Shown: piece by piece, positions 1 to 54,260 of the stretch
How positions within the stretch are numbered: the first letter of the stretch is position 1
Layout of the letters: every line of letters starts with the position of its first letter
Virus record (IMG/VR): IMGVR_UViG_3300047300_001096
Location: 1 to 54,260 of that record
DNA: 54,260 nucleotides
From: a virus
Lineage: Duplodnaviria; Caudoviricetes
Reading direction: 5' to 3' (one strand)
Made by a program: the position numbers and the translations under genes
The notes under the pieces: model-generated
Database searches by the model: none
Told to the model about the DNA's origin: nothing
The model's input: the letters and a program-made list of their open reading frames with translations, nothing else

Positions 1-1411
1 CGCTAGTAGTAAATATAAGATTAAAATTTGTACGAATACGACCATCACGATCAAGTTCTGGTAAAATCTTCGAAATATAGGTATTTTGGATTTTTCCAAG
101 TTGTCGTACCTTTAAAATAGCTGCTGGAAGGGGGTGTTCTTCACTAAGTTGCTCTAGGACTTCTGCATCGGTTGAGACTGCTCCTGTTGCCGTCTTTTTT
201 CCAGTAGGGTTGAGACCAAGATAATCGAACAAGACGACACGCAGTTGCATAACACTATTAGGATTAAAAATCTTGCCAGTATCCTTTTCAAACTTTTTGA
301 CTTCTTCGAAACCATACACCACCTGTTTGGCTTTTTCAATTTCTTCATCAAGATATAGGTTGGCAGCAGCCATACGCTCTTGACTAATAGGAATTCCTAC
401 CTCCTCCATGTCCATCAAGAACAATGTACCAGGAATCAAGATTGTTTCGTATACATAACGCAATTTATCGTTAGCTTGTACAATAGGCCAGAACTTATAA
501 AATAAGTCAAAAGTTACGGCAGTATCAATACTAGCATAACGACTAATAGTATCAAAAGGAATAAGGTCGTATGTAAAATCATCTTGTAAGATGCCGTTTT
601 GCGCACAGTACGATTTCTTAAAGTCATCTAACTCTGAGTCATAGTCGCCATAATCCGTATATTTAAGTGCCAGCGGTTTTAAACCATGACTATCAGTTTC
701 ATCTAACACATAGTGCATAACCATTGTGTCATGTACTCGACTACGATCAAATGTTAAACCCAGGTGATAGGCTAACATTTTATAGTCAAACTTCATATTA
801 TGGAAAACCATTGTAAATGTACTACAAATTTTTTGCAGTAATTCTACACATTCTTCGTCCATGGCATCGCACAAGATGTATCTGCCATGTTTTGTTTTAT
901 ATGTTAGGGATACACCAAGCACATAACCATCGCGAGGGTATAATCCTGTGGTTTCTGTGTCGATTGCCACATAGCCTTGAGCATTGTCAAGAACTTCTTG
1001 TAAAAATGCTTTGGCTTCATCAGTACGGTCAATGCCTTTGAAGTCACCTTGAGCAGCGGGTTTTAGAGTACCCTTAACATACTTGTGAATACGATCACAA
1101 GCACGTTGAAAATCTGGTTTACCTTCTGGTTTAAAAGCCAACATTGCAGGATTTGAAATAGCAATGTATTTATCACTAACTAACTGACCTGCCATGTTAG
1201 TTACTGAAGTAATTTTAGCATATTCTTTGGCAGCTTCTGCACCTACAAGAATAACAAAATCATATGGTTCTAAGTCTACCTGCAAGTCTACATCTTTTTT
1301 CAGCAACTTGGTAATAGGCACACTACTCATATGGTAATGGTCAAATTCAAACTCAAAGTACTCGTGATACTTTGTACGATTTGGGGCTTTGTCAATTAGT
1401 GCGATTTTCAT
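1..1411 (-). CDS. DNA polymerase (family A, T5-type), N-terminal part; runs off the window edge
   Basis: Hand-translated from ATG 1411: MKIALIDKAPNRTKY..., resembling the T5 pol N-terminus; 3'-5' exonuclease motifs (AIDTETTG, FHNMKFD); follows primase as in T5. Confidence 0.93.
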   Translation of the reverse strand, partial: MKIALIDKAPNRTKYHEYFEFEFDHYHMSSVPITKLLKKDVDLQVDLEPYDFVILVGAEAAKEYAKITSVTNMAGQLVSDKYIAISNPAMLAFKPEGKPDFQRACDRIHKYVKGTLKPAAQGDFKGIDRTDEAKAFLQEVLDNAQGYVAIDTETTGLYPRDGYVLGVSLTYKTKHGRYILCDAMDEECVELLQKICSTFTMVFHNMKFDYKMLAYHLGLTFDRSRVHDTMVMHYVLDETDSHGLKPLALKYTDYGDYDSELDDFKKSYCAQNGILQDDFTYDLIPFDTISRYASIDTAVTFDLFYKFWPIVQANDKLRYVYETILIPGTLFLMDMEEVGIPISQERMAAANLYLDEEIEKAKQVVYGFEEVKKFEKDTGKIFNPNSVMQLRVVLFDYLGLNPTGKKTATGAVSTDAEVLEQLSEEHPLPAAILKVRQLGKIQNTYISKILPELDRDGRIRTNFNLIFTTS

Positions 1412-1438
1412 TTAATACTTTCTTATAGCGTATTTTGG

Positions 1439-2293
1439 CTATTTGGTTATATATTCTGCAATTGAGCGAACTTCGATTATATCTAGTTCGCCAGGGTCTT
1501 TGCCGTCAGGCAATTTAATAATTTCTACAATAAAGTTTTCTGCTTCAATAAGCGGTTTAAGAGTTTGGGCTGCTTTTTCTCCCGCTTCATCACCATCAAA
1601 TAATAGGTAAATGTGCGTAATGCCTTGAGCCTTAAACGGAAGTAGCTTTGACTTAGTGTCATTCTGTAATGTGTTTGTGCCGAACGCGCAGATAACATTT
1701 TCTAAACCTTTATCATATAAGTTTAGCATATCGAATATGCCTTCTACAATTACCATTGACTGGTATCCTTGTGGAAGGTGACTTGGAAATACTGGAATCT
1801 TAACACCACTAGGATAATTAATATACCTTGGATTGCCGTTTGATAGTGTATGACGACCAACAAATACTACTATTTTACCAGTAATATCTTTGATTGGAAA
1901 TATAATTCGATCTGCTAGTTTTTCTACTACATTGGTGTAAAAAGCACCAAAGTGTTTGAGTGTTTGAGGACTAACTCCACGGAACTGCTTTAGGTAAGGA
2001 GTATGCCCGTTAGGTAACTCTAATCCTAAGTGACTTGTTTTTAGCTCATTTAACTTTTCCTTGAGTGCCGCAATCTTCATAGGTACAGGATTTGTAAAAA
2101 CCCCGTAATATTTAAATAAATTTGTCTTAAAGCCACAACTAAAGCAATGAGCAACTCCAGTAACACGATCAACACGAAAACTAGGATTTGAATCTTCGTG
2201 ATCTGGGTTCAGGCATTTGATCAGGTAGTCGCGGCCGGACACACTAAATGCTAAACTGTTTTTGTTGATTAGTTCTAGTACTGGGTCGCTCAT
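1439..2293 (-). CDS. DNA primase (zinc finger + TOPRIM)
   Basis: CLNPDH...CFSC zinc finger; IVEGIFD and FDGDEAG TOPRIM motifs. Confidence 0.95.
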   Translation of the reverse strand: MSDPVLELINKNSLAFSVSGRDYLIKCLNPDHEDSNPSFRVDRVTGVAHCFSCGFKTNLFKYYGVFTNPVPMKIAALKEKLNELKTSHLGLELPNGHTPYLKQFRGVSPQTLKHFGAFYTNVVEKLADRIIFPIKDITGKIVVFVGRHTLSNGNPRYINYPSGVKIPVFPSHLPQGYQSMVIVEGIFDMLNLYDKGLENVICAFGTNTLQNDTKSKLLPFKAQGITHIYLLFDGDEAGEKAAQTLKPLIEAENFIVEIIKLPDGKDPGELDIIEVRSIAEYITK

Positions 2294-2294
2294 T

Positions 2295-3680
2295 TTAATT
2301 CCATGGTAAGTCGGATGATGTGTCGTCTTGTTTTAAGTCAGGTTGTGTTTTCTTCCCAGCTTTCTTAACAGCTTCCTTAGCGGCTGGTTTATCCACTGAC
2401 TGTGGGCTAATGCGTAGGGTGTCCCAGTCAATCGGGCATGTAAATGCCATTTCCTTGCCGCCACGAATTTTCGTCGTTTCGAAGGAGATTGCATTTGTCT
2501 CTTTATCGTGCGCCTCCATCGTGAGAGCAATATCCGCTGCGTCCAAGATTCCCTTTGCAAAACGTGCCTCTCCATCCTTGTCGATCTGGTAAGGAGATAC
2601 CATGACGATTTCATACTTGCGTGCAAGATTTTTGAGTTTCTTGGATATTTCAATTTGTGGTTTCCAGTCGTATTGGTCTGTGCCTTCTAGTACAATTTGA
2701 TTAACATAGTCTACGACTGCAACTTTTAGCTTGTCGCCAAACTTTGCTTTGGCTTTGCCAATGTGTAAGTCGATACTACTTAGGGTCAAATCGCGGTCAT
2801 CTACAATAATCATTTGATTATCTACTTTTAGTTGATGGTTTCGTACTAGATTTTCTTCGAATTTAAATCTGTCACGATGACGCATAAACTCCATTACTGT
2901 AGCATCAGCATCTTGGAACATACCTGCTCTAGCTTTTACTACTCTGAGAACTTCGTCATCTGTTAATTTGTGTTGTTTTAAGTTTTGTAAGTTAACATTA
3001 GCTAAGATAGCTAGATTACGCTCCATTGTTTCTTGAGCGGTCATCTCAATACTGAAATAAATACTACTATTACCAGACTCGTATTGATTAACGAAAATAT
3101 TGCTACTAGTAATAGATTTACCAGATCCCCTTTTACCCCCAATGAGAATGAGTTCTTGGCGAGCAACACCGCCAAGCACGGCATCAAAAGTATTATTAAG
3201 GCCAAGATAAACACGTTCTTTTTCCAAATCGTCTGGGTGGCGAAACATCATCATATCAGCCATAGTAAAGACTTTTTCTGATGTGTGCGTTTTTTCTTCA
3301 ATTGTTAATGCTAAGTTTGCTAAGTTATCTTTTATTTCGTTTGAATCGTATAGTGGTAGTTTGTCTACAAATTTGTCTAATAATTTTACCGTTTCATTTT
3401 GTGTATACTGATCAATTAGCGCATCAAGCGCCACTTCAGCTGAAACGTCAGGAACCTCGGTTAACCGAAGGGTTGCTAACGTCTTAGACGCTGGACCCTC
3501 CCTTAAGGTTAGCTCAAGATCGTCAAATGACGGAACGGCACTGTATTTCTCGTAATACTTATTTATAGCGCCGTACAAGGAAGAGTAGGCAGCGTCTAAA
3601 AATACTAATTTGAGTTTAGCCCAGATATCTAGGTTTCGCTCGCTTAGCAATTTATTTAAGACTACTGCGGATGTATCCAA
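2295..3680 (-). CDS. Replicative DnaB-like helicase
   Basis: Walker A GGKRGSGKS, FSIEM and VVDY motifs; T5 synteny. Confidence 0.93.
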   Translation of the reverse strand: MDTSAVVLNKLLSERNLDIWAKLKLVFLDAAYSSLYGAINKYYEKYSAVPSFDDLELTLREGPASKTLATLRLTEVPDVSAEVALDALIDQYTQNETVKLLDKFVDKLPLYDSNEIKDNLANLALTIEEKTHTSEKVFTMADMMMFRHPDDLEKERVYLGLNNTFDAVLGGVARQELILIGGKRGSGKSITSSNIFVNQYESGNSSIYFSIEMTAQETMERNLAILANVNLQNLKQHKLTDDEVLRVVKARAGMFQDADATVMEFMRHRDRFKFEENLVRNHQLKVDNQMIIVDDRDLTLSSIDLHIGKAKAKFGDKLKVAVVDYVNQIVLEGTDQYDWKPQIEISKKLKNLARKYEIVMVSPYQIDKDGEARFAKGILDAADIALTMEAHDKETNAISFETTKIRGGKEMAFTCPIDWDTLRISPQSVDKPAAKEAVKKAGKKTQPDLKQDDTSSDLPWN

Positions 3681-3682
3681 GA

Positions 3683-3982
3683 TTACCCTACTTTCGATTC
3701 GTTATCAATAATAACTTGGTCAATAATTTCTGTGACTTTATAGAGCACAGCTTCTCTTAATTTTTTAATATCTTGTTGATAAGCAGTATCTTTGTCATAT
3801 AAGAGACTCAACTGCTCATGAGTAATTAGTTGTTGCAAACCAAAATAGATATGATCGTATGCCATTGTACTTTCAGGCATAATTTCTATTTGTGCAGTTT
3901 TGCCGTAATTATGAACGGCTTGTTTAACAACCTCTTCTACTGTAAAAGAGTCGTTGTCATGATATGTAATTGTAACTTTCAT
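3683..3982 (-). CDS. Hypothetical protein
   Basis: Tightly packed 99-aa ORF in the replication operon. Confidence 0.75.
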   Translation of the reverse strand: MKVTITYHDNDSFTVEEVVKQAVHNYGKTAQIEIMPESTMAYDHIYFGLQQLITHEQLSLLYDKDTAYQQDIKKLREAVLYKVTEIIDQVIIDNESKVG

Positions 3983-3999
3983 ATTCGACTCGCTAAAGT

Positions 4000-4034
4000 A
4001 AAAAAGGTCGGGAGCTTTTTAAGAACTCCCGACC
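4000..4034 (-). terminator. Intrinsic terminator after D5
   Basis: GGTCGGGAG/CTCCCGACC stem followed by a T-run on the minus strand. Confidence 0.8.
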
Positions 4035-4054
4035 AATCGTGTTATAAAACTAGA

Positions 4055-4801
4055 TTAAGCAGCAGCTTTGGCTTCTGCTTTAGCCTTCTTTGCAGCACCA
4101 TCGTAATCGGCAACTTTAATGCCACGACGTGTCAACAATGTGCGAAGACCGCGTTCTGTTTTGTCCACTGCTTTAGCAATGTCAGCAACAGTCATAGTGC
4201 TGATTTTGTCGCCAAGGGCTGTAACTGGATCAACAGTTTCTTTAGCATGAGAAACGCGCTGTGCGGGAATCTTAGCAATTTGACCTTTGCGTGTCAGGCT
4301 CAAAGCCTTACCACGAACAGAGGCAACTGTTTTATTCAGGGCAGTAGCGATATCTTCGATGAAGCTACCTGCGTCAGCCATAGCGATAAACTTAGCTTCT
4401 TCAGCTTCAGTATATGTACGAGCCACTTCGACTTTTTCAGCAGGCTTCACTGAACCAGTCAATTCCAATGCCAAGAGTTTACCTTGGATTTGTTTTGCAG
4501 AGAATTTGCCACCAGCAAAAGACTCAGCGATTTCTTTGTAAGTCATGCGACCAGCGTTGTTAACAACGAAGTCAGCCAAGTTTGCGCTTTCATCAGGTGT
4601 AAAGGCACTTGTTTTTTCTTTAGCCATAGATGCAACTTCGCAATCGAGTTGACGCAACTTAGAGGCAACAGAGCGAGTTGTGAAGCCCAAAGCCTCAGCA
4701 GCACGTTCTACAGTGTCAACGCTAACAGGTGATTCGCCATTAACGATGCTCATCAATTGGTCGATAGCTTCGTCAGACCATTTTTTAGCTTTTTCAGTCA
4801 T
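4055..4801 (-). CDS. T5 D5-like DNA-binding protein (tandem HTH-like repeats)
   Basis: Repeated W/F/Y-T-x-E...IA...RSVxxKL units; lies between ligase and helicase as in T5. Confidence 0.85.
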   Translation of the reverse strand: MTEKAKKWSDEAIDQLMSIVNGESPVSVDTVERAAEALGFTTRSVASKLRQLDCEVASMAKEKTSAFTPDESANLADFVVNNAGRMTYKEIAESFAGGKFSAKQIQGKLLALELTGSVKPAEKVEVARTYTEAEEAKFIAMADAGSFIEDIATALNKTVASVRGKALSLTRKGQIAKIPAQRVSHAKETVDPVTALGDKISTMTVADIAKAVDKTERGLRTLLTRRGIKVADYDGAAKKAKAEAKAAA

Positions 4802-5555
4802 TTTTGTTTTCTTTCAAGAAAGTATTTAAGTTTGTGATAATTGTAATACCGAGAGACTCGGCTTTTTTGCGTTTTGAACTACCTTTATCTTCTTCGTCAA
4901 CTAAATAATCAGTAGCTTTAGTTACTGATTCTACTGGTGTGTAGCCTGCCTCTTCTAATGATTTGTAGGCTTCTGCTTTAGTTTTGTAAGAAGATAATTT
5001 TCCTGTGATACAAATAGTTTTTTGATTGGTATTCGTATTGGAATTCTTTTGAGATTTAAACGAGAAAGGCAAAAACTCTCTCATCTCTTGGAAATCAGTC
5101 TCAAGCCAGTTGACTAAGTTTTGGGTTACTTTGTCGCCTAATCCAGCTTGCTTGCAAGTATCGTAACTGATCTCGTCTACAGATGTGACTACATCACACA
5201 ATTTTTTACTTGCAGTAGCACCTACTAAGGGAATAGAAAAACTAGCAATAACTGTGGCTAAATCAGCAGACTTTGATCGTTCGATTTCATCCAGTAGTTT
5301 TAGTGCTACTTTCTCACTACCTAGTGATTCTACAACTTGCTCTTGATCGAGATAAAACAATTCAGTAATATCACTCAAGCCAAGTTTTTCAACTGTGCGA
5401 GAACCCATACCTTTAATGCCAAGAGTCTTACAGAAGTGTTCGACCTTTTTATTTAACTGAGCGCCACAAGCCGTGTTTCTACAAAAGAGCTGATCGTTGA
5501 CCAGTTCAAGTGGGTAATTACAGCAAGGACATTCAGTTGGTATTTCGATTCTCAT
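4794..5555 (-). CDS. NAD-dependent DNA ligase subunit B (Zn finger, HhH, BRCT)
   Basis: CPCC...C...C finger, IKGMG HhH, ICITGKL BRCT; split ligase as in T5. Confidence 0.92.
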   Translation of the reverse strand: MRIEIPTECPCCNYPLELVNDQLFCRNTACGAQLNKKVEHFCKTLGIKGMGSRTVEKLGLSDITELFYLDQEQVVESLGSEKVALKLLDEIERSKSADLATVIASFSIPLVGATASKKLCDVVTSVDEISYDTCKQAGLGDKVTQNLVNWLETDFQEMREFLPFSFKSQKNSNTNTNQKTICITGKLSSYKTKAEAYKSLEEAGYTPVESVTKATDYLVDEEDKGSSKRKKAESLGITIITNLNTFLKENKND

Positions 5556-5641
5556 AGTTTATTTATCAATTTAAGTATCTATTATACTTGATTAAGTCGC
5601 CTCGGACAAGTGAAAATTTCTCTTGCCCTTGGCTAAAAATT

Positions 5642-6598
5642 TTATGCATCTACTTTGTGAAGTATGCAAGGGATAATTTCACCTGATCTAATTATGGCTA
5701 CGGTGTCTCCGATTTGGAGGTCAAGCATTTCAATAAAACCAGGGTTATTAAGAGTAGCCCGACTGACGAGGGCATCGCCAATATAAACAGGCTCAAGAAT
5801 AGCAACTGGAGTGACTTTGCCACTTTTGCCAACTTGCCATTCAACATCAAGGAGTTTAGTTTCAACATGAGCTGCTCGCTCTTTCTTTGCATATGCACCA
5901 CGTGGATGCTTGGCTGTGTATCCCATTTCTTGGAATACTTGGTTATCATTTACACGAAATACTACACCATCACAAGGATAGATTTTATCCAAGTCAGGTT
6001 CGCTGATTACATTGAATCCGAACTGCTTAAGCATAACTAAATCTTGACGATAAGTTGTAGTAATGCATGGCTGAGAACCATAGGCAAAGAAACTCAGCGC
6101 ACGAGTACTAAACTCTGTTGAATCTTTTAAGTTAAGTGAGCCTGCTGCATAATTACGAGCATTTTCAATATACTTTGGAGCAACAATCTCGCCAGTAATT
6201 TGCACAACGCCTGTTAATGGAATTGTATGTGGAACTAATCCAGTATGGCTCAAGATTTTGTCAGTAATGATTTGACCCTCAACACCATCACCACGAGTTA
6301 ATGCCCGTACAAGTGTGCCATCAACATACAGTAAGCTAATAGCAGCACCATCGAGCTTGGCAGTAGTAACAATATCACTAATGCCTTCCAAAGGACGTTT
6401 TTGATCTTCATCTTCGTAATACTTTTGTAGTGAATACATTTGATAAACATGACGCTCGACATTGCCGTGCTGCTTAGCACCAACGGCATTATATCCGATC
6501 GACTCTGCAAGTCGATCGAACTGGTCGTCACTAATGATCGGAGCACCACTGTAATAGGCTCGCGAAGCTAAATTTAAATATTGTTCAAGTTTATTCAT
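5642..6598 (-). CDS. NAD-dependent DNA ligase subunit A (adenylation + OB domains)
   Basis: MYSL, KLDG, TRGDG, DGVV and RATLNN motifs. Confidence 0.95.
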   Translation of the reverse strand: MNKLEQYLNLASRAYYSGAPIISDDQFDRLAESIGYNAVGAKQHGNVERHVYQMYSLQKYYEDEDQKRPLEGISDIVTTAKLDGAAISLLYVDGTLVRALTRGDGVEGQIITDKILSHTGLVPHTIPLTGVVQITGEIVAPKYIENARNYAAGSLNLKDSTEFSTRALSFFAYGSQPCITTTYRQDLVMLKQFGFNVISEPDLDKIYPCDGVVFRVNDNQVFQEMGYTAKHPRGAYAKKERAAHVETKLLDVEWQVGKSGKVTPVAILEPVYIGDALVSRATLNNPGFIEMLDLQIGDTVAIIRSGEIIPCILHKVDA

Positions 6599-6623
6599 AA
6601 GTATTATTATACCAGTTTAAGCA

Positions 6624-6923
6624 TTACAAATCAAGATTATTTTCTTCTCGCAGTATCTTAGCGGCATAGTGACGAATAATATCTTCGCCTTCGGCCCGTG
6701 AACAAATATCCAATAATCCGTCTAGCAGACTATAGATATTTTCTGTGGATGCAGGAATCGAGATGCCTTCTCGTGATGCTTGCCAGTCACCTTCATAGGT
6801 AAGAAAGTATTTGCGAAGTTGGATATATTCAATTTCTCGAAATTCGTTTACAACCAATCGAACCTGGAAACCTTTGTCCATGTTTTCTTCGATTAGTTTG
6901 TTGTAGTGAATATTGTCATCCAT
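6624..6923 (-). CDS. PC4/p15-like ssDNA-binding protein
   Basis: EFRExEYIQLRKYF...W...REGISIP pattern; T5 synteny upstream of the ligase. Confidence 0.75.
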   Translation of the reverse strand: MDDNIHYNKLIEENMDKGFQVRLVVNEFREIEYIQLRKYFLTYEGDWQASREGISIPASTENIYSLLDGLLDICSRAEGEDIIRHYAAKILREENNLDL

Positions 6924-7549
6924 TAGATTTTAACTCCTAGTTCACGCAAGTGTTCTAAGCTAGCAAGTTCGCTAACTTCTTGATACGCTGATTGCAACCA
7001 ACGATCTGATAACAACCAAATGCGATATACAAATCCGTACTTGTCAGATTTTTGTTCTGCATCAATGCGTGCAATTGAATCATAGCGTGAACTATAAACA
7101 ACTTCACCAATTTTGAATCGGTCACGAATTGCGCCGTCTGGAATCAGTTCTGGTGTAAAGTAACTAGATCCAGGCACACGAATTGGCACACTATTACCTT
7201 CTAGTACATCTTTGATAAATTTACTGCTACGATAAGTCATCTTTGAGATAGCGTCTACAGTTTCACCATTTAAGTACTCTGAAATAATATAAATTTTTTC
7301 TTCCTGCGTTGCAGGTTTACCGCGAAGTTGTGACTTGCGCTGTGCGGTGCGAACTTGTTTTTGTTTATATTCTTCAATAATAGTACCCAGTCGAGTAGTA
7401 TTATAACTCATGCCTAACATAGCGCAAGCGTCTTTTTTGGTAATAGGTTTCTTACCTTCTTCTGTAGGTTCGAGCAAACGAATGACACGGCTAATATTAG
7501 CATCAGTCATCATTTCTTCTTCACTAGCGGAACGCTTGCGTGTTGCCAT
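6923..7549 (-). CDS. T5 D2-like protein
   Basis: TKKDACAMLG, YRS, YRIWLLS and ELASLEHL resemble T5 D2; start moved to ATG 7549 with an AGGA RBS. Confidence 0.8.
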   Translation of the reverse strand: MATRKRSASEEEMMTDANISRVIRLLEPTEEGKKPITKKDACAMLGMSYNTTRLGTIIEEYKQKQVRTAQRKSQLRGKPATQEEKIYIISEYLNGETVDAISKMTYRSSKFIKDVLEGNSVPIRVPGSSYFTPELIPDGAIRDRFKIGEVVYSSRYDSIARIDAEQKSDKYGFVYRIWLLSDRWLQSAYQEVSELASLEHLRELGVKI

Positions 7550-7550
7550 G

Positions 7551-7748
7551 TTATTTTCCTTTTTTGATTCGGTTGATAGCTTTGGTTTTTTCTGAAGGCA
7601 CTTTCTTTTCGAGTTCTGCTTTAGCACAAGCTATTCGCACATCTCGGAGCAGGGCTTCATCATCCCACTCTAGCTTTGTTGACCCGTCTAGGTAAGTAGT
7701 AACTGTTAAGTGACTACCTTTATTGACTTTGAGTACTTTATTGACCAT
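7551..7748 (-). CDS. Hypothetical protein
   Basis: Short ORF filling the gap between D3-like and D2-like. Confidence 0.65.
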   Translation of the reverse strand: MVNKVLKVNKGSHLTVTTYLDGSTKLEWDDEALLRDVRIACAKAELEKKVPSEKTKAINRIKKGK

Positions 7749-7751
7749 AAT

Positions 7752-7776
7752 AAAAAAGGCGGCACAAAGCCGCCTG
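7752..7776 (-). terminator. Intrinsic terminator
   Basis: AGGCGGC/GCCGCCT stem plus T6. Confidence 0.75.
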
Positions 7777-7778
7777 TA

Positions 7779-8135
7779 TCATTTCAGGATTGACAAGAAG
7801 TAAACAGCAGCCTTACCAGTAAGTTTGCTGAGAATATCTTCGTCTACTTCTTTGCCTGCGGCTTCAATAGCCGTACGCAATTCTGCGATTGAAGATTCTT
7901 TTGACACACGCTTTGTGCCTTCGCCACTGGGTTTAGCAGTTTTGGTAGGAGCAGAGCCTGCTTCTTTTTTCACATAGACACCAGCCTGTACCAGTACCAT
8001 GCGCACACCATTAGGAGACATTTCGATTTCTTCTGCAATGTCTTTGATGATTTCAGTTGAAGACTCAGGTGTTGGACCTGCTGCTTCGTATTTTTCAATA
8101 ACTTCTTTTTTGAGTTCGTCTGTCCAAGTTGCCAT
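7779..8135 (-). CDS. T5 D3-like DNA-binding protein
   Basis: WTDE...EIIKDIAEE...SPNGVRMVL..AGVYVKK pattern. Confidence 0.78.
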   Translation of the reverse strand: MATWTDELKKEVIEKYEAAGPTPESSTEIIKDIAEEIEMSPNGVRMVLVQAGVYVKKEAGSAPTKTAKPSGEGTKRVSKESSIAELRTAIEAAGKEVDEDILSKLTGKAAVYFLSILK

Positions 8136-8147
8136 TATATGCTTTCT

Positions 8148-8396
8148 TTAGTGTTGAGTTTTTTGTGTTTTTGGATTGCCTGATTTTACCAAATCATTTT
8201 CTATTAATGAATTGTAAGCAGCTTCGTACGCACATACTATAGTATATAGGTTTTCTGTGGGTATAAGGCTGTCGGGAAGTGCATCAGGCATACTATGTGT
8301 ACGAATACACATTTCTTCGATTTTAGTACGAATTTGTAAACTTACTTTAACTGCGTCTAACAGTATCTCACTATCCCAAGTCTTGAATTTAGACAT
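8148..8396 (-). CDS. Hypothetical protein
   Basis: ORF in a packed operon. Confidence 0.7.
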   Translation of the reverse strand: MSKFKTWDSEILLDAVKVSLQIRTKIEEMCIRTHSMPDALPDSLIPTENLYTIVCAYEAAYNSLIENDLVKSGNPKTQKTQH

Positions 8397-8661
8397 AGTC
8401 TGTGGTAACTTCGGTCATTTGTTTGGGAATAAATCTACGATAGTTGTGACGCAAATCATATTGTGCCAACTTTTCCATTACTTGATTGTGATGGTCGTTT
8501 TTCATTGCACTGAACTCACGACAAAAATCCACAAAGTCAGATTCGCTGAGTTGTGTAACATCAATGCCTTCGATGTGTTCACTAGGCGATACAAGTGGGA
8601 TCACTGCACGCTTGCTTGTTGAACCATCGGATTTTGTATATGTAAATTCTATGTAATTCAT
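8389..8661 (-). CDS. Hypothetical protein (WYL-like fold possible)
   Basis: IEFTYTK.DG..S.R...RRF pattern; own promoter. Confidence 0.65.
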   Translation of the reverse strand: MNYIEFTYTKSDGSTSKRAVIPLVSPSEHIEGIDVTQLSESDFVDFCREFSAMKNDHHNQVMEKLAQYDLRHNYRRFIPKQMTEVTTDYV

Positions 8662-8691
8662 GTTGGTCTTTCTTTAGTCATTTAAGTATAT

Positions 8692-8720
8692 ATTATACCG
8701 CTTTTGCAGTTTAGGGTCAA
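8692..8720 (-). promoter_or_regulatory. Sigma70-like promoter whose -35 overlaps the TGACCCTAAACTG motif
   Basis: TTGACC-17-TATAAT on the minus strand. Confidence 0.75.
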
Positions 8721-8730
8721 ATACAAATTT

Positions 8731-8994
8731 TTAAGTTTGACTTTCGGTTACCGCACGACGAATACCAAGTTCAAAGCGTTGTGCAAAACTTGGTATAAAA
8801 ATAGGCAGCACTGTAAACGGAGCAACAATTGATGTTATTATAATATAAATAACATAGCTTGTCCAGGTACTTTCAGTAAAAGTATTTTCAATGTCTAACT
8901 GTCTAGCTATGTTAATAGCAGGTGCTAAAAATAAAATACAACTAGTAATACCTGTGGTTAATGCAAATAAAATGTATAGCTCAATTACTTCCAT
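8731..8994 (-). CDS. Small membrane protein
   Basis: Two hydrophobic segments. Confidence 0.7.
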   Translation of the reverse strand: MEVIELYILFALTTGITSCILFLAPAINIARQLDIENTFTESTWTSYVIYIIITSIVAPFTVLPIFIPSFAQRFELGIRRAVTESQT

Positions 8995-9377
8995 ACTAAG
9001 TTACCTTTAGAATCGTGTGCCCGAGCACCCAAACTAAAGCTAACTTTACCTTCGATGACTTTTAACTTAGTTTCATCGGGGCGATATGCTAATGCCACTG
9101 ACTGAACCTTTGGATTACTACTAAAAAGATCAGCACTTGCGCGACCAGTAAATTCTTTAAACAATTTTGCAAGCCTAATGTTGCCATGACTCCATACAGT
9201 TTTACTACTAGGAGTCTGTCTACGATACTTAATATTTGCTAATGCGTCTTTGATCTGTTCGTTATTAGGTTGTTGCTTTAATAATCGTGTTAATTTGATT
9301 TTTCTGTTTGTAGCCCAGCGAGTGCTAGATTTGTACAATGCAGAATATGCTTGTTTAGATTTACTTACTGCCGCCAT
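8985..9377 (-). CDS. Hypothetical basic protein
   Basis: 130-aa ORF in operon. Confidence 0.7.
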   Translation of the reverse strand: MAAVSKSKQAYSALYKSSTRWATNRKIKLTRLLKQQPNNEQIKDALANIKYRRQTPSSKTVWSHGNIRLAKLFKEFTGRASADLFSSNPKVQSVALAYRPDETKLKVIEGKVSFSLGARAHDSKGNLVWK

Positions 9378-9380
9378 AGA

Positions 9381-9710
9381 TTACTCCGCTGTGTCAAAGT
9401 CTACTTCGAACTCATCGTGCCATGCTTTAACAACATAGCCTTTGACAAAAGACTCAGAACGATCTGTTAGTTCTTGAGCGCGTTTAATAGCTTCATTAAC
9501 TGTTAATACTTCTTGCAGTGCAGCAATCAACTCTGGAATAGCTTCAATATGCAATGGAATAAAACGCTTACAACCATCAAAGATTGAAATTTCTTCTAAA
9601 CCACCAGGATTAGTGCCATGCTCTACTCCATAGTAAAATTGGTTGTCACTAACTGTAAACAAACCATCAGCAAAAGTGTCATTGTTAGCATCACCAAAAT
9701 AAATTTTCAT
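9381..9710 (-). CDS. Hypothetical protein
   Basis: Start at ATG 9710 with an AAGGA RBS and an upstream promoter. Confidence 0.7.
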   Translation of the reverse strand: MKIYFGDANNDTFADGLFTVSDNQFYYGVEHGTNPGGLEEISIFDGCKRFIPLHIEAIPELIAALQEVLTVNEAIKRAQELTDRSESFVKGYVVKAWHDEFEVDFDTAE

Positions 9711-9790
9711 TGTGTTTCCTTGTGTTAAAATTGTGTGGAGAACTTGTATTATATCAAAAGTAGTATAAGAGTTCAAGTGAGTATTTTACA

Positions 9791-9818
9791 AACAAAAAAC
9801 CCAGCTTAACGCTGGGTT
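9791..9818 (-). terminator. Intrinsic terminator of the rubrerythrin operon
   Basis: AACCCAGC/GCTGGGTT stem plus T-run. Confidence 0.8.
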
Positions 9819-9895
9819 GGATGTATTACTGGATGTGGTATAAACTTTGGTTTAGGATTATTTAATAGTGGATGTGGAATAAATTGTGGTTTCAT
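9806..9895 (-). CDS. 29-aa Pro/His-rich peptide MKPQFIPHPLLNNPKPKFIPHPVIHPTQR
   Basis: ATGA overlap with the rubredoxin stop; internal KPxFIPHP repeat; not in the ORF track. Confidence 0.5.
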   Translation of the reverse strand: MKPQFIPHPLLNNPKPKFIPHPVIHPTQR

Positions 9896-10023
9896 TCCAT
9901 TACTACATAGTCTTCTTTACCTACACCACACTCTGGACAAGTAAAGTTATCTGGCAGTGTTTCCCACTTACCTTCTAATTCTTCATCATGAATGTGTCCG
10001 CATACGATGCAAATTTTATCCAT
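9892..10023 (-). CDS. Rubredoxin (43 aa)
   Basis: Hand translation MDKICIVCGHIHDEELEGKWETLPDNFTCPECGVGKEDYVVME: CxxCG...W..LP..F.CPxCG; TAATG-coupled to rubrerythrin. Confidence 0.92.
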   Translation of the reverse strand: MDKICIVCGHIHDEELEGKWETLPDNFTCPECGVGKEDYVVME

Positions 10024-10475
10024 TACAAAGTCTCCAGTTTTTCTTGATATACTTGTGCATGGCGTTTTTCAACACTTGCAAGAGCAGCAAAGCGTTTTTC
10101 AGCTAATGCAAGCATTTTTTTAAATGCTTGTGCGTGTTCATTAGACTCACGCCCTTGCTCATTGAATTCTTTTACTGCTTCAATATTCTTTTCAGCTTTT
10201 GCTTGACGCTCAAACTGAGGGTACATAATATTGAACTCATATGTTTCGCCTTCAATAGCTAACTCTAAACATTTGCGTGTATCAGGTTTACCAATAAGTA
10301 GCTCTAAGTGTCCCCAAGCGTGTTTAATTTCTTGGTCAGCAGTATGCTCAAAGTGTTGTGCAATTTCTTCAAAACCTTCTGCCCGTGCTAATTTAGCAAA
10401 ATAACGATACTTGATATGTGCCATTGACTCACCAGCCAAGGCACTTTCTAAATTTTCTAATGTAATAGACGACAT
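10023..10475 (-). CDS. Rubrerythrin family (ferritin-like diiron) protein
   Basis: NLESALAGESMAHIKYRYFA, ExxH pairs, GETYE..MYPQF. Confidence 0.92.
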   Translation of the reverse strand: MSSITLENLESALAGESMAHIKYRYFAKLARAEGFEEIAQHFEHTADQEIKHAWGHLELLIGKPDTRKCLELAIEGETYEFNIMYPQFERQAKAEKNIEAVKEFNEQGRESNEHAQAFKKMLALAEKRFAALASVEKRHAQVYQEKLETL

Positions 10476-10476
10476 A

Positions 10477-11370
10477 TTATGCAGGAGTATATTCAATGCC
10501 TGTAGTTGCCAAACCTACTAAACCAATGGCTGTTTCAAAACTAGCTAACTCACTTGCGGCTACCAAAACATCTGCTTGAGAAAGGTTATTATTTGCCATC
10601 CAAGTAGAATATGTGGTTACTTGAGTCAATGTAGCATCTGTGCCAAACACATTTTTAAACACGTGTTTGATAAAAGTTTCATCACTAACACCGCCTGCAT
10701 CAGTTTTGTACACATCTGTATTCAGCAATGCTGTAGCTAATTGCTTGTTTGTCCAACCTGCGTCTGCAAGTTTAATACCAATGCCTTTATATGCGGCTGT
10801 TACATCGCTGACACCAAGTGCGGCAGCTAATAATGCGTACACGTCTCCTGCACGACCTGCAGCATCATATGCAATAGCTTTGTCAGTAAAAACAACACGC
10901 TCATGGTCGGCAAGTTTAATTTCTAAGTTTGGTACTAGTGTGCTTGCCAGTGTTACATCGTTTGTGTTTTTAGTAATAGTATATTCTGTACTTGCTCCAC
11001 CTACTGTGTAAGTATCAACGCCCGTTGTACCTGTAACATCAACTTGCACATCCACAGTACCATCGCCTACTCGACCAGTACCTACTGCACCAAAAGTAGC
11101 AATTTTACCACCAGTACCAACTGTGGCAACTGTTACGATCAAATTGTTAGCAGATGTTCCCCCAAGACCTGTGCCTGCAATAGTGATAGTATCACCTGCA
11201 ATATAGCCTGTACCTGCACTGGACGCAACACTATCTAAAACAACAGAATAAACTCCATCCGTCTTAGTAATATCAAATTTTGCACCTGTACCTGTACCAC
11301 TTGTAGTACCAGTTTTGTCTTGATAAGTTGTGTTGATTGCTTTATCAGCAATTTTAATTGTTGTTGTCAT
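10477..11370 (-). CDS. DUF4214/S-layer-anchor-like surface protein
   Basis: Thr/Gly-rich N-half; C-half ERVVFTDKAIAYD..G.AG..Y...SDETFIKHVFKNVFG...SQADVL...SE fits the DUF4214 pattern. Confidence 0.7.
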   Translation of the reverse strand: MTTTIKIADKAINTTYQDKTGTTSGTGTGAKFDITKTDGVYSVVLDSVASSAGTGYIAGDTITIAGTGLGGTSANNLIVTVATVGTGGKIATFGAVGTGRVGDGTVDVQVDVTGTTGVDTYTVGGASTEYTITKNTNDVTLASTLVPNLEIKLADHERVVFTDKAIAYDAAGRAGDVYALLAAALGVSDVTAAYKGIGIKLADAGWTNKQLATALLNTDVYKTDAGGVSDETFIKHVFKNVFGTDATLTQVTTYSTWMANNNLSQADVLVAASELASFETAIGLVGLATTGIEYTPA

Positions 11371-11392
11371 AATTCCCTTATGTGTGTTGTGT

Positions 11393-11468
<76 letters not shown>

Positions 11469-11478
11469 GACTCGTGAG

Positions 11479-11552
11479 TGGAGCGGGATATCAGGCTCGA
11501 ACTGATCTCTCTAGTTTGGAAGACTAGGGCACAACCCCTATACCAATCCCGC
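11479..11552 (-). tRNA. tRNA-Gly(TCC)
   Basis: GCGGGAT acceptor, CTAGT-CTTCCAA-ACTAG, TCCA end. Confidence 0.92.
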
Positions 11553-11643
11553 TTAAATTTCTATATCTACTAAACTTACTTTGACAAAACCATGTTCGTC
11601 AAAACTCCAGATTAGAACTTGCAGCATATTGCCGCTTTTATAA

Positions 11644-11904
11644 TCAAAAAGGGACATCTTCATCTTTCCAGGGAGCTATCTCATTTTGATAATATTCTTC
11701 AGCTTCTTTAAACCCTGCTCTTGCAAGTAAATCAGTCATAACAGGTGTTGTAAAATTTACAAATCCTTGTTTATTTAACCATATAAGGTATTCAAAATCA
11801 TCTGCAATAATGTCGCATATACGACAGCCAGCAAACTTACCAATAGTAAGTTTATCTAACATATCTAATTTTTGAGATTTTAAACTACCAAATGATTTAG
11901 CCAT
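11644..11904 (-). CDS. Exonuclease X C-terminal-like small domain protein
   Basis: LTIGKFAG..I.DI...D..YL.WL motif. Confidence 0.6.
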   Translation of the reverse strand: MAKSFGSLKSQKLDMLDKLTIGKFAGCRICDIIADDFEYLIWLNKQGFVNFTTPVMTDLLARAGFKEAEEYYQNEIAPWKDEDVPF

Positions 11905-12481
11905 TTTGTTTTTCCGACTCAAGTTCTTGCATTGCAGCCGCTTTAGCAAGTACTAAATCAATACGTGCAAGTACTTGTTGGCTAGTCATCCAAATGTCTT
12001 TGTTATCTAACATGGACTTGATTTCTTCAGGTGTTAAAAAATTGTGGTATACTTCATGCAAGAAGTTTTCTGACCAAGCACGTTCAAACTGAAGTTGGTC
12101 AAACATTTCACCGCCTTTGCCAAATACGCCTGCACTATAGTTGTGGAACATAAACAAGCTATGTGGTGTTACTTCAAACTCATCTCCGTGTAGGAATATC
12201 ATTGTTGCAGCACTCATACAAGCACCCTCTACACTAGTAATTACATGGGCATCTGTTTCTGATAGCACGCGCAAAAACTGCAAAGCCGTATATAAATCGC
12301 CTCCGCAACTATTAATGTAAATTTTAATTGTGTCTGTACTACGAGCATTACGAATGGTGTCAAACCATTCTGTATATTCACTAGCTTCTTCTATTTCGCC
12401 TGACAGATAAAATTCGTGTACGCTTCCCGTATTCTTTGTAAAATACGTTTTACTCAATGTAATTTCTGTTTTGTCTGTCAT
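11897..12481 (-). CDS. ClpP-like protease (S14)
   Basis: YINSCGG, GACMSAATMI (Ser), FMFHN (His), DIWMT. Confidence 0.9.
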   Translation of the reverse strand: MTDKTEITLSKTYFTKNTGSVHEFYLSGEIEEASEYTEWFDTIRNARSTDTIKIYINSCGGDLYTALQFLRVLSETDAHVITSVEGACMSAATMIFLHGDEFEVTPHSLFMFHNYSAGVFGKGGEMFDQLQFERAWSENFLHEVYHNFLTPEEIKSMLDNKDIWMTSQQVLARIDLVLAKAAAMQELESEKQNG

Positions 12482-12491
12482 GTGTGTTCTT

Positions 12492-12632
12492 TTATTTAAG
12501 TTGTTGTAAATGTTGTCGACAAGCGTTTACCCAAGCAACAACAGTCATGTTGTCTGTAACATGACTGTAATTTTGGATAACCCACTCACAAATATCGCGG
12601 CTTTTGGCATGATAGCCAGGTATTACGTCCAT
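12492..12632 (-). CDS. Hypothetical small protein
   Basis: ATG 12632 with an AAGGA RBS just after tRNA-Cys. Confidence 0.55.
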   Translation of the reverse strand: MDVIPGYHAKSRDICEWVIQNYSHVTDNMTVVAWVNACRQHLQQLK

Positions 12633-12642
12633 ATAATTCCTT

Positions 12643-12720
12643 TGGAAGTGTGGGTGAGATTTGAACTCACGATTTTCAGGATTTGCAATCCCGTGCATTG
12701 GACCGCTCTGCCACCACACC
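12643..12720 (-). tRNA. tRNA-Cys(GCA)
   Basis: GGGA-TTGCAAA-TCCT anticodon arm, T-arm, TCCA end. Confidence 0.88.
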
Positions 12721-12825
12721 ATATTTTAGCACACTAGCATATGAGTTTGCAACCTCATACTAACCCGCGGAAGGTGTACGCGATTACTCCGCATATATGT
12801 ATTAAGTGGCAGTGTACTAAAATAT
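12721..12825 (-). ncRNA. Candidate stable RNA 1 (stem-closed inter-tRNA spacer)
   Basis: 15-bp terminal inverted repeat with a G-U pair only on the minus strand; two internal hairpins. Confidence 0.55.
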
Positions 12826-12899
12826 GGCGGTCTTATGGGGTAACGATCCCCATCTACAGCAGTGACAGTGCTGTGTGCGTCCATGAACACTTTAAGACC
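12825..12899 (-). tRNA. tRNA-Asp(GTC)
   Basis: CAGCA-CTGTCAC-TGCTG anticodon arm, GCCA end; atypical T-loop ATCGTTA. Confidence 0.85.
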
Positions 12900-12997
12900 A
12901 TTTTTAGTAGCGCCTGGTCGCCATATCCAGGTAGCTTCAGTGTCAGGGAGGAGAATAACACTTACACGCTATAGCCAATGAATTCGCTACTAAAAAT
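12900..12997 (-). ncRNA. Candidate stable RNA 2 (stem-closed inter-tRNA spacer)
   Basis: Perfect 13-bp terminal inverted repeat ATTTTTAGTAGCG/CGCTACTAAAAAT; two internal hairpins. Confidence 0.55.
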
Positions 12998-13072
12998 GGC
13001 ATCCCGTACCAGATTCGAACTGGTGTAGTCACCGTGAAAGGGTGGTGTCCTAGGCCTCTAGACGAACGGGAT
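12997..13072 (-). tRNA. tRNA-Glu(TTC)
   Basis: Cloverleaf, CT-TTC-AC loop, GTTCGAATC, GCCA end. Confidence 0.92.
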
Positions 13073-13079
13073 ATTGTTT

Positions 13080-13163
13080 TGGTACGAGTAATCGGAGTCG
13101 AACCGATACGCATTTCGCGGGAGATTTTAAGTCTCCTGGGTCTACCAATTCCCCCATACTCGC
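13080..13163 (-). tRNA. tRNA-Leu(TAA)
   Basis: GGAGA-CTTAAAA-TCTCC, long variable arm, ACCA end. Confidence 0.92.
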
Positions 13164-13168
13164 AGTAT

Positions 13169-13372
13169 TTATACTATTCTAACTACAAGTGTAATTAAGT
13201 CAAGCCATACAGAGCTATAATTCTTTTTAAGATAATTAGTATCACGAATAGAGAGGTATGGTCCGCCCACAATCTTGAAATCTTTTCCATTTAGCCAATC
13301 AGCTTTAGCTTCATCGCTAGTTTTATATTGTCTGCCGTAAGCAGGCATAATCATCAATGGCTTTGAATTCAT
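13169..13372 (-). CDS. Hypothetical protein
   Basis: ORF with upstream promoter and RBS. Confidence 0.7.
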   Translation of the reverse strand: MNSKPLMIMPAYGRQYKTSDEAKADWLNGKDFKIVGGPYLSIRDTNYLKKNYSSVWLDLITLVVRIV

Positions 13373-13398
13373 AGATTATCCTTATCGTTAAAGAATAA

Positions 13399-13581
13399 TT
13401 ATAACAAACTTTTACCACTTGAATCAAGTTCAAGATTTTGCGCTTCTTGCGTTTCGGAATTATTACGAGTAGGCTTGTCGGTTTCTGAATCTTTACCAAA
13501 GATTGCATCCCAACGATTTGCGTACTCTTGATTACTTACACTAAAAGGTCTAGGCGTAGAGCCTTTTCCACCATCTGACAT
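13399..13581 (-). CDS. Small conserved phage protein (GKGSxPRP...WDxIF)
   Basis: Motif common in small phage proteins; GGAG RBS. Confidence 0.7.
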   Translation of the reverse strand: MSDGGKGSTPRPFSVSNQEYANRWDAIFGKDSETDKPTRNNSETQEAQNLELDSSGKSLL

Positions 13582-13601
13582 TTTGTTTCTCCATGAAAAA
13601 A

Positions 13602-13745
13602 TAAGGTTTAGGATTACCTACAACACACTCCATCCTGCAGGCCTAGGTGGAGACTGAACTCTGAAACTGTTGCACGTGCACGCACTAGGTTTCTTCACCC
13701 GCTTTGACTTAGGGTCGGAATCTGTATAGGTAAACCTAAACCTTA
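13602..13745 (-). ncRNA. Candidate stable RNA 3
   Basis: 19-bp terminal inverted repeat (18/19) closing an ORF-free, GC-richer interior. Confidence 0.55.
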
Positions 13746-13787
13746 GTTTAGGACAGGCTTCTCACCTGTTTGGGACGAAATCCTGTT

Positions 13788-13858
13788 TGGTTGCGGCGGA
13801 AGGATTCGAACCTTCTAAGCGGAGCTTATGAGACTTGCTTTTACCCTGACTCACCGCG
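13788..13858 (-). tRNA. Atypical initiator-type tRNA-Met(CAT) with no clear D-arm
   Basis: C1xA72 acceptor, CT-CAT-AA loop, GGTTCGAATCC, ACCA; only 71 nt. Confidence 0.7.
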
Positions 13859-13863
13859 ATATT

Positions 13864-14010
13864 TTAATAGCAGTTATTAAATAATTTACGTTGGCGATAA
13901 TCTTGCCAAACTTTTTCTAATCGCTGAATATCTTTATAATCTTTTGGGTCTGCGTCTTCAATAAAATCTTCTAGCGTATAAGGCTTGAATATGTCTCTGA
14001 AACGCTGCAT
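13864..14010 (-). CDS. Hypothetical small protein (48 aa)
   Basis: Hand-translated MQRFRDIFKPYTLEDFIEDADPKD...; fills the gap in the operon. Confidence 0.55.
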   Translation of the reverse strand: MQRFRDIFKPYTLEDFIEDADPKDYKDIQRLEKVWQDYRQRKLFNNCY

Positions 14011-14014
14011 TAAA

Positions 14015-14242
14015 TTACTTAGCATCTTTGACAAACCCATATAACTTGTTGGCTTCTTTTAGTACATCTTCAAACGTGTACATTTTAGGAGCATAAGTTT
14101 GCCAATCTTCAGCAACTTTTTTACCTTCTTTTACAAGTTGTTCAAAAGTCTGTTGAGCAAACTCCAAGTTGATTTCTTGTTGTTTTGTCAAGTAGTCTTG
14201 TGCCATTTTAAGCATTTCAGCACGGATTTCAAACGGATTCAT
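14015..14242 (-). CDS. Hypothetical helical phage protein
   Basis: MNPFEIRAEMLKMA...; AGGAG RBS. Confidence 0.75.
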   Translation of the reverse strand: MNPFEIRAEMLKMAQDYLTKQQEINLEFAQQTFEQLVKEGKKVAEDWQTYAPKMYTFEDVLKEANKLYGFVKDAK

Positions 14243-14465
14243 GTTTGATCTCCTTTTTTGCTTTCTTTGTGTGTGTTGTGGCATCTAATTGATCAAAGTA
14301 ATGTTTTGTAAGATCAATATAGTTTTCTGCTACCATTTTAGCCCAAGCTGTTTGAGCATCAATAAATGAATTAGCAGCTTTATTCAAAGCGGGTTCTGTA
14401 ATAACTTTATTAGTTAAACTGCGCTTCAAACTTTGAAATGATTCAATAAAATATGAGGGATTCAT
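14229..14465 (-). CDS. Hypothetical protein (phasin-like helical pattern)
   Basis: FIESFQ...FIDAQTAWAKM amphipathic pattern. Confidence 0.6.
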   Translation of the reverse strand: MNPSYFIESFQSLKRSLTNKVITEPALNKAANSFIDAQTAWAKMVAENYIDLTKHYFDQLDATTHTKKAKKEIKHESV

Positions 14466-14563
14466 AATATTTCCTGTGAGTGTGTGTGAAAAAAATCCAG
14501 TATAGTTATAGCCATAAACTGGGTTGGGCAAGAAAGTTGTCTTGGATTTCTTATGCCTGAATT

Positions 14564-14899
14564 TTATAGTGCGGCGATTTTAGTTAGTGTACTGATTTTA
14601 TGTCCAACAATTGTATCTGTTGGTTTATACTTGCCGTCTGCATCAGGACGATACACCCGAATAAGTGCACCTGGATCTTCAGGCGTACCAGTAATTTTAA
14701 AACTACTGCCAGGCACTTGTTCACTGCCACTAGTAATAATTTTAGTTACTTTGCCACGAGCTGTACCGCCACTACTACTCCAACTAACACTGTCACCAGT
14801 TTTAATTGATTTGGCTTTTTCTGCTACTTGTTCTAGGTTTTCAACATATGCATCGAGTAACTTAATTACTCGTTCGCTAAATGTTCCTACTCTGGTCAT
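14564..14899 (-). CDS. DUF2945/Hva1 Tudor-like domain protein
   Basis: GDSVSWSSSGGTARGKV...PEDP...VGHK.STL. Confidence 0.7.
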   Translation of the reverse strand: MTRVGTFSERVIKLLDAYVENLEQVAEKAKSIKTGDSVSWSSSGGTARGKVTKIITSGSEQVPGSSFKITGTPEDPGALIRVYRPDADGKYKPTDTIVGHKISTLTKIAAL

Positions 14900-14900
14900 T

Positions 14901-15074
14901 TTAAAGACAAGCTCCGCCCTCGTCACCTTCGCAAGCAACGTTGGCAGCATCAGGAGCTACTTCTTGTGCGTTGAACATAGGTAGTGTAGCTGAATCTTTG
15001 GGATTAGGCATTTGTGCATTGGGAGTATCCATCATGTATGTTGGAATACCTTCGGATGTAAAAGTTGTAGCCAT
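14901..15074 (-). CDS. Hypothetical 57-aa acidic Pro/Met-rich peptide
   Basis: Hand-translated MATTFTSEGIPTYMMD...ACEGDEGGACL; AAGGA RBS. Confidence 0.6.
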   Translation of the reverse strand: MATTFTSEGIPTYMMDTPNAQMPNPKDSATLPMFNAQEVAPDAANVACEGDEGGACL

Positions 15075-15083
15075 AATAGTTCC

Positions 15084-15299
15084 TTACTCTGATTTACCTA
15101 AGCGACCCATGTCGCCTTCGTGAGTTGTTCCCTGATCGCGATCAGGCACGTTGATTGGCATCAATTCAATTGAGCCAGGCATCATATCGCCCAAATCCCG
15201 CCCCGTTTTAGGGTCAAGTTGTTCGGCATAACCTTCGTCAAACTCATGACCAATAGCAGTCAATGGTGGTTCTGTCATTGATGGTGGATTAATTTTCAT
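15084..15299 (-). CDS. Hypothetical disordered peptide
   Basis: AAGGA RBS; packed operon. Confidence 0.65.
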   Translation of the reverse strand: MKINPPSMTEPPLTAIGHEFDEGYAEQLDPKTGRDLGDMMPGSIELMPINVPDRDQGTTHEGDMGRLGKSE

Positions 15300-15307
15300 A
15301 GTATTCC

Positions 15308-15616
15308 TTAATATTTAGGATACATACCCTTCATACATGAAGCACATTGACAAGCTGCATCATGATGGGGATTTGTAGGTTGCATATCTTTTGCTTCTGG
15401 AATTGGTCCGTGTGGACCAGGAGTAGCAATGTTGATTCCATTAGGACCAACTGGTTTCTTTTTTGGTTTTTTACTATCCACGGCAGTTTCCTTTGCGGTT
15501 GGATTGTCAATGTGAATAGCTGCAGCTGCAGCTTTGCAAGCTTCTAAGGTATCAAACTGGCAATTACCATGCACACCATATTTCCACTTGCCATTTGCAC
15601 ATTTCATACAAGGCAT
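15308..15616 (-). CDS. Hypothetical Cys/His-rich protein
   Basis: CxxC at the N-terminus, HH..CxCxxC at the C-terminus. Confidence 0.7.
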   Translation of the reverse strand: MPCMKCANGKWKYGVHGNCQFDTLEACKAAAAAIHIDNPTAKETAVDSKKPKKKPVGPNGINIATPGPHGPIPEAKDMQPTNPHHDAACQCASCMKGMYPKY

Positions 15617-15617
15617 A

Positions 15618-15746
15618 TCAATCCTCTAGTTTGCGGTTTAATACACCACGAAGTTGCTTGTGAGTCTTTTTATGCGCCCCACATTTGCGCTTAATCATAT
15701 GCACAACCATGAGGTTACGCATTTTTGGTAACTTTTTCTTTTTCAT
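15618..15746 (-). CDS. Small basic protein (42 aa)
   Basis: Hand-translated MKKKKLPKMRNLMVVHMIKRKCGAHKKTHKQLRGVLNRKLED. Confidence 0.6.
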   Translation of the reverse strand: MKKKKLPKMRNLMVVHMIKRKCGAHKKTHKQLRGVLNRKLED

Positions 15747-15751
15747 AATAG

Positions 15752-15943
15752 TCCATTGTTGTGCTTACTGTTTACTGTGATCCCCGCTAAGAGATCGATC
15801 CTGTCTTACAAAGATTAATTACTTCCCGCTATACACAGAACGCAAACTATAGACTAAACTTAATAACTCGAGGTGCTTAGCCACTTTGGTTTACAAGGCT
15901 CCGACCGTGAAGGCTGGAGGCGAGCAATAAGCACAGCAATGGA
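15752..15943 (-). ncRNA. Candidate stable RNA 4 (~190 nt)
   Basis: 19-bp terminal inverted repeat (17/19) spanning the whole intergenic gap. Confidence 0.5.
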
Positions 15944-16544
15944 TTATGATATAAACACTGCTTGTGTTTTAGTGTAATTTCTGAGTTCTTCTCGTTGTAG
16001 ATCATGTATTACAAGTTCGTGTTTGCCGTACCACCAGTCCAAATTAACGTCTAGTGCTACTTCATAGCATTGAAGCCTGCTAACAAACTCTACTCCGCCT
16101 TCATAGCCTGAGCGAACAACTTGCATTTCGGGATCGTGCTTTTGTAATTCTTTGATTAAGTCTTTGATTTTCATGCGTATTTGTCTAGGACAGTGCCTAC
16201 TTCTTTGATAGGAATAGGCTTTCCAACTTTGTTGTAAATAAATTGGATGTACTCGACCGAGTAATGTTTAGTTACTGGGTCGAGTACATTTTTAACTATG
16301 ATCTTTTTATCTAATGCGTAGTATTTGTCAATCTGAGTACTGATTGCTGTAACTATCATTGAGTTACCTTATATTGGCGAATAGCGTCTGCGTCTAATGA
16401 ACAGTAAACTCGGAACTTGTCGCGACCTACTGTGTCGTATAGCTCATTAGCCATCAATTCCAACTTTTCAAGCGTTTCAATCGACAGCGACATATATCTG
16501 CTCAAAAATGCATCTACTAAAAACTGTTTTGAATAACTTGCCAT
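15944..16544 (-). CDS. Three coupled small hypothetical ORFs (15944-16174, 16171-16359, 16356-16544)
   Basis: ATGA-type overlaps; upstream promoter near 16565-16594. Confidence 0.7.
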
Positions 16545-16615
16545 AATTTCTCCAATTAAGCCTATATTATACACGAAATAGTTTTGTAAATCAAGTTTAA
16601 TATTTTATTGCTTGA

Positions 16616-16927
16616 TTAATAATCGCCAAACAAGTACTTTGGTGGAATAGGAATAGCTTCAGGCATATCATCAATCCAAATATGGATGTTGATGTTCTTA
16701 TTTAAGCAAAATTGTCGTTTTTGTTTTCCATCAGTAAAAACGCAATGCTCTTGTCCAATAAGTTGCCCAATAGTATCTAATACTTCTGTTACTTCATCTG
16801 GAAAAGACTCGCCACGTGCTGTTACACAGTAAACTGTGTGACCACGTGCTTTTGCTAAATATATTAGATCATTCCACATTAGGGGATCACGGGTATATGT
16901 ATCGTCAAAATCAATGCTTATGTTCAT
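16616..16927 (-). CDS. HAD-like phage protein
   Basis: ISIDFDDTYT, VTAR, K and WIDD motifs. Confidence 0.8.
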   Translation of the reverse strand: MNISIDFDDTYTRDPLMWNDLIYLAKARGHTVYCVTARGESFPDEVTEVLDTIGQLIGQEHCVFTDGKQKRQFCLNKNINIHIWIDDMPEAIPIPPKYLFGDY

Positions 16928-17966
16928 ATAATGGTTTTATAGGGATTATTCGATCTTTTACAATAGATATTGCGTCACCTAACTTATAAGTATCCGTAAT
17001 CCCATCTAATTGTTCTTTTTTAATACTGACTACTTGACAGCATAGAACTGTATTACAAGGATAACCAATCTCCTCATATTTATGCGCTTTTAAACGTTGT
17101 ATAAAAAGTTTTCTAGTGTCTGAATCGTGTATTTCCAATAAAGTATTATTATTTACATTACCTAATACTACGTCATTATTATCATCATTACAGCAAGGAT
17201 ATAAATCACCGTTAGGTGCTATAAAAACTTCATTTTCTACTCTTGATAGGAGAGGGCAGTCTAGTGTTGATTGATCAATATTTATTGTTGCTCTGCCAGA
17301 AGTAATTAATTTTCTTTCGGCCCATAAACCAGGCTTACTTCTTTTAATATAAATATCTCCTGGAACAAATTTTCTTAAACTTGTTAGCGTATGTTCGTAT
17401 GTACTAAAAGGTATTGGGTCTTTATACTGATCAGGTTCAGTTCTTAAAAAAGCATTAACAGTTACAGCGTATTCAAATGCGGGCATAACATTAATAGATA
17501 TATTAAATTTAGGGTCAAATTCTGCCCGTAAATTTAAAAATCTTTTTAGGTTTTTAATAACACCTAAATAACTTATGCCTTTTACTGCTTTATAAGTTTT
17601 TGAATCATGTCCATCAATATTAACTTGAATACTACTTAATAATTTTTCTTTTAATAAAACTTTAGATATTTTAGGAGACATTAAACCAAAATTACTTAAT
17701 AAGTTAATTGCAGTATTAGGTAACTTTAATTTAATATACCTTACAATTTCTAAAAAGTCTTTATTATATAATGCTTCGCCATTTTCACTAAGATGCAACA
17801 TTTTTATTTGATAAGGAAAATCTTTGTTTGATACTTCGTCAATTATCTTTTTTACTGTATCAAAAGGCATATCAAAATTATGCTTAGTACCTCTAGAGGT
17901 GGGGCACCATATACAAGTAGCATTACATCTATTTGAAAGGGCAAGATTAATACAAGTTATTGGCAT
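16911..17966 (-). CDS. Radical SAM/SPASM(twitch) domain protein
   Basis: CNATCIWC motif, GEAL, C-terminal CP...GDLYPCCND..LGN...C..C. Confidence 0.92.
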   Translation of the reverse strand: MPITCINLALSNRCNATCIWCPTSRGTKHNFDMPFDTVKKIIDEVSNKDFPYQIKMLHLSENGEALYNKDFLEIVRYIKLKLPNTAINLLSNFGLMSPKISKVLLKEKLLSSIQVNIDGHDSKTYKAVKGISYLGVIKNLKRFLNLRAEFDPKFNISINVMPAFEYAVTVNAFLRTEPDQYKDPIPFSTYEHTLTSLRKFVPGDIYIKRSKPGLWAERKLITSGRATINIDQSTLDCPLLSRVENEVFIAPNGDLYPCCNDDNNDVVLGNVNNNTLLEIHDSDTRKLFIQRLKAHKYEEIGYPCNTVLCCQVVSIKKEQLDGITDTYKLGDAISIVKDRIIPIKPLYEHKH

Positions 17967-18592
17967 ACAACTGTTTTTCTATACATAGGTACATAGTGAT
18001 ATAAGTGTAAATTACTCATATCAGACGATTCATTAGGATTGGCAGAATAAATTGGAACTATATCAAAAGCTAAAGTAATTCGTGGACTTTTTCCATACCA
18101 AGCAGTACTTTTATGTTTGTCATTTTCAGATTTACCGATTACTAATAGTCCGTCTTTACTAGGTATTTCTATCTCTCCGGGTACCCCAGGTATTCTATAC
18201 AATGTTGATGAAGGTACTTCTTCAGTATTTACACAATAAAAACCGTGCCAAACTTTGTACTGCGCAGGCCAATGATCGTGCCAACCAATATTTTCGCCTT
18301 TTCTGTAAATATTCATCCAACTTTTTATAACATAAGGAACACCTCTATCTAATAAAGGGTCTGCTTTTTCACAAATTAAGTTATATAGCTGAACTAGTTC
18401 TGTTGTAGAAAATGTAAATAAATTATACTGTTTGTTTTTTGCGCTAGGAATATTTCCGTATATACCTTTTGTTACAGGCTTGGTTGTTTTATTTAAAATA
18501 TCCTCGATAACAAAACATTTATTAGCAAGAGCTTTGTTATCTATTGTATCTATTTGTGTTGTAAATAAATAATTTTCTGCTATAGTATTCAT
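17957..18592 (-). CDS. 2OG-Fe(II) oxygenase-like protein
   Basis: SWMN...WHDH...H...RITLAFD. Confidence 0.7.
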   Translation of the reverse strand: MNTIAENYLFTTQIDTIDNKALANKCFVIEDILNKTTKPVTKGIYGNIPSAKNKQYNLFTFSTTELVQLYNLICEKADPLLDRGVPYVIKSWMNIYRKGENIGWHDHWPAQYKVWHGFYCVNTEEVPSSTLYRIPGVPGEIEIPSKDGLLVIGKSENDKHKSTAWYGKSPRITLAFDIVPIYSANPNESSDMSNLHLYHYVPMYRKTVVCQ

Positions 18593-19281
18593 TATTTTTT
18601 ATTTAAAAGTTTTTTACGTTTAAAATACCAGCCAACCTTTGTAAATCTAAAAGGTTCAAACATTGATTTTAATTCATTATCAGTTACAACGTGCATTTTT
18701 GTTTCAATAACTTTATCACTTAGCGGAAATACTTGCACTAATGGTTTTCCTGCAGGAATTATAATATTTTTATGTGCAGTATTTAATTTAGGTATAAACA
18801 TATGTATGTTTGTAAAGTGTTGATACTTCCACTCAATTAAACCATTTGGAATAAAAGGTTTAAAACTAGTATCATGCCAAAAAGTATTTGTCATTAAAAA
18901 TTTAACACCAGTTTTTTCTTTAAATGCCCAAGGACTTAGTATTTTAAAATGATAGTATTCTTTTAATATTCTATCTCCCCAAGCATAACTTTCATGAGAA
19001 TCAGCTAACTGATTTGGTTCCCAGCTTAGTCTATTATTTTGAGTATTTATCGTAACGTCTGCCCAATTTTTAATAATAAAACCTTGAGTATGTAAGTATT
19101 GAACGCCTGGACACAATCTCATTGTAGATTTTACAATACCTTGATTGGTAACAGTAGTCTCTAGATTTTTCCAGTAATCTGGTAACTCTTCTTTTGCAGG
19201 AGTTATTGGAAATAAATTAGGTAGGTCGGGTATAGCTGTGAAACAATCTACAACTATTTTTGATGGTTTAAATAAAATCAT
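18592..19281 (-). CDS. Hypothetical protein (DUF6065/dUTPase-fold-like)
   Basis: TMRLCPG...GFII..W.D...SPW...IPAGKPLVQVFP. Confidence 0.55.
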   Translation of the reverse strand: MILFKPSKIVVDCFTAIPDLPNLFPITPAKEELPDYWKNLETTVTNQGIVKSTMRLCPGVQYLHTQGFIIKNWADVTINTQNNRLSWEPNQLADSHESYAWGDRILKEYYHFKILSPWAFKEKTGVKFLMTNTFWHDTSFKPFIPNGLIEWKYQHFTNIHMFIPKLNTAHKNIIIPAGKPLVQVFPLSDKVIETKMHVVTDNELKSMFEPFRFTKVGWYFKRKKLLNKK

Positions 19282-20266
19282 ATAATGCTTGTGATGCTAA
19301 GTTTTTTTGTTTGGATTCGCACATTATATCTGAATAAGGAAGAAATGTTAAGGCCCAATCATTAACAGCTGAATTCCAGTAGTAGTCACTATGTGCACGT
19401 AATTTTGCACTGGTAAAACCCAGTGACTTCAATTGCTTGAGGTCAGGTTTGACTAGTGGGTCATGATCTACTACAACATCTTCGCGACTAACGCTATAAT
19501 GAATAGTAGGACGCACACCGCGCCAACTATCAATCACACGCTTGAAGCGAGGATCTGTGGGCTCAATATACTCGCCTGAATGAATCCAGTGATGGTGAAT
19601 GTCGAGCACAAGCGCACAAGTGTCCACAAGTTCTAGACTTGCGTCAAGGCCCCAGGTAAACTCTGCGTTTTCGATGGTTAAACAGTTGCGTGCTTCGGGA
19701 CTAAGGCGTTTCATAGCACGTTTGATACCGTCTGGACCTTGTTTACCGCCAATGTGTACATTGCATTTGAAGTCTTGAAACTGTTTGCCGTAACCCATGT
19801 AACGGATAAGATCGCAGTGATACTCAAACTCGGTAATTGAATTTTCAATTACTTGATCTTGTTCTGACGCAAGCACACAAAATTGCCCTGGATGAAAGCT
19901 GAGTTTGATATCATGCTCGCGAGCAAAGTCGCCGCACATCGCAAGATGAGCTTCGATTTTAGCAACTACATCAGGTTGAAAGTAAAATGGCATATAGTCG
20001 TCATGAGTATATGTGGGTAATAAATCTGAAGTAATACGAAACATACGCAACTCAGGAGGCTGTTTAGCTACCCACTTAAGTTGACGATAAAGTGCATTAA
20101 GGTTGTGATCAACCAAACCCCATAGTTTTGAACGTGCAGCATCTTCAGTTTGCCGTTTAAGGTAACTGATTGTAGTAGATTTTGTATTCAAATCAGGATG
20201 TGCTTTGTCAGGTTCGCTTTGAATTTTACAAGCGAAACCTATGCGTTGTATATTTTGGTTGAACAT
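19268..20266 (-). CDS. uvsE: UV-damage endonuclease
   Basis: RIGFAC, FRITSDLLP, SFHPGQF, TIEN, LDIHHH, HYS, HSD motifs. Confidence 0.93.
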   Translation of the reverse strand: MFNQNIQRIGFACKIQSEPDKAHPDLNTKSTTISYLKRQTEDAARSKLWGLVDHNLNALYRQLKWVAKQPPELRMFRITSDLLPTYTHDDYMPFYFQPDVVAKIEAHLAMCGDFAREHDIKLSFHPGQFCVLASEQDQVIENSITEFEYHCDLIRYMGYGKQFQDFKCNVHIGGKQGPDGIKRAMKRLSPEARNCLTIENAEFTWGLDASLELVDTCALVLDIHHHWIHSGEYIEPTDPRFKRVIDSWRGVRPTIHYSVSREDVVVDHDPLVKPDLKQLKSLGFTSAKLRAHSDYYWNSAVNDWALTFLPYSDIMCESKQKNLASQALYDFI

Positions 20267-20326
20267 TTTGTGCGTACTTTGTGTGTTAATTGTTTATTAT
20301 AACTGTTTTAGCTTTGTTTGTCAAGT

Positions 20327-20560
20327 CTATAATCCAGTTAACCTAACACATACGGGACATACAGGATTATAGTCAAGATCTTTAACTAATTGCTGAGACC
20401 ATATATTGCAATGCGAGCATTGATCAATTACTTGTACAAGTATATGGTCTTCTATATCATCTATATCAATACCTAGCTCATGGCAGGTTTGTGTAAGAGA
20501 CTTGCGAGTTTTATTTAGTGTTTTAGCAAGTCTACGATAATTAAGGCTTATATCTGTCAT
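20327..20560 (-). CDS. Hypothetical zinc-finger protein
   Basis: CSHC...CPVC. Confidence 0.65.
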   Translation of the reverse strand: MTDISLNYRRLAKTLNKTRKSLTQTCHELGIDIDDIEDHILVQVIDQCSHCNIWSQQLVKDLDYNPVCPVCVRLTGL

Positions 20561-20960
20561 CTAGCTTTTTATGAGTCTTCTCAAATTCGAGCAAGAACAT
20601 AATGCAACAAGCTGCATGAGCCAAGTGCGACAGTCCAGACTCGGGGTCTTTGTCTTCACCAGCGTTGAACGCTGTAATATGACGCATTGCTGCGGCTAAG
20701 GGTCGGCTCCACACAAAACCTTTACGCCAGTTATGTGCTGCATATTTATCTGCACCAAATTGTAATACTGCTGCAGTTTGATTCATTGCTTCTGTGCTTA
20801 ACAAGTGAAGTGGCAATTTGCCGTCATCAAATTTTAATGCTGAGCCTGTAGGCATTTCTCCTACAACTGTTTTTAATTCTATTTGTTCTCTAACAGGTAC
20901 TTGCATAATAGCATTAGTATCAGGGTCAAAGAGGTTGATAATTTCGTCTTGTTTTGGCAT
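20541..20960 (-). CDS. DUF5664 dATP/dGTP diphosphohydrolase domain protein
   Basis: KFD.GK...FGADKY..HNWRKG...AAMRH...DPESGLSHLAHA. Confidence 0.88.
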   Translation of the reverse strand: MPKQDEIINLFDPDTNAIMQVPVREQIELKTVVGEMPTGSALKFDDGKLPLHLLSTEAMNQTAAVLQFGADKYAAHNWRKGFVWSRPLAAAMRHITAFNAGEDKDPESGLSHLAHAACCIMFLLEFEKTHKKLDDRYKP

Positions 20961-20973
20961 GGTATTTGTTATT

Positions 20974-21159
20974 TTAAGGTTTAGGCATAAATAGTCGGGG
21001 CAATGTCTTTTTCTTTTTCAATTGTTTTAACAGCTCTGGATTTATCTCACTTTTTAGTGACGCAATTCCTCGCTGACGACAATGTTGTTCATATACTGGT
21101 AATAACACGTCTAAAATAAGTGCTTCTAGTTCAGCAGTATAATTTGTTTGATTTGACAT
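20974..21159 (-). CDS. Hypothetical protein
   Basis: First ORF after a minus-strand promoter; GGAG RBS. Confidence 0.7.
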   Translation of the reverse strand: MSNQTNYTAELEALILDVLLPVYEQHCRQRGIASLKSEINPELLKQLKKKKTLPRLFMPKP

Positions 21160-21180
21160 TAAATTTCTCCGAATGTGTCT

Positions 21181-21281
21181 ATTATATCACTGTGGCAAAT
21201 ATTTTTCAAGACTATTTCATTTTGTGGTTGGCGCAGACCTTAAAAACACACTTGATTAGAGCTTGGTCTTGTGATATAATT
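21181..21281. promoter_or_regulatory. Divergent sigma70-like promoter pair at the strand switch
   Basis: TTGAAA..TATAAT on minus and TTGATT..TATAAT on plus. Confidence 0.7.
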
Positions 21282-21307
21282 GAAAGTTCATTGAGAAAAT
21301 AACACGA

Positions 21308-21595
21308 ATGACATACGATATATTAATACAAAACCTACTAAACGGAGAACCCGTTACAAAAACTGATCCTCAAGGCAGTAGTTATATAGAAATGCGCCCG
21401 CCCACGCGTAATGCTATGGCTGCGGCTAAAGCCTTGCAAAACTTGCAAGGACAACTAAACTTTGGTACTAGTGCTATTAATCAGCTTACCAAAGAGCGTA
21501 ACGAAATGTGGGAACTCTTAGAAAGAGCCCAGCAAGAAAATAAGAAGCTACAAGATGAAATTAAATCTTTACAGTCAGCTAAAGCTGGCGAGTGA
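21308..21595 (+). CDS. Hypothetical coiled-coil protein
   Basis: ORF after the promoter. Confidence 0.7.
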   Translation: MTYDILIQNLLNGEPVTKTDPQGSSYIEMRPPTRNAMAAAKALQNLQGQLNFGTSAINQLTKERNEMWELLERAQQENKKLQDEIKSLQSAKAGE

Positions 21596-21699
21596 ACTAA
21601 GCGAAGCAATTGATTGTAATCATGCTACTCATTTAGAACACAGGTCGCTTGATGCTATCCTAGACTTGATCAGCATTATTCGACAATTACAGGAGAGTA

Positions 21700-22182
21700 A
21701 TGATGAAATTAACAAGAAAACAGACTCTAGTATCAATTATACTGGGGACTTTTATGGCTCTACCCTTGGGTATGGCAGAACTGGTAATAAATAAGACTTA
21801 TCAAACTGTAAAAGCTACTAAAGCAGAGCTACTTTGTTTGGCTAAGAATATTTATTATGAGGCTCGTGGTGAGCCACTTCAAGGTAAGATTGCAGTTGCA
21901 CAAGTTACACTAAATCGTGTGACGCATCGTACTGAATTTCAAGCAAACATATGTGGAGTAGTATATGCAAAAGATCAATTTAGCTGGACTCAAGAACGGC
22001 ATCGTGAACCTCGTGGAGAAGATTGGCTTGAAGCTCAAGCACTTGCTAAAGCGGTAATACAAGGGACTGCACACTTACCAAAGTTTCGTGCACTTTACTT
22101 TCACAATCAAACAGTAAAACCTCGTTGGAGTCGTACTAAAGAATTAGTTGCAAGAATAGGTAATCATACATTTTACAACTAA
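21700..22182 (+). CDS. Cell wall hydrolase (SleB/Hydrolase_2)
   Basis: CLAKNIYYEARGE..GKIAVAQVTLNRV...QFSW...IGNHTFY. Confidence 0.93.
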   Translation: MMKLTRKQTLVSIILGTFMALPLGMAELVINKTYQTVKATKAELLCLAKNIYYEARGEPLQGKIAVAQVTLNRVTHRTEFQANICGVVYAKDQFSWTQERHREPRGEDWLEAQALAKAVIQGTAHLPKFRALYFHNQTVKPRWSRTKELVARIGNHTFYN

Positions 22183-22266
22183 GCAAATGGGCAGATAGGC
22201 TAATTATTTTTGGCTTGCTGCCCTTTTTGTTTTCTGGTATAATAGTCACTATAACGAGGAAATTTT

Positions 22267-22476
22267 ATGAAAAATAAGTACACAGAAATTCGTGAAACTT
22301 GCCAACTCGTAGAGTATGACCTTAAACTTGCTGGCAAAGGCAAACTATGGGTAGAAGTTTACCGCGACGCAGAATATGAATATCGTGCACTGTTTCCAGA
22401 CTTAGATGACTGGAGTTCAATGCCAATGACAATTTTAACACACCCAATACATGAAACACAAACTAATCACAGCTAA
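22267..22476 (+). CDS. Hypothetical protein
   Basis: Own promoter and GAGGA RBS. Confidence 0.7.
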   Translation: MKNKYTEIRETCQLVEYDLKLAGKGKLWVEVYRDAEYEYRALFPDLDDWSSMPMTILTHPIHETQTNHS

Positions 22477-23374
22477 AATTATTGCGGACAGTATTTGTCC
22501 CCAAGGTGTTCGAATGACTACTATGGAAATTGAGTATCCAAGATTTATTTTGGCAGAGCTCAACACACATCGTATGTTGTCAAAGAATAGTGCTAGTAGT
22601 CGTGCTATTCCTGTTAAAGCTATGCATGAGTTTATCAAAGACAATCCTGCAACACCTGTATACTGGGGTAAAAATCAGCCTGGTATGAAAGCCAAGGAAG
22701 AGTTGATTGGTATTGATTTGTCAGAAGCCAAGCACATTTGGAATAAAGCCAAAGATGACGCACTGCACTGGGCAGACGCACTTTCTAGCAGATTGAGTGT
22801 TCATAAACAAATCGCCAATCGTATTACAGAGCCTTGGATGACAATGAAAACAGTTATCTCTGGTACTGAATGGGCAAACTTTTTTCATCTTCGCAACCAT
22901 CCTGATGCACAGCCTGAGATTAAAGCTTTAGCAGAAGCAATGATTGTGGCGTATACAACACACCTTCCCAATCCACTAAAGCCAGGCGAGTGGCATTTAC
23001 CTTATATTGCTCTAGGCAGATATGTACCTACTGACGAACTTCAATACTTTGACGACTATTTTAACAGAATCAGCCTTGAAGATGCTAAGATCATTAGCGC
23101 TAGTTGTTGCGCTCAAGTATCGTATCGTAAAAACGATGATAGCCCAGAAAAAGCTTGGAAGATTTGGCAACAACTAATCGAGAACGATCCTGTTCACGCC
23201 AGTCCAATTGAGCATCAAGCAACGCCCATGGACGTCAACTCTATGTGCCGTTTTGAGCCTGATACTTGGGAGCCTGGAGTTACTCATGTCTCTGCCAATA
23301 GCGACTTGTGGAGTGGTAATTTGCGGGGTTGGATTCAGCACCGCAAGCTTGTTGCAAAGGAGGCAGTATGGTAA
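22451..23374 (+). CDS. thyX: FAD-dependent thymidylate synthase (ThyX-like)
   Basis: AELNTHRMLSKNSASSRAIP, HKQIANR..EPW, NFFHLR, AQPEI, HASPIEHQA. Confidence 0.85.
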   Translation: MKHKLITAKIIADSICPQGVRMTTMEIEYPRFILAELNTHRMLSKNSASSRAIPVKAMHEFIKDNPATPVYWGKNQPGMKAKEELIGIDLSEAKHIWNKAKDDALHWADALSSRLSVHKQIANRITEPWMTMKTVISGTEWANFFHLRNHPDAQPEIKALAEAMIVAYTTHLPNPLKPGEWHLPYIALGRYVPTDELQYFDDYFNRISLEDAKIISASCCAQVSYRKNDDSPEKAWKIWQQLIENDPVHASPIEHQATPMDVNSMCRFEPDTWEPGVTHVSANSDLWSGNLRGWIQHRKLVAKEAVW

Positions 23375-24108
23375 ACTACGAGTATGAAAATTTTGAAGCG
23401 TGGTTTGATGAGTTAGAAAACTTTAACTTTCGTAGTGACCGATTCTTTCAGTACATGGACTTGTTTAATGGTAGTGCTACTACTGAAACACGCAATCAAT
23501 TTTTAACAGACTGGCTACGAGCAGCGTTTGATTCGGCAAGGTTAACCAATGACCATAGTTAAAGACACAACTTATAGCCCTAATCGCCACAGTTGGATTG
23601 TTCAACTACAAGAAGATGGCGAAGATTTAGTACTACAACTTACAGATGAGATGTTAGAAGTTACTGGTTGGAAAATTGGTGACACACTGTTATGGGAGAA
23701 AGCAGCTGGTTCTGCTTGGACATTAAGGAAAAAGCCATGATCGTTGTATTATACACCACCGACTTTGAACCAATTATTCCTATTGATCTACCTCTTTGGT
23801 TGCTAGAGCGACTTGAGGTTGAGGGTCAGGTACGAGTAGCTGTTAGTAAACCTACACAGTTTGTTGACCAAAAAATTCCTGTGGGTAATTTAGAACCCGA
23901 TATTCCCACTGTGCGTATTCGTTGTGAACGATTGCGGTGGCGAGATGATACACTAAAAACCATCTTAGTAACTCCAGACGAAGAGCTTGCGCTAAGCTTA
24001 AACCCTGAGTGGTTACCTGGTCAGCGTGCCCCAATTCAACAGTACATGGGAGCTATGCGTAAGTTACATGAAGAATTGGTCAAACAAATCCGAAAAAATC
24101 AGAGTTGA
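23368..24108 (+). CDS. Three small ORFs: 23368-23562 hypothetical, 23549-23740 AbrB/MazE-like, 23737-24108 hypothetical
   Basis: Overlapping stop/start codons; LVLQLTDEML...GWKIGDTLLW AbrB-like pattern. Confidence 0.7.
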
Positions 24109-24158
24109 CTTGCAAACTAAATCAATGTATAATATTATTATTGATTTAGGAGAATACT

Positions 24159-24359
24159 ATGTTTTATTGCGTTGTTTGTAGCGATACTGTTAGTCCACTG
24201 CGTTGGCAACTGGGCCGCCATACCTGTTTACCTTGCGGTGAGCGTGTGGCTAAACAACACAAACATACTATTGTACCTATGCCTAAATCTAACTATATTG
24301 TAGTAACAGACAAATCATTGTTACTTAATCTCAACTCATCTCACAAAGGCGGACGCTAA
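24159..24359 (+). CDS. DksA/TraR-like C4 zinc-finger small protein
   Basis: CVVC...R..LG..TCLPC; own promoter and AGGAG RBS. Confidence 0.7.
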   Translation: MFYCVVCSDTVSPLRWQLGRHTCLPCGERVAKQHKHTIVPMPKSNYIVVTDKSLLLNLNSSHKGGR

Positions 24360-24536
24360 AATGAACGCAGATCGCGAATTTATCAAATGGTTTTATGAAG
24401 AAGCTTATCCTGAGCAGGGATCAAATCGCCGTCAGGTTTATTCAATGACACATGGTACGCCCAACATCAATGTTATTGATTACTGGATGCGTGAAGCGTT
24501 TAAAGCAGGTGTAGAAGCAGCACAAAAGGAAACACA

Positions 24537-25196
24537 ATGAAAGTTGTAATCGGACCTTATCGTGATTGGATCGGACCTTATCAGATTGCAGAAATGTTGT
24601 GCTGGTGGGTTCCAAAACGCCGTGCATCAGATGATATTGTTGCACGCAAACCTGACTGGGTACATGACTTTGGTACTTGGTTAGCTACTGATAAGCATGG
24701 CAATGATTCGTGGCTGACCAAAGTGTGTCAGTGGATTGAAGATCGCAAACATCGTCAAGTGTATGTTCGTATCGACAAGTATGATTCATGGTCGGCAGAC
24801 CATACCATTGCACTAATTGCAGTTCCACTCTTAAAGCAACTGCAGCTTACCAAGCACGGAGCACCTTTTGTAGACGATGAAGATGTCCCTGAGGGTTTAA
24901 ATCTTCGTAGCTATGAGTGTGACAAATTAAAAGCCAATGAATATGACACAGACCCCAACCACTTTAAACGCTGGGACTGGGTACTTGGAGAGATCATTTG
25001 GGCATTGGAACAAAAGACAAGTGACACTGCTGATTCAGATTTTTATACTCACCTTGACCCTGACTTAAAATCCAAAGACTTTAATGATTGCATAAACAAC
25101 ATTGTAGTTGACTACGCAGGATTAGAAGCTTGGCAAGCCCGCAAAACTCGTGGTTACAAGCTGTTTGGTAAATATTTTGAAAATTTATGGGATTAA
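24537..25196 (+). CDS. Conserved hypothetical phage protein
   Basis: 219-aa ORF; IDKYDSWS.DHT...LFGKYFENLWD. Confidence 0.8.
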   Translation: MKVVIGPYRDWIGPYQIAEMLCWWVPKRRASDDIVARKPDWVHDFGTWLATDKHGNDSWLTKVCQWIEDRKHRQVYVRIDKYDSWSADHTIALIAVPLLKQLQLTKHGAPFVDDEDVPEGLNLRSYECDKLKANEYDTDPNHFKRWDWVLGEIIWALEQKTSDTADSDFYTHLDPDLKSKDFNDCINNIVVDYAGLEAWQARKTRGYKLFGKYFENLWD

Positions 25197-25199
25197 ATT

Positions 25200-27379
25200 A
25201 TGACATTAGAATTAGCATTAGCAATTGTTGTAGCAGCAGCCTTTGCTTGTTACTTAGTATGGCAGTGGCAAGAGTCTGCGGTAGATATGGCAGACCCACC
25301 CTATCAACCACCTGTTGCGGATAAAGCAGAATTGGATACTCCATTAAACCCCAAGGCGACATGGCCTTTTCCTAGTGGAGATAAGCCATGACAAAACCTG
25401 ATCCCAATAAACCAATCACGCACATCAATCCACCTAATCGTGTACCTGATCGTGTACAGCCACACAAGCCTGGGTATTCAGAAATTGTAGATGTGCCTGA
25501 AACTGAAGCAAATCCTGATAAGCCTAAGAAGCCAAAGAAAAAACCAAGCAAGTAACCTCAAGGGGATTCAACGCCAAAAATAATTGGCTTGAGTCCCCTT
25601 TTGTTTTGTGTTATAATATTCTATATTATGAAAGGATAACCATGTTCGATAAATTGTTGAATTCTGCTGATTATATCTTTGGCGGTATTTTGGTATTGTT
25701 GGTTGCTGTACTTTGCTACGGCTTAGGGTCACAAGCTAAAGCCAACAAGATTTGCGATCAAGTCGGTGGTATGTATGTGCAGACTTGGAGTGACGGATAT
25801 AAATGCATTATGGCTACGGAGATCACACTAAAATGATTAAACTAGCAGACAACAGAGTAGAGATTCCCTTAGACTTCTCAGATGAAGAACTACTTACATT
25901 GTTTAAATTGGCACATGAAGCAGACTTGACTTTCAACCAATTTATTGAAAAAGCCTTAACAGAATACCTAGAAAGAATAACTAAAGATGAGACACTACTC
26001 AATAAACTGGATGGGCCCAGTGAGCCTGGACTGGTACAAGACTCGGGGACTAACTAAAACTGTAACACATACAGCTAACACAGACTGTATGCATTATAAT
26101 AGTGGTGAAACATATACAACCACACAAATCACTGAGCACTATAGTTGTGGTCGAATAGATGTATCGCCTACCCAAGACGAACCTTATGGTGACGAGATTG
26201 GTGTGCCACCTATGCGCTCAGAAGACTGGCACAGCTTTGGCGATTGGTTGGATGATGTTCAGACCATGAGTGTGTGGTCACTTGACAACTTGGTTAGTGC
26301 TTATCAAAATCAAACAGGTAAAACTATTCGCTGGGATACATATGACAAATGAACACGGATATTGCCCAAACTGCAATCTAGACCTTGATGGTGGATTGAT
26401 TTGGGATTTCTTTTATAAAGACACAGGTGTAGCTGCTGAAGCCGATAGACTGGCTGAGATGTACGGAGCCACACGCACAACAGGCAAGTGGGGCTTGGCT
26501 ACTGCTATGTATGACTCAAAGAAGGATCGTACTGTTGGTTGGACTTGTCCTGAATGCAATCATTATTGGGGAGCACCACTATCATGAACCAATTACACTT
26601 AAATAAACTAGAACTACAAGACATTTTAGAGTTTGTCGGCAAGTACTCAGATGTACATATGGCTACACTCAACTGGGATAGTTCTAGCGGCATTGGCAAA
26701 ACACTAACAGTGGAAATTCGTACCTATTTAAACGATGATTATGTTAGCATTACAAAAACAATCACAGATCAAACATCATGGTAAATTTTAAAAAACTACT
26801 TCCCGTTCTTTCAGGACTTTGCGTCCTACTCTACTTATACGGCTGGACACAAGACTTGCAGTACCCTGCATATGTGCCGCTAGTGTGGTGCTTTGCTTGT
26901 TGGGTAAACGATGTTTACAACTGGTTGGAATCTAAACATGAGTGATTTATACCTAATGGTTGCAATACCAATCACAATTGTTGTACTAGTAGCTGTCTAC
27001 CAAGTTTGGTTGGCATGGCTAGAACGCCCAGACTGTGATCATCGTTATGACCGCTGGCATGACTTTCACGAAACACATTATGCTTATGTGCAGAAACGCA
27101 CTTGCAAGCTGTGTGGATATACTCAAACACTAGAACATAAAAAGACAACCTATGAACATACAGCAACTACTCAAGCAAGCAACAAACGCTTCTGGTAACA
27201 TTGACATCAATCACTACACTAACTTAGTGCTACTCGAAGCTTGCAGACTGGTCAAAGAAACACCTATTACTTGCGCATACACAACATTTGACGAGCAAGT
27301 TGCAATCACACAACGAGCCGAATGTTTCAAACAAATTTACAACCAAATCGCAGAGAATTTAAATGGCACTACCACCTAA
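25200..27379 (+). CDS. Run of small hypothetical ORFs (25200-25391, 25642-25836, 25833-26057, 25987-26352, 26342-26587, 26584-26784, 26938-27198, 27152-27379)
   Basis: Head-to-tail overlapping ORFs, several with TM helices or CxxC pairs. Confidence 0.65.
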
Positions 27380-27746
27380 TTATACACTACCACAGTATGC
27401 AGCACTAAAGTCAGCAACACAAGAAGTGCAAAGTGCTGAAATTCCTCCGACTCCGCAACCCGCACCACCACAACTACCACCTACATCAATGCGTCAAGCA
27501 CAAGCAAACTACCTGCTAGACAAATTGCAAGAAGAGGCAGCTGAGGTGATTCAGGCAGTTAGCAAAATCAGACGCTTTGGTGAAAATAACAAACATCCAG
27601 ATCGTACTACCACTAATAAAGAGGAACTGGTTACAGAATTAGAAGACTTTCTTGCCATTTTAGCAGCACTAGAATACTGCAAGTATTTGGACTTAAAGCC
27701 ACAGCAGAAAAATATACTCTATAAAATGCATCAGCTAATTTTGTAA
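27363..27746 (+). CDS. MazG-like NTP pyrophosphohydrolase with Pro-rich N-terminus
   Basis: LQEEAAEVIQAVSKIRRFG...EELVTELED. Confidence 0.8.
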   Translation: MALPPNYTLPQYAALKSATQEVQSAEIPPTPQPAPPQLPPTSMRQAQANYLLDKLQEEAAEVIQAVSKIRRFGENNKHPDRTTTNKEELVTELEDFLAILAALEYCKYLDLKPQQKNILYKMHQLIL

Positions 27747-28033
27747 CACACATTTACAAAAAAGCTTGACAAAAGATTACAAAAATTCTCTCCGACCCTA
27801 AACTGCAGCAATCCCACAATTCCCATAACCAAAGCATTGCAAACTACAAAGCAAAATTAATCTTCATCAAAGCATCCAGCAACGCTTTCAACAAACTTGC
27901 CAATTCAAGCACCAAGTGTTATAATATTATTATAGTTTTTAGAACAAATGCTCAACACACCTCCACACTAAAAAATACACTTGTTATTATGCTATCAAGT
28001 GTGCTATAATTTAGTATAACTTAAAGAGTTAAA

Positions 28034-28157
28034 GACTAGGTTGATTTAGAGAATTGATCTAAACTATCGAAACCTCTTGATGACGAGCCCTGCCGAGGTA
28101 AAGCTAGAGTGGTTTGGTACAGTTTAGGGTCAATTCAAATAAATCGCGAACCTAGTC
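28034..28157 (+). ncRNA. Long rod-like hairpin in the leader of the 28206 gene
   Basis: Nested pairings GACTAGGTT/AACCTAGTC, GATTTA/TAAATC and GAATTGA..TAAACT/AGTTTA..TCAATTC, downstream of a promoter. Confidence 0.55.
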
Positions 28158-28205
28158 CTGCTTATCGACTACAATTGTGTTTGAACTAAAACTACTATAT
28201 TTAAA

Positions 28206-29000
28206 ATGCTATTTAAAAAACAAGAAATACACTCAATTGATTTTACTGGAACTGAACACTTAAATCTCGAAGGCTGGGAAAGTTGGTGTGAATCGGTAAG
28301 TCTGTCCCACCTTTACACCTGGTTGCTGCCTCAATTAGTAGCTTGGTATGGAACCTGGACTCTAGTAAAAGATGGTGATCGAATTGATGCTTTAGCCACA
28401 GTTAAACACAACTGCCCTGACCCTAAGTCTAGGGCATTTTATATGTTGTCAAGGGTTAAACGAAGTTTATTATTAGCAACACAAACGAAAGCTCCAGAAT
28501 ATGCTACACTAACCCCACTGATCTTAATGGGACAAAAGCGAATGGCTGGAGTTGACTACGAGTCTTGGAGAACAGCCACAAATTTGCAGTGGATTTTAGA
28601 ACCCCGACTCCTAGAAGCAATATTATTAGATGGTAAAGATTTGTCGATGATTGACAGTTTAGGGTCAGAAAGACTCTTAGCTATACAAACACAAGGATTA
28701 ACTACTAAGTCAGGTAAAACAGCAGGCTCAAAGAAGCCTGCAAAGTCTACTTGGAGTTTAACAGGAATTCAGGACACAGAGATTGGGCACTTGCCTAAAT
28801 TAACTCAAACAATCTTAACACAATGCTGGCTAGCACATCCTGAATTACGAACACCTTATATGATCTTAGACTTACAAAACTGGGATAATATGCCCAAACC
28901 TCTAGTATCTAATGATATTTTTAAAGTGGAACAACCACTTCAACCAACCCCGAAACAGAATTTGAAAGAGCTGGCAGATGTAATGCCCTGGGACCTATGA
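28206..29000 (+). CDS. Hypothetical protein (264 aa)
   Basis: Long ORF coupled to the A2-like gene; no motif recognised. Confidence 0.8.
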   Translation: MLFKKQEIHSIDFTGTEHLNLEGWESWCESVSLSHLYTWLLPQLVAWYGTWTLVKDGDRIDALATVKHNCPDPKSRAFYMLSRVKRSLLLATQTKAPEYATLTPLILMGQKRMAGVDYESWRTATNLQWILEPRLLEAILLDGKDLSMIDSLGSERLLAIQTQGLTTKSGKTAGSKKPAKSTWSLTGIQDTEIGHLPKLTQTILTQCWLAHPELRTPYMILDLQNWDNMPKPLVSNDIFKVEQPLQPTPKQNLKELADVMPWDL

Positions 29001-29350
29001 AATACACTAAAGAAATCACAGACAAATTGATACAAGACTACAAGGCTCAAATACCTGTAGCACAAATTGCACAAGAGTTAGACGTACCAGAACGTAGTGT
29101 GATCGCAAAACTCAGCTCTCTGGGCGTCTACCAGAAAAAATCATATGTCAACAAGCGTGGTGAGATTCCAGTTAAAAAATCGGAGCACATCGAACGCATT
29201 GCTGAGCTTCTGGACGTGGATGAAGAATTGTTGGAATCGCTGGAGAAGGTCAACAAAACGGTTCTCAAGCTAATTGAAGCTAAACTTGCCCAATCTGACC
29301 CTAAACTGCCACAATTAGGCACAAAAAATCAGTTATTTGAAGTTGTTTGA
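28997..29350 (+). CDS. T5 A2-like DNA-binding protein (paralog 1)
   Basis: YT.E....Y....IA..L....RSVIAKLS..GVY.KK...KK....IA....ESLEK.NK..L. Confidence 0.75.
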   Translation: MKYTKEITDKLIQDYKAQIPVAQIAQELDVPERSVIAKLSSLGVYQKKSYVNKRGEIPVKKSEHIERIAELLDVDEELLESLEKVNKTVLKLIEAKLAQSDPKLPQLGTKNQLFEVV

Positions 29351-29362
29351 ACTTAAACAAAC

Positions 29363-29398
29363 AAAAGCCCACTTATTTGAGTATAAGTGGGCTTTTTT
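29363..29398. terminator. Bidirectional intrinsic terminator
   Basis: AAAAGCCCACTTAT/ATAAGTGGGCTTTTTT. Confidence 0.85.
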
Positions 29399-29530
29399 GC
29401 GTGGGTATCGGTGACCGTGTAAATTGTGTACGATTGCTCTGGTTTAGGGTCAATTAAAGAAAACTTTAATATGGGCTGGGTCATATTAAAGCGTTTTTAA
29501 CAGTTTAGGGTCAGAGTGTAGAATATCCAC

Positions 29531-29560
29531 TTGACAAGATTTGCCACTCGGTGGTATAAT
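29531..29560 (+). promoter_or_regulatory. Consensus promoter with no downstream ORF
   Basis: TTGACA-18-TATAAT followed by GGCGC. Confidence 0.65.
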
Positions 29561-29575
29561 GGCGCAGAAATGACC

Positions 29576-29613
29576 AAAACAAAAGCCCCTGCACACGAAT
29601 GTGAGGGGCTTTT
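29576..29613. terminator. Bidirectional terminator ending the ncRNA candidate
   Basis: AAAAGCCCCT/AGGGGCTTTT stem with T-runs on both strands. Confidence 0.85.
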
Positions 29614-30157
29614 GAAAGCATTTGCAAGTGCACTTGCGTTGTCTTTTTTGTTGCATCAAGGTGTGTTTACGGATAATCAATCCAACCTTGACCCTAAACT
29701 GCCGCGTTAGCTGCCTACTCTGTTAGTCAGTGGTGATGAAGTCACTGTGAGCGTTTAGGTTGCGGGGTTTGCACGTTTCGGTCTTAACTGGGAACTCCCT
29801 ATCAAGATATCCGTGACTAACACATAGATTAACGCATTTGCTAGCGACTGAGCTTTTAGACCTTCGACAGTTTAGGGTCAGATTCGCACCATTATTTAAG
29901 CACCCGTTGCTAGGTCTTGTGCGCCTTTACAGAATGGTTTGCGCAACGCCATTCAATCGCTAGTAAGATTCCATACTTACATTACAGAACTAGGTTCTGG
30001 TCTTGGTTAGAAGATAGCTGTATTTGTTAAGCCAGTTCTTTCTGCTTTATTAGACATTTTTACGAGTGTACTAGATGGCTCGGCATGGGATATAGGGTCG
30101 GCTCCCTAGAACTACTCATTACCTAACACCAACAAGTGGTACACGCTAGGGGTTTCG

Positions 30158-30260
30158 TCCTGACCCTAAACTGCTGCAGGTTATGAGTATTGAAGTCTCA
30201 CGGACCGTGCTGCTGAGGTAGAGGGTTTCGCTGAACTTACATCAGCTCATCAGAGGGTTA
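30158..30260 (-). ncRNA. Hammerhead ribozyme-like core
   Basis: CUGAUGA-GCUGA(UGUAAGU)UCAGC-GAAA at 30253-30226; candidate AGGG-UC-AGG substrate at 30167-30159. Confidence 0.55.
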
Positions 30261-30441
30261 AGTTGGCAGCCGCTAGAGCGTTCCTCGGCTATTAAGTTGC
30301 TATCCCGCAATCAAGTGGCAGGCCTCATAACACCATGTTTGTGCTCCACGCTTGTGCGGTTGAAGCTAAGGGCTGTGGCTCAGAATTCCCCACAATTAAG
30401 ACTTATTTGACACTGATGTCACCCTATCAATTTATATAATA

Positions 30442-30470
30442 ATTATACAGTATTTAGCATACTATATCAA
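30442..30470 (-). promoter_or_regulatory. Promoter of the ncRNA candidate
   Basis: TTGATA-17-TATAAT with an A/T-rich upstream element. Confidence 0.8.
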
Positions 30471-30671
30471 GTAAAAAATTAGACACTCGCTGCAATCAGA
30501 CTACTCACAAAACAGACTAATAAATAATTTGGAGGTTGAGGTGAGATTCATTTGCAAACGGACACCAATTGCTTGGTATTCATTAAGCCCTTCTCGACTG
30601 TCTAAGATATTATTATACAGAATTTAAGGAAGAGGATCAAGTATAAATTTTTTGACCCTCAACCACAGCAA

Positions 30672-30980
30672 TCAACGCAAGTTTTGGAGAATTGCTTCCA
30701 ACACTTCGTGATTGGCTTTTTCGAGGCTATCAAATGCCTCTGGGCTAGCATTGCACAAGTTAGCAATGCGATCAACCAATTCTGCTTTCTTTACACGGGC
30801 TGTGCCCACAGTTTTAGATTTAGCAGTGTAAACACCTTCACGTGAGAGTTTTGCTACCACGCTTCGAGTGGTTTTGCCAAACATTGTTGCCAATGATTCG
30901 ACAGTTGCGCCAGCTTTGTAGTTGGCAACCAACTGAGCTGTTTGCTCAGCTGTGTAATTTACGGTTTTGTCAGTCATCAT
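30672..30980 (-). CDS. T5 A2-like protein (paralog 2)
   Basis: TVNYTAEQT...RSVVAKLSREGVY...SLEKAN. Confidence 0.8.
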   Translation of the reverse strand: MMTDKTVNYTAEQTAQLVANYKAGATVESLATMFGKTTRSVVAKLSREGVYTAKSKTVGTARVKKAELVDRIANLCNASPEAFDSLEKANHEVLEAILQNLR

Positions 30981-31037
30981 ATGTCCTTTCAAATGGTTTC
31001 TGCGCTGTTAAAGATATAATTATACAGTGTTTGAGTA

Positions 31038-31160
31038 TCAGGCACAAGTGAGAATTTCTTCGGGTATGTGCATATCTTCCAAAATTTGCGATACTTCTTG
31101 GTCAACAAAATCCTCAAACCACTGTTGTTGAGTTAACTGGAAAAATTCTTGATCTGTCAT
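31038..31160 (-). CDS. Small acidic protein (40 aa)
   Basis: Hand-translated MTDQEFFQLTQQQWFEDFVDQEVSQILEDMHIPEEILTCA; upstream promoter and RBS. Confidence 0.55.
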   Translation of the reverse strand: MTDQEFFQLTQQQWFEDFVDQEVSQILEDMHIPEEILTCA

Positions 31161-31506
31161 CTTAGAGCCTTTCTCGATTTCAATAAGAAATTATAAAATT
31201 TTTTGAAATTTTGGCCAAGACTAAGTTTTTGCACTTGAACGGGCCGCCGCTGAAAATACACTTGACAAGATAAGGTTTTCCACTGTATAATGGGCGCTGC
31301 GGCACAATCAAATTTTTGCACTTGCCAAGGTTTTGCACTGGCGCAGCAAAATACCACCAAATTTTATGGGTAAAAAATTACCCAAAACCGAAAAAAACTA
31401 GTACAAAAGTATTACTCGCGTAGAACTCCGCGGGGCTCGAAAAAATGCCCGCGGAGAATCAGTTCCGCGGGCTTTGGCGCCTGAAGTAAGCGCTTACTTC
31501 GCTTTA

Positions 31507-31755
31507 TTATCTTTTTGAAGTCAATTTATAATAAATAATAATCGACAAAAAGATTATATTTGCAGTGTAATTAAATAATAATGGCAAATCCATTTTAGGC
31601 AAAATATAAATAAAAGTTAATATTTCGCCTAAAAACCACATAGAAATAAATCCCCAAGTTAATCCCTCAGAGGATTTTGTTCTAATAGATTCAATAGCTT
31701 GTGGCAAACCACAAAATGCCATTAAAATACTGCCTAACCAACCTAAACTTTCCAT
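31507..31755 (-). CDS. PQ-loop/SemiSWEET-like membrane protein, copy 1
   Basis: LGWLGS...LPQ...TKS.EGL; three TM helices. Confidence 0.8.
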   Translation of the reverse strand: MESLGWLGSILMAFCGLPQAIESIRTKSSEGLTWGFISMWFLGEILTFIYILPKMDLPLLFNYTANIIFLSIIIYYKLTSKR

Positions 31756-31916
31756 AATGTTCCCATTATATAGAACCTCCTAAAAATTGTCAAGTTTTTA
31801 TTGAAAACAAAAGTACGCATTAGCAAAAATACAACATAGGTGTTTTCCCCTATTGACATTTTTCGGGCCGCGGAGTATTTGGCGCCGAAGTGAGCGCTCA
31901 CTTCGCTGGTGGATAA

Positions 31917-31952
31917 TAAAAAGCGATTATCTGAGATAATCAGATAATCGCT
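31917..31952 (-). terminator. Intrinsic terminator
   Basis: 13-bp stem AGCGATTATCTGA/TCAGATAATCGCT plus T-run. Confidence 0.75.
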
Positions 31953-31958
31953 AGTTAA

Positions 31959-32285
31959 TCAAATAGGCTTGCTATTTGCTAATGCGTTAAAAATCGCTTT
32001 TAATGCGTTTTTATTAGCCTTAGTTAATGATTCAATATCATTTTCGGGTAATCGCAAAATCGCACCGATTGCATCGGCATGAGTATCTTTTTTAACAACT
32101 GATTCACCAGTTTTAGTTTTATATTCTTTTTTAATATAAACTTTTTCTCGTGAAAGTTTTGCGACAATACTCCGAACAGTTTTACCAAGATTATCTGCAA
32201 TAGTTTCAACAGAAACTCCTGCTTGATAATCGTTAATCATTTTCTGAGTTTGCTCAGGGGTGTAATTTACAGTTTTTGCATTCAT
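31959..32285 (-). CDS. T5 A2-like protein (paralog 3)
   Basis: TVNYTPEQT...RSIVAKLSREKVY...ESLTKANK. Confidence 0.8.
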   Translation of the reverse strand: MNAKTVNYTPEQTQKMINDYQAGVSVETIADNLGKTVRSIVAKLSREKVYIKKEYKTKTGESVVKKDTHADAIGAILRLPENDIESLTKANKNALKAIFNALANSKPI

Positions 32286-32299
32286 AATATTCTCCTGAT

Positions 32300-32521
32300 T
32301 TAAAATGCGTTATATAATCCAAGGATATTAGCCAAAAAGAATGTACCATTTAAAACCATTAATGATTTATCTTTTCGATAATATCCAACTAAAAGCCAAG
32401 ATAATGATCCAATAATAAAGAAACAATATCCCAAAAAGAACAGTTTACTGGCAACAATAAAGGCACCGATAATACTGGATATTGTCCCAATCCATGAAAC
32501 AATATTAAGTAATTTAATCAT
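32300..32521 (-). CDS. Small three-TM membrane protein
   Basis: WIGT..SIIGA...GY..F..GS..W...D..L...N. Confidence 0.7.
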   Translation of the reverse strand: MIKLLNIVSWIGTISSIIGAFIVASKLFFLGYCFFIIGSLSWLLVGYYRKDKSLMVLNGTFFLANILGLYNAF

Positions 32522-32617
32522 ATTAAATACCATCGATAATATCCTCTGCAATAACAATACCAAAAACCATATATGTTAATAATAACATAAACATTAAAAA
32601 TTCTAATACAAATAAAA

Positions 32618-32995
32618 TCATCTTGAAATCTCCATATTGTGAAATGGATTAGGTTCTAATCCATAGTTAATCATTATCTCTTGCCATTTTTTACCATGAC
32701 CACATTTTGCCTCTGATTCACCAAACAAATTATAATCGGCTTGGTGAATAATCTCATGGGGCAAAATAACTTCTGTCATAATATCCCGATATTCAATAGA
32801 ATGTTGAAAGAATTTTGTTCCCAATTGGATAATATTATCCTCTTGGTGGCATCTACCTGCAGTCCGATATAATCTACCATTTAATTCAATAATCGGTGGA
32901 TTAAAATGAACTAATGGGGGATAAATCTCGCAAAGCCTATCCCAAATAATATTGGTTTGATTTTGCAAAATTGCTAATAAATCTTTCTTTTTCAT
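32618..32995 (-). CDS. SprT-like zinc metalloprotease
   Basis: RTAGRC, LPHEIIH, HGKKW; ATG 7 nt after TATAAT (leaderless). Confidence 0.85.
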   Translation of the reverse strand: MKKKDLLAILQNQTNIIWDRLCEIYPPLVHFNPPIIELNGRLYRTAGRCHQEDNIIQLGTKFFQHSIEYRDIMTEVILPHEIIHQADYNLFGESEAKCGHGKKWQEIMINYGLEPNPFHNMEISR

Positions 32996-33296
32996 GTTTT
33001 CTATTATACAGAGGGTTTGAGGAAATGTCAACAGATAAAAACTCACAGGGTTGTGAGAAAATTTCTAGTGGTTTCCTTTCTTGTTTTCATGCCTCTATTA
33101 TAGCAGGGTTTTGCCCTTTGTCAAGGCTTTTTTCAACTATTTTCTAGGGGTTTTCCCCTATTGACAACTGCTAAATTTTGTGGTATAATTTTGGCGCGCC
33201 GACCATGTAGTACTTGGGTTCACAAAAAATTTGAATACAAAAGTACTACCGCGGGGTATTGGCGCCTGAAGTAAGTGCTAACTAACATCAGGCTGA

Positions 33297-33545
33297 TTAT
33301 CTTTTGGGGGATAGTTTATAATAAATTATAATCGCTAAAAATATTATATTGGCAGTATAATTAAATAACAATGGCAAATCCATTTTAGGTAAAATATAAA
33401 TAAAAGTCATTATCTCACCTATAAACCACATACCAATAAAACCCCAAGTTAATCCTTCGGATGATTTTGTTTTAATAGATTCTATGGCTTGTGGTAATCC
33501 ACAAAATGCCAATAAAATACTACCTAACCAACCTATTTGTTCCAT
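33297..33545 (-). CDS. PQ-loop/SemiSWEET-like membrane protein, copy 2
   Basis: Near-identical to 31507-31755. Confidence 0.8.
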   Translation of the reverse strand: MEQIGWLGSILLAFCGLPQAIESIKTKSSEGLTWGFIGMWFIGEIMTFIYILPKMDLPLLFNYTANIIFLAIIIYYKLSPKR

Positions 33546-33660
33546 ATTAAATCCCTTGTTAATGTATTATCAAATCTATCTACATAATACTCAGATTCAT
33601 CAAATCGAATATGTTTAAAATAGAAAAATAATAACAATATAATCCATCCTAATCTATACA

Positions 33661-34362
33661 TTATTTAATCGCCATAAAATGATTTTTAGCTTGAAAATCT
33701 TTCCAGTCATAAGGCTTGATATTATCTTGCCAGTTGCGTTTTTTAATAATATGACGCAAAATCGGCAATTCAAAATCCCGTGCATCTTCTAATGCAGTAT
33801 GTGGCTCGATAATCATTTGATTATTGATAAAACCACAAACAGTTTCGGCAGTAGTTTTAAAAGTCATATTGCCGTTTGCAGTAGGTTTATTAAACTGGTG
33901 ATTATCTAAAGCAAATTGTTTAAATGCTTTGCGATTACAAATATTGCCAAGGCTTGCTTGCCATAAACAAAAACGATTATTAAAAACTGAAAGGTCAATA
34001 CCTGTATTTGCACATTTAGAATAATCAAAAGCAAGATTATATGCAGTTAATGTAGGATTATATTTGCCAATGGCTTGATTAATCCAACGATTAATTGCAT
34101 TTACCGAAGCCAACATTCTAGTGCCATTATCTAGCAAAGCAACATATTGTTTTTTGCGTTTATTCAAACCCTCATAGCCCCAAATATCATTTGCAGTTTT
34201 GTCATGGAATAATTCCATGTTGTCATAATGACCTTTGACCATTACGGCACATTGGTTGTAAATAGTACCATTACGATCAACGATAATGCAAGCAAAATCT
34301 GCAACAGTATCGTTAATGGTTGTTTCGGTGTCAATAATTGCAAAGAATTGTTTTTTAGCCAT
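33661..34362 (-). CDS. DEDDh 3'-5' exonuclease
   Basis: IDTET, AYNLAFD, HTALEDA. Confidence 0.88.
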   Translation of the reverse strand: MAKKQFFAIIDTETTINDTVADFACIIVDRNGTIYNQCAVMVKGHYDNMELFHDKTANDIWGYEGLNKRKKQYVALLDNGTRMLASVNAINRWINQAIGKYNPTLTAYNLAFDYSKCANTGIDLSVFNNRFCLWQASLGNICNRKAFKQFALDNHQFNKPTANGNMTFKTTAETVCGFINNQMIIEPHTALEDARDFELPILRHIIKKRNWQDNIKPYDWKDFQAKNHFMAIK

Positions 34363-34432
34363 TGTTTATTTTTTCGTTTAATTTAAAGGTTGATTATAAC
34401 ACAAGGTAAAAACCTTGTCAAGTGTAGGGGTA

Positions 34433-34909
34433 TTAGTGACCTTGTTTAGAGGGTACATAAACACCTCGAATATTGAAACGATCACAAACTGCTTTTAAAT
34501 AAGTTGCATTATCCTCATAAAATGTAAATTCTGCATCTTTGAATGTAATCAGATTAAAAAACTTTGCTAAACCATTTATTTTTAATGTAGAGCCAGAGAT
34601 ATTAGAATTCTCAGGTCTTGATATAATGTAATCAGGGTTTCCCAATACCTTGTCAATAAATGTATAATCGGGGGTATTGAGAACACGGGCAGTAGCAATA
34701 ATGACATAACAGTTTTCATCTTTTAAATCCCGTTTATATTGTTCGGCTAATGGCAAGAGAGAATCATTCAAAGCCAAATCTTGATTTTCTCTCCAATACT
34801 CTAAATCAATTCTTTCGCCTTTATCGTCAACGATTGTACGATAACGATGCAAACTGCAAACAATAGTTCCATCCATATCGTAAATTGAAACCCGATTAAT
34901 TTTAGCCAT
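34433..34909 (-). CDS. dmp: HAD deoxynucleoside-5'-monophosphatase (T5 Dmp-like)
   Basis: RVSIYDMDGTIVCSLHR...DSLLPL...IIATAR...FTFYED, similar to T5 Dmp. Confidence 0.78.
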   Translation of the reverse strand: MAKINRVSIYDMDGTIVCSLHRYRTIVDDKGERIDLEYWRENQDLALNDSLLPLAEQYKRDLKDENCYVIIATARVLNTPDYTFIDKVLGNPDYIISRPENSNISGSTLKINGLAKFFNLITFKDAEFTFYEDNATYLKAVCDRFNIRGVYVPSKQGH

Positions 34910-35257
34910 TTATTTTTTCCTTTAAACTATGATCTAATTATACACGATTTTTTCAAAGTGTCAACAGATAAAAACTCACAGGGTTGTGAGATTTTTTCGC
35001 ATTGATCTTTGTTGTTTTCATGTGTCCTATTATATCAGGGTTTTTTGTTTTGTCAAGGGTTTTTTCAACTATTTTCTAGGTGTTTACCCCTATTGACAAG
35101 CCAGTCAGCTTATGCTATAATTTGGCGCCGCAAACCTTGGTATTCAAAAAATTTGAAAACAAAAGTATTACCGCGCCCTTTGTCCGCGGGCAAAAAGTCC
35201 GCGGGCGATTTTGAATACCTGAGTATTCAAAAAAGTCTGCAAACCTTGGTATTCAAA

Positions 35258-35626
35258 TTATCTGCCTAGTGAAACAATGTCAATATCATAATAAGCATTG
35301 AAATAATTTCTCCATTGCGTGAAACCTGATTCTGTATCATGTGATAAATCTAAGTCTCTTTCCATTTGCCAAGCATGAACATACTCATGGGCTAGTGTGG
35401 AAAATAAATCAAGGTCTGATTTAATTTCTGATGTAGCAAATCTAATTTTGTGATTTACTTTTTTATCTGAAATTCTATCACCCTCATACATTCCCATGCA
35501 CGAATCGCCATCAAATCGCAAAACCTTGGTTTTTGCAAAGTTAACTCGATTCTTCAAATCGAATTCATCTTGTAGCATTAGCTGAAATAATCTTAGTTTG
35601 TCTGATTTAATCATTTTGTGAACCAT
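35258..35626 (-). CDS. HExxH zinc metalloprotease-like protein
   Basis: TLAHEYVHAWQ...H...F. Confidence 0.75.
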   Translation of the reverse strand: MVHKMIKSDKLRLFQLMLQDEFDLKNRVNFAKTKVLRFDGDSCMGMYEGDRISDKKVNHKIRFATSEIKSDLDLFSTLAHEYVHAWQMERDLDLSHDTESGFTQWRNYFNAYYDIDIVSLGR

Positions 35627-35893
35627 TCTAAAAGAGCAATTTTAATTGCAACAAAACCAATAAAAGCAAGCAAGTATAAAATAAATTCAATCATAGTTTA
35701 CTCGCAATGTTGGGTTGTATACCATTATGCCCGTTAGCTTACCATCTATAATAGCGCAATAGGTGAACGGCAATTTTGCAAGGATAGCCTCGTTTAAATA
35801 TTTTTGCATTTCAATCAATTTAGTGTTTATCATAGGGTAATTATAACAGGGTTTCGTTAGTGTGTCAACAGTAGGGGCAAAAGCCCCTACAGT

Positions 35894-36220
35894 TTACAAG
35901 GTCTTTTCAGTCCTAATAAAATCGGCAATCTTCATCAAAGCCATTTTGTTAGCTTTGGTAAGTGATTCCGTATCGGCTTCAGTCAAACCTAATGCTTCAC
36001 CGATAAAATCGGCATGAACATCCTTTTTAATAGGTGTCTCGCCTGATTTTGTTTTGTAGGCTTTAGCTACATAAACTTTTTCTCGTGAAAGTTTAGCAAC
36101 AACAGAACGAACAGTTTTGCCAAGGCTATCGGCAATTGATTCAACAGTCATGCCTGATTGATATTGAGCAATCATCTTTTCGGTTTGCTCGGGTGTGTAG
36201 TTTACAGTTTTTGCAGTCAT
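35894..36220 (-). CDS. T5 A2-like protein (paralog 4)
   Basis: TVNYTPEQT...RSVVAKLSREKVY...ESLTKANK. Confidence 0.8.
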   Translation of the reverse strand: MTAKTVNYTPEQTEKMIAQYQSGMTVESIADSLGKTVRSVVAKLSREKVYVAKAYKTKSGETPIKKDVHADFIGEALGLTEADTESLTKANKMALMKIADFIRTEKTL

Positions 36221-36883
36221 TTTATTTTCTCCTAAAATTAAATTATATCACAATGGCTTCATCATTGCAAGCCATATCCACAATGGAACAAAGGTTATTG
36301 CAACAAACAATGTTCCTTGCAATAATTCTTTCAAAAATTTATTCATGGTTAACAGTCTCTTTCAAACCTAATTTTGCCAAGTATTTGGCAATGTGAACAA
36401 CAGTGTTACCGAATTCATCTTTGAATTCTTCATTGGTAACTGTATAGCTACCCTCAAAAGGTAAGTCATCTAAGTTGAGGTTAAGTTGTTTAGTGTATAA
36501 CATTTTGATTTCCTTTAATCTATGTGTCCTATTATACAGGGTTTTTAAGTTTTGTCAAGGGTTTTTTCAACTATTTTCTAGGTGTTTTCCCTATGTAAAC
36601 TTTTGTTTCCTTGTAGTCCTTTTCTTCCTTTGTTACCCTCTATTATATAGAGTCTAAAAATTTTGTCAAATCTTTTTTGAAAACAAAAGTTCACATTAGC
36701 ATAAATACAACATAGGGATAAACCCCTATTGACAGGGGGGTTCGGAGACTGTATAATCCCCCACGCTACACCGCCCCCCGACACGGCCACTATGTGGAAA
36801 ATTTCCAAACACCCTAAGGTGCCAAAATCCACGCTTGCAAAAATATCCCTAAACTGCTATAATCAACACAAAAGGATACCATT

Positions 36884-37357
36884 ATGACAACTCATCTACC
36901 TGCCGAAACCGTACGCATTTCACCCGAAGCCCTAGAAGTGGCTAATGCTTACTTGCAGCTTAACGATGCACGCCTAGTAGCGCAAGAATTAGACATTGAC
37001 CCTGAGGTTGTAACAAATTTATTAGCCCGACGTGAAGTCAAAACTTATATTGACAGTGTTTTCTTTGACAGTGGCTATAACAACCGTTTTCTTATGCGAC
37101 GTGCCATGGACGCACTAATCAAACAAAAGTTTCAAGAACTAGAAGAGTCGCAAACTGGGTCGACCAAAGACATTGCCGAATTGCTACAAATGTCACATAA
37201 AATGTCCATGGATCTACTAGACCGTGAAATCGCCCTAGAAAAAGCCAGACAGTCTACTGCACCGCAGAAGCAAGTCAACGTTCAGATCAATGAAGGACTT
37301 GACGGATCAAAGTACTCGCAATTGGTACAAAAGTTAATTACTGGAGAAGGCGTCTAA
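36884..37357 (+). CDS. Terminase small subunit (T5-type)
   Basis: PEALEVANAYL...EVKTYID.VF..SG..NR...GS.KDI.ELL...HKM. Confidence 0.85.
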   Translation: MTTHLPAETVRISPEALEVANAYLQLNDARLVAQELDIDPEVVTNLLARREVKTYIDSVFFDSGYNNRFLMRRAMDALIKQKFQELEESQTGSTKDIAELLQMSHKMSMDLLDREIALEKARQSTAPQKQVNVQINEGLDGSKYSQLVQKLITGEGV

Positions 37358-37998
37358 TGCTAGAAACTCTATGTGATATTATGACTGATGCTTATCGCCG
37401 CAACTGGATTACCTCACGTGATGGTAACTGTAGTGTTAGGCATCAAGATCGTGATCACTTTTATATTACTCCATCAGCAGTTCGTAAACAAACACTGCAA
37501 CCCGATCAATTTAAAAAGATTGGTATTCGTACTGGTTATTTTGGCCAACCGCCACAGTTATGGCACGGTCACGAAGTCCTAGACTATACACCTATTTCCA
37601 GCAACTTGCAGCCTAGTGGAGAACTGCCCCTACATTTTGGACTACAAAAAACTATTACCACTGACACTCGCGTAGTTGTACACGTGCACCCAACTTATAC
37701 CATTGCAGCCATGCATGCACACGTTCAGCTAGACCAACTGTACAAAAATTTTCCAGAGCTATCACGTTATACACGTGTTGCTCCAAGCGTAGGGGAAGTT
37801 GAGCCTATTAGTGAAGAACTGGGTTTGCAGTGTTGTCGTAAGCTGGGTGTTGACGCTAGTGGTCAACTCCAGTACGATATTGTTGGTATCCTAGGTCACG
37901 GTGTGGTTGCGGTAGACACAACTCCGTGGCGTGCTTACGAACATATCGAACGTCTTGAACATATTTGCAAGATTGTACTTGCAAGTGGAAAGTACTAA
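37357..37998 (+). CDS. Class II aldolase/adducin family protein
   Basis: DGNCSVR, FYITPS, PSGELPLH, VVHVHP, GHGVV. Confidence 0.88.
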   Translation: MLETLCDIMTDAYRRNWITSRDGNCSVRHQDRDHFYITPSAVRKQTLQPDQFKKIGIRTGYFGQPPQLWHGHEVLDYTPISSNLQPSGELPLHFGLQKTITTDTRVVVHVHPTYTIAAMHAHVQLDQLYKNFPELSRYTRVAPSVGEVEPISEELGLQCCRKLGVDASGQLQYDIVGILGHGVVAVDTTPWRAYEHIERLEHICKIVLASGKY

Positions 37999-39284
37999 TG
38001 CTCCTAGTCTCCCGTGAAAACGTAAATTGTGATGTAATCGAGGAATTCGACCCTCAACAGCGATTTATTAAGCTACCCATCACAAATTACCTGAAACTGT
38101 TAAATATCTGGGATACAATCAATCGTCCCCAAATTGCCCTAATCAACGCCATCAACGATCCCAAGTACCGTTTTGTTTGTGCTGCACTTGCCCGTCGATT
38201 GGGCAAAACTTACATAGCCAACATTATTGGGCAGTTGGTAACATTGGTCCCTGGGTCAAATGTACTCATTATATCACCAAACTATAATTTATCGTCAATC
38301 TCATTTGAACTCCAACGCAAACTCATCAAACACTTTGATCTCGAAGTTGCACGCGACAACCTCAAAGACAAAATCATTGAATTGTCCAATGGAAGTACTA
38401 TTCGTATGGGCAGTCTTAGTACCGTTGATAGTACAGTGGGTCGTTCGTATGACTTAATCATATTTGACGAAGCTGCACTTGGCGAAGGCGGCGAAGCTGC
38501 GTTTAACGTTGCACTACGTCCAACACTTGACAAACCCAACGCCAAGGCTATTTTTATTTCAACTCCTCGTGGACGCAATAACTGGTTTAGTCAATTTTGG
38601 AATCGCGGATTTGATCCAAACTTTCCCGAATGGATTAGCTTACAAGCTGACTATACCGAAAACACTCGCATGGCTGAGTCGGATGTGGCTGAGGCGAAGA
38701 GGTCCATGTCAAAAGCCGAATTTGAACAAGAATACTTGGCCTCATTTACTGTGTTTGAGGGTCAAATTTATACACTAAAAGATGAAGATGTTTGTGAAAT
38801 TCCCCAAGATCTTAAAGGTGAAGCATTTGCTGGGTGCGACCCTGGTTACCGAGATGCTACTGCTCATTGCACTATCGTCTACGATTGGAACCGCGATTGC
38901 TTTTTTATTGTCGACGAATACTTAAAATCCGAAGCTACCACCGAGCAACATGCTCAAGCGTTTACCCAATTCAATGAAAAACACGGTGTTGAAGTTACTT
39001 TTATTGACTCGGCAGCTGCACAGTTTGCAAGTGACCTTGCCTACTTATACAATATCTCAACTACCAAAGCCAAAAAAGATGTGTTACCTGGCATTGCTTA
39101 TGTGCAAACCTTACTACAACAAGGTCGACTCAAGGTAGCGCCACACTGCACCAATGTCCGTGCAATGTTTGATCAATATCGCTGGGATCAACGCGAGGGC
39201 CTCCAACGTGAACGCCCCATGCATGATGAATATAGTCACATGGCTGATGCTGTTCGTTATGCACTGTACACCTATACGGTATAA
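37998..39284 (+). CDS. Terminase large subunit
   Basis: ARRLGKT, IIFDEAA, ISTPRG, GCDPG, SHMADAVRY. Confidence 0.95.
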   Translation: MLLVSRENVNCDVIEEFDPQQRFIKLPITNYLKLLNIWDTINRPQIALINAINDPKYRFVCAALARRLGKTYIANIIGQLVTLVPGSNVLIISPNYNLSSISFELQRKLIKHFDLEVARDNLKDKIIELSNGSTIRMGSLSTVDSTVGRSYDLIIFDEAALGEGGEAAFNVALRPTLDKPNAKAIFISTPRGRNNWFSQFWNRGFDPNFPEWISLQADYTENTRMAESDVAEAKRSMSKAEFEQEYLASFTVFEGQIYTLKDEDVCEIPQDLKGEAFAGCDPGYRDATAHCTIVYDWNRDCFFIVDEYLKSEATTEQHAQAFTQFNEKHGVEVTFIDSAAAQFASDLAYLYNISTTKAKKDVLPGIAYVQTLLQQGRLKVAPHCTNVRAMFDQYRWDQREGLQRERPMHDEYSHMADAVRYALYTYTV

Positions 39285-39305
39285 TGCCACAAAAAATTTG
39301 TGCAT

Positions 39306-39334
39306 TGACATTTGGTTGCTTTTAGGCTATAATA
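39306..39334 (+). promoter_or_regulatory. Promoter upstream of dps
   Basis: TTGACA-17-TATAAT. Confidence 0.75.
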
Positions 39335-39377
39335 CTAGGTAATTGTGGAGTAGTTTACTCCACTTGTAAGGAATCTT

Positions 39378-39818
39378 ATGGAACGAACACAATACGAAGA
39401 CTTGTTAAAATCGGCATTTGCCACTGAGTTTGCTTTTTACTTGAAAGCACACGGATTTCACTGGAACGTGGAAGGTTCGGACTTTTACGAATTTCACCTA
39501 ATCTTTGAACGCATCTATTCAGAGGTGTATGAATCAATTGATACATTTGCCGAAGAACTTCGCGCCGCTCGTATTTATGCACCTGCCAGTTTTACTCAGC
39601 TAGACGATCTATCCCTGGTTGAATGTCAAGAAGGCGTTCCACTGGCAATGTCAATGGCTCAAGAGTTGTTAGCTGATAGTGATGCTTGCGCTGAAATGTT
39701 CCGTGTGGCATTTGATGCTGCCGAATCTATGGGCGACCATGGATTGTCAAACTTTTTAGCAGATCGTCAAGACGCACACAAAAAGCATAGTTGGATGTTA
39801 CGCAGCTCATTAAAATAA
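39378..39818 (+). CDS. dps: Dps ferritin-like DNA protection protein
   Basis: KAHGFHWNVEGSDF..FH..FE..Y.....D..AE; HKKHSWMLRS. Confidence 0.93.
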   Translation: MERTQYEDLLKSAFATEFAFYLKAHGFHWNVEGSDFYEFHLIFERIYSEVYESIDTFAEELRAARIYAPASFTQLDDLSLVECQEGVPLAMSMAQELLADSDACAEMFRVAFDAAESMGDHGLSNFLADRQDAHKKHSWMLRSSLK

Positions 39819-39819
39819 T

Positions 39820-40248
39820 ATGGCGGCCAATACCAATAAGCGAATTCCTGTAAAATGGGTTCGCGACCGAGCCAAAGCGGCTTATGAAAAACAAGATCGG
39901 TGCTATATTTGCGGTGCAACCGCAGACTTGGAACTGCATCACCTACACTCAGTTACCATACTCTTAGATAAATGGGCTAGAGCTCGTGGATATGATATTT
40001 CAACAGACGAAGGTATTGTTGCTGTTCGAGACGAATTTATTGCTGAGCATCGAGTGGAGTTATATGACCAAGTTTACACCCTTTGTAATCGTCATCATGT
40101 AGCGCTGCACAGTGTTTATGGTAAAGCGCCTCGACCTGGTAGCGAGCCAAAACAAGCTCATTGGATTGAAGCCCAACGAGCTAAATATTCTGGTGAAGTG
40201 GTTATTCCACAAAAAAGCTTTGGTAGTTTTTTCTCTGAGTTCACTTAA
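39820..40248 (+). CDS. HNH nicking endonuclease (T5-type)
   Basis: CYICG...LELHH...TLCNRHH..LH; directly before the portal as in T5. Confidence 0.85.
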   Translation: MAANTNKRIPVKWVRDRAKAAYEKQDRCYICGATADLELHHLHSVTILLDKWARARGYDISTDEGIVAVRDEFIAEHRVELYDQVYTLCNRHHVALHSVYGKAPRPGSEPKQAHWIEAQRAKYSGEVVIPQKSFGSFFSEFT

Positions 40249-40259
40249 GGGAAATAACT

Positions 40260-41435
40260 ATGTCAAGATTTACAGATTGGGTTCGCGAAAAGTTTAATCC
40301 AGCCCAAGCCCGTATTGCACAAGCAGCGGGCACACAGATTCCAACGGAATCAAAGATTACTTATCAACAAAGTTTTCAAAAAATTGAAGCTGTTAATCGT
40401 TCAGTGAATATGCTGGTAAATGCCTGCAGTTCATTAGACTACGATATCAAAGACAAGCTTAATGAAGGCGTTGTTACGGGGATTCGTCAAAAGTCATTAA
40501 ATACACTACTAAACTTCAGGCCAAATCCTTATCAAAGTGCACAAGAATTTCGTCAAGCAATTTTTACTGACTTTGTACTTGAAGGCAATGCCTTTATACA
40601 CTTTGATGGTGTGTTTTTATACCACCTACCTGCTGCGAACACAGAGATCTTAACGGATACAAAAACATTTATTCGCGGATACCGCTATAACGGTATGGTA
40701 ATGTTCAAAGAAGAAGAAGTTTTTCACTTCCGTGATTTGAATTCGCATTCAATTTATCGTGGTGCTAGTCGCTTAGAGTCTGCTCAGCGATCAATTGCTA
40801 CACTATACGCCATGCAAGATTTTCAAGAAAACTTTTTTGAAAATGGAGCTGTATTCGGTTTAGTTTTAACTAGTGAAAATACACTTTCACAAGTTGCAAA
40901 AGAAAAAACAATTCAATACTGGTTACAAAAATATTCAACTAAACAAGGTGGTAAGCGTCCTGTTATTTTGGACAGTGGCTTAAAACCTGCACAAGTATCA
41001 AATCAAAATTTCAAAGACATGAACTTTGATGAGTCAATGAAAACTCATGGCGAAAAAATAATGCAAGCAATCGGTGTACCACCAATCTTATTAGCAGGTG
41101 GTAACAACGCTAATATTAGTCCTAACTTACGTTTATTTTACTTGGAAACAGTAATGCCAATTAATCGTAAATTTACTAGTAGCCTAGAACGATTCTTTGG
41201 ATATGATGTTGAAGCAATAACTGCTAATGTAAGTGCATTACAACCAGAATTAAAAGATATTGCTGCCTATCATTCGACCCTAGTCAATGCAGGCATCATT
41301 ACAGCTAATGAAGCACGACAAGAATTACGTTATGACAAGTTAGACGGTCATGACGATATAAGAATACCCGCTAATATTGCGGGTTCGGCTGCTGATCCGT
41401 CGAAAGGTGGTAGGCCCACAGATAATCAGCAATAA
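40260..41435 (+). CDS. Portal protein (HK97 family)
   Basis: RPNPYQS, FFENGA, GVPPILL, GIITANEAR. Confidence 0.95.
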   Translation: MSRFTDWVREKFNPAQARIAQAAGTQIPTESKITYQQSFQKIEAVNRSVNMLVNACSSLDYDIKDKLNEGVVTGIRQKSLNTLLNFRPNPYQSAQEFRQAIFTDFVLEGNAFIHFDGVFLYHLPAANTEILTDTKTFIRGYRYNGMVMFKEEEVFHFRDLNSHSIYRGASRLESAQRSIATLYAMQDFQENFFENGAVFGLVLTSENTLSQVAKEKTIQYWLQKYSTKQGGKRPVILDSGLKPAQVSNQNFKDMNFDESMKTHGEKIMQAIGVPPILLAGGNNANISPNLRLFYLETVMPINRKFTSSLERFFGYDVEAITANVSALQPELKDIAAYHSTLVNAGIITANEARQELRYDKLDGHDDIRIPANIAGSAADPSKGGRPTDNQQ

Positions 41436-41444
41436 AGGGGTAAT

Positions 41445-43403
41445 ATGGTAGATAAAAGTAAAGTACTGTTTCTAAACAGCACATTTATCAAGAGTGAAGC
41501 TCCAACTACCACCGACGGAAAAATCGCTAGTGTCACAATCGAAGGTTACGCAAGTACCAACGATGCTGACCGACAAGGTGATATTGTTCCGGTTAGCGTA
41601 TGGGAAAAAGGTATCTCAAATTACTTGAAAAATCCAGTAATTTTAGCATACCATGACCACAGCGAGCCAGTTGGTAGAATGGTAGAACATCGCATTGATG
41701 GTAAAGGATTATGGATTAAAGCCCGTATTTCCGCAGCCGCCAGTGAGGTATTCAATCTTGTAAAAGACGGCGTTTTAACGGCGTTTAGTATCGGATTCCG
41801 AATCGTAGATGCGGAGTACAATTCAGCTGCAGAGCTGTTTGTGGTAAAGGAATTGGAACTACATGAAATTTCAGTAGTATCAGTACCAGCTAATCAAAAT
41901 ACACTATTTAGTCTTTCTAAGGCGTTTGATACAGCCGAAGAATTTAAATCTTTCAAAATGCAGTTTGCACCCAACAGCGAATCAGCTAAAGGGCTAGAAT
42001 CCTCAACGGAAGCAAACAGCGAAGTCAAAAAGGAAATGGAAATGGATCCAAAACAATTAGAACAAATGTTAGCTGATGCAGCTAGCAAAGCGGCTGAGCA
42101 AACTGCAAAAGCCATTGCTGAAAAGCAAGAAAAAGCTGCTGCTGAAAAAGCTGCTGCTGAAAAAGCCCAAGCTGAATTAGATGCACGCGTTAAAGCTGCT
42201 GTTGCTTCTATCTCTACTGTTGACACTGGTGCTGAGCGCTTGTTGGCTGAAGTAGAAAAGCGCTTGGAAAAAGCCGAAGAAACAAACAAAACAGTTATCG
42301 CTGGTTTGGAAGCTTCTTTGAAAGAAAAAGCTGCTGAAATCGAAGCAATCACAAAGTCTAAAATGACTTTTGCTGAAGCCAAAGACGGCATGCAATATGC
42401 TGACAAAGAGAAGGCTGTTATGTTGGCTAAGATGGCTGGTAAGTCTATCGAAGGCACAAAAACTGGTCGTCAATTAGTTGAAAAATACGGTGCTCACGTT
42501 CCTTCAGCTACATGGGAATTAGAAGTATCCTTGAACCTTGAGTCTGAAGTTCGTCGTCGTTTAGTTGTTGCTCCTATTTTCCGCAACATCCAAATGCAAA
42601 CCAACGTGATGACAATCCCCGTGAATCCCGAAGCAGGTTCTGCTACTTGGGTTCAAAACGCTAACTTTGGCGCTGCTCCTGGTACCTTGGGTGCTGCTGG
42701 TGCTTCTGCTGGTGGAAATGCTACTCACGCTCTCAAAGAAATCACTTTGAATGCATATAAAGTTGCTACTAACGAGTACACTGCATATGAAGAAGAAGAA
42801 GACGCATTGTTGGCTTTGATGCCAATCATCCGTGATGGTATGATTCGTCGTGTTGCTCGCGCTGTGGACAAAGCCTTCTTGTTAGGTGCTGGTTCCGGTG
42901 CTGATCCTGTTGCTGGTTTGGCTACTTTAGCTACCAACTCCACAGGTAACATCACTACTTCTACACCTTCAGCTTCTTATGTTGCTACTGTTGCTGCCTT
43001 ACGTTCATTGCGTAAAGGTCTTGGTGTTTGGGGTCTGGATCCTCAAGAAGTTGTGTATATCGTTAATACCGATGTATATTACAACTTGCTCGAAGACACA
43101 ACTTTCCAAACTATGAACCAAGTTGGTACACAAGCTACATTGCTGACCGGTCAAATTGGTCAAATCGGTGGAAGCCCTGTGTTAGTGTCTGGTGAGTTTG
43201 CTACTGCAGCTTCCGGTGCTACTGGTATCGTTTGCTTGAACCCAAGCAACTTCATCGTTGGTAATCAACGTGGTCTGCGTATCGACACACAAGAGTTGGT
43301 CGAAACACAGCGTCGCGTGATGGTCGCTAGCTTGCGTACAGGTATGACTAAAGTCACATCTAACTACGGTGCTGGTGTCACAAAATTGGTTTACTCTGCT
43401 TAA
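41445..43403 (+). CDS. Fused prohead protease + scaffold + major capsid protein
   Basis: N-terminal IEGYAST...H.H...FSIGF...EISVVSVPAN protease, Ala/Glu/Lys coil, HK97-fold capsid C-terminus. Confidence 0.92.
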   Translation: MVDKSKVLFLNSTFIKSEAPTTTDGKIASVTIEGYASTNDADRQGDIVPVSVWEKGISNYLKNPVILAYHDHSEPVGRMVEHRIDGKGLWIKARISAAASEVFNLVKDGVLTAFSIGFRIVDAEYNSAAELFVVKELELHEISVVSVPANQNTLFSLSKAFDTAEEFKSFKMQFAPNSESAKGLESSTEANSEVKKEMEMDPKQLEQMLADAASKAAEQTAKAIAEKQEKAAAEKAAAEKAQAELDARVKAAVASISTVDTGAERLLAEVEKRLEKAEETNKTVIAGLEASLKEKAAEIEAITKSKMTFAEAKDGMQYADKEKAVMLAKMAGKSIEGTKTGRQLVEKYGAHVPSATWELEVSLNLESEVRRRLVVAPIFRNIQMQTNVMTIPVNPEAGSATWVQNANFGAAPGTLGAAGASAGGNATHALKEITLNAYKVATNEYTAYEEEEDALLALMPIIRDGMIRRVARAVDKAFLLGAGSGADPVAGLATLATNSTGNITTSTPSASYVATVAALRSLRKGLGVWGLDPQEVVYIVNTDVYYNLLEDTTFQTMNQVGTQATLLTGQIGQIGGSPVLVSGEFATAASGATGIVCLNPSNFIVGNQRGLRIDTQELVETQRRVMVASLRTGMTKVTSNYGAGVTKLVYSA

Positions 43404-43421
43404 TTAGTAGAGATAATCTTA

Positions 43422-43479
43422 ATAAGACCCTTTCGGGGGTCTTGTTTTATAAGGGTATTCAGTGCCCTTATAAAACAAG
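43422..43479 (+). terminator. Terminator after the capsid gene with an overlapping second hairpin
   Basis: AAGACCC-TTTCGG-GGGTCTT followed by GTTTT; CTTGTTTTATAAGGG/CCCTTATAAAACAAG. Confidence 0.75.
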
Positions 43480-43489
43480 CGAGGTATTT

Positions 43490-44056
43490 ATGGCAACAAA
43501 TTTAGTAACAAAAGCAGAATACAAAGCTTACATGGGAATTAGTAGTACGAACTCAGATGCAGAAATTGATTTCTTAATACCCAAAGTTAGCGATTTAGTA
43601 AAAACATATTGCCGTCGTACCTTTATTGACTACTACGATGAAGCAAAAACAGAATATTTTGATGGTGGGTTCAAACAACTTATCTTAAAAGAAACTCCTG
43701 TAGTCAATGTAAATTCTGTGGCATATAGCCAAGATTTCGGAAAAACATATACAGCACTAACAAAGTTCACGGACTGGATTCAGCGGGATGACTATGTTAT
43801 CAGTACAAACCCTGGCGGTTTTACTGAAGCTTTAAATGCGTATAAAGTAGTTTATTTTGCAGGATATGAAACTATCCCAGCAGACTTAAAATTAGCAGTA
43901 TTAGATTTAGTAGAGTACTACTCACGAAATAATGGTGCAGTACATAGTACTCGCGACCTAAACCCAAATACTACTCAAATCAATTATGTAGCCTCTAGTA
44001 ACTTCCCAGCTACTATTAAGCGTGTTCTAGACCAATATATGGCGGACTTCACCTAA
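43490..44056 (+). CDS. Head completion / head-tail adaptor
   Basis: LVTKAEYKAY...VKTYCRRTF...Y.AGY..IPADLKLA. Confidence 0.85.
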   Translation: MATNLVTKAEYKAYMGISSTNSDAEIDFLIPKVSDLVKTYCRRTFIDYYDEAKTEYFDGGFKQLILKETPVVNVNSVAYSQDFGKTYTALTKFTDWIQRDDYVISTNPGGFTEALNAYKVVYFAGYETIPADLKLAVLDLVEYYSRNNGAVHSTRDLNPNTTQINYVASSNFPATIKRVLDQYMADFT

Positions 44057-45816
44057 TGGCACTACCTAATAGATTTAATTATAAGTATCTTTTAGAGCTA
44101 ATGTATGGTGCTAAACTAACAAGCGATGAAGCCGCTGCTGATCCCGTGGGATTTAGAGACACTTTTCTAAGGTTGGTTGAAAAAGATATTCGTGGACAAA
44201 TTGAAAATACTTTACCTATAATTTATTGGGTAAAGCCTCGTGAAATTATTTTTAATCTATTAAACGGCTTATTTAATGAAAGCATAAATGGCGGAGAGAT
44301 AACTAAGTATGTAGATTCTGTTGTTACACATGACGGAACTATACTTAAGCCAAACGACTTAGAATTTGGAACTGCATTAGAGTCTATTTTAATTACACTT
44401 TTTTCTGATGAGGTATTTTTAAACGAAATATCACAAGAAATATTTATGGCAATAGATGCTAAAATGTTACAGGGTAAAGATATTAAACTAGAAGATCTGG
44501 GTAGACAGTTTAAAGAGATGGTAAATATTGCCAACTCAGCACAGCCCGATATTAATGTTATTTGTTCTATAGGTAGTCCTCAACAAATTAAGCATGCACA
44601 AACTCTGGTAAATAATCAAATTCAAAAAGTTGGAAACGACGTGCGAAATTGGTTGCGTGCAAATACTCCCGCAAGACTTGCTGATGCAGAAACATTTTTA
44701 AATGGTTTTGATAGTAGTAAAGATTTAATTTTTATAAGCAGTACTTTTAAAAAAGCTCGTGAAGATACAGTAAATGCCACTGCTAGAAGCGTAGTAGTTC
44801 CTGTACTTGCAAGTTATGGTATAAATTGTCATCCTAATTTAAAAGTAGGAGACTTTACAGCTGCAGGGCATACAGGAGTTGTTTCTGGTAAAGGAACTTC
44901 TTTACAACAAGTTGTAGGAATTAATTCCCCTATTATACAACAAACCTTATACTATGCTAATACTTTAGCCGATAGGCCAACACCTGCACTAGATCCTTTT
45001 ATATTAGAAACAGATCATTTGGGTCTTTCTTATGATATTAAAGAAGGTGCAATAGGAGTTGTAAAAGATTTACTTGACTTAAATTTTTCATTTGTAATAT
45101 CTCAAGAGTCTAGTTGGAATAGTAGTTTAGGTACGCGAGAAAAAACAGCTATGAGTTCCATAGTTGAAAAAGCTTGGAAGATTAAAAGAGCTAAATTATC
45201 GGACGATTTCAAAGCATATATTAAAGATTCTATACCTAAATTACCTGCAAAATTACAAGGCTCTCCAACCCTTAACGAAAGAATTTTATATAGTTTTGCA
45301 GATATTCTACGTGACACAGTTAAAAATGCTGTTACTAAAGATTTGCCCCCTGTAATAGGTAAGAATAGAAAAACAACTAAAACAAGTACTCAAAGCATTT
45401 TTAAGAATGTTAAGCCTGCTAAAGCAAACTTAAATAAAACTGGTGGAAGTACAGGTATACCAAACTATACCCCAAGAGCAGATACAACACCAAATATGGC
45501 TAATTTAAGGGATTTAATAAATTCCCAACTACAAGATGTGATTAGCGCAAATATGGGTGATGGTAGAAGTCGCAATGTTTTGAACTATCGTACAGGTAGA
45601 TTTGCAGGTAGTGTAAAAGTAGAAACTCTTTCAATTAGCCGTCAGGGTATGATTACTGCTTTCTATACTTACATGAAGAATCCTTATGCAACTTTTAGTG
45701 CCGGAGGAAAACAGTCCCTTCCAAAAAGCAGAGATCCTAAACTGCTAATTTCTAGATCAATACGAGAAATTGCACAGGAAATGGCTATTAATAAACTAAG
45801 GGCAGTATCCTTATGA
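44056..45816 (+). CDS. Tail completion protein (p143-like C-terminus) with a long N-terminal extension
   Basis: LNYRTGRFA.SV...PYATF...RDP..LI..SIREIA; T5 synteny. Confidence 0.7.
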   Translation: MALPNRFNYKYLLELMYGAKLTSDEAAADPVGFRDTFLRLVEKDIRGQIENTLPIIYWVKPREIIFNLLNGLFNESINGGEITKYVDSVVTHDGTILKPNDLEFGTALESILITLFSDEVFLNEISQEIFMAIDAKMLQGKDIKLEDLGRQFKEMVNIANSAQPDINVICSIGSPQQIKHAQTLVNNQIQKVGNDVRNWLRANTPARLADAETFLNGFDSSKDLIFISSTFKKAREDTVNATARSVVVPVLASYGINCHPNLKVGDFTAAGHTGVVSGKGTSLQQVVGINSPIIQQTLYYANTLADRPTPALDPFILETDHLGLSYDIKEGAIGVVKDLLDLNFSFVISQESSWNSSLGTREKTAMSSIVEKAWKIKRAKLSDDFKAYIKDSIPKLPAKLQGSPTLNERILYSFADILRDTVKNAVTKDLPPVIGKNRKTTKTSTQSIFKNVKPAKANLNKTGGSTGIPNYTPRADTTPNMANLRDLINSQLQDVISANMGDGRSRNVLNYRTGRFAGSVKVETLSISRQGMITAFYTYMKNPYATFSAGGKQSLPKSRDPKLLISRSIREIAQEMAINKLRAVSL

Positions 45817-46253
45817 CAAGAAGAACAAGTATTGTAACAGCGTTGGCTGAAAAGTTAAAAGTAATTGATGGTACAGGTAGCTATAAAACTAATTTATTTG
45901 GTAATAGCTACCCTAAACTAAAGTTCTGGGATGAAGTACAAGATTTCCCAGCTTGCTATTTAGTAGCAGGCTCCGAATCACGACAGTATCATCCCTCAGA
46001 TTTTACCTGGGCTTTTTTAAATATCAGCATCAAAGTATATGTCAAGGATGAGTCGTATCCACAAGAAGATTTAGAAAATCTCCTAGACGACATAGAAAAT
46101 GTAATCAATGACAACCGAGTATTAGTATACGACACTACTAATAATCTTTCAACAACTGAAATCTTAATTCAGTCAATAACTACCGATGAAGGGCTATTAG
46201 CTCCTTATGGTGTCGGTGAAATCAACCTACAAGTGCGTTACGCATTAGTATAA
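45813..46253 (+). CDS. Tail terminator protein
   Basis: RTSIVTAL...KFWDEV.DFP...ITTDEGLLAPYG. Confidence 0.85.
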   Translation: MTRRTSIVTALAEKLKVIDGTGSYKTNLFGNSYPKLKFWDEVQDFPACYLVAGSESRQYHPSDFTWAFLNISIKVYVKDESYPQEDLENLLDDIENVINDNRVLVYDTTNNLSTTEILIQSITTDEGLLAPYGVGEINLQVRYALV

Positions 46254-46337
46254 CTCTCGGATTTACGCAAGCATAACAACAGATAAATATCTAGTTACGA
46301 TGCTTAGAATATTTCCAAAAATCATAAAGGAAAGAGT

Positions 46338-47531
46338 ATGGCATTAAATTTACTACGCAATAGTCGGGTATTCTACACGACTAATTTGACAAGTTCAGGA
46401 GCAGTAGCCACTAGCGGCCACACTGCATCAACAACACGAGAACTCCAAGTTTTGGATGGTTTCTCTTTTTCACAAAACACAGGTCAAGAAACAATTACTA
46501 CTAATGAAGCAGGTCCTGCACCTGTTCGTGGTCAGCGCAGTTTTAATACTAGCTTAGAGCCAGTAGACTGGAGTTTTTCTACCTATATTCGTCCCAAGTA
46601 TAACGAAGGTGCTACTACTACAGCTGGTCCCGATTCAAATGACGTAATCGATGCTGAAGAGTCTGTTTTATGGAACTCTATGTCTAGCGTTACTGGTAAC
46701 GGCTGGACCCAAACTGCTGGTGTTGCACCAAGTACGCCACCTTACTCAACAGTGAGTTTTGCAAATTCAAATGCTCACCAATTGCAACCTTTTGGTTTGA
46801 TTATTGTGTTCGAAGCAGTTACTTATGTGATTGATAATTGCGCTATTGATTCAGCAACTATTGATTTTGGTTTAGATGCTATTGCTGCTATTGCATGGGC
46901 TGGAAAAGGCACTGTAATGCGTCAATTGCCTACTACACTGACTATTTCTGCAGGCGGTAGCGTTACCGGTGGCGGATGGACTGGAAGCAACGACTTTACG
47001 CTCAAAGATACCTCAGCACGTTATATTGCCAACAAGTTGTCTACAATGACTTTAGCTTCTAGCACTTTTGGTGGATTGACAGCTACAAATTATGCCAATG
47101 TTGCTATCACAGGCGGTAACTTAACAATCAGTAATAACTTAACATATTTAACACCTGCAAATTTAGGTGTTGTTAATACTCCTATCACTTACTTCACAGG
47201 TACTCGCTCTGTTACAGCAAATGTTACAGCATACTTGAAGACCGGTTCAGGTGCTAGTGCTGAATTGTTAAAAGATATGTTAGCAGCTAGTGCAAGCAGT
47301 ACAGCTAACAAGTTTGCTGCTGTTATTTCAGTTGGTGGTGCTACAAATGACACTAAGTTTGTTATTGAAATGCCAACAACTCAATTGACTATTCCAGCAA
47401 TTACTTCTGAGCAAATTATTGCTACTTCAATTACTATGACCGCACAAGGTTCCGATACAGGTACTGCTGGTGGTGCATACGATCTTGAAGCCAAAAACGA
47501 AGTTACGCTCAAGTACTACGCAGCAGCTTAA
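46338..47531 (+). CDS. Major tail tube protein (pb6-like)
   Basis: LLRNSRVF...FSFSQ...EAG..PVRG...FN..L.P..WSFSTYIRP. Confidence 0.9.
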   Translation: MALNLLRNSRVFYTTNLTSSGAVATSGHTASTTRELQVLDGFSFSQNTGQETITTNEAGPAPVRGQRSFNTSLEPVDWSFSTYIRPKYNEGATTTAGPDSNDVIDAEESVLWNSMSSVTGNGWTQTAGVAPSTPPYSTVSFANSNAHQLQPFGLIIVFEAVTYVIDNCAIDSATIDFGLDAIAAIAWAGKGTVMRQLPTTLTISAGGSVTGGGWTGSNDFTLKDTSARYIANKLSTMTLASSTFGGLTATNYANVAITGGNLTISNNLTYLTPANLGVVNTPITYFTGTRSVTANVTAYLKTGSGASAELLKDMLAASASSTANKFAAVISVGGATNDTKFVIEMPTTQLTIPAITSEQIIATSITMTAQGSDTGTAGGAYDLEAKNEVTLKYYAAA

Positions 47532-47550
47532 ATAGCTGTTGCATTTTCAT

Positions 47551-47582
47551 AGAGACTGGGTTGATCTCCAGTCTCTCTTTTT
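47551..47582 (+). terminator. Intrinsic terminator
   Basis: AGAGACTGG/CCAGTCTCT plus T-run. Confidence 0.75.
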
Positions 47583-47600
47583 CAAAAATATTATTATAAA

Positions 47601-48020
47601 ATGACTACTCTCTCTTTAAAAACACTGTTAGTTCCCTCTAAATCAGTTCAGGTTGAATATCCTGGGATGCCTGGTTTTGTAGTTGATTTGGCATTTTTAT
47701 CTCGCGAAACCCTTTTATCGATTCGTAAGAAATCTACTAAAACCAGCTTTAAAAATCGCCAAGCATCTGAAGAGTTCAACGAAGATTTATTCTTACAACT
47801 TTATGTTGAGGCCGCTGTAAAAGGTTGGACAGGATTAAAGTTGGCTTATCTTGAGCAATTAGCTCCGGTAGACTTAACTGGTAAAGATATGGAAGCAGAG
47901 CTCGGCTATACTGCTGAAAACGCATTGTACTTGATGAAAAACTCCAGTAACTTTGATGCTTTTATCAGCGAACAAGTATCTGACTTGGGAAACTTTTCGA
48001 CGACCAACTCCAGCAAGTAA
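47601..48020 (+). CDS. Tail assembly chaperone (gpG-like)
   Basis: Between the tube and tape measure genes; ends with a slippery site. Confidence 0.85.
   Translation: MTTLSLKTLLVPSKSVQVEYPGMPGFVVDLAFLSRETLLSIRKKSTKTSFKNRQASEEFNEDLFLQLYVEAAVKGWTGLKLAYLEQLAPVDLTGKDMEAELGYTAENALYLMKNSSNFDAFISEQVSDLGNFSTTNSSK
47987..47993 (+). other. -1 programmed frameshift site G GGA AAC
   Basis: The -1 frame is open (GKLFDDQLQQVNAQLVNYF) into the 48029-48379 ORF. Confidence 0.85.
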
Positions 48021-48028
48021 ACGCACAG

Positions 48029-48379
48029 TTGGTCAACTACTTTCAAAATATGAGTGTTGGCATGACCAAAGATCAGTATTTTGAAATGTGCGAAGCACTA
48101 GGCAACGAACCACTTGAATCCGAGATTCCAGTAGATTTCGATGACTTTCCGCTAGAAGTACAGCAGGCGTTTAACGCCTATAAAATGCTCCGTGATGAAT
48201 GGGATACCATGAGTGGTGTCTATCTGGGTAAATCCTTAATAGGTATCAAAGACATTTTAGAAGCAACAGAGATTGATACATCTGAACATAAACTTATTGT
48301 TATGCTTATACGCATAATTGATAATGTCAGATCAGAGGAAATCAATAATAAGAAAAAGATGCAAGAGCCCGCTAGTTAA
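48029..48379 (+). CDS. Tail chaperone frameshift extension (gpT-like)
   Basis: In the -1 frame of the upstream chaperone; TTG start only. Confidence 0.8.
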   Translation: MVNYFQNMSVGMTKDQYFEMCEALGNEPLESEIPVDFDDFPLEVQQAFNAYKMLRDEWDTMSGVYLGKSLIGIKDILEATEIDTSEHKLIVMLIRIIDNVRSEEINNKKKMQEPAS

Positions 48380-48445
48380 AAATTAGCGGGCTTTTTTGCG
48401 TTAAAAATTTTTTGGTTTGACAAGAGCGTGGTCATATGCTATAAT
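48366..48445 (+). promoter_or_regulatory. Terminator (48366-48397) followed by a promoter (48417-48445) for the tape measure operon
   Basis: GCCCGCTA/TAGCGGGC-T6; TTGACA-17-TATAAT. Confidence 0.75.
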
Positions 48446-48498
48446 GGTCTCTAGTTAAATTATCAAAAAATTTTGGTAATATCCGAACAGGAGTATGC

Positions 48499-51400
48499 AT
48501 GGCTACTAATGATACAGTTGTATTATATTTTAAACTATCCGATCTTGGCGAAACGATTAATTCTAGTCATAAGAATTTAAAAGCCTTCAAAGGAACTTTT
48601 GATGCCCTTCAGCGGGACATGAATAAGCCTACAGGCAAGGGTAAAGGCGGTTGGAAAAACGCAATGATGGGTGGCGACGCGTATGATGTTGCCAGGGGTA
48701 GTGCCGGGGCTACGGGTGCATCTGGTCGCGACTTTGCCAACCAAGCTCGAGGCCTTGACGGTTTAGTACGGTTATACGCTACTTATGCTGCTAATTTATT
48801 CGCAGCTGGTGCTGCTTTTCGTGCATTAAGTAATGCAGCAGATACTACTAACATGATCAAAGGTATGGATCAGTTGGGTGCTGTAAGTGGTCAGGCATTG
48901 GGTACTGTTGCTAAAAAGTTAGTAGACGCTACTGACGGGGCTATTTCGTTTCGTGAAGCTATTGAAGCCACTACCAAAGGCAGTGCAGCAGGATTATCGT
49001 CTAAACAAATGTTACAGTTAGGCGAAGTGGCTAATAAAGCAAGTAAAGCATTAGGTGTTGCTATGCCAGATGCTATTAGTCGATTAACTCGTGGTATTAG
49101 CAAGCTAGAGCCTGAACTTTTAGATGAATTGGGGTTATTTACTAAAATTGATCCTGCAGTTCAAGCATATGCACGAAGTATAGGAAAAACAGCAGGTAGT
49201 TTAAGTGATTTTGAAAAACGTCAAGCCTTTGCAATAGCTGTATTAAAAGAAGGTTTAGATAAGTTCAGTGCTATTGACATAGGTGCAAATCCTTATGATA
49301 AATTATTAGCCAGTCTTCAGAACTTAGGCCAAGGTGCACTAGAAGTTGTAAATAAAATATTAACACCACTGGTTAATGTACTATCGCAAAATCCCACAGC
49401 GCTATTAGCTGTTATTGGGGCAATCGGTGCATCAATAGTTAAAAGCGCGATTCCAGCACTAGGACATTATCGTGAAAATTTAAAAAATGCGGCAAACGAT
49501 AGTCGAATGGTGTTTACTAAAATATACGCAGACCAACAAGAAAAAATTGGTTTGCTAGCTGATAGTGCAGGTGCCGCAGCGGCAGAAGCATATAAAAAAG
49601 GTGCACCTACATTAGCTAAAATTGCAGAACTAGAGAAGTCTGCACAAGGCTTTTCCAAAGGCCGTAAAGATTTTGCAGCACTAGCAGGAAAAGATCCTTT
49701 TGCTATTACGCCCGAAGAAATTAAGTCTTTGGAAAATCGTGCAAAATATTTAAAAGGCAGAAACGATGCCGAAGCACAGGCTCTTGTACTACATCTTCAA
49801 AAGATGAAAGCAATACGTGCAGGTGCAGCCGCGGCATTTGAAACAGCTTCTACAGGAGTTATTGCGAGCACTGAGCCGGGATATACTACTCCAGGCTCTA
49901 ATGATATTATAAATAAACGCACACTAAATAAATTAGCTGGCGAAAGTATTAGATCTACTGTTGCGGAAACACAAGCCATTTATGGATCTAGAGCAGCATA
50001 TAAGAAGTTAAATGAAGAAATTGCAAGTGCTCGTGAAGGTACATATAAAACTACTACTCGTTTAGACGAAAACGGTAAGGCAGTAATAGAGACTACTGGT
50101 AAGATGAGCCGGCTTACAGCTGGCTATACTCGCGTAGCAGGTGTAATCGGCATTATTGGACAAAAATTAGGTTCTCTTATAAACGCTTTTGGTATATGGG
50201 GTATGGCTGTCGGTATAGCCGTTGAAATTATAGGATTACTTGACTCAAAATTATCAAAAACAGGTAAAGAAGCAGAGGCTTTTACAAAGTCACTGGATGG
50301 AATCAAAGATTCTAGTCAAAACTTAGTTAGAGTTTTTGAGGTACTTGATAAAACACCTTTTGCATCCGGTACTATCCAAGGGATTTTAGCATTATCAAAT
50401 GCACAATTAGAAGTTTCTAATTCAGTTGATACTGCAATTACTTCAGCACAAAAACTGCAGCGTGCAATGAAGACCAGCCCTTATGACCAAATTAAAGATG
50501 ATATTGCAAAATTCTTTGGTGGCGGTGTAAGTAAAAATTTAGCCAAAAGTTTGACACAAACAGTTCAAGATTCTTTGCAAGCATTTGGCGAAGCAGGACG
50601 AACAGACGAAGCAGAAGTAATTTTAAAGAAAGCACTAGGCGTTGAGAACTTAGATATTACAAGTGTAACAAATGCTTTTGAAAAGGGTGATGAAGTATTA
50701 AATAGATATAACGATGCTCAGAAAAAATTAGCCTCTATACTAGGAAATTCTAGTAGTAATCTACAAGGTTTTAAATCTGCTACTGAAAACAGTAATAAAG
50801 CTTATCAAGAGTTTATTCAATCTACTGCAAGTAATAATCCTTTATTTAAATTAGGTCAATCGCTTAATGAAGTAAGTAATGCTATGTTAAAAGTTACAAG
50901 TGGTGGTATTAATGAGATTAATGCTGCATTTGATGACTTAACTAAAAATCCTGAAAAGTTTCAGTTATTTGGAAAAGAGTTTGTAAATCAGTTCGTAGAA
51001 ATGCGTGACCAGTTTAAAACTACTTTTGAAGCATACAATACTTATAAAAATTCTATTAATCAGTTAGATCGTGAAGATATAAAAACTAAAAAAGAACTGG
51101 AATCCGTACAATTAGCCTTAAAAGTTAATCCATTAAGTGACCGAGATAATAAACGTGCAAAAGAGCTGCAAGCTCAATTAGAAACAAATAAAGAATCTCG
51201 TAATTTAGCCAGCCGTAAGCAAACTGGTTTAGATACTGCTATATTCAAACAAGCTTCTGAATTATTTAATCAAGGAGCTAACAAAGCCTATGAGAAAAGC
51301 AAAGAACTTATTGATGTAGCTTTAGGCCAAGCAGGTCGTAAAGCAGCACTTGTTATTGACCAAGCAAAGGCTGGTGGATTAACTGGTGCAGCGGCAGCAA

Positions 51401-53193
51401 CAGAGCAAGGAAGATTAAAACAAGAAGAAATTAGTATTCAAATGAAAGCTGTTGATACTAATATTGATTTGATCAAAGCCAATACTGAACTGCGCGCAAC
51501 TATTGAAGAATCCAATGCTATAGCTGCATTAGCTAATGCAGCACCAGGAGCAGATAGAACTGCACTAGAAGCTGACAAAGCCGCAGCTATGAAGTTCAGA
51601 GAACTTTTAGAGAAAGCAGGAAAAGGCACTATAGACTTTATGTCTACAGGAAATGAAAATGCCGATTCTCGCTTAAAGTTAAAAATATCTAATTATAATG
51701 CTTCACTACAAGCCCAACAAGCCACTAAAAAGGAACTTGGCGGCAGAAGTAGGGCAGCAGATATTGAAACTGAACGTGGAGTGCGTGGCGGCAGATTAGA
51801 GTATCTGCGACAAGTAGAGTCTGCACAAGAAGCAATCAATCAACTACAGATAACTAGTTTAAATAACCAGCAAAATATTACTAATGCGGGCACAGAAACT
51901 GGATTAGCACGTATCAAAGAATTAGAAGACTTAGCATTAGTTAATAAACAAGAGGCCGAAAGAGCTAATATTCAAAATGCAATGATTAATGCTACTAAAG
52001 CTACTAATGCAGAAGAATATGCACATCAATTAAGACTTTTAGGTTTGTTAAATCAACGTACAACTCTTGAAAAAGCTGCTAAAGATGAAGCTGATCGTCT
52101 TAAGACAATTGATTTACGTATTGCCAAAGAAAAATTGGCTCGAGATACAAAAGCACAAGCGGATGATAATGCATTAAAGATGACTGCTGCACAATTAGGT
52201 GCTGAACAAGAGCTGTACAATGTACAATTATCTTTAGGTATGATTACTGGTCAAGAAGCTGAGAATAAACGTAAGTATCTCGAATCTTCTAAGCTGTCTA
52301 ATGATATTGCTCAGTCCGAGCTTTCACTTGCTAGATCCAGGGCAGATGTTCTTGCAGAAATAGACGCTCGACTATCAAAACTCGATAAAAATGATCCTGA
52401 GTATCTGAAAAGAAAGCAGCAGCTTGATGATGAAAGAAAAGCACAAGAAGCCAACTTTACTTCACAAAAAGCAGCGTTAGATATAACCAATCAAGGTCGT
52501 AAAACAGCTTTAGATTTAACACAGTCTCTAAGTGATCGTCAACTCGCATATGGCGAAGTATTTAAAAATAGCTTTGCTGATATGGGTAATGCTCTTATTG
52601 AATTTACAAAAACTGGTAAACTAAACTTTAAGAGTTTAATTGACAGTATGATTGAAGGTTTAATTCGGTATGAAATGGCGGAACAGTCTAAATTACTATA
52701 TTCTGCGTTTAGACCAGCTTTAATGAGTGGAATTAATAGCTTATTTGGAGGCGGCATAACTACTACTCCTGGTCGCGGTATAGGAAATGCAGAAGCACAA
52801 GGTGGTGTTTATGATGCAGGCCTAAGAACTTTTGCTAAAGGCGGAATGTTTACTAATTCAATTGTAGCTTCCCCAACTTTATTTAAGTTTGCACAAGGTA
52901 CTGGATTAATGGGCGAAGCGGGTCCTGAGGCTATTATGCCCCTAAAGCGCGATAGCAACGGTAATCTTGGAGTTCGTGCAGGTGGAACCGGCGGTGGAAA
53001 AGTAGATGTAGTTGTGAACAACTTTGGCAGTGAGCGTGCTACTACCAAGGAAACCACTGATAGTCGCGGTAATCGCAGAATTGAAGTAGTAATTGGCGAT
53101 ATGGTTGCAAGCGAAGTTTCCAGACCAGGAAGTTCAGTTCAACAATCGTTAGCAAATGGCTTTAATAATAGGCCTGCGTTAGCAAGGAGATAA
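48499..53193 (+). CDS. Tail tape measure protein
   Basis: 1564-aa Ala-rich helical ORF; pb2-like GLVRLYATYAAN and ELLDELG; C-terminal FAKGG..GEAGPEAIMPL. Confidence 0.93.
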   Translation: MATNDTVVLYFKLSDLGETINSSHKNLKAFKGTFDALQRDMNKPTGKGKGGWKNAMMGGDAYDVARGSAGATGASGRDFANQARGLDGLVRLYATYAANLFAAGAAFRALSNAADTTNMIKGMDQLGAVSGQALGTVAKKLVDATDGAISFREAIEATTKGSAAGLSSKQMLQLGEVANKASKALGVAMPDAISRLTRGISKLEPELLDELGLFTKIDPAVQAYARSIGKTAGSLSDFEKRQAFAIAVLKEGLDKFSAIDIGANPYDKLLASLQNLGQGALEVVNKILTPLVNVLSQNPTALLAVIGAIGASIVKSAIPALGHYRENLKNAANDSRMVFTKIYADQQEKIGLLADSAGAAAAEAYKKGAPTLAKIAELEKSAQGFSKGRKDFAALAGKDPFAITPEEIKSLENRAKYLKGRNDAEAQALVLHLQKMKAIRAGAAAAFETASTGVIASTEPGYTTPGSNDIINKRTLNKLAGESIRSTVAETQAIYGSRAAYKKLNEEIASAREGTYKTTTRLDENGKAVIETTGKMSRLTAGYTRVAGVIGIIGQKLGSLINAFGIWGMAVGIAVEIIGLLDSKLSKTGKEAEAFTKSLDGIKDSSQNLVRVFEVLDKTPFASGTIQGILALSNAQLEVSNSVDTAITSAQKLQRAMKTSPYDQIKDDIAKFFGGGVSKNLAKSLTQTVQDSLQAFGEAGRTDEAEVILKKALGVENLDITSVTNAFEKGDEVLNRYNDAQKKLASILGNSSSNLQGFKSATENSNKAYQEFIQSTASNNPLFKLGQSLNEVSNAMLKVTSGGINEINAAFDDLTKNPEKFQLFGKEFVNQFVEMRDQFKTTFEAYNTYKNSINQLDREDIKTKKELESVQLALKVNPLSDRDNKRAKELQAQLETNKESRNLASRKQTGLDTAIFKQASELFNQGANKAYEKSKELIDVALGQAGRKAALVIDQAKAGGLTGAAAATEQGRLKQEEISIQMKAVDTNIDLIKANTELRATIEESNAIAALANAAPGADRTALEADKAAAMKFRELLEKAGKGTIDFMSTGNENADSRLKLKISNYNASLQAQQATKKELGGRSRAADIETERGVRGGRLEYLRQVESAQEAINQLQITSLNNQQNITNAGTETGLARIKELEDLALVNKQEAERANIQNAMINATKATNAEEYAHQLRLLGLLNQRTTLEKAAKDEADRLKTIDLRIAKEKLARDTKAQADDNALKMTAAQLGAEQELYNVQLSLGMITGQEAENKRKYLESSKLSNDIAQSELSLARSRADVLAEIDARLSKLDKNDPEYLKRKQQLDDERKAQEANFTSQKAALDITNQGRKTALDLTQSLSDRQLAYGEVFKNSFADMGNALIEFTKTGKLNFKSLIDSMIEGLIRYEMAEQSKLLYSAFRPALMSGINSLFGGGITTTPGRGIGNAEAQGGVYDAGLRTFAKGGMFTNSIVASPTLFKFAQGTGLMGEAGPEAIMPLKRDSNGNLGVRAGGTGGGKVDVVVNNFGSERATTKETTDSRGNRRIEVVIGDMVASEVSRPGSSVQQSLANGFNNRPALARR

Positions 53194-53195
53194 GT

Positions 53196-53561
53196 ATGAC
53201 AATTCCAGCATGGTCAAGCCAGCAACTACCACAGGTACCGCAAAAAGGGTTTACAGAGTCCATTGGGTTGAACGTTTTACGTTCTCCCATGGACGCTGGT
53301 CCTGCTAAAATGCGTCGCAGGGCCGCAGGTGTTAATACAATGGACTTGTCCTTTATTATGACCACACAGCAAACTCAAACACTAGAAAACTTTATAAATA
53401 ACACACTATTTGGAACTAAGCGATTTAGTTTTCCACATCCCAGAACAAACACAACTGTAGAAGTACGTATTGTACCAAGCGGTGACGGAGAATTTTTCAA
53501 ATTACAATATTTAGCCCCAGGATATTGGAGCACTTCTTTAAAATTTGAGATCTTACCATAA
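53196..53561 (+). CDS. Distal tail protein-like
   Basis: RSPMDAGPAKMRRR...G.KRF.FPHP; follows the tape measure gene. Confidence 0.7.
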   Translation: MTIPAWSSQQLPQVPQKGFTESIGLNVLRSPMDAGPAKMRRRAAGVNTMDLSFIMTTQQTQTLENFINNTLFGTKRFSFPHPRTNTTVEVRIVPSGDGEFFKLQYLAPGYWSTSLKFEILP

Positions 53562-54106
53562 TGAGCAGACTAAGTCGATTATCTCCACAAGCTATTAAAG
53601 CAATGTTTTCGTCTGAAACAGACGAACAGCTTATTATGCTTTTAACAATATATGATCCAAACGGATCTACGGATCCAGCAGCCACAACTACTCCAATTAG
53701 ATTAAGTGATAACTATACACAAAGACTATCTTCAGTTACTACTGATGATGAGGTTGTATATGGTGTTGTAAGTCGTTCTAATGAACACGTGTTCATTCCA
53801 ATGAGCTTTAACTTGCCAAACGAACAAGAAACAGGTTTGGGTGATTGTTCAATTACCCTAAACTTTGTTACTCCAGAAACAATTACTGTTATTCGTAGCC
53901 ATTTACGTATGCGAACTAAAGTTTTAATAGAACTAGTAGTTTCAAGTAATCTTGATCATGTAGAAGCAGTATTACAAGATTATTATATCACAACGGCAAC
54001 TTATAATGCCGAAAGCGTTACTCTAAACCTAAGCATGGTAAGTTACAATACAGAACCATTTCCTAGCTTTAGCTTTACCCCTAGTTACTTTCCAGGATTA
54101 TTCTAA
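53561..54106 (+). CDS. DUF1833-like tail tip protein
   Basis: LLTI..P...IRL...F...LP...EPFP...FTP..FPGLF. Confidence 0.75.
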
Positions 54107-54260
54107 TGAATTATGATAAGTATATTGGACTACCCTATCTAGACAATGGCAGAACCACAGCTGGCGTAGACTGCTGGGGATTAGCTCGTCTATTTTACAA
54201 AGACGAATATGGGATAGACTTGCCCAGTTATACTGAAGAATACATTGGTGGAACTGATCC
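54106..54260 (+). CDS. NlpC/P60 tail tip protein (partial)
   Basis: [11 protein letters not shown]...GR...GVDCWGL..LFY...GIDLP. Confidence 0.85.

Follow-up and report, generated by a model that had tools for sequence, protein, structure and literature searches.

The phage DNA analysed here (hereafter the window, a stretch of 54,260 nucleotides) lacks any ORF of at least 60 aa between 29.7 and 30.4 kb, and the question raised by this locus is what such a gap encodes. An earlier note, based on the letters of the window, had interpreted it as an undescribed structured RNA transcribed from the minus strand between a promoter and a terminator of its own. That interpretation withstood the comparison with related phages, but a hammerhead ribozyme module inside the RNA had been missed. 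We regard it as likely that a T5-like (Demerecviridae-related) freshwater phage here encodes, at positions 29575-30435 of the minus strand, a large structured non-coding RNA from which hammerhead self-cleavage yields an abundant 3' RNA.

The gene-free locus and its conserved helices

Besides the ORF gap, the earlier note had described a locus GC-richer than its surroundings, a promoter, a terminator, local hairpins and four long-range helices; all of these except the long-range helices were borne out. The GC content is 0.43-0.50 at the locus against 0.35-0.42 in the flanks. We found related loci via the neighbouring 264-aa protein (7), via a DNA pattern in viral contigs (14) and in metagenome contigs (46), 67 in total. 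Thirty-nine of them span the whole region, and removal of nine copies with at least 97% identity left 31 non-redundant sequences, the window included, which were collected without recourse to the ribozyme. We saw no conserved ORF in these 31 homologs, whose longest stop-free runs extend over 44-98 codons and vary in strand, frame and place. The locus is syntenic in 39 related contigs and is a single-copy feature of the complete, terminally repeated genomes of ~100 kb (G001 and G003); in genome G002 only the hammerhead part matches. Cultured phages gave no match in a nucleotide search with the locus or in a tblastn search with the flanking 117-aa HTH protein, and the RNA model R1 matched neither phage T5 (AY543070) nor Vibrio phage 70E37.1. 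On its flanks, the locus has three small DNA-binding proteins of the HTH type, 'D5-like' and paralogous to one another. Six tRNAs were counted in the window, and the Rfam scan of the window at gathering scores returned five tRNAs and nothing else; the tRNA genes are located 16 kb from the RNA locus and are not adjacent to it.

The primary transcript would be ~860 nt in length (29575..30435, minus strand), from the start of promoter P2 to the U-run of the terminator, and this unit is syntenic and alignable in the 31 non-redundant sequences. P2 is the minus-strand TTGATA-17-TATAAT element (30442..30470), of which the -10 hexamer is invariant and the -35 is kept as TTGAnn. The intrinsic terminator (29575..29613, minus strand), noticed earlier as a hairpin and U-run at 29576-29613, comprises a hairpin followed by UUUUGUUUU; the U-run is invariant, and the stem differs in sequence among homologs with its pairing kept (CG:20 UG:11). 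Both promoter and terminator are retained in 31/31 aligned homologs. Transcription is proposed to start from the sigma-70-type P2, possibly also from P1 (TTGATC-17-TATAAT; 30612..30640, minus strand) 170 nt upstream, and to stop at the terminator. P1 was detected by the promoter scan and is kept in 8/8 sequences of alignment A1; it is one of three copies of a ATAATTATACAG-type -10 block (at 30439, 30609 and 31016). The interval from P1 to P2 (30476..30605, minus strand), which may be a leader or a separate small RNA, is well conserved (column conservation 0.74-0.98) and bears a covarying hairpin ACCAA/UUGGT, changed between relatives from GACACCAA..TTGGT to GACGGCAAC..GTTGTC. Its contig depth in the RNA library X19 was 839-1956, compared with 71-82 in the next 100 nt downstream. 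On the plus strand, a convergent promoter (TTGACA-18-TATAAT with TG; 29531..29560) agrees with the consensus at 12/12 positions and is kept in 8/8 A1 sequences. It may drive a small antisense RNA of ~85 nt (29567..29650, plus strand) that would overlap the large RNA at its 3' tail, and for which the terminator scan placed the end at a hairpin (29623-29638) plus T-run. This terminator hairpin covaries (GCAAGTGCACTTGC / GCTGTTGCAACAGC / CTACTGCAGTAG), and the RNA-library depth of the putative small RNA is 0-52.

The evidence for structure came from the comparison between sequences and not from folding energy, which was unexceptional for the window sequence relative to shuffles (z -0.68 and +1.01). 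Many local helices of the large RNA are supported by compensatory changes across homologs: RNAalifold on the 31 sequences yielded 103 pairs, 30 with a compensatory change, and in two sub-alignments both partners had changed in 17 of 45 pairs, compared with 8-9 after shuffling (the observed value was reached by 0/500 shuffles). In alignment A3, 97.5% of cells were paired (89.3% after shuffling), 17 pairs were changed on both sides (9.0) and the score was 0.208 (0.063; 0/500 shuffles), with slid controls at 0.053 or less. The corresponding values for alignment A4 were 98.1% (91.1%; 0/500), 17 (8.3) and 0.192 (0.078), with slid controls at 0.044 or less. The wider alignment A5 (48 distinct rows) gave 95.1% against 77.7%, 35 against 16.5 pairs and 0.291 against 0.085, values biased towards the model structure to which this alignment was fitted. 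The pairs also indicate that the minus strand is the one that folds, as several contain G-U (GU:26-30 at several pairs; UG:18/UA:12), which would be A-C on the plus strand. An automatic stem search returned 166 mostly spurious stems under loose rules and 4-5 hairpins in a strict version.

None of the four long-range helices proposed earlier was supported by the homologs. The 3' arm of CUAGCGAUUGA/UCAGUCGCUAG is present in only 4/31 homologs (the window, L002, L025 and L058), and that of ACGGAUA/UAUCCGU is unique to the window; the 5' arm of GUUAUGAG/CUCAUAAC occurs in ~4/31, its 3' arm lying within the hairpin on hammerhead stem III. The arms of CCCUAG/CUAGGG are taken by the better-supported CCUAGC/GUUAGG and UAGGN/NCCUA, the latter of which covaries. 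The local hairpins fared better: CAGAAC/GUUCUG and AGCCG/CGGCU (helix 4 of alignment A3) are conserved with compensatory changes, and at GAAUGG/CCAUUC the homologs, judged by eye, keep a hairpin of other sequence. Upstream of the ribozyme lies a 5' domain of four helices (30264..30334, minus strand), namely Pa (30334-30332/30265-30267), Pb (30331-30328/30296-30299; 3/4 pairs changed on both sides), Pc (30322-30319/30304-30307) and Pd (30290-30285/30268-30273; 5/6 pairs changed on both sides).

The hammerhead module and its proposed 3' product

The RNA carries a hammerhead core, CUGAUGA - stem II - GAAA - stem III - GUC|AGGA, which is invariant in 31/31 homologs and has type I topology (30158..30257, minus strand). 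It is composed of stem I (30257-30254/30161-30158), CUGAUGA (30253-30247, with C3 at 30253), stem II (30246-30242/30234-30230), GAA (30229-30227) and stem III (30226-30223/30166-30163), which is extended by a 56-nt hairpin insert (30222-30167). In hammerheads the junction strand follows the consensus C3-U4-G5-A6-N7-G8-A9, with which CUGAUGA agrees. Stem II opens with G10.1-C11.1 (GC in 29/29 rows) and is closed by a loop; G12-A13-A14 is followed by A15.1-U16.1, as A30226 pairs with U30163 (AU in 29/29 distinct rows). Nucleotide 17, which should not be G, is C30162 in GUC, being C in 31/31 homologs and 66/66 distinct sequences, although the core and AGGA were preset by the search in the 37 loci found via the hammerhead pattern. 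Outside the core, 4/5 pairs of stem II are changed on both sides, and its positions 3-4 show 3-5 pair types across the 66 distinct sequences. The first four pairs of stem III are 100% paired and invariant within the close family, vary in wider relatives (CG:33 UG:11 AU:1 and CG:41 UG:3 GC:1), and continue into an extension that covaries over the 66 distinct sequences (AT37/TA23/CG5/GC1). The hammerhead descriptor matched once in 54 kb on both strands and never in 200 dinucleotide shuffles. We also considered a second hammerhead at the other GGGUC site (29690), and rejected it upon inspection of the aligned sequence upstream, as the descriptor found one CUGANGA-based junction only.

Curated models did not detect this ribozyme. 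No Rfam family was found at the locus at the gathering score or at E<=10; when 29300-30720 was scanned at E<=10, DUF805b came out best apart from terminators, with 20.5 bits against a cut-off of 35.6, and HEARO scored 13.1 bits against 83. Large RNA families such as OLE, HEARO, GOLLD and ROOL were likewise unmatched, the last two being presumably among the families searched. The Rfam hammerhead models gave no match at E<=10 in 171 nt around the ribozyme, RF00163 had 0 matches in the genome of the window, and the gathering-score scan of 12 relatives returned tRNAs only and no hammerhead. The insert of ~56 nt in stem III, compared with a model of 45 positions, may be the likely reason for the miss. 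Since hammerheads with long stem inserts escape the curated models, phage ribozymes are probably undercounted.

The cut position follows from hammerhead geometry. Judging from the core and from the depth of RNA libraries described below, self-cleavage probably takes place at GUC|A (30161..30162, minus strand), with C30162 as C17 and A30161 as the first base of the 3' product. In the mechanism we propose, the type I hammerhead, its stem III bearing the ~56-nt hairpin, would fold ~185 nt from the 5' end of the RNA and cleave after C17; the ~275-nt 5' piece with the catalytic core would be short-lived, whereas the 3' piece, with a 5'-hydroxyl at A30161 and many conserved helices, would accumulate to a very high level, presumably stabilised by its 5'-OH end and compact fold.

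Metatranscriptome data agree with both transcription and cleavage. We used three runs from two studies (X19 and X20 from the same study, X23 from another) in the form of assembled contigs rather than reads, with one depth figure per contig summed over relatives of at least 85% identity. The RNA-library contigs are far deeper at the locus than at the flanking genes; on the 3' side of the predicted cut, their depth exceeds that of the 5' part and of the flanking genes by a factor of ~20-1000. In X19, the summed depth was 7e3-1.5e5 over 29741-30034 and 3.6-7.2e3 over 30084-30181, compared with 2-176 over 30182-30426, 0 over 29300-29593 and 31-73 over 30672-30750; X20 and X23 follow the same pattern. 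Between the bins 30133-30181 and 30182-30230, the depth changes from 3628 to 176 (X19), from 1359 to 13 (X20) and from 140 to 3.7 (X23), a step resolved to 49-nt bins; contig depth gives neither exact RNA ends nor strand. One X23 contig terminates at 30164, and one contig with a depth of 184 spans the cleavage site and represents uncut RNA or DNA. A further run, X21, provided 6 contigs only, 5 of them partial fits, and added little.

The excess of depth 3' of the predicted cut fits self-cleavage that releases a stable RNA of ~470-590 nt. This putative mature RNA (29690..30161, minus strand) would have its 3' end between 29690 and 29740, or as far out as 29575; the depth drops across 29740-29690. 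Alignment A4 supports eight helices within it (30150-30145/30122-30127, 30140-30137/30128-30131, 30108-30104/30093-30096, 30046-30042/30031-30035, 30018-30015/29959-29962, 30011-30009/30001-30003, 30000-29997/29984-29987 and 29980-29976/29963-29967). The alignment columns further reveal a conserved hairpin with an invariant internal loop (29769..29816, minus strand), CACGGAUA-[variable stem]-CYGAAACGUG, in which column pairs 1058-1063/1129-1133 are invariant and columns 1069-1071/1120-1122 covary (UA13/CG12, UA18/CG13, CG17/UA6/UG6/AU2). Trimming, perhaps with the aid of the convergent antisense small RNA, may bring the 3' end back to the GACCCUAAAC/GUUUAGGGUC helix at about 29690. A circular or retrozyme-like RNA was considered and set aside, as each locus has one ribozyme and no back-joint was seen among the contig joints, contigs being a weak test of this.

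Alternatively, the junction could be a non-cleaving three-way junction in an RNA that acts at its full length of ~860 nt, the depth profile reflecting 5' decay or assembly effects. Stem I is indeed very short, with three invariant pairs and a fourth U-A pair in 21/29 rows (mismatched in 8/29), it shows no covariation, and no stem I-stem II tertiary contact was identified; no Rfam hammerhead model scores the site, the contigs place the RNA ends inexactly, and one of them spans the site. Nevertheless, we consider this reading unlikely, as (i) the catalytic positions, C17 in GUC and G10.1-C11.1 among them, are invariant in 31/31, (ii) the hammerhead module recurs in more distant phages, and (iii) the depth step falls into the bin of the predicted cut in three runs of two studies.

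The repeated 12-mer and DNA- or mRNA-based readings

The predicted cleavage site overlaps a 12-mer, GACCCTAAACTG, that clusters at the locus and is also dispersed in related genomes. Allowing up to 1 mismatch, the window contains a cluster of 10 copies of yTGACCCTAAACTG in both orientations (27794..30665; 0.14 expected), located at 27794, 28120, 28655, 29297, 29440 (variant), 29501, 29690, 29868, 30162 and 30654 (variant). Nine copies of the 12-mer in the window are exact, eight of them within 27.8-30.2 kb (2.4 kb), in both orientations and spaced by 178-1500 bp. Complete genomes carry 7-10 copies of the 10-mer core against 0-1 of a reversed control. In divergent relatives, too, copies of this core are concentrated at the locus. 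Two copies may pair within the RNA: the one at 29868..29879 (minus strand; GACCCUAAACUG in the RNA) is predicted to form a 10-bp long-range helix with 29690-29699, part of the copy at 29690..29701 (minus strand; CAGUUUAGGGUC in the RNA), and this latter copy may mark where the stable RNA ends on its 3' side. RNAalifold pairs the corresponding columns 827-836/1209-1218, which are near-invariant, one position being CG:25 UG:5. Two further ideas about the 12-mer were rejected. Trans-cleavage of the other copies is incompatible with the bases after GUC, which differ (AGAT, AATT, AGAA and others) and are unable to pair with the stem I strand, and no contig joint was seen in support of inverted pairs as invertible-DNA sites.

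The 12-mer raises the question of whether the locus acts as DNA only, either as a replication origin or as a protein-binding array, with the transcripts as by-products or origin activators. The clusters of the 12-mer and of its 10-mer core, its excess over the reversed control and the three flanking HTH proteins are in line with this view, clustered repeated binding sites being a feature of origins, and the equivalent junction in the cultured T5-like Vibrio phage 70E37.1 is a 1.6-kb gene-free gap that looks like a replication origin. The 12-mers are nevertheless unlike typical tandem iterons in being present in two orientations with irregular spacing. The consensus of the DnaA box is TTATNCACA; the window contains 0 such boxes where 3.9 are expected by chance, and the locus has no AT-rich unwinding region, being GC-richer than its flanks. 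The DNA reading further leaves unexplained the compensatory base changes and G-U asymmetry, the invariant hammerhead core with its covarying stem II, and an RNA-library depth that exceeds the level of the flanking genes by a factor of 100-1000, and we regard it as improbable. As a second layer, a T5-type DNA element can coexist with the RNA gene.

Coming back to the self-cleaving RNA, it is tempting to speculate, albeit tentatively, that one phage factor reads the 12-mer, which forms the substrate strand of the ribozyme, in both DNA and RNA, so that a new self-maturing large phage RNA couples cleavage or folding to regulation or replication. If this is the case, an ornate 5'-hydroxyl RNA of ~470 nt would rank with the phage RNAs of highest abundance in lake metatranscriptomes, and one of the D5-like HTH proteins on the flanks could perhaps be the shared reader of the 12-mer. 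Should the word at the cleavage site really be linked to the scattered 12-mers, this would be a new tie between an RNA catalyst and the regulatory code of a virus.

That the ribozyme instead processes an mRNA of small unannotated genes, as proposed for hammerheads flanking prophage genes and for those between phage genes, which were suggested to cut polycistronic transcripts (Perreault et al. 2011, PMC3088659), appears very improbable: an HTH gene (30672-30992) does precede the unit on this strand, and no terminator was scored from there to P1, but 29.7-30.4 kb has no ORF of at least 60 aa, the 31 homologs share no stop-free stretch in a common frame or place, the terminator ends the unit before any gene, and the conserved blocks are covarying helices.

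Comparison with known systems

In our classification, the locus represents a new family of large phage RNAs that contains a ribozyme module of a known type. As the hammerhead is a known class, the novelty is narrowed to the rest of the RNA and its architecture. No published description of the RNA was found in the literature, in which the drawings of the paper on 224 motifs are mostly supplementary, so that a match there is possible. The RNA is notable for its conservation in many uncultured ~100-kb T5-like freshwater phages as a single copy per genome, for its apparently very high abundance in lake RNA and for a 5' end apparently shaped by a ribozyme.

Vibrio phage 70E37.1 (MW824425.1) resembles the window in its gene order: at some 7-10 kb upstream of the gene for the large terminase, both have a convergent junction that is gene-free over more than 1 kb and rich in short repeats. 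The gap in that phage contains TTATCCACA/TGTGGATAA DnaA-type boxes and AT-rich tandem repeats and matches neither R1 nor Rfam, whereas the window has no DnaA box and encodes a structured RNA instead.

Among hammerheads, the closest parallels are those described between the genes of phages and prophages (Perreault et al. 2011, PMC3088659), which share with ours the catalytic core, the three-stem junction and the intergenic location. Our 5' end would also be comparable to that of the haloviruses HF1/HF2, in which a transcript 5' end is located 3 nucleotides or less from the hammerhead cleavage site (PMC3088659). Those hammerheads lie between protein genes, whereas ours resides in a non-coding unit of ~860 nt that is transcribed from a separate promoter to a separate terminator, has a conserved ~56-nt stem III hairpin, a stem I of 3-4 bp and no Rfam match, and appears to release a large structured RNA rather than an mRNA. 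The mouse hammerhead with a very large loop or discontinuous layout (cited in the Discussion of PMC3088659) similarly combines, according to that Discussion, a canonical core with one stem closed by a long insert and possible control of cleavage. Ours belongs to the RNA of a bacterial virus, and its insert is a conserved, covarying hairpin of ~56 nt rather than hundreds of nucleotides of UTR.

As an RNA, the locus is most reminiscent of the large ornate RNAs GOLLD and ROOL (Weinberg 2017, PMC5737381; cryo-EM paper, PMC12286853), which are likewise ~500-800 nt in length, multi-helical, phage-associated, without an assigned function and found in genomes with tRNA genes. The differences are that no Rfam family was detected at our locus at E<=10, that its tRNAs are far off instead of adjacent, and that it has a built-in self-cleaving ribozyme, a feature not described for GOLLD or ROOL in the parts of PMC5737381 and PMC12286853 consulted. 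Large structured RNAs of bacteria and phages are rare, and nearly all were found to do something unusual. By analogy with other large phage-associated RNAs, our best guess is that the mature RNA would serve as a stable protein-binding or self-assembling RNA during infection.

The RNA locus and its relatives

The window represents an entire viral contig of 54,260 bp with an estimated completeness of 51%, and the large terminase that it encodes shares 49-51% identity with the enzymes of T5-like Vibrio phages (Demerecviridae; 113-117 kb genomes). A gap of 1.3 kb separates the convergent ends of the last plus-strand gene, which carries a terminator (29350), and of a minus-strand gene (30672). The earlier note placed a non-coding transcription unit here, and the features on which it drew were recovered: 29.7-30.4 kb contains no ORF reaching 60 aa, the GC content is 0.43-0.50 at the locus against 0.35-0.42 in the flanks, a promoter scan found the minus-strand promoter at 30470-30442 (P2), and a hairpin followed by a U-run is seen in the sequence at 29576-29613. 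The scan also detected a second minus-strand promoter at 30640-30612 (P1). Elsewhere in the window, six tRNA genes (Met, Gly, Cys, Asp, Glu and Leu; six by ARAGORN, five by Rfam) are clustered at 11393-13163 on the minus strand, and an 82-aa protein (31507-31755, minus strand) has a Pfam match (E 2e-11) to the PQ-loop repeat, a small membrane-protein fold unusual for a phage.

Seven syntenic viral loci were found via a neighbouring 264-aa protein (67-77% identity), 14 viral stretches with a conserved 30-nt pattern and 46 metagenome stretches with a 25-nt pattern. The region aligned with all 67 loci, over its full span in 39, and removal of nine copies at least 97% identical left 31 sequences including the window. 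Conservation per 30 nt in this alignment is uneven (0.04-0.98), with near-invariant blocks at 30070-30160 and 30550-30610, and the 31 homologs share no stop-free stretch common in strand, frame and place.

Comparison of these sequences indicates that the minus strand of the locus encodes a structured RNA. From the 31 sequences, RNAalifold predicted 103 pairs, 30 of them with compensatory changes. Pairs were counted in two sub-alignments, for each of which a structure was set out explicitly. For A3, covering the 5' domain and the ribozyme described below (29 distinct rows, 45 pairs), 97.5% of paired cells were complementary (89.3% in shuffles), 17 of the 45 pairs changed on both sides (9.0 in shuffles) and the covariation score was 0.208 (0.063 in shuffles); none of 500 shuffles did as well, and the score was at most 0.053 when the partners were shifted by 1-3 columns. 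For A4, the first ~210-250 nt 3' of the predicted cut (30 distinct rows), the corresponding values were 98.1% (91.1% in shuffles), 17 pairs (8.3) and 0.192 (0.078), and the shifted controls did not exceed 0.044. Numerous G-U pairs occur on the minus strand (e.g., GU in 30/30 rows, GU in 28/30, and UG:18/UA:12), where the plus strand would give A-C. The window sequence alone folded no better than shuffles, so that the case for structure rests on sequence comparison. The three local hairpins of the earlier note were all retained with compensatory changes, while none of its four long-range helices survived, their partners being present in about 1-4 of the 31 homologs or taken by better-supported helices.

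A predicted hammerhead ribozyme and its wider family

The minus-strand alignment reads, in order, ...CCU-CUGAUGA-G[CUGA-loop-UCAG]C-GAA-ACCC...(hairpin)...GGGU-C|AGGA, the bar marking the predicted cut of a hammerhead ribozyme. All core bases are invariant in 31/31 sequences, and stem II covaries at its inner pairs. On the minus strand, C3 lies at 30253, C17 at 30162, stem I at 30257-30254/30161-30158, stem II at 30246-30242/30234-30230 and stem III, with a 56-nt insert, at 30226-30223/30166-30163. Stem I is a weak point of the assignment, with three invariant pairs and a fourth often mismatched. A junction descriptor matched once in the entire window, both strands included, and never in 200 dinucleotide shuffles of it. 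A core-based pattern retrieved 51 viral-contig stretches, many on ~100-kb contigs; in the 37 new ones the core and AGGA were set by the pattern itself. Over 66 distinct sequences, stem II covaries, as does the extension of stem III. A second weak point is that Rfam hammerhead models gave no match at the site, in the window's genome or in the relatives scanned, which we attribute to the long stem III insert.

R1, a covariance model built from A3, matched members of a more distant subfamily along the whole model (E 1e-12 to 1e-35). When 48 distinct rows were aligned by fitting to the model, 35 of the 45 pairs changed on both sides, against 16.5 in shuffles. By BLAST, this subfamily shares the 5' hairpin, 5' domain, ribozyme, ~100 nt past the cut and the terminator, while the middle and 3' parts of the RNA differ. 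Of three complete genomes bounded by terminal repeats, two (99,690 and 101,641 bp) carry one full copy each and the third (98,028 bp) carries the ribozyme part only; the R1 search found no copy in phage T5 or Vibrio phage 70E37.1. In a third subfamily R1 matched the ribozyme part alone, with an intrinsic terminator directly after the cut; the ribozyme there would trim the terminator off an upstream RNA, not release a downstream one. Its members (L072, L075, L079, L081, L082, L087, L090, L098, L100 and L104; e.g., 310-440 of L075) are ~98-kb phages with the same hammerhead and a short stem II.

Expression in RNA libraries and proposed maturation

Public runs listed with part of the stretch numbered 24, including six RNA libraries, and contigs from four of these were aligned to the locus at 85% identity or more. 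Depth was taken from contigs, which pool relatives and do not give strand or exact ends. Summed depth in run X19 was 7,158-146,556 over 29741-30034 and 3,628-7,239 over 30084-30181, but 2-176 over 30182-30426; at the flanks, the end of the plus-strand gene (29300-29593) had a depth of 0 and that of the minus-strand gene (30672-30750) a depth of 31-73. Profiles of the same shape were seen in X20, from the same study, and X23, from another; X21 yielded only six aligned contigs. Carried-over DNA would give the RNA gene no advantage in depth over its flanks, and depth does not follow conservation, as the best-conserved block is not the deepest. From bin 30133-30181, in which the predicted cut falls, to bin 30182-30230, depth dropped 20-fold to 100-fold in the three runs. 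One 85-nt contig in X23 stops at 30164, and one in X19 (depth 184) spans the predicted cut site. Depth also falls across 29740-29690, and thus the terminator and the final ~100 nt appear to be missing from the abundant species.

We propose that transcription from P2, perhaps also from P1, would yield an RNA of ~860 nt, and that hammerhead cleavage after C30162 would be followed by decay of the 5' piece and accumulation of the 3' piece, with its 5'-OH and compact fold. The 3' end may be trimmed to a 10-bp helix of two copies of the repeated 12-mer GACCCTAAACTG (29879-29870 with 29699-29690), which is invariant except at one position (CG:25 UG:5). A perfectly conserved convergent promoter at 29531-29560 (plus strand) matches the consensus perfectly, has an extended -10 and precedes two hairpins within 29531-29650, the second being a plus-strand terminator with compensatory changes. 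The promoter should produce a small RNA of ~85 nt, antisense to the terminator region and 3' tail of the large RNA, and this small RNA might take part in the trimming; contig data from the RNA libraries showed no clear expression of it. Between P1 and P2, the 130 nt at 30476-30605 (minus strand) are almost invariant with a covarying hairpin and, in one RNA library, 10-20 times deeper than the next 200 nt; they may represent a small RNA in its own right or a leader that is processed.

Repeated word, neighbouring HTH proteins and known systems

The 12-mer occurs in nine exact copies in the window, besides variants, and eight of the nine lie within 27.8-30.2 kb in both orientations; the cluster spans 27794-30665, with a further copy at 8707-8718. 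Its extended form is yTGACCCTAAACTGC.GCAAT. Sites fall within genes, upstream of promoters and once over a promoter -35, where the copy at 8707 overlaps that of TTGACC-17-TATAAT. The reverse complement of the 12-mer contains the GGGUC cleavage strand of the ribozyme. A 10-mer core (547 distinct contexts; consensus TTGc.gC(A/G)GTTTAGGGTCA(G)) clusters around the ribozyme in all subfamilies and is scattered through complete genomes (7-10 per genome against 0-1 for the reversed control). The word may be read as DNA, as RNA or as both.

Near the RNA gene are encoded three small, paralogous HTH proteins (28997-29350, plus; 30672-30992 and 31959-32285, minus), two of them flanking it, with matches to the PHROG families 'transcriptional regulator, D5-like' and 'DNA binding protein' (E 1e-5 to 1e-8). 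They are candidate binders of the 12-mer. A third promoter block of the P1/P2 type (ATAATTATACAGT; 31016-31045, minus strand) is found just upstream of the HTH gene at 30672-30992; this gene and the RNA may therefore share a promoter type, and could be co-transcribed.

In the cultured T5-like Vibrio phage 70E37.1, the equivalent junction is an origin-like, gene-free gap of 1.6 kb with DnaA-type boxes and tandem repeats. Its record (MW824425.1) has two gene-free gaps (1964-3600 and 6190-7586) with perfect DnaA-box words (TTATCCACA, TGTGGATAA), tandem 13-nt repeats of the ATGTGCGAAAC type and AT-rich 40-nt repeats; the gaps look like replication origins, albeit the record is not so annotated. 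No DnaA box was found in the window, and a DNA-level role on top of the RNA gene is possible.

Intergenic hammerheads of phages (PMC3088659) and large RNAs associated with phages, GOLLD and ROOL among them (PMC5737381; PMC12286853), are already known. Searches of the full-text literature, supplementary files aside, turned up neither an account of this RNA nor one of a large phage non-coding RNA that incorporates a hammerhead. We regard it as a new family of large phage RNAs in which a known class of ribozyme, here of unusual form, serves as the maturation module.

What the first reader, a model, noticed from the sequence alone, without database searches (positions are those of the whole stretch)
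30158..30260. Hammerhead ribozyme core inside the large RNA, with the repeated 13-mer as a possible substrate
Seen (minus): UUAACCCU-CUGAUGA-GCUGA UGUAAGU UCAGC-GAAA-CCCUCU, the canonical catalytic core with a 5-bp stem II. Stem III can close on AGGG-UC in the repeat copy at 30161, putting cleavage between 30162 and 30161, but stem I is then only 3 bp (AGG/CCU). The copy at 29689 (AGGGUC-AAGGUUGG) offers an alternative long-range substrate with 7 of 8 stem I pairs including wobbles. Alternatively, helix GUUAUGAG/CUCAUAAC leaves both arms free, as in a trans-acting ribozyme with a target like GAGGG-UH-AGGGUUAAG. Function is inference.
Basis: partly seen in the sequence, partly recalled or inferred. 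Interest (0 to 1): 0.8.

Follow-up and report, generated by a model that had tools for sequence, protein, structure and literature searches.

The report
Self-cleaving hammerhead in phage RNA
A genuine hammerhead ribozyme sits in a non-coding transcript of a freshwater phage, where it most likely cuts itself off to create the front end of a conserved, structured RNA of unknown function.

Summary
On the minus strand, CUGAUGA (30253-30247), a 5-bp stem II, GAAA (30229-30226) and a GUC site (30164-30162) form a complete type I hammerhead. The window is a roughly half-complete phage contig. The same element lies at the same place in 33 of 36 related viral loci, and upstream of a conserved downstream motif in 26 of 36 metagenome loci. 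In 48 distinct copies, 14 of 18 pairs show compensatory changes (0 of 500 shuffles reach this). In 33 copies all core bases are invariant except N7, and H17 is C or A. Rfam does not call it: 15.7 bits against a threshold of 48.5. It also misses compact phage hammerheads of the same topology.

The site co-varies with its own arms, while the 13-mer is an invariant motif on both strands.

The 3' product (30161 to about 29572) is a conserved, covarying, non-coding RNA absent from Rfam. Contigs from four metatranscriptome runs cover it far more deeply than the ribozyme-bearing leader.

Verdict: a new member of a known ribozyme class. The RNA it releases is the more novel part.

The parts
30612..30640 (-). 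Upstream promoter-like site P1 (TTGATC-17-TATAAT). The expected start is near 30605.
   Evidence: 10 of 12 matches. It belongs to a repeated promoter family with 30439-30455 and 31016-31032 (family D5).
30442..30470 (-). Proximal promoter-like site P2 (TTGATA-17-TATAAT). The expected start is near 30435.
   Evidence: 11 of 12 matches.
30258..30435 (-). 5' leader. It holds a conserved hairpin (about 30400-30365) and a stretch of roughly 100 nt that the main-clade relatives lack.
   Evidence: Query positions 35-79 and 180 onward find relatives. Positions 76-134 find none. Positions 135-216 match only L024 and L025.
30158..30257 (-). Type I hammerhead ribozyme. Stem I is 30256-30254 with 30161-30159. 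The core is CUGAUGA at 30253-30247. Stem II is 30246-30242 with 30234-30230. GAAA is at 30229-30226. Stem III is 30226-30222 with 30167-30163, extended by an irregular hairpin at 30221-30168.
30161..30162 (-). Predicted scissile bond, after C17 (30162) and before A1.1 (30161).
   Evidence: This is the position of the unpaired H17 between stems III and I. At this position C occurs in 29 and A in 4 of 33 copies, never G. Cleavage itself is inferred, not shown.
29572..30161 (-). 3' cleavage product: a conserved, structured non-coding RNA of about 590 nt to the terminator. The conserved core is 30161-29690.
   Evidence: 68 predicted pairs, 16 with compensatory changes. No minus-strand ORF of 30 aa or more lies between 29681 and 30658. 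There is no Rfam family and no tRNA or tmRNA. Metatranscriptome contigs cover it deeply.
29771..29818 (-). Highly conserved 3'-domain element: AGUCACGGAUA, a variable hairpin, then YGAAACGUGC.
   Evidence: The hairpin stem covaries (columns 522-524 with 571-573). In viral contigs the element is found with a hammerhead upstream in 13 of 14 loci.
29868..29880 (-). Copy of the 13-mer in the opposite sense; the RNA reads UGACCCUAAACUG. It can pair with either sense copy.
   Evidence: pairs I1, I7. predicts pairing with 29690-29699, but these pairs show only one-sided wobble changes and no compensatory change.
29689..29701 (-). Second sense copy of the 13-mer (CAGUUUAGGGUCA) at the 3' edge of the conserved RNA.
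   Evidence: It is syntenic in relatives but does not covary with the ribozyme arms.
29572..29614 (-). Terminator-like hairpin (CAAAAGCCCCU / AGGGGCUUUUG) followed by a U-run.
   Evidence: (pair I19).

Best explanation
This is a cis-acting type I hammerhead ribozyme, with the parts in the order CUGAUGA, then GAAA, then cleavage site, and stem I open.

Proposed mechanism: a non-coding phage transcript starts near 30435, or near 30605 from the upstream promoter. The ribozyme folds as soon as it is transcribed. Stem II and the long stem III hairpin are local, and stem I is only 3 bp here (3-6 bp in relatives). The RNA then cleaves after C30162. The leader of about 274 nt keeps the whole catalytic core and ends in a 2',3'-cyclic phosphate. 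The short stem I lets the downstream RNA fall away at once, with a 5'-hydroxyl on A30161. That released RNA is a conserved, structured non-coding RNA that runs to the terminator near 29572, and it is the product that accumulates. The ribozyme's job is therefore to give it a defined 5' end free of the leader.

Shown here: the sequence, the three helices, covariation, linkage to the downstream RNA, and RNA-library coverage. Inferred: cleavage itself, the chemistry of the ends, and that processing is what makes the RNA stable.
For: Sequence: a canonical core and a GUC site.

Structure: RNAalifold on 25 MAFFT-aligned sequences returns exactly stems I, II and III with C17 unpaired.

Pair counts:
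- 25 sequences: 87.1% of cells paired against 76.8% shuffled; 10 of 18 pairs with double changes; 0 of 500 shuffles reach this; slid controls 27-46%.
- 33 sequences: 90.5% against 76.2%; 13 of 18 pairs.
- 48 distinct sequences: 90.0% against 76.5%; 14 of 18 pairs; covariation score 0.380 against 0.144; 0 of 500.

Core conservation: C3, U4, G5, A6, G8, A9, G12, A13, A14, A15.1 and U16.1 are invariant in 33 of 33. Only N7 varies (U in 31, C in 2). H17 is C in 29 and A in 4.

The site evolves as an RNA helix. Examples are CUCACAGU/ACUGUGGG in L049, ACUUCCAGG/CCUGGAGGU in L024, and a 6-bp stem I AACCUU/AAGGUU in L095. The 1.1-2.1 pair switches from A-U to U-A in L024, L027 and L028.

Presence: the model finds the element in the window and in 33 of 36 loci fetched through the neighbouring gene.

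Linkage to the downstream RNA: among loci found only by the 3'-domain motif, a hammerhead lies about 360-830 nt upstream on the same strand in 13 of 14 viral loci and 26 of 36 metagenome loci. It lies in 0 of 6 bacterial chance hits.

Downstream RNA: it is conserved. It has 68 predicted pairs, 16 of them compensatory, with 98.7% of cells paired against 93.4% shuffled (0 of 500). It holds many G-U pairs that would be A-C mismatches on the other strand.

Expression (four metatranscriptome runs from three studies, held as contigs). Summed word depth in the bins 30104-30147 / 30148-30191 / 30192-30235:
- X21: 12591 / 760 / 93
- X20: 3551 / 208 / 24
- X19: 218 / 77 / 5
The peak at 29884-29927 is 132047 (X21), 64640 (X20), 3255 (X19) and 865 (X22). 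Depth is 0 in all four runs over 29400-29575.

Precedent: the 5' end of a major halovirus HF2 transcript maps within 3 nt of a hammerhead site (Perreault 2011, PMC3088659; passages read).
Against: - No cleavage was observed. Everything rests on comparative sequence analysis.
- Stem I in the window is only 3 bp, with C-A at the fourth position. That fourth pair is unpaired in 21 of 48 copies.
- Minimum-free-energy folding does not form stem I for the window or for L012. The window's fold is no better than shuffles (z = -0.79).
- Rfam gives only a truncated Hammerhead_3 match of 15.7 bits against a threshold of 48.5, and nothing in the wider scans.
- The stem I to stem II tertiary contact that fast natural hammerheads need could not be identified.
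- The RNA evidence is weak in kind. These are contigs, not reads, so strand, ends and levels are not shown. Depths sum over all relatives at 85% likeness or more, so conserved stretches collect more. One contig (X21 record 17, depth 32) bridges the site, and the X19 contig that stops nearby ends at 30164, not 30161.
- A 22-nt stretch with 86% complementarity, between the site strand (30160-30181) and 29860-29881 (pair I1), could compete with stem III.
Confidence: 0.8

Rival explanations
1. Trans-acting ribozyme. The core, with free arms or after cutting itself, cleaves other phage or host RNAs that carry the repeated 13-mer or a GAGGG-UH-AGGGUUAAG-like target.
For: The motif core TGACCCTAAAC occurs 18 times in the window at up to 1 mismatch, against 0.63 expected (0 of 100 shuffles). 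It contains GGGUC-A. Most family members (those reading UUAGGGUCA/UUAGGGUAA) have a cleavage site that resembles the motif.
Against: - In type I topology the 3' strand of stem III is held in cis by a hairpin and stays on the enzyme fragment after cleavage. The stem III arm is therefore never free.
- Motif copies lie on both strands with no relation to the direction of transcription, inside ORFs and in promoter spacers. They are near-invariant across relatives.
- The ribozyme's own site drifts with compensating changes and is unrelated to the motif in L049, L122, L024, L095 and L205.
- No GAGGGUHAGGGUUAAG-like target is found in the window at up to 3 mismatches (0 found, 0.5 expected).
- The GUUAUGAG half of the arm-freeing helix lies in a stretch with no counterpart in any related locus.
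Confidence: 0.04
2. Two-site processing. The same core also cleaves after GUC of the distal sense copy (29690|29689), excising a 472-nt RNA with 5'-OH and cyclic-phosphate ends that could be circularised.
For: - A sense copy sits at a syntenic place at the 3' edge of the conserved RNA in nearly all relatives.
- Contig depth falls between the bins 29708-29751 and 29664-29707.
- The phage encodes a polynucleotide kinase-like protein (34433-34909).
Against: - There is no covariation. In L024, L027 and L028 base 2.1 is A and the local site has U at 1.1, yet the distal copy keeps A after GUC. In L095 the arms do not fit the distal copy.
- It would require displacing a local stem III of 9 bp or more.
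- None of the 4 joints listed in the RNA contigs goes back on itself. Contigs can miss rare forms.
- The depth decline there is gradual.
Confidence: 0.07
3. An inactive relic or a chance look-alike with no catalytic role.
For: Stem I is very short, there is no Rfam call, and the window's fold energy is not significant.
Against: All catalytic bases are invariant across 33 copies, while the helices change with compensation in up to 48 copies. The full pattern is expected 0.005 times per window by chance.
Confidence: 0.03

Closest known systems
Type I hammerhead ribozymes (order CUGAUGA - GAAA - site; Rfam RF00163, clan CL00010)
   Same: The 11 fixed core bases, the three helices, the GUC site, and stem I as the open helix. 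The part order is as defined in PMC10085705 (passages read).
   Different: Stem III carries an irregular extension, so that about 63 nt separate GAAA from the GUC. Stem I is only 3-6 bp. Rfam models do not reach threshold.
Phage and prophage hammerheads of Perreault et al. 2011 (PMC3088659), including HHphage of haloviruses HF1/HF2
   Same: Hammerheads in intergenic regions of tailed-phage genomes, proposed to process long transcripts. For HHphage, a mapped transcript 5' end lies within 3 nt of the site (passages read).
   Different: Those flank protein-coding genes. This one is fixed at the 5' end of a large non-coding RNA. HHphage has an altered core, whereas this core is canonical.
Compact type I hammerheads in other IMG/VR phage contigs, found here with model R1
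   Same: Same topology. Three of the six shown (L067, L098, L090) share the UGAAA-type loop II, the 5' UAA and the 3' GAAAACC flanks around a 4-bp stem I. Rfam's thresholds also miss them.
   Different: They are 69-80 nt long with a short stem III. They often occur several to a contig, for example seven matches in L056. They are not linked to the downstream RNA described here.
Large structured phage-associated non-coding RNAs (GOLLD, ROOL)
   Same: They are hundreds of nucleotides long, many-helix, phage-borne and non-coding. The comparison rests on the abstract of PMC12286853 in a search listing and on recall.
   Different: No sequence or structure match to any Rfam family. No ribozyme-made 5' end is known to me for GOLLD or ROOL; that point is recalled, not searched.

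Membership tests
Hammerhead ribozyme | Core strand C3-U4-G5-A6-N7-G8-A9 | tested here: met
   CUGAUGA at 30253-30247. All positions are invariant in 33 of 33 copies except N7 (U in 31, C in 2), which is the one position the consensus leaves free.
Hammerhead ribozyme | G12-A13-A14 followed by the A15.1-U16.1 pair | tested here: met
   GAAA at 30229-30226. The A-U pair is present in 48 of 48 copies and G12-A14 in 33 of 33.
Hammerhead ribozyme | Three helices (I, II, III) radiating from the core, kept by compensatory change | tested here: met
   RNAalifold recovers all three. Of 18 pairs, 14 show double changes in 48 sequences. Cells paired: stem I 89.1%, stem II 97.9%, stem III 85.9%.
Hammerhead ribozyme | Cleavage triplet N-U-H with H17 unpaired and not G | tested here: met
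   GUC at 30164-30162. H17 is C in 29 and A in 4 of 33 copies, never G.
Hammerhead ribozyme | G10.1-C11.1 pair closing stem II | tested here: met
   G-C in 47 of 48 copies. The exception is L039.
Hammerhead ribozyme | Tertiary contact between stems I and II (loop-loop, loop-bulge or pseudoknot) | tested here: inconclusive
   Loop II keeps U-G-N-A-A, and the flanks keep 5' (U)AA and 3' GAAA(A/C)CC. No covarying partner could be assigned.
Hammerhead ribozyme | Mg2+-dependent self-cleavage giving 2',3'-cyclic phosphate and 5'-OH ends | not testable with these tools
   There is only indirect RNA-contig coverage.
Type I (open stem I) permutation | Order 5' stem I strand - CUGAUGA - stem II hairpin - GAAA - stem III hairpin - UH - stem I strand 3' | tested here: met
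Rfam hammerhead models (RF00008, RF00163 and their clan) | Score at or above the curated gathering threshold. This is a property of the models, not of the ribozyme class. | tested here: not met
   The best match is a truncated Hammerhead_3 hit of 15.7 bits against 48.5. Four compact phage type I hammerheads also fail.
Known large non-coding RNA families (GOLLD, ROOL, OLE, HEARO, IMES and others in Rfam 15) | Match of the downstream RNA to a family model | tested here: not met
   No match at gathering score. At E up to 10 there are only scattered sub-threshold hits, including a HEARO hit of 13.1 bits on the opposite strand at the terminator and a DUF805b hit of 20.5 bits against 35.6 that is not conserved in relatives.

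The most novel reading that the evidence does not exclude
The hammerhead may be the maturation device of a previously undescribed class of large, structured phage non-coding RNA (about 470-590 nt) that is very abundant in freshwater metatranscriptomes. This RNA carries one antisense and one sense copy of the phage's genome-wide 14-nt motif (YRGTTTAGGGTCAR), which can pair with each other. It could act as a decoy or regulator for whatever factor reads that motif on DNA or RNA, for example the three paralogous HTH proteins encoded beside it. In this reading, self-cleavage and the short stem I exist to free the RNA in a stable form that starts with a 5'-OH.
Probability: 0.15. Interest if true: 0.8.

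Novelty: new member of a known kind. Interest (0 to 1): 0.55.

Why it matters
This is a clean, comparatively proven hammerhead that the standard library does not call. So are four compact phage hammerheads of the same topology tested here, out of the many that model R1 finds. This marks a blind spot in routine annotation of phage genomes.

Few bacterial or phage hammerheads have a known purpose. This one has a fixed partner: it always sits just upstream of the same conserved, structured non-coding RNA in a widespread lineage of freshwater, estuarine and wastewater phages. That gives a testable role, namely making the 5' end of a stable RNA.

The RNA it releases is in no family library. It shows covariation and appears to be heavily represented in RNA libraries. 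That makes it a candidate new large phage RNA for structural and functional study.

Tried and rejected
- Rfam at gathering score on the whole window, and at E up to 10 on 1.5 kb: no hammerhead.
- blastn of the region against 50,697 deposited phage genomes: no match.
- The exact 29-mer of the core in IMG/VR: no match.
- Host or prophage search through the 264-aa neighbouring protein in 185,579 species genomes: none found.
- The 3'-domain pattern in the same genomes: 6 scattered hits without a hammerhead, judged to be chance.
- Function of the 264-aa ORF that carries two motif copies. At least 400 relatives are all unnamed, with no Pfam or PHROG family. The AlphaFold2 model has a mean pLDDT of 43.6, too poor to search with. 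The idea that the motif cluster is an origin with iterons inside an initiator gene therefore stays untested.
- GC skew follows gene direction and shows no origin-like switch.
- ARAGORN: no tRNA or tmRNA in 28000-32000.
- A pseudoknot between loop II and the 5' flank: the pairing registers differed between sequences on inspection, so the idea was dropped.
- A weak DUF805b-like Rfam hit at 29712-29748 (E 0.007, below threshold): not conserved in relatives, so dropped.
- RNA contigs: no back-join, and no clean shared stop at 30161. No conclusion about circles or exact ends can be drawn from them.
- One literature query failed on syntax and was not repeated.
- Paper supplements were not opened. 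The hammerhead alignments in the supplements of PMC3088659 might already contain members of this family.

Full report
WHAT IS THERE. The window is a 54,260-bp IMG/VR virus record, estimated to be about half complete. It is a tailed phage with terminase, portal, a capsid-protease fusion, major tail protein, DnaB-like helicase, ligase and thymidylate synthase. Its portal is at most 41% identical to those of Vibrio siphophages. Near-identical or related DNA turns up in freshwater, estuary, wastewater and aquatic metagenomes.

Genes on the plus strand end at 29350, and genes on the minus strand end at 30672. Between these ends lies about 1.3 kb with no minus-strand ORF of 30 aa or more from 29681 to 30658. 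On the minus strand this stretch holds two promoter-like sites (30640-30612 and 30470-30442) and a terminator-like hairpin with a U-run (29614-29572). That predicts a non-coding transcript of about 864 nt from about 30435.

THE OBSERVATION. CUGAUGA is at 30253-30247. Stem II is 30246-30242 with 30234-30230. GAAA is at 30229-30226. The partner AGGGU is at 30167-30163, followed by C30162 and AGG at 30161-30159. A core-only pattern is expected 0.065 times per shuffled window, and the full three-helix pattern 0.005 times (1 of 200 shuffles).

IS IT A HAMMERHEAD? Rfam says nothing at its thresholds. On the 141-nt stretch alone it gives only a truncated Hammerhead_3 match of 15.7 bits against a threshold of 48.5. 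The comparative evidence is nevertheless strong.

Relatives of the two flanking genes brought in 43 viral loci. The non-coding region is 70-80% identical in many of them, and the homology typically begins exactly at the ribozyme. A simple pattern found the core in 28 of the 36 loci fetched through the 106-aa gene. Stem II varies as GCUGA/UCAGC, GCACA/UGUGC, GCCGA/UCGGC, GCCUA/UAGGC, GCCCA/UGGGC, GUCUA/UAGAC and GCUGG/CCAGC.

RNAalifold on a plain MAFFT alignment of 25 distinct copies predicts exactly stem I, stem II and stem III, with the C after GU unpaired. For an 18-pair structure:
- 25 sequences: 87.1% of cells pair against 76.8% in shuffles and 27-46% when partners are slid; 10 pairs show double changes.
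- A covariance model built from this alignment (R1) finds the element in the window and in 33 of 36 loci. Two of those matches are cut by a contig end and one is a weak partial match. L018, L026 and L044 have none.
- 33 sequences: 90.5% paired, 13 of 18 pairs with double changes.
- 48 distinct sequences, including metagenome copies: 90.0% against 76.5%, 14 of 18 pairs, covariation score 0.380 against 0.144, and 0 of 500 shuffles reach this.
The last two alignments were fitted to the model, which favours it. The first was not.

Every catalytic base is invariant in 33 of 33 copies. The one variable core position is N7. H17 is C in 29 and A in 4, never G. Single-sequence folding forms stem II and the long stem III in all six sequences tried. 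It forms stem I only in L024, L033 and L041, not in the window. This fits a stem I of just 3 bp with a C-A at the fourth position, which is the weakest part of the model.

The topology is type I: CUGAUGA, then GAAA, then the site, with stem I open.

WHICH SUBSTRATE? The local site co-evolves with the ribozyme arms. Stem III reads CUCACAGU/ACUGUGGG in L049, CUCCCAG/CUGGGGG in L122 and ACUUCCAGG/CCUGGAGGU in L024. In L095 the site is GAGUC|AAGGUU with a 6-bp stem I, AACCUU/AAGGUU. In L024, L027 and L028 the 2.1-1.1 pair is A-U instead of U-A.

The distal sense copy of the 13-mer does not follow these changes. In the three lineages where 2.1 is A, it still has A after GUC. After cleavage, the 3' strand of stem III stays hairpin-linked to the enzyme, so the arm is not free for trans targets. 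The helix GUUAUGAG/CUCAUAAC that would free both arms has its 5' half in a stretch with no counterpart in any related locus. No target of the proposed form exists in the window.

THE 13-MER. It is real and strongly over-represented: 18 matches to the 11-mer core at up to 1 mismatch, against 0.63 expected. It lies on both strands, inside ORFs, between genes and inside a promoter spacer (29497-29524). Ten copies are packed into 27793-30663.

It is conserved at syntenic places and in fixed orientations in the relatives. Its information content spans about 14 positions, C-R-G-Y-TTAGGGTCA-R (126 distinct instances, many of them homologous). That pattern points to a motif read in its own right. The most likely reader is a DNA-binding protein, and three paralogous small HTH proteins are encoded right there. 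I could not test this.

Most family members have a cleavage site that resembles the motif (UUAGGGUCA), which is more than chance. But the resemblance is lost in several lineages that keep the motif elsewhere. This remains unexplained.

THE RNA THAT IS RELEASED. Downstream of the site the sequence stays conserved for 300-450 nt or more. An alignment of 14 main-clade copies gives 68 consensus pairs in 14 helices. Sixteen pairs have compensatory changes, and 98.7% of cells pair against 93.4% in shuffles (0 of 500). The structure was derived from the same alignment and the sequences are related, so this is supportive rather than conclusive. Numerous G-U pairs fit only the minus strand.

The most conserved piece is AGUCACGGAUA, a hairpin, then YGAAACGUGC (29818-29771). 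Searching for that piece alone recovered 14 viral loci, 13 of them with a hammerhead upstream on the same strand; the fourteenth lacks the upstream sequence. It also recovered 36 metagenome loci, 26 with a hammerhead; several of the other 10 are cut short, and some are probably chance matches. No Rfam family, tRNA or tmRNA matches, and no deposited phage genome holds the region.

EXPRESSION. Four metatranscriptome runs from three studies, available only as contigs, were laid on 29400-30700 at 85% likeness.
- Depth is 0 in all four runs over 29400-29575.
- It is very high over about 29750-30147, peaking at 132,047 in X21 and 64,640 in X20.
- It falls across the cleavage site. In X21 the bins read 12,591, then 760, then 93. 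In X20 they read 3,551, then 208, then 24. In X19 they read 218, then 77, then 5.
- It stays low over the ribozyme and leader.

Caveats apply. Contigs show neither strand nor ends. Depths sum over all relatives, so conserved stretches collect more. One low-depth contig bridges the site. The nearest contig end is at 30164. I treat this as a hint that the 3' product far outlasts the leader, and no more than that.

HOW IT MOST LIKELY WORKS. The ribozyme folds during transcription and cleaves in cis after C30162. The short stem I releases the downstream RNA, which then starts with a 5'-hydroxyl A and accumulates. The leader carrying the ribozyme does not accumulate. That 5'-OH ends and loss of the leader increase stability is general knowledge about bacterial RNA decay, not something shown here.

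The closest precedent I read is HHphage of haloviruses HF1/HF2, where a mapped transcript 5' end lies within 3 nt of the site (PMC3088659; passages). The same paper establishes that hammerheads are common in phages and prophages.

COMPARISON AND NOVELTY. The element meets every sequence and structure criterion of the hammerhead class that can be tested in silico. The tertiary contact and the catalysis itself remain untested. It is a new member of a known kind.

Model R1 also finds 102 matches in 80 other phage loci that were fetched by a generic core pattern. Three of the six shown share the same loop II and flank signature, and Rfam misses the four tested. The lack of an Rfam call therefore reflects the library, not novelty of the fold.

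What is new is the fixed association with a large, conserved, structured and apparently abundant non-coding RNA of an uncultured but widespread phage lineage. I found no description of this RNA or of the association in two full-text searches. Neither search targeted this RNA specifically. Supplements were not available, and the supplementary hammerhead alignments of PMC3088659 might already include relatives.

Noticed in passing
window 27793-30663, plus scattered copies at 2780, 6281, 8711, 15208, 17509, 23820, 25723, 38756 and 53861: An asymmetric motif of about 14 nt, YRGTTTAGGGTCAR, occurs 18 times against 0.63 expected. It lies on both strands, with ten copies in 2.9 kb around the non-coding RNA. 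It is conserved at syntenic sites in all relatives. It looks like a protein-binding site (operator, iteron or similar), but no reader has been identified.
   Followed up: partly
window 28997-29350 (+), 30672-30992 (-), 31959-32285 (-): Three paralogous small HTH proteins (phrog_323 'D5-like transcriptional regulator', phrog_1725 'DNA binding protein') flank the non-coding region. They are candidate readers of the motif.
   Followed up: no
window 29531-29560 (+), 29580-29614, 29623-29638 (+): A perfect-consensus promoter (TTGACA-18-TATAAT with TG) points into the 3' end of the non-coding RNA and is followed by two terminator-like hairpins. This would give a short RNA antisense to the tail of the large RNA. 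The promoter box recurs at 31252-31291 and is kept in L024.
   Followed up: no
window 29771-29818 (-): AGUCACGGAUA, a variable covarying hairpin, then YGAAACGUGC is the most conserved element of the released RNA. It resembles no ribozyme or motif I could name.
   Followed up: partly
L027 6101-6199; also L033, L035 and L036 downstream of their hammerheads: In some relatives the antisense motif copy sits in a 44-nt unit repeated in tandem (2.2 copies in L027, 98% matches). The released RNA there carries two to four such units.
   Followed up: partly
L045-L124 (for example L056, L045, L119, L064, L091): Many other IMG/VR phage contigs carry compact type I hammerheads (69-80 nt), often three to seven per contig. 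The four tested (L067, L098, L090, L048) are not called by Rfam at gathering score.
   Followed up: partly
L095 5046-5175: In a low-GC subfamily the promoter of the hammerhead-RNA unit directly follows a tRNA gene, and the leader before the ribozyme is only about 20-30 nt.
   Followed up: no
window 34433-34909 (-): A polynucleotide kinase-like gene (phrog_415). Such an enzyme could act on the 5'-OH and cyclic-phosphate ends that a hammerhead leaves.
   Followed up: no
window 11396-13163 (-): A cluster of five tRNA genes.
   Followed up: no
window 30262-30365 (-): About 100 nt of leader between the conserved 5' hairpin and the ribozyme are absent from the main-clade relatives. The 3' part of this stretch resembles the leader of L024 and L025.
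   Followed up: partly
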